The position numbers and the translations under genes were made by a program. This document shows, one piece after another, positions 1 to 13,525 of a stretch of 13,525 bases of DNA. The DNA is from Candidatus Nanohaloarchaea archaeon (lineage in GTDB: Archaea; Nanohalarchaeota; Nanosalinia; Nanosalinales; Nanosalinaceae). The stretch lies in contig JBKHHG010000020.1 in the NCBI GenBank assembly GCA_046539225.1, positions 1-13,525 on the forward strand. The letters run 5' to 3'. How positions within the stretch are numbered: the stretch's first letter is position 1; the number at the start of each line of letters is the position of its first letter. The notes beneath the pieces were generated by a model. The model searched no databases, was not told the DNA's origin, and saw only the letters and a list, made by a program, of their open reading frames with translations.

Positions 1-217
1 TCAATGCGGCATCATAATCAGTGTTATCAAAGCCGTCAAGCGTAGCCTGGAACGTGGCCTCAGTCTCTTTTACATCAGTAACAGAATCAGTTGTAATATT
101 TATTGCGTCTTCCCCTGTTTCCTGAGTGGTGATCTGGCCGGAGGCAAAAGTCACTGTTAATGCTGCGATTGTTAGAAGTGTTAGGCCTGTTAGTATGTGT
201 TTTCTACCGTAATCCAT
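1..217 (-). CDS. Secreted/surface protein, N-terminal part only (continues beyond window start); possibly Ig/fibronectin-III-like
   Basis: Read by hand, not in the ORF track: ATG at 217, open to the window edge: MDYGRKHILTGLTLLTIAALTVTFASGQITTQETGEDAINITTDSVTDVKETEATFQATLDGFDNTDYDAAL. It has a basic n-region, a hydrophobic h-region and an A-S-G cleavage-like site (signal peptide), then Thr/acidic beta-strand-like sequence. Confidence 0.75.
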   Translation of the reverse strand, partial: MDYGRKHILTGLTLLTIAALTVTFASGQITTQETGEDAINITTDSVTDVKETEATFQATLDGFDNTDYDAAL

Positions 218-285
218 TCTATCTATATTTACTTTCTTTTACATTGTTTTTATTGGTTTTCCGTTTTCTCTATCTAATTCTAAAC

Positions 286-1863
286 CTAGTTTACTGTAAG
301 ATTTCTTTCGTCTGCGTTCTCACTCTCAGTAGTATCCGGTACTGCTATTGAGGCCTGCCACTCATATTCGCTGGCGTTGACTTCTTCTTCAAAGCTTATG
401 CTTTCATCGGATTCACTGATAGGTTCCTCGAAACTGAAAGATTCCGGGTCTTCTTCCTCTCCGGTTTCCTGGCCTGAAACAGTTAGTTCAACGTTAGTTT
501 TCAGATCGAAGTCGGCTTCAAATGTTACGTTGCCATCGATCTCCGCCCCGTCTTCAGGCCTCTCCACGCTGAAGCTTCCGAAGTCGTCATAGGCTCTAGT
601 ATTTTCTATCTCTCTTTCGGATGAATCCCAAGTCCCTCCTTCATCCCTCACTTCTATCCGGTAGTCTTGGACTCCTTCCTCTGAAATCGGAGTGGTTAAA
701 GCATCATCTCCCTCTATAATGTTGAGGCCTGGTTCTAAACGAGTTGAGGCCTCTTCTCTGCCTTCTACCATAACGTAGGCTGTCTGACCTCTACGAGCAT
801 TTTCCACTTGGAACTCGAAGTCTTCTTCCGCTTCAACTGTATCTCCATCCGAAGGACCTGTCAAAGTTATTTCAGCACCTTCATATTCTGGATCGGCTTT
901 CATGTAATCAGTATCAGTCTCGGTGAATCCTTCGGAATCCTCGACTTCTAGGTCGATGTCATAGGGTCCTTCCTCCGGAATCTCGTATTCAACTTCTTCC
1001 CCTTCAAGAGTATCGTTGAAGTCTTCATGGTCAAAAGTCCATCTATACTCCTCAACAGGATTCTCGCTTTCAGTTTCGGAGGCGTCAAATGTAACTGTTT
1101 CTCCAGCATATTCTGGCCCCGATCTCTCAAATGATGGATCAATATCACCTGATATTTCGCCAGAGTCGTCTTCCTCGTAACCCTCTACTTCAAAACTGTC
1201 TGAAATTTCCGAGGCCTCAAGTTCAAGGGTCTCAGTGTTTGGAACTGTGAAGGTGTAGCTTCCTCCGATGGTTGTCTCCGCCTCTTCTCCGTTGACCGTG
1301 AACTCTTCACGGGGTTGAAGCTCGTCGTCCCTGTAAAGCTCCAATCGGGCGGTCTCTCCCGCCACAGGATCCTCTTCAAACCTGAAACCTGTGAAGGCCT
1401 CGTCTTCCTTTCCGTCTTCTTTTGATTCGTTAGAGGGCTTCGAGTCATCGAAACCCGGATTTTCATCTGGTTCGGATTCTTCATCTACAGGAATCAATGT
1501 CGAGGCCTCTGTGTCGTTGATGGATGCATTGATCCTGAAGTCTTTATCCAAGGCCTCGAAACTTATTACGCCTTTAGAGTTGGTGTCGCCGATGTAGAGG
1601 CCTTCCAATCTGACTTCAGCGCCTTCAACCTCTTCTTCGTCTTCCACGACTTTCAACTTGGATACCTGACCCGGGATCAGAGGTTCTTCCTCTGGTATGA
1701 TCTCAAGGCCTTTGGTTTCCCGGGTTTCACCCGGTTCCTGAAGATTCAGTATCAGGGCTCCGAGAACAAGTCCGAGGACTACTATAACGATTGCCCAGTA
1801 AGTCAGAAGTCTTTCATCCAGTTCGTACTGCCCGACTTGCATACCTCTGTAAACCTCTACCAT
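286..1863 (-). CDS. Membrane-anchored acidic cell-surface protein with a PKD domain and several Ig-like modules
   Basis: N-terminal TM helix (YWAIVIVVLGLVLGALIL); PKD signature AGETVTFDAS..S...VEEYRWTFD...G..VEY....G.Y.I.LEVEDSEG; two P-x-D-G Ig-type modules (GPSDGDTV, RPEDGAEI); 7 N-x-S/T sequons. The true start may be the second ATG at 1842 (TTAAAA box at 1872-1877 is ~30 nt upstream of it). Confidence 0.85.
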   Translation of the reverse strand: MVEVYRGMQVGQYELDERLLTYWAIVIVVLGLVLGALILNLQEPGETRETKGLEIIPEEEPLIPGQVSKLKVVEDEEEVEGAEVRLEGLYIGDTNSKGVISFEALDKDFRINASINDTEASTLIPVDEESEPDENPGFDDSKPSNESKEDGKEDEAFTGFRFEEDPVAGETARLELYRDDELQPREEFTVNGEEAETTIGGSYTFTVPNTETLELEASEISDSFEVEGYEEDDSGEISGDIDPSFERSGPEYAGETVTFDASETESENPVEEYRWTFDHEDFNDTLEGEEVEYEIPEEGPYDIDLEVEDSEGFTETDTDYMKADPEYEGAEITLTGPSDGDTVEAEEDFEFQVENARRGQTAYVMVEGREEASTRLEPGLNIIEGDDALTTPISEEGVQDYRIEVRDEGGTWDSSEREIENTRAYDDFGSFSVERPEDGAEIDGNVTFEADFDLKTNVELTVSGQETGEEEDPESFSFEEPISESDESISFEEEVNASEYEWQASIAVPDTTESENADERNLTVN

Positions 1864-1954
1864 CTATTCCATTTTAAGTCTACCGCCCGGCAGCCCACAG
1901 CTTTTAGAGCCCTAAAGAACAAGTTAAAGGCCTCAAAACTTGGCTTCAGGCCCT

Positions 1955-3370
1955 TCAACCCTTGATATTCACTACAGGCCTCATCCTGGCTACTTTCTCG
2001 CCGATTCCAAGGCTATCTGAGACTTCGATAACTTCATCCACATCCTTGTAGCTTCCAGGGGCTTCTTCAGCGATCGTAGAGCCCGAGGCGGCTTTGACGT
2101 GGATTCCTTCACGTTTCAGGTCGTTTTTAACGTCTTCTCCCCAGTAATCCTGCTTGGACTGCGACCTGCTCTTCAAACGGCCGGCGCCATGAGCCGTAGA
2201 GCCGAAGGAAAGCTGCATAGAGGCCTCTCCACCTGAAAGAATATAGCTGGAGGTTCCCATTGTTCCAGGAATCAGTACTGGCTGGCCTGATTCGCGGTAG
2301 GCCTCTGGAACTTTTTCATGTCCTGGGGGGAAGGCCCGTGTCGCGCCTTTCCTGTGGACGATAACGTCTTTCTCCTCTCCACCTACTTCATGGGTTTCTT
2401 CTTTCGCGATATTGTGGCAGACGTCGTAGACCATCTCTACTTCCTGATGGTCGAGCAAAGTATCGAAACATTCTCTCACAGCCTGTGTCAAGGCCTGTCT
2501 ATTGGCCCAGGCGAAGTTCGCAGATGCATACATCGCCTCCTTGTAGTCCTGCGCTTCCTGAGAGCCTATAGGAGCGTAGATCAAGTTTTTCTCCGGGATG
2601 CTCGATGCAATATCTGGAAACGCTTTTTCGAACTCTCTGACGTAGTCGGAGCAGGTCTGATGCCCTAAACCCCGGGAACCTGAGTGTATCATGACCAGTA
2701 CCTGATCTTTTTCCAAGCCGTAGGCCTCAGCTTTTTCCTCATTGAATACGTTTTCAACTACCTGGACCTCCAGGAAGTGGTTTCCGCTGCCAAGACTCCC
2801 CAGCTGTTTCAGGCCTCGTTCTTTAGCTTCTTCAGGAACTTTTTCCGGGTTTCCGGGCAGTCTACCTGATTCTTCGCATCTTTCAAGGTCTTTCTCCTGG
2901 GCGTGACCGTTTTCAAGCATCCATTCCATTCCTTTTTCGAGTATCTGCTCCATTTCTTCTCTGTCGATGTCGATGTAGCCTCCTTTTCCGAGGCCTACCG
3001 GGATCTTGGAGTATAGAATGTTGGCGAGCTGCTCCTCTTTTCCCTGCAGGTCTTCTTTTGTTAGGCCTGTTTTGAGGACTCTGACGCCGCAGTTGATGTC
3101 GAAGCCGATTCCTCCCGGGCTTATAAGGCCTTTTTCTGCGTCGAACGCTGCTACACCGCCTATAGGAAATCCGTAGCCCTGGTGACCATCGGGCATGACG
3201 CATACGTGTTTTTCGACTCCCGGCAGCTCTGCCATGTTGCAGGCCTGTTGTAGGGTGTCGTCGCCTTTGATGTTTTCAAGGAGTTTTTCCGAGGCGTACA
3301 CCTTTGCAGGCACGTTCATTTCTTCCTCGAAGATGTTGTAGATATTGTCTTCGACTTTTTCGATCTCCAT
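1955..3370 (-). CDS. rtcB: RtcB RNA-splicing/repair ligase (3'-phosphate/5'-OH ligase)
   Basis: RtcB motifs present: MPDGHQGYGFPIGGV, SPGGIGFDINCGVR, QLGSLGSGNHFLEVQ, HSGSRGLGHQ, HNIAK, HRKGAT, STAHGAGR (guanylylated His), EEAPGSYKDV. Start placed at ATG 3370 (MEIEKV) because the ORF-track extension to 3442 overlaps archease. Confidence 0.97.
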   Translation of the reverse strand: MEIEKVEDNIYNIFEEEMNVPAKVYASEKLLENIKGDDTLQQACNMAELPGVEKHVCVMPDGHQGYGFPIGGVAAFDAEKGLISPGGIGFDINCGVRVLKTGLTKEDLQGKEEQLANILYSKIPVGLGKGGYIDIDREEMEQILEKGMEWMLENGHAQEKDLERCEESGRLPGNPEKVPEEAKERGLKQLGSLGSGNHFLEVQVVENVFNEEKAEAYGLEKDQVLVMIHSGSRGLGHQTCSDYVREFEKAFPDIASSIPEKNLIYAPIGSQEAQDYKEAMYASANFAWANRQALTQAVRECFDTLLDHQEVEMVYDVCHNIAKEETHEVGGEEKDVIVHRKGATRAFPPGHEKVPEAYRESGQPVLIPGTMGTSSYILSGGEASMQLSFGSTAHGAGRLKSRSQSKQDYWGEDVKNDLKREGIHVKAASGSTIAEEAPGSYKDVDEVIEVSDSLGIGEKVARMRPVVNIKG

Positions 3371-3401
3371 GTTCAGCTTTGGGGGTAAAAAACTTTTGAA
3401 G
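3371..3401 (-). promoter_or_regulatory. Candidate BRE/TATA-like element for rtcB (CAAAAGTTTTTTA)
   Basis: AT box at 3386-3398 in the 31-nt archease-rtcB spacer, similar to the AAAA(G/C)TTT elements upstream of 4445 and dph2. Confidence 0.35.
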
Positions 3402-3812
3402 TTAGACATCGAGAACCGCTTCCAGCACCCACCCGTCTTCAAAGTCGACTTTCATCTCGTTGTACGTCGGCGCCTTTATATCGAGAAGGCTCATGTCGGA
3501 TGTGATGTTGTCGACAAGCACCGAGGCCTCGATCCGCCACTCATCTTCTAACTCTTCCACATCCATCTCTTCTGCATGAGAAATAGCGACGCCTTCAGTC
3601 TCCTGGAGAAGGATCAGGCGGTCGAGAAAGTCGTAGAGCAAGGCCTCCAGGGACTCGCTTTTTACGTTAATGGTGTGATGGTACATTCCCTCTGTGTCGC
3701 CGCCGACGATCTCGGCAAAGGCCTTTACTGCTTCTGAAAAAGCTTCTTCTATGGATTCGCCTGAAGCCCTGAATTTTTCGTCTGCCGAGTGTTCAAGTAT
3801 CTTGTAGCTCAC
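3402..3812 (-). CDS. Archease (RtcB activator)
   Basis: N-terminal YKILEHSAD, E..F..A..A, SLEALLYDFLDRL, IKAPTYNEM and C-terminal AVLDV match the archease family; adjacent to rtcB. The GTG start overlaps the upstream stop (GTGA). Confidence 0.95.
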   Translation of the reverse strand: MSYKILEHSADEKFRASGESIEEAFSEAVKAFAEIVGGDTEGMYHHTINVKSESLEALLYDFLDRLILLQETEGVAISHAEEMDVEELEDEWRIEASVLVDNITSDMSLLDIKAPTYNEMKVDFEDGWVLEAVLDV

Positions 3813-4369
3813 CTGATGTACACCTCGAGAACCCTGTCCATTAGTTTTTTGGTCTCTTCCACACTTAACTCTGTATCATCGATCACTATATCGTATACCG
3901 ATAGATCATCGAGATCTATTCCGTAGTGCCGGGCATACCTCTCCGCATCGCTTCTATCCCTTTTCTCCACTTTTTTCAAGGCCTCTTCTCTTCCAATGTT
4001 TTCACGTTTCGCCACTCTTCTACCCCTTTCCTCAGGATCGGCTTTCAGCCTCAGCTTCAGATCCGTGAAACCGTCCAGAACTCTTGAACCTATACGCGAA
4101 TCGATGACACAGCTCTCGGAGAGGCCTTTCTCAAAAATTTTCCTGTCAACGTCCAAGTCAAGCTCTTTCCTGGCCTCGCCGCTTAACTCTTCCAGATCGA
4201 GGCCTTTTTCCTCCGCAGCCTGTCTAAATATTTCGCCGGCTGAGACACGTTTTGCACCAAGCTTTTCCGCTGTATAATCCGCTAAAACGTCTTTACCTGC
4301 TCCCGCCTTGCCATCAATCATTACAAGTACATCGGACTCTCTTTCGCCTTTCAGGTCAAGGCCTTCCAT
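3809..4369 (-). CDS. cmk: Archaeal-type cytidylate kinase (NMP kinase family)
   Basis: P-loop DGKAGAGKD, SAGEIFRQAAEEKG, DLDVDR, IDSRIG, LKADPEERGRRVAKRE and RYARHYGIDLDDLSVYDIVID match archaeal CMP kinases. Confidence 0.88.
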   Translation of the reverse strand: MEGLDLKGERESDVLVMIDGKAGAGKDVLADYTAEKLGAKRVSAGEIFRQAAEEKGLDLEELSGEARKELDLDVDRKIFEKGLSESCVIDSRIGSRVLDGFTDLKLRLKADPEERGRRVAKRENIGREEALKKVEKRDRSDAERYARHYGIDLDDLSVYDIVIDDTELSVEETKKLMDRVLEVYIR

Positions 4370-4444
4370 AAACTTTGTATCGTGTCAAGAGGCTTTAAAC
4401 CCACACCGCAATAAGTAAAAACTTTTGTCTCTTGAAGGTAAACA
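4370..4444. promoter_or_regulatory. Divergent promoter region between cmk and the winged-helix gene
   Basis: TTTAAA at 4394-4399 (25-30 nt upstream of the cmk ATG); TAAAAACTTTT at 4416-4426 upstream of ATG 4445. Confidence 0.55.
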
Positions 4445-5488
4445 ATGAGTGATGAGGAGCTGGCCGATATACACGCAGCCCTGAGCGACCAGAGAAAAAT
4501 CGAGGCCTTGAGATATATTCCGGATTCAGAATCTCAGAAAGATGTCGCCGAGGAGATAGGAGCATCTGATGGGACTGTAAGCAAGTATATCTCTGAATTC
4601 GAGGACACAGGCCTCCTTGAACGCATTCCTCTTCGGCATTATGAACTGACGGAGAGAGGCGAGAAAGCTCTTTCCAGCGAGCTATTGGAGGCCTCCACAC
4701 AGGCCGTTAAAGACCCTTTGGAGGATCTATGGCCGGCTCTCGCCTATGCATCCTGCAACAATCCTGAATACGCGGGCGACATAAACCTGAGACAGATAGC
4801 GAGACAGAAAGGTATCAAAACCCGGTATGTAACACGTATATTTCAAAAAGCGGAAGGTTCAGGTTATATAGAGAAAAACGGATGGGGCGACTACAGCATC
4901 ACCGAAAAAGGCGCGGAGCTGGTGCAGGAAGGATTCGATTTTGAGGAAGAAAACGTAGAGTATCAGGAAAATGACTGGAGAGGCCTGATCGAAAGACTGG
5001 AGGAACAGGATGAAATTGACCGGCTCTGGCCGGCTTTGTGTTATGCATTTACGGACTCGATAAACCAGAAAGACCTGAATGATAAAGGTTTTACGACCGC
5101 CGCTCTCAAAGAAATTTTTAACTCTGCCGAAGACCAGAACTACATCGAAAAAGAAGGCCTCAACTTTCAGATAACCGAGGAAGGATCGGAGATCGTACAG
5201 AAAGGATTCGATTTTGAAAAGAAAACCGTGGAGTATCAGGAAAATGACTGGGAAGCCTTGATCGAAAGACTGGAGGAGAAGAATAGAGATAAAGACCGGG
5301 AAGGCTCCGTAAGCACCCGGGAAGTGAAGACGGTTAACACCGACTCTATAATCCTTGAAGGAGGCCTGATCATTCCAAAAAACCGTGGAAGTTTTCCAAA
5401 GGTAGAAGAAGGCGACGAGATCCGGGTTGAGAACACTGGAGAGAGGCACAGGCATACACCTTTTGAAAGAGCCGCTCCACTCGACTGA
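4445..5488 (+). CDS. Multi-winged-helix DNA-binding protein (ArsR/MarR-like N-terminal wHTH, two duplicated wHTH-like units, small C-terminal beta domain)
   Basis: ALSDQRKIEALRYI...SQKDVAEEIGASDGTVSKYISEFEDTGLLER...YELTERG is a classic wHTH. Two further repeats follow the pattern LWPAL.YA...IF..AE...YIEK.G...ITE.G.E.VQ.GFDFE...VEYQENDW..LIERLEE. Confidence 0.85.
   Translation: MSDEELADIHAALSDQRKIEALRYIPDSESQKDVAEEIGASDGTVSKYISEFEDTGLLERIPLRHYELTERGEKALSSELLEASTQAVKDPLEDLWPALAYASCNNPEYAGDINLRQIARQKGIKTRYVTRIFQKAEGSGYIEKNGWGDYSITEKGAELVQEGFDFEEENVEYQENDWRGLIERLEEQDEIDRLWPALCYAFTDSINQKDLNDKGFTTAALKEIFNSAEDQNYIEKEGLNFQITEEGSEIVQKGFDFEKKTVEYQENDWEALIERLEEKNRDKDREGSVSTREVKTVNTDSIILEGGLIIPKNRGSFPKVEEGDEIRVENTGERHRHTPFERAAPLD
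4922..5277 (+). repeat. Intragenic direct repeat, period 273 nt (91 codons)
   Basis: Identical blocks: AAGGATTCGATTTTGA (4929/5202), GAGTATCAGGAAAATGACTGG (4958/5231), TGATCGAAAGACTGGAGGA (4986/5259). Confidence 0.95.
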
Positions 5489-5536
5489 AAGCAGGAAAAC
5501 CGGGTTTCATTACTTTAAGCGAGGAGTAAAAATTCA

Positions 5537-5938
5537 ATGAGTTCAGGAAAAGAAAATGGTTTGACAACGGAAGAGATAAAGCGGCTTCAAAGTATTAAAG
5601 AAGAACAGGCTAAAACAAATACCAGTAAAACGTATCCTGATGAGTGGAGTGGCGGAGAACTGGATGATCATTTCTACCAGCAGGAGTATCTGGATGTAGC
5701 GACTGAGGTAAAAGATTCTGGGAGAGACCTGGTAAAAACAAGCCGTATCGCCGATTCTGTAGATCTGGGGACGCGGCAGACCGGCCAGTACCTGAAAAAT
5801 ATCGCGTATGCGTTGGGCGTGGCAGCGGAGGACTACAGGTTCATGGAGACTTCACAGCTTACGTGGAATCTGGAGGCCTTCCGGAATGAGGAGCTTGAAG
5901 AGTTCTGTAGAGAAATCGCCAACGGCCTAAACAGTTGA
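5537..5938 (+). CDS. Hypothetical small winged-helix/HTH protein
   Basis: VKTSRIADSVDLGTRQTGQYLKNIA resembles an HTH, and a later TW motif recalls small haloarchaeal wHTH proteins (DUF7123-like, from memory). Acidic composition; TTTAAG and GAGGAG upstream. Confidence 0.65.
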   Translation: MSSGKENGLTTEEIKRLQSIKEEQAKTNTSKTYPDEWSGGELDDHFYQQEYLDVATEVKDSGRDLVKTSRIADSVDLGTRQTGQYLKNIAYALGVAAEDYRFMETSQLTWNLEAFRNEELEEFCREIANGLNS

Positions 5939-5955
5939 TTCAAATACTGGAAAAG

Positions 5956-6030
5956 CGCGGAGCCCGGGATTTGAACCCGGGTCTTCACCGTGACAGGGTG
6001 AAATGATGGGCCGGACTACACCAGCTCCGC
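5956..6030 (-). tRNA. tRNA-Asp (GTC), intron-less, CCA not encoded
   Basis: Reverse complement folds as a cloverleaf: acceptor GCGGAGC/GCTCCGC, D arm GTGTAGTCCGGCCCATCAT, anticodon stem TCACC/GGTGA with loop CTGTCAC, T arm CCGGG-TTCAAAT-CCCGG, discriminator G; followed by CTTTT. Confidence 0.98.
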
Positions 6031-6060
6031 TAATTGTATCTCAGTATTGAACTGGAATTC

Positions 6061-6067
6061 TTTTAAA
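6061..6067 (-). promoter_or_regulatory. TATA box of tRNA-Asp (TTTAAAA)
   Basis: TTTAAAA on the minus strand 31-37 nt upstream of the mature tRNA 5' end. Confidence 0.65.
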
Positions 6068-6076
6068 TGGTTCAAA

Positions 6077-6562
6077 CTAGTTCTCAGGAAGAAACCCGGT
6101 CTCACCTACTAGGCCTTCCATTTTCCACACAACTAAACTCCCTATCAAAAATCCAATTAAAGCACCCGCTACAACATCCTGGATAAAGTGGACGCCTATC
6201 ACGACTCTTCCGATAGCTACAAGAGATGCAACAGAGATAAACCAGTATCTAAGGCTTCTGTAACGCCATCCTAAGACTGCTGCAACCATGAAAGCTGTAG
6301 CGGCATGGCCTGATGGGAAAGAGTAGGTGAGAACTTCTTCGGCTCCAGAAGGCCTAGGAACAGCAAAAAATATTTTCAAGCCATGGACAACCAAGGAATT
6401 GATTACAGATGCTACTAAAAGTACTCTACCGGTGATTTTTTCATCCAAGAACTCTAAAGTTATGATGTAAATAGGCAGCATATACAGGGATCCCAGGCCT
6501 ACGATCTCCCCGAATCCTTTTTCAATCAGAACTTCTAAACCAACATCTTCAAAATCCATCAT
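6077..6562 (-). CDS. PAP2-family membrane phosphatase (lipid-carrier pyrophosphate phosphatase-like)
   Basis: All three PAP2 motifs: K-x5-PRP (LKIFFAVPRP), SFPSGHA, GRVVIGVHFIQDVVAG; several TM segments. Confidence 0.93.
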   Translation of the reverse strand: MMDFEDVGLEVLIEKGFGEIVGLGSLYMLPIYIITLEFLDEKITGRVLLVASVINSLVVHGLKIFFAVPRPSGAEEVLTYSFPSGHAATAFMVAAVLGWRYRSLRYWFISVASLVAIGRVVIGVHFIQDVVAGALIGFLIGSLVVWKMEGLVGETGFLPEN

Positions 6563-6673
6563 TCTAAGCTTGATATGAAATGAATATTGAAGTAAGTTAA
6601 CGTTTAAACTTCAACTATTCCCGATATCTTTAAAACCAAATAAAAGGTATGAATCTATTTATTTGTCCAGTTA

Positions 6674-6680
6674 TTTTAAG
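6674..6680 (+). promoter_or_regulatory. TATA-like box of the GT2 gene (likely leaderless)
   Basis: TTTTAAG 23-29 nt upstream of ATG 6703. Confidence 0.5.
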
Positions 6681-6702
6681 TTTCCTTTTCTCTTCGTAAT
6701 CT

Positions 6703-7971
6703 ATGGCCTTTAAGAAGTCCATCGAATGGCTGTTTTTTATCACGATCTCGACGCTTTTACTGTTCAGAGGAATGTGGAACGGTTTTGGTACAGTTTCATA
6801 CTCGTTGAATCTTTTTTCAGTGGCTATAGATGTTATACTGCTTGATGCAATTTCATCTAACATTTTATTTACTCTGTTTATGTTGTTGGGCGGAGGCCTT
6901 CTCTTCCGGGAAGTCAACTCGAGGAAAAAGAGTAAGGAGCTTGTTTCAGGCCCTCTCATAGAAGCCATAGTACCTGTTTATAATGACGCAGAGGTTTTAT
7001 CTAACAGCGTTGATAGCCTTAATGATTCCGGCTATCAGGATCTTAGAATTAATGTGGTCTGTGAGGAAGAAGATGAGGAAAGTATTGAAGCAGCAGAGAA
7101 ACTGGACTGCGAACTAATTATCAATGACTATCCTGGGTCTAAAGCAGGAGCCATAAACACTGTTTTTGAGAGACGGGACTCAGAGTACTTCGCGATATTT
7201 GATGCAGATGAGTTGGTGCACAAGGATTTCCTGCCAAAGGCTATGGGCTACCTAGAAGAGGGCTACCAGGGTTTCCAGGGAAGGCGAGTGCCGATCCCTT
7301 CAGGCCTTATAGAAAAATTTGCTTACTGTGAGAGAGCCCTGTTCCATACCGCATACAAGATTTCCGAGTTCAGCGGATTCAGAAACCTGAGGAGTTCATC
7401 CACAGTTATGAAACGAGAAGTCTGGGAAACCGTAGGAGGATATGAAGACCTACTGACCGAAGACCTTGACTTCCCACATAAATGCTACCGGCATGGAATC
7501 CGTATCAAACAGGATAGAAGATGCACAAACCTAATGGAAGCCCCACATTCCACCAAGGACTTCTGGGGCCAGAGAAAGAGATGGAGCATGGGCCAGATCC
7601 AGATACTCCACAAGGCCTTAAAAGGAGGATACTCCAAGAACTTCACAGTCAGAGGAATGGTCTCAAACTTCAGGATAGTGATGGGTATCCTAGTTCCATT
7701 ACTGATGCTAGGCCTCTTATCAAAGTTTATTATCTTAACTTTGCTAGGCCTAGAGACATTCTACTTGATGCCTGTAATCGCCACATCATTATTAGCCCTA
7801 ATACTATCTTTCAAAGACATTAAACGTCACCCAATCAAATTCATAGGACTTTACTCGATCTTAACCAACCTGGCAGTACCTATAACCGCCCTCTTAAACA
7901 TTAAATCCTTCTTCGAATACATAATAAGCTGGAACGGTGATTGGTACGAAGTCGACAAAAAGGGAGAGTAA
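6703..7971 (+). CDS. Processive GT2 glycosyltransferase (cellulose synthase/PgaC-like), integral membrane
   Basis: IVPVYND, SKAGAIN, FDAD (DxD), TEDLD and QRKRW (QxxRW) motifs, with N- and C-terminal TM helices. Confidence 0.93.
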   Translation: MAFKKSIEWLFFITISTLLLFRGMWNGFGTVSYSLNLFSVAIDVILLDAISSNILFTLFMLLGGGLLFREVNSRKKSKELVSGPLIEAIVPVYNDAEVLSNSVDSLNDSGYQDLRINVVCEEEDEESIEAAEKLDCELIINDYPGSKAGAINTVFERRDSEYFAIFDADELVHKDFLPKAMGYLEEGYQGFQGRRVPIPSGLIEKFAYCERALFHTAYKISEFSGFRNLRSSSTVMKREVWETVGGYEDLLTEDLDFPHKCYRHGIRIKQDRRCTNLMEAPHSTKDFWGQRKRWSMGQIQILHKALKGGYSKNFTVRGMVSNFRIVMGILVPLLMLGLLSKFIILTLLGLETFYLMPVIATSLLALILSFKDIKRHPIKFIGLYSILTNLAVPITALLNIKSFFEYIISWNGDWYEVDKKGE

Positions 7972-7998
7972 AATAAACTTCAGGCCTATATGATAAAT

Positions 7999-9177
7999 AT
8001 GAACTTTGTAATCATAGGAGATGGAGTAGCAGGAGCGACCGCCGCAGAAAAGTTAAGGAAAGAGGATGAAGAGGCCTCAATCAAAGTCTTCACAGAGGAA
8101 TCAGAGCCGCTCTACAACCGCATCATGCTCAAAAGCTACATGAAAGGCGAGCTACCCGGCAAAAAATTCGCCAGGATGCACGACAAGGCCTGGTACGAAA
8201 AAAAAGATATAGAACTCTTCCTTGAAACCAGAGTAACCGACGTAAACCGTGAAGAAAACACCGTAAAGACAGAAAAAGGCGGAAAACACTCCTACGACAA
8301 GCTGCTGATCGCTACAGGAGGATCACCCAGAAAACATCCTCTCGACGAAAACTACGAAAACGTTGAGTACATGTGGAGCATTGAAAGCTCTGAGAAAGTC
8401 AAGGAATCGGCAGAAAGCTCTGAGAAAGCCGTGGTAATCGGGGGAGGCCTACTGGGGATAGATTTAGCCGTTACATACGCAGCACATGACTGTGAAACAT
8501 CCTATCTTATCAGAGCGGATAAGTGGTGGCACAGAGGCCTCTCAAAAAAGGGAGCGGAGATAATACATCAAAAACTTGAAGAAAAAGGTGTTAACGTTGA
8601 AACAGGTACGGAGGCCTCGAAATTCGTAGGAGAAGAAAAAGTTGAGAAAGTAATAGCAGGGGAAAAAGAGTATGAATGCGATGCTGTCGGAATAGCTATA
8701 GGCCAGACCCCTAACTCGGGTTTAGTGGGTGTAGAGAAAGATGAAGCGATGATAAAGACCGATGAATTTCTTCAGACCTCGGACCCGGACATCTATGCCG
8801 CAGGCAACATGGTAAAGTATTACTCTCCTGTACTTGAAAGGGAAACTGTCAAAGGAGCCTGGGATCACAGCGAGGCGATGGGAGAATGCGCCGCTGAAAA
8901 CATGACCGGCGATCAGAGGCCTTTCACATTTGTAAACACCTATGGCGTCGGCCATTTCGACACGCAGTTCCTGGCGATCGGCGACTGGACCGGCGAATCT
9001 ATCTCGAGAAAGTATTCAGAGAATGAATACAGAAGATTGTTCTTCAAAGATGACAGGCCTGTCGGCGCAGTGATGATCGGATTCACCAAAGGCCAGGAAC
9101 GAATCAAAGAAATGATCAGGGAAAAAGAAGAGATCGAGGATCGAGAGGCCTTGCTGAAGAAGAGTTTCTGGAGTTAG
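7999..9177 (+). CDS. FAD/NAD(P)H-dependent oxidoreductase (pyridine nucleotide-disulfide family; rubredoxin/ferredoxin reductase-like)
   Basis: FVIIGDGVAG (FAD Rossmann), EPLYNRIMLK, YDKLLIATGG, VVIGGGLLG (NAD Rossmann), TDEFLQTSDPDIYAAG. Start placed at 7999 (alternative 7990); TAAAATAAA lies 22-30 nt upstream of 7999. Confidence 0.92.
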   Translation: MNFVIIGDGVAGATAAEKLRKEDEEASIKVFTEESEPLYNRIMLKSYMKGELPGKKFARMHDKAWYEKKDIELFLETRVTDVNREENTVKTEKGGKHSYDKLLIATGGSPRKHPLDENYENVEYMWSIESSEKVKESAESSEKAVVIGGGLLGIDLAVTYAAHDCETSYLIRADKWWHRGLSKKGAEIIHQKLEEKGVNVETGTEASKFVGEEKVEKVIAGEKEYECDAVGIAIGQTPNSGLVGVEKDEAMIKTDEFLQTSDPDIYAAGNMVKYYSPVLERETVKGAWDHSEAMGECAAENMTGDQRPFTFVNTYGVGHFDTQFLAIGDWTGESISRKYSENEYRRLFFKDDRPVGAVMIGFTKGQERIKEMIREKEEIEDREALLKKSFWS

Positions 9178-9179
9178 TA

Positions 9180-9875
9180 CTAATAGATCTGTTGGAAAGT
9201 TGCTATCATTTCTTCTTCATCTATCTGTAGGTAGTGTCCGTCCATTAAAGCTCCGTTTGTCAGGATATGTAGAGAACCTGAATTAAGCCGATATTCTTCA
9301 CCAGAATCAGGAAGATTAAATCTTATCGTATCATCATCTTTATTGCGTGTTGCATGTTCTGTATAATGCTCATGGCCTCTTATCATTATTTCGTATCCTT
9401 CTCTATCCATTCTATCAAAGTTATCGTCGAAATGATCTTCTTCCCACAGTCTATAGATAAAAGGCTTTATCTCATCCGGAATATCCTTGTTCCTCACTAA
9501 CCCTGTTAACCCCGCATGGGCCAAAACTCCTTTTCTCCCTCCTATTTCAAACTCAGCTATTGGTTTTTGAGTTATGCTTTCAAGATACTCTCTGGCTTCC
9601 TGATCGTTCTCAAGATCTCTTAACAGTTCTCCGGGAGTCTTTGATGTCCTTGAAGTCACCTTATAATCTTCTATCAAGGCCTTATCATGGTTTCCTCCTA
9701 CGTCCACCACGTTTTCTTCTCCAAACCGTTCTCTAAAATCCAGAAATTCATTTATAGACTCTACAGTATCAAAATCCCCTAAAGAGAATAACCGGTCTTC
9801 AGAAGCAGGGTCCTTCTCCTCCAAGAATGTCTGAATACTGGCCCCATGGTAATCCCCGATGACAAATACTGTCAT
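9180..9875 (-). CDS. Calcineurin-like metallophosphoesterase (PPP/YfcE-like)
   Basis: Five metal-binding motifs: IGDYHG, LGDFD, GGNHD, AHAG, RGHEH. The ATG at 9875 overlaps the upstream TGA (ATGA). Confidence 0.92.
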   Translation of the reverse strand: MTVFVIGDYHGASIQTFLEEKDPASEDRLFSLGDFDTVESINEFLDFRERFGEENVVDVGGNHDKALIEDYKVTSRTSKTPGELLRDLENDQEAREYLESITQKPIAEFEIGGRKGVLAHAGLTGLVRNKDIPDEIKPFIYRLWEEDHFDDNFDRMDREGYEIMIRGHEHYTEHATRNKDDDTIRFNLPDSGEEYRLNSGSLHILTNGALMDGHYLQIDEEEMIATFQQIY

Positions 9876-10594
9876 GGATAATACCACCCATCTATCATCT
9901 CGGGTACAAATCCTTTTTCCTCATATACTCTATCTTGTATTACCTCTGAATGATCTGCAACTCTATCCTTAACTTCTTCAATACCTCTATCATACTCTTT
10001 ATGTAGGCCAGCTGAAAGTTTCGCATACATTAAAGCCATGCCATAGGCAACGTCGCCGTTGGTACTGCGGTCTTCGTGTAGAGGCCAGTCTTTGATGGCT
10101 TCACGGTCCTCAAAATCGATGTACTTCAAACCATCTCCATATCTATGAACTGCTTCTGTCTTAAAGTCATCGAGGATCTGCCCTGAATCCACCAAACTAT
10201 CTACAAACTCCGTAACTTCCTCAGTAGCCTTTTCATAGCACGTACCATCCACAATACTTTCATCCGATTTCTCCTGAATTACTAAAGCAGCGTCTTCTTG
10301 CTTCACGAGAAGTTGAGGATTCTCAATCTCAGTAGTATCACATACAATAGGAGCCGAAGCCGGAAAATACTCTGAATGAACTCTTTCTATTCGATTCCTG
10401 ATATTCTCAATTTGCTCGCCCGAAAATACTTTAACTACAGCATCTTCCATAACTTCTGGATTATAGAACACTGCACTCCAGTTCCCGATCCCTATATTAT
10501 CTCCATTCTCCAAAACCTCATGAACAGGACCCCAGCCCCGTTCACAGTCCTCCATCAGTTCATCAGCCCTTGACTCAATAGGCCTTGTATCCAT
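9872..10594 (-). CDS. Protein-kinase-like fold protein (divergent; possibly a pseudokinase)
   Basis: Motifs in kinase order: Gly loop IGIGNWSAVF, beta3 AVVKVF, hinge LVIQEK, catalytic loop LDDFKTEA (DxKxxN-like), KYIDFE (DFG-like). Confidence 0.6.
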   Translation of the reverse strand: MDTRPIESRADELMEDCERGWGPVHEVLENGDNIGIGNWSAVFYNPEVMEDAVVKVFSGEQIENIRNRIERVHSEYFPASAPIVCDTTEIENPQLLVKQEDAALVIQEKSDESIVDGTCYEKATEEVTEFVDSLVDSGQILDDFKTEAVHRYGDGLKYIDFEDREAIKDWPLHEDRSTNGDVAYGMALMYAKLSAGLHKEYDRGIEEVKDRVADHSEVIQDRVYEEKGFVPEMIDGWYYP

Positions 10595-10632
10595 AACAAG
10601 AATATTGTTACCAATAAGTTATAACAGTTTTG
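10594..10632 (-). promoter_or_regulatory. BRE-TATA promoter (AAAACTGTTATAA) with an operator-like inverted repeat over the start
   Basis: TTATAA at 10619-10624, 25-30 nt upstream of ATG 10594; TAACAA-N5-TTGTTA at 10594-10610. Confidence 0.6.
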
Positions 10633-10645
10633 GTGTTCTGTCCAG

Positions 10646-11632
10646 TCATTTATTCTCCACTTCTTCCAGGACTTCAAGCGCATCCGGAGAAACGAGGGCG
10701 AGGTCTTGCCAGTCTTTGGTCATTCTGGGGCAGGCGCAGTTGACGTAGATGTCGATGCCGTAGCCTTTGTAGTCGCTTTCGAATATTCGGTCTTCTACGA
10801 AGATATAAACGTCTTTGCCGTGTTCTTCGAGTTTTTCCTTGGCGATCTGTACGGCTCGCATGTAGTTCTGGCCTTTCTTACTCGAGGTGACGATCCCCCA
10901 TTTTTCTTTGTCTTTGTGTTTGATGACGCGGGCGTGCTCGGCCCTGGTTTCGTCGTCGAGGCTGTTCGCTGGTTCTATCCATATATGCTCTTCATAGGGA
11001 TCGACGACGTAGACTTTTTTCCCTGTTTCGCTTACCTGTGAGGGGTGGAAATGTCCTGAGCCGAGGAATACGAACGCATCGACCTTCTCCGCGATGTTGT
11101 GAGCCGCTCCGGCATCACATCCGAGTACCTGGCCTGGCTCCGTTGTTCTTAACCCGGTTTTGCCTTCGACGACCTCGTATCCTTCGTCTTCAAGGAATTC
11201 GCGGGCTTCTTCGGCTCTATCCATGTACTGTGTGACGCCGACCAGGCCGATTTTTTCTTCTTCGATTTCCTCGTAGTGTTCTTTCAGGGTTGGCATGATT
11301 TCCCGGTCTTCACGGTACGGAAGGTAGTAGACGTCTTCGTCGTCCATTTCCTGGCCTTCCGGATGGAGGAACCGTGTGTGGCCGACATGGATCAGTGCTT
11401 CCGCCCCCATTCTCGAGGCTTTTTCGTCTGCGATTCCGCAGGCTCCGAAGGTTGAAGCCCCGATCATAACCGGTTCTATTCTTTTTTCCCGGAGTCTATC
11501 AGCGTATTCTATTAGTTCAGGTTTGATGCCGTCAGGGCCTTGTAAGGCTACTTTCTCGTACTTTCCCTCTATTTCTTCGAGTATTTGGTCGAGGGTTTCG
11601 TAGTTCCACTGGCTGCGGTTTTCCTCTGTCAT
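10646..11632 (-). CDS. dph2: Diphthamide biosynthesis enzyme Dph2 (2-(3-amino-3-carboxypropyl)histidine synthase)
   Basis: ALQGPDGIK, TFGACGIAD, IHVGH, GQVLGCD, GSGHFHP, KKGQ, ACPR; the three Cys ligands of the [4Fe-4S] cluster are present. Confidence 0.95.
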   Translation of the reverse strand: MTEENRSQWNYETLDQILEEIEGKYEKVALQGPDGIKPELIEYADRLREKRIEPVMIGASTFGACGIADEKASRMGAEALIHVGHTRFLHPEGQEMDDEDVYYLPYREDREIMPTLKEHYEEIEEEKIGLVGVTQYMDRAEEAREFLEDEGYEVVEGKTGLRTTEPGQVLGCDAGAAHNIAEKVDAFVFLGSGHFHPSQVSETGKKVYVVDPYEEHIWIEPANSLDDETRAEHARVIKHKDKEKWGIVTSSKKGQNYMRAVQIAKEKLEEHGKDVYIFVEDRIFESDYKGYGIDIYVNCACPRMTKDWQDLALVSPDALEVLEEVENK

Positions 11633-11661
11633 AGAGAAATTTTAGGCCTAAAGCTTTTTAC

Positions 11662-13014
11662 CTAATCGAGTTGCCTCAGCTTCTCCAGAATAAAGCTTCT
11701 CTCGGCTTTTCCCAGGGCTTCTTCGAACTCCCCGATCCTGTGTTCAGGGACGCCGAGGGAGAAACCGTTTTCCACGACCGCTTTCAAGGCCTCTCTGTCC
11801 GGATGATCGAGTAAAACAGTTAGATCGCCTGAAACATAATCCAGGGATTCAGGCAAGGCCTCAGAGTCGAGCATCCTGCCATCCAGGATCGCTGAGTCGC
11901 CTTCAAAACTGAAGACTTCGGCGTAATCTTTGAGGTAGGCCTGGCCTGGTTCAAAACCAGACTCCAGTTCCGATATGCTGTATAAAGGCGTTGCCGCCCC
12001 GGAAACAGAGGCCTGAACCTCTTTCCTTCCCTGTTTTTCTTCACCGAAGCTGTCGCCTTCTTCAACGCTTTCACACGAAAACGCGGCGGCTTTCCCGGCT
12101 TCACGGGCTTTCCTGGCATCGTTTGAGGTATATCCTCCTTTCCGGGTTACAAGAGCGTTTCGGTACTCTTCCGGAGGCAGTGTCTCATCTGAAAGCTTTA
12201 TGTCTTTTCCTACGGTGCCTTCGACTCTTTCAGGGGTTACCTGTACGTATTCGAGGCTCTGGGAGTAGCGTTCTGCTTCAAACCTGTCGACTATGTAGAA
12301 TGATCCTCTCTTGTAGACGAACTTTACGGATTCATCGGTTTCCTGCGAAAGATTTTCAAGCTCTGAGGCCTCGAAAGGCCTCTCCGGCTCGATCCTTCTC
12401 TGCCTGAACTCGCCGGTCATCGGGTTTCTCGTGACTTTCAGCTGCCTCTCCGGTATCCGGGCCTCGATCTCTTCGCCGATCGAGAACATTGTCGGAACAG
12501 TAGTCCCCTCTTCCAGTGCGATTCCAAGGCCTTCAACCGCTTCAACATAGTCTTCATCTCCTTTAATCAGCGCACCGGTATAGTCAGGCTCTATCATTTT
12601 CTGCACAAGCATATTGGGATAGTTTTCGCCGCCTTCTTCAAAGTAAGAGGCCGCAACTGTCTTCAATGCGTCTTCAATATCTGCCTTGCCGACGTCGAGC
12701 TCGAAATCGGCGTCTGACCTGTCTGAGATTCTTACAGATACTCGAGTGCTGTTTCTCTGGCCTCCAACCAGGTTTCTGGCTCTTGAAGACGCGTTCCTGA
12801 CCTCTGAGCTCATGCCTACATCGTCGTAGGCCTCTTTCACGTTTTCAATATCTATGGATTTGTTGAGAACCTCTTGAGGGTCCCTGGAGTGAAATATCTG
12901 CTCTACCTCCTCAGAAGTTACGACGAAAAAGTTCGGTACCTCGAGGTTTGCGTTGTCAAGGTTGTAGGCCTTTTCCCCATGCCTTCTCTCTATCTCTCCT
13001 TTCCATACTACCAT
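11662..13014 (-). CDS. Degenerate PEP synthase / pyruvate,water dikinase-like protein
   Basis: GEKAYNL, VPNFFVVT, VSVR, LVQKMI, EAVEGLG (ATP-grasp domain) and ALVTRKGGYTSNDARKAREAG (swivel domain; the canonical TSH reads TSN). At 450 aa it is far shorter than PpsA (~750-800 aa). Confidence 0.8.
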   Translation of the reverse strand: MVVWKGEIERRHGEKAYNLDNANLEVPNFFVVTSEEVEQIFHSRDPQEVLNKSIDIENVKEAYDDVGMSSEVRNASSRARNLVGGQRNSTRVSVRISDRSDADFELDVGKADIEDALKTVAASYFEEGGENYPNMLVQKMIEPDYTGALIKGDEDYVEAVEGLGIALEEGTTVPTMFSIGEEIEARIPERQLKVTRNPMTGEFRQRRIEPERPFEASELENLSQETDESVKFVYKRGSFYIVDRFEAERYSQSLEYVQVTPERVEGTVGKDIKLSDETLPPEEYRNALVTRKGGYTSNDARKAREAGKAAAFSCESVEEGDSFGEEKQGRKEVQASVSGAATPLYSISELESGFEPGQAYLKDYAEVFSFEGDSAILDGRMLDSEALPESLDYVSGDLTVLLDHPDREALKAVVENGFSLGVPEHRIGEFEEALGKAERSFILEKLRQLD

Positions 13015-13046
13015 GTAGTAATGTTAGTTGAAGACAATAAAAGAAT

Positions 13047-13525
13047 TTACTGCTCCATCTTGACCCTGCAGCTTACAGGCATCTTGTGAGTTGCGCGTTC
13101 CAAGGCCTTCCTGGCTTCCGGAACGTCGCCTTCATCGACTTCTACCCTGTAAACGGTCTGGTGGTCGTCGACAAGCGCTGCTCTCCCGATAGGCCTTCCA
13201 AACGGCTTCCTCATGCCTTCATAGTAACGGTCTGCCTGCGCGATTCCCGCTAACGGGTGGTAACGCAGAACGTGGTGCGGGTAAGGCCTGATTTCGAGGA
13301 AGTAGTCTTCTTCTACCTCGAGCTCTTTGCTGAGATAGGAGTTTGCCGCGATTCTTCCTGACTCCAGGGCTTCGCTTCTGATTCCGCAGCCTTCTTCAAC
13401 TACAAGCTTTACCGCTGTGTCGAAGTCTCCGTCTTCCACGCCCATACGGTACTGTGTGACTCGTGGAGCTGGAGCTCCCTTGATAAAGTTATCGCTCTTC
13501 TTCTGGCTCTGCCTGGTGTAAGGCT
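13047..13525 (-). CDS. rpl10e: Large ribosomal subunit protein uL16 (L10e), N-terminus beyond window end
   Basis: Frame is open to the window edge: PYTRQSQKKSDNFIKGAPAPRVTQYRMG...IRSEALESGRIAAN...RPYPHHVLRYH...ADRYYEGMRKPFGRPIGRAA...ALERATHKMP. Confidence 0.96.
   Translation of the reverse strand, partial: PYTRQSQKKSDNFIKGAPAPRVTQYRMGVEDGDFDTAVKLVVEEGCGIRSEALESGRIAANSYLSKELEVEEDYFLEIRPYPHHVLRYHPLAGIAQADRYYEGMRKPFGRPIGRAALVDDHQTVYRVEVDEGDVPEARKALERATHKMPVSCRVKMEQ

Follow-up and report, generated by a model that had tools for sequence, protein, structure and literature searches.

The window and its AGGCCT sites

The window, the whole 13,525-nucleotide stretch of nanohaloarchaeal DNA analyzed here, carries an S-layer-like gene, rtcB, a tRNA-Asp gene, a flavoprotein reductase gene and dph2, and the palindrome AGGCCT is scattered along it (Table 1). 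The initial annotation had put the palindrome at about 68 copies, roughly 20-fold above some three expected; counting returned exactly 68, matching every listed coordinate (183, 351, 556 ... 13191, 13284), against 2.86 expected from base composition. AGGCCT occurs in all three frames, as had also been described, with 9, 32 and 24 copies within called genes; exactly three copies are intergenic, and the 10 copies in rtcB are read as RP once, as x-A-x five times and as x-G-L four times. Other GGCC contexts are rarer, at the counts given before (TGGCCT plus AGGCCA 16, GGGCCT plus AGGCCC 5, CGGCCT plus AGGCCG 4).

Table 1. Features discussed in the text; positions are those of the window unless marked otherwise.
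Feature	Position	Strand	Remark
AGGCCT, dispersed copies (n = 68, mean 1/200 bp)	183..13289	.	counted; sample of genome-wide signal
AGGCCT, intergenic, between S-layer-like gene (286-1863) and rtcB	1928..1933	.	counted
rtcB, RNA ligase gene	1955..3370	-	counted; sites fill 10/12 allowed positions
tRNA-Asp, without site	5955..6030	-	counted
AGGCCT, intergenic, before flavoprotein reductase gene	7982..7987	.	counted
dph2 gene	10646..11632	-	counted; sites in 0/4 allowed positions
AGGCCT, intergenic, upstream of dph2	11644..11649	.	counted
AGGCCT lost in variant (11789 G>A, run X2)	11787..11792	.	metagenome read variants
addB-like gene of the same genome, outside window	C2:28886-31393		adjoins addA-like gene
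addA-like gene of the same genome, outside window	C2:31390-34077		adjoins addB-like gene

Genome-wide excess of AGGCCT

The genome containing the window (G000; 606,781 bp, 38 contigs) holds 2,850 copies, spread over all 38 contigs (1.7-5.8 per kb), so that the enrichment is not confined to the window. Under Markov models of order 0, 1 and 2 AGGCCT is over-represented 20.2-, 16.4- and 5.9-fold, while its one-mismatch neighbors reach a maximum of 1.63x. In the genes of G000, 2,551 copies compare with 449 ± 16 after synonymous-codon shuffling (n = 30; a dicodon-preserving shuffle had been proposed earlier), which is a 5.7-fold excess and makes AGGCCT the top hexamer; the spacers contain 285 copies against 8.8 expected (32x), an excess that is independent of either shuffle. 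AGGCCT occupies 79% of the coding positions able to hold one. Two public metagenome runs from a single study, which may be its source sample, contain the window sequence, and small shares of it occur in two further runs (X3 and X4); this presence, together with the same excess in 12 other genomes, shows that the sequence is not synthetic. The earlier description was upheld: this nanohaloarchaeon has a hyper-abundant palindrome of HIP1-like character that depends neither on frame nor on coding status. No published description of AGGCCT iteration in these genomes was found in the literature.

An origin of the excess in codon or amino-acid bias, or in an error of assembly, is a practically negligible possibility: codon usage in G000 is shifted to AGG, CCT, GCC and GGC, but this reading is refuted by the spacer counts, and against it also stand the three frames, the shuffles, the recurrence in 13 genomes and the poor sister genomes with near-identical RpoA', which have sites at 0-1 of 7-10 allowed positions.

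Distribution among related genomes

Comparison with relatives, which the initial annotation had called for, found the excess in G000 and 12 more Nanohalarchaeota genomes. Of the 70 genomes in the phylum, these 13 are rich in AGGCCT (site/control ratio 4.3-17, the next highest genome reaching 1.6), and all of them sit in one clade of 26 genomes, the other 13 members of which are poor. Orthologs offer 16.3 vs 9.0 AGGCCT-allowing positions per 1,000 amino acids, which amounts to amino-acid reshaping.

One poor genome, G037, iterates AGGWCCT instead (1,162 copies vs 683 of the reversed control; fill 34/54), whereas in the remaining 69 genomes the ratio to that control is at most 1.14; in poor G035 the AGGWCCT fill is only 16/39. 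No alternative iterated motif was found in G035 or G065, nothing exceeded 1.65x in 353 kb of poor G046, and in a viral scan of 80 loci for triple sites none was both halophile-like and rich.

Spacing, flanks and partial sites

Within the spacings examined, up to 400 bp, sites avoid each other over a range of about 30-50 bp: fill is 0.44 at 6-15 bp from another site vs 0.85 beyond 100 bp, allowed positions with close sites on both sides are filled in 4 of 15 cases, and none of 63 other palindromes tested has a comparable close-range deficit. With the sites masked, AGGCCC is still present at 2.1-4.5x and inner mismatches at 0.6-1.1x, hence tolerance lies mostly at the outer bases. T stands at -3 of the site with a frequency of 0.47-0.49 vs 0.29 (G000 and G058 spacers). 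AGGCCV showed a 5'/3' asymmetry that varied from genome to genome; the palindrome itself has no polarity, and the replichores are not clean. Fill in core vs unique or recently acquired genes is 0.81/0.72, 0.74/0.72 and 0.54/0.45, a weak enrichment.

An AddAB-like helicase-nuclease accompanies the motif

G000 encodes an AddA-like protein with a UvrD motor and a RecB-family nuclease, and an AddB-like protein with an inactive helicase-like domain and a nuclease (Table 1). Both score under the NCBIfam addA/addB cut-offs and hence represent a divergent family. Sequence and profile searches of the AddB-like protein against the PDB returned nothing meaningful; the structure model of its residues 1-440 (pLDDT 92.7), compared with 48,161 chains, has B. 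subtilis AddB as its best match (Z 18.0, rmsd 4.3, 408 aligned), and the partner protein is accordingly modeled to fold like Bacillus AddB, the Chi-reading subunit. It lacks Walker A and, with two cysteines, the four-cysteine Fe-S set. AddB Q203 is present in 11 of 11 rich loci vs 5 of 34 others, and R49 and Q203 are candidate Chi-binding residues, by correlation only; in B. subtilis the Chi pocket spans AddB and the AddA nuclease (PMC4614115).

All 13 rich genomes have the AddB-like gene as well as a full-length AddA with its nuclease, catalytic motifs intact. Among the 13 poor genomes of the clade, 11 are without the pair or have the nuclease cut from the main AddA, which ends at 755-775 amino acids in five (G043, G046-G049); AddA was not found in six poor genomes that are 74-96% complete (G044, G045, G055, G057, G059, G060), and it is full-length in two, G035 and G037. 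In G048, where the AGGCCT ratio is 1.6, a full AddA exists beside the truncated one. In genus g18 AddAB occurs in the two rich genomes, which lack an Mre11-Rad50 ortholog, whereas the four poor ones have Mre11-Rad50 and no AddAB; a transfer of addB into this genus found no support (AU p 0.247). In genus g17, which has both systems, the signal is half as strong (9x, fill 51%).

The same pattern holds for metagenome loci in which the AddA end is readable, some of them duplicates of genome records: rich loci are full-length in 8 of 8 cases, and truncated loci stand at 0-2.5x in 5 of 5. Locus L474, however, is poor despite a full-length AddA, and L468, which carries the 'rich' AddB residues, stands at 1.9x. 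The nuclease domain of AddA is also kept in 19 of 57 poor genomes and at dozens of loci, haloarchaeal and other, that are without AGGCCT; in 10-30 kb at each of these loci no other iterated motif was found. On this distribution an intact AddA nuclease would be necessary, but not sufficient, for AGGCCT richness. The motif-enzyme link comprises only 2-3 phylogenetically independent contrasts and is not significant by sign test (p at least 0.5).

AGGCCT as a likely Chi-type signal

As AGGCCT is rich only among relatives with an intact AddAB-like pair, it is likely to be the Chi site of that enzyme. The explanation favored here, with somewhat better than even confidence, is that AGGCCT serves the AddAB-like helicase-nuclease of G000 as a Chi-type stop signal on both strands, spread by biased repair or selection; a recombination signal, which the initial annotation had mentioned in passing, thus gains from the co-occurrence with AddAB, while the methylase cause remains unsupported. 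The enzyme would degrade broken DNA ends until it reaches AGGCCT, beyond which the 3' strand would be spared for RadA. The enzyme probably recognizes 5'-AGGCC(Y)-3' on a single strand, and the palindrome could therefore act from either side. Site-bearing alleles would then be retained over site-less ones in repair or import, or, alternatively, AGGCCT would be selected for limiting self-degradation. Such drive or selection may push the motif into about 80% of protein-permitted positions, altering amino acids too, and the sites would decay after loss of the AddA nuclease or a changeover of the cell to Mre11-Rad50. The observed repulsion between sites reaches less far than expected from a plain resection-distance model. 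That a bacterial-type AddAB takes the place of Mre11-Rad50 in nanohaloarchaea, and that AGGCCT is the first Chi of archaea and the first palindromic one, with a switch to AGGWCCT in one lineage, is put at an even chance. Motif, enzyme and alternative repair pathway all vary among the close relatives, hence the cause is directly testable with two proteins in vitro.

Alternative explanations

Another sequence-specific protein, such as a chromatin protein, nickase or repair factor, might bind AGGCCT, with AddAB merely co-lost in streamlined lineages. The repulsion between sites and the preference for T at -3 would suit any protein footprint, and AGG-CCT vs AGG-W-CCT resembles a dimer with altered spacing. 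Candidates were sought by gene subtraction: G058 and G053 share 706 reciprocal best hits, of which 274 with a good match in poor-genome DNA were dropped, that DNA being 36% of one poor genome, so that other genes may be co-lost with AddAB; 431 of the 432 remaining proteins were scanned with Pfam (cut-offs 1e-3 to 1e-12), and many of these common proteins are without a Pfam family. Mrr (in only 4 of 13 rich genomes), NucS (in 5 of 5 poor genomes checked) and RadC (in 4 of 5) were rejected as motif factors. Such a protein would leave unexplained why the motif tracks loss of the AddA nuclease or the Mre11-Rad50 swap, and this reading is considered rather unlikely.

In a mechanism of the HIP type, as modeled by Elhai for HIP1 (PMC4390886), AGGCCT or GGCC would be marked by a methyltransferase, and new sites would arise through methyl-directed repair. 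AGGCCT is indeed a palindromic, restriction-type sequence, known in methylated form in Alcanivorax (PMC12128166), and it tolerates deviations chiefly at its outer bases, as HIP1 does. The methylase-linked cause proposed earlier nevertheless fared poorly, as no methylase of the Pfam families tested is common to the single-contig rich genomes G039, G052, G053 and G058: C5 and D12-class enzymes are absent from these and from G000, and N4/N6 matches are not common to rich genomes, except for a weak one, to a gene that poor G046 has as well. Among the Pfam families PF00145, PF01555, PF02086 and PF02384 none tracks AGGCCT. The one HaeIII-like (GGCC) methylase checked is in poor G046, where GGCC stands at 0.47x, and the available excerpts of published methylomes give GDGCHC in one strain (PMC10266531, PMC11001535). 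A methylase origin is therefore judged improbable.

Little credence is likewise given to a DNA uptake signal, whereby a pilus-linked receptor would favor AGGCCT-bearing DNA and recombination would raise its frequency. Near-saturation and amino-acid reshaping recall uptake sequences, and pilus-type ATPases are present; known uptake sequences are, however, longer and non-palindromic, no receptor candidate was found, and the link to the AddA nuclease is not predicted.

Comparison with known systems

The Chi site of AddAB in B. subtilis is 5'-AGCGG-3' and that of RecBCD in E. coli is GCTGGTGG. Like these, AGGCCT is short, over-represented and scattered over the chromosome, and it is slightly fuller in shared genes; as in AddAB systems, the addB- and addA-like genes are adjacent and the partner has an AddB/RecC helicase-like fold. 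The Chi sites known so far have a polarity and are less frequent, E. coli having one every 5 kb (PMC8022716), whereas AGGCCT is archaeal, palindromic, non-polar and protein-reshaping, at about 25 times the density of E. coli Chi, and the putative nanohaloarchaeal AddB differs from known AddB in lacking Walker A and the Fe-S cysteines and in having about 170 extra C-terminal residues. No archaeal Chi site together with its enzyme was found in the literature. The Thermococcales octamers AGCTCCTC and TCCCAGGA are likewise over-represented archaeal motifs with a proposed Chi-like role (PMC2718504), but they were proposed on counts alone, with no enzyme, and are other sequences in another lineage. 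Fusions of SF1 helicase and PD-(D/E)XK nuclease also occur as UvrD-Cas4-like proteins of pfam12705 in bacteria and mesophilic archaea, beside type III R-M or Dcm/Vsr genes (PMC5704561); here the partner is AddB-like and the neighborhood housekeeping, and the available excerpts of that source report no motif link for the fusions.

Cyanobacterial HIP1 is GCGATCGC, and alternate HIPs include CAGGCCTG of Synechococcus PCC 6312, which itself includes AGGCCT (PMC5861425, PMC4390886). Like HIPs, AGGCCT is a GC-rich palindrome in all frames and spacers with tolerant outer bases, and its sequence switches between lineages (here AGGCCT/AGGWCCT). Unlike HIP1, it is 6 bp long, reaches 2-4.7 per kb vs 1-2 per kb, has no cognate methyltransferase among the Pfam families tested and is linked to a helicase-nuclease. 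Why one palindrome fills some genomes has been an open question for HIP1 for 30 years, and the Chi-type explanation, if true, would offer a way in which highly iterated palindromes arise without a methylase.

Sites in individual genes

The 11 tRNA genes found in G000 hold no AGGCCT, and the longest gaps between sites fall in islands. Among the 40 of 183 metagenome variants listed, one hits an AGGCCT site (Table 1) and none creates one. The site-free dph2 shares 88% identity with its ortholog in a poor relative vs 82% with those in rich ones, is polymorphic in metagenome reads at 11456-11519 and is likely a recent import. AGGCCT also flags recently imported genes, which aids the binning or tracing of symbionts' DNA.

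Extent of the AGGCCT Excess

The excess of AGGCCT is real. The initial annotation had placed about 68 copies in the window, in all three frames and in intergenic DNA, and 68 were indeed counted there, at the positions which that annotation listed, against an expectation of 2.86, with 9, 32 and 24 copies per frame and 3 between genes. Nor is it a local peculiarity, as all 38 of the 38 contigs of the genome holding the window (G000; 606,781 bp, 82% complete; the window is its contig C20) share in 2,850 sites, which amounts to 20.2x the number expected from base composition, or 5.9x with an order-2 model. AGGCCT is the commonest hexamer of G000, and its one-mismatch neighbors all lie at or below 1.63x. 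In the 731 genes called within the present analysis, 2,551 copies were found vs. 449 ± 16 in 30 synonymous-codon shuffles, and the spacers hold 285 vs. 8.8 expected.

Of 3,221 coding positions at which the protein sequence permits AGGCCT, 2,531 are occupied by it (a fill of 79%), compared with 1–24% for seven control palindromes. The proteins themselves are bent towards the motif: permitting peptides are raised (EAS 2.7x, TGL 2.4x, RP 1.6x), and 228 orthologs carry 16.3 permitting positions per 1,000 aa in G000 vs. 9.0 in G046, a genome poor in AGGCCT, although RpoA' shows no such shift (9.5 vs. 9.4). CTAG is strongly depleted in G000 (0.1–0.2x in codon shuffles) and is kept in the RpoA' loci of G024–G026, which belong to the same genus.

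Shape of the Signal

With the sites masked, AGGCCC still stands at 2.1x in G000, and at 4.5x and 3.3x in the rich genomes G058 and G053, while inner-mismatch variants reach 0.6–1.1x and GGCC without flanking A or T mostly stays below 1, a pattern consistent with a one-strand read unit AGGCC(Y), of which the palindrome offers a copy in each direction. AGGCCT sites repel each other: relative to the long-range level, pairs spaced 6–14, 15–23, and 24–32 bp apart occur at 0.37, 0.59, and 0.61 (63 other palindromes: 1.05–1.41), and fill is 0.84 where neighbors are distant, 0.62 where a single neighbor lies within 30 bp and 4/15 where both do. A range this short is more in keeping with an enzyme footprint than with break distances. 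Fill is slightly higher in shared than in unique genes, and the longest AGGCCT-free gaps are low-GC islands. The flank preference in spacers varies by lineage: G058 favors a preceding AG (A 0.48 at −2, G 0.45 at −1), and G000 as well as G058 favor T at −3.

An AddAB-Like Gene Pair

G058 and G053 share 706 reciprocal best hits, of which 432 had no good match in the poor-genome DNA compared (431 were covered by a Pfam scan). This set included an adjoining pair, namely a UvrD helicase carrying a Cas4/RecB-like nuclease at its C-terminus and an 842-aa PD-(D/E)XK protein. When the predicted structure of the first 440 residues of the latter (pLDDT 92.7) was compared with 48,161 chains, the best match was Bacillus subtilis AddB (Z 18.0, rmsd 4.3, 408 aligned), ahead of Rep (Z 15.4), AdnA (13.2), and RecC (12.2). 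Foldseek placed UvrD first by E-value and gave AddB the highest TM-scores (0.58–0.60), and the Atlas is in agreement. Given this predicted fold, the domain layout, the absence of a Walker A motif and the presence of two cysteines in the AddB-like protein, the pair is classed as AddAB-like, of a divergent family. The same pair (L271–L329) recurs across Halobacteria, where plasmids often carry it, and in Thermoplasmata and Bipolaricaulota records, all without AGGCCT (0–1x at the haloarchaeal loci).

Coordinates of the features discussed
Feature	Location	Strand	Remark
addB-like gene (G000)	C2:28886-31393		
addA-like gene (G000)	C2:31390-34077		
rtcB-archease-cytidylate kinase cluster	window 1955-4369	minus	
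347-aa protein	window 4445-5488		repeated winged-helix units; weak match to Sso10a-family chromatin protein
dph2	window 10646-11632		
450-aa protein	window 11662-13014		no NCBIfam match
Mre11-Rad50 ortholog query	L199:11565-12746		

Distribution of Motif and Gene Pair

Richness is confined to 13 of the 70 genomes of the phylum, in which AGGCCT exceeds its reversed control TCCGGA 4.3- to 17-fold (next highest genome, 1.6). In an RpoA' tree of 58 of the 70, all 13 fall inside one 26-genome clade, interspersed with 13 poor genomes, which implies at least three changes. The level is 19.6x in G058, 9.2x in G053 and 0.64x in 353 kb of G046, and sites turn over, as merely 42% of those in G000 remain permitted in G058 orthologs.

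The addB-like gene and a full-length AddA including the nuclease are present in 13/13 rich genomes. In 5 of the 13 poor clade genomes the main AddA stops at 755–775 aa, ahead of the nuclease (G048 has a second, full copy and G049 a separate nuclease piece), in 6 (74–96% complete) AddA was not found, and in 2 (G035 and G037) it is full-length. Among 30 metagenome loci, counting those with a readable AddA end, AddA is full-length in 8/8 rich loci, and 5/5 loci with truncated AddA stand at 0–2.5x, among them L462/L463, which are closely related to the rich type of genus g18. Seven loci are poor despite a full-length AddA; six of these lie outside the rich clades, and the seventh, L474, falls within them and has changed AddB residues 49 and 203. 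Within the window's genus, G023, whose AddA is full-length, and loci L266, L455, and L471 reach only 6–7x, possibly by decay or altered specificity. Other genes tried and rejected as tracking AGGCCT were Mrr (in 4/13 rich genomes), NucS (in 5/5 poor genomes), and RadC (in 4/5 poor genomes).

Proposed Mechanism and Alternatives

According to PMC4614115, AddAB stops resection at Chi, which is read in a pocket extending across AddB and the AddA nuclease. By analogy with this behavior, AGGCCT may well be the Chi-like site of the AddAB-like enzyme; on present evidence it would work like Chi, as a candidate member of that class. If the enzyme stops at AGGCCT, alleles with the site would be retained in repair or import, and those without it resected and overwritten. 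A palindrome would gain from both sides, a site beside another would gain less, and loss of the AddA nuclease would remove the driving force. Selection against self-degradation is another possible force, with similar predictions. For nanohaloarchaea, the published full texts searched, which take in few subscription papers, yielded no account of an AGGCCT excess, of AddAB or of Chi.

Against the link with AddAB, the AddA nuclease is retained in 19/57 poor genomes, the pair-bearing haloarchaeal loci stand at 0–1x, and the tree gives only two to three independent contrasts (p at least 0.5). That some other protein, lost along with AddAB, accounts for the motif is unlikely, if the strongest of the rivals. 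The methyltransferase-linked repair proposed in the initial annotation is not supported and is highly improbable: among the Pfam families examined, no methylase is common to the single-contig rich genomes, as neither PF00145 (C5 methylase) nor PF02086 has a match in G000 or the single-contig rich genomes (G039, G052, G053, G058), and those to PF01555 and PF02384 are type I/III genes not common to rich genomes, or a weak match to a gene also in G046. Unlike HIP, AGGCCT has no cognate methylase among these Pfam families. Poor G046 (L002) carries a full-length M.HaeIII-like C5 methylase, and its GGCC is depleted, the reverse of the methyltransferase model. A role of AGGCCT in DNA uptake is likewise very improbable. 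C5 methylases occur in two of the AGGCCT-poorest genomes, G046 and G063 (L001), and ACGT is at 0.2x in G046.

An Mre11 ortholog with adjacent Rad50 was found in four AddAB-less poor g18 genomes, and in neither the two rich g18 sisters nor G000, G026, G039, and G046. Genus g17 has both AddAB and Mre11-Rad50 and the weakest fill (51%) of three genomes measured, and G058 has a second, divergent SbcCD-like pair. The ortholog occurs in just 8/70 genomes (g17, four g18, and G061), so that most nanohaloarchaea seem to lack Mre11-Rad50; some of the 70 yielded neither it nor AddAB with the queries used.

A Second Palindrome and Genes of the Window

A second iterated palindrome, AGGWCCT, occurs in G037 (L064, L240, L044) and in L265; in G037, AddAB is full-length and AGGCCT is not in excess. 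G037 is the sole genome of the 70 in which AGGWCCT stands well over its control (1,162 copies vs. 683; the remaining genomes reach at most 1.14). The fill of AGGWCCT is 34/54 permitted positions in the G037 loci and overlapping L265, 16/39 in G035 and 4–12% in other nanohaloarchaeal sets.

In the window, the 450-aa protein looks by eye like a degenerate PEP-synthase N-terminal part. dph2 has 0/4 permitted positions filled, is closer to the ortholog of poor G046, is 82–88% identical between genera that have a median identity of ~58%, and is polymorphic; the high identity, absent sites and polymorphism make exchange between lineages likely. The radA gene of G053 is similar, with 86% identity to G046 and 65–67% to G000 and G058.
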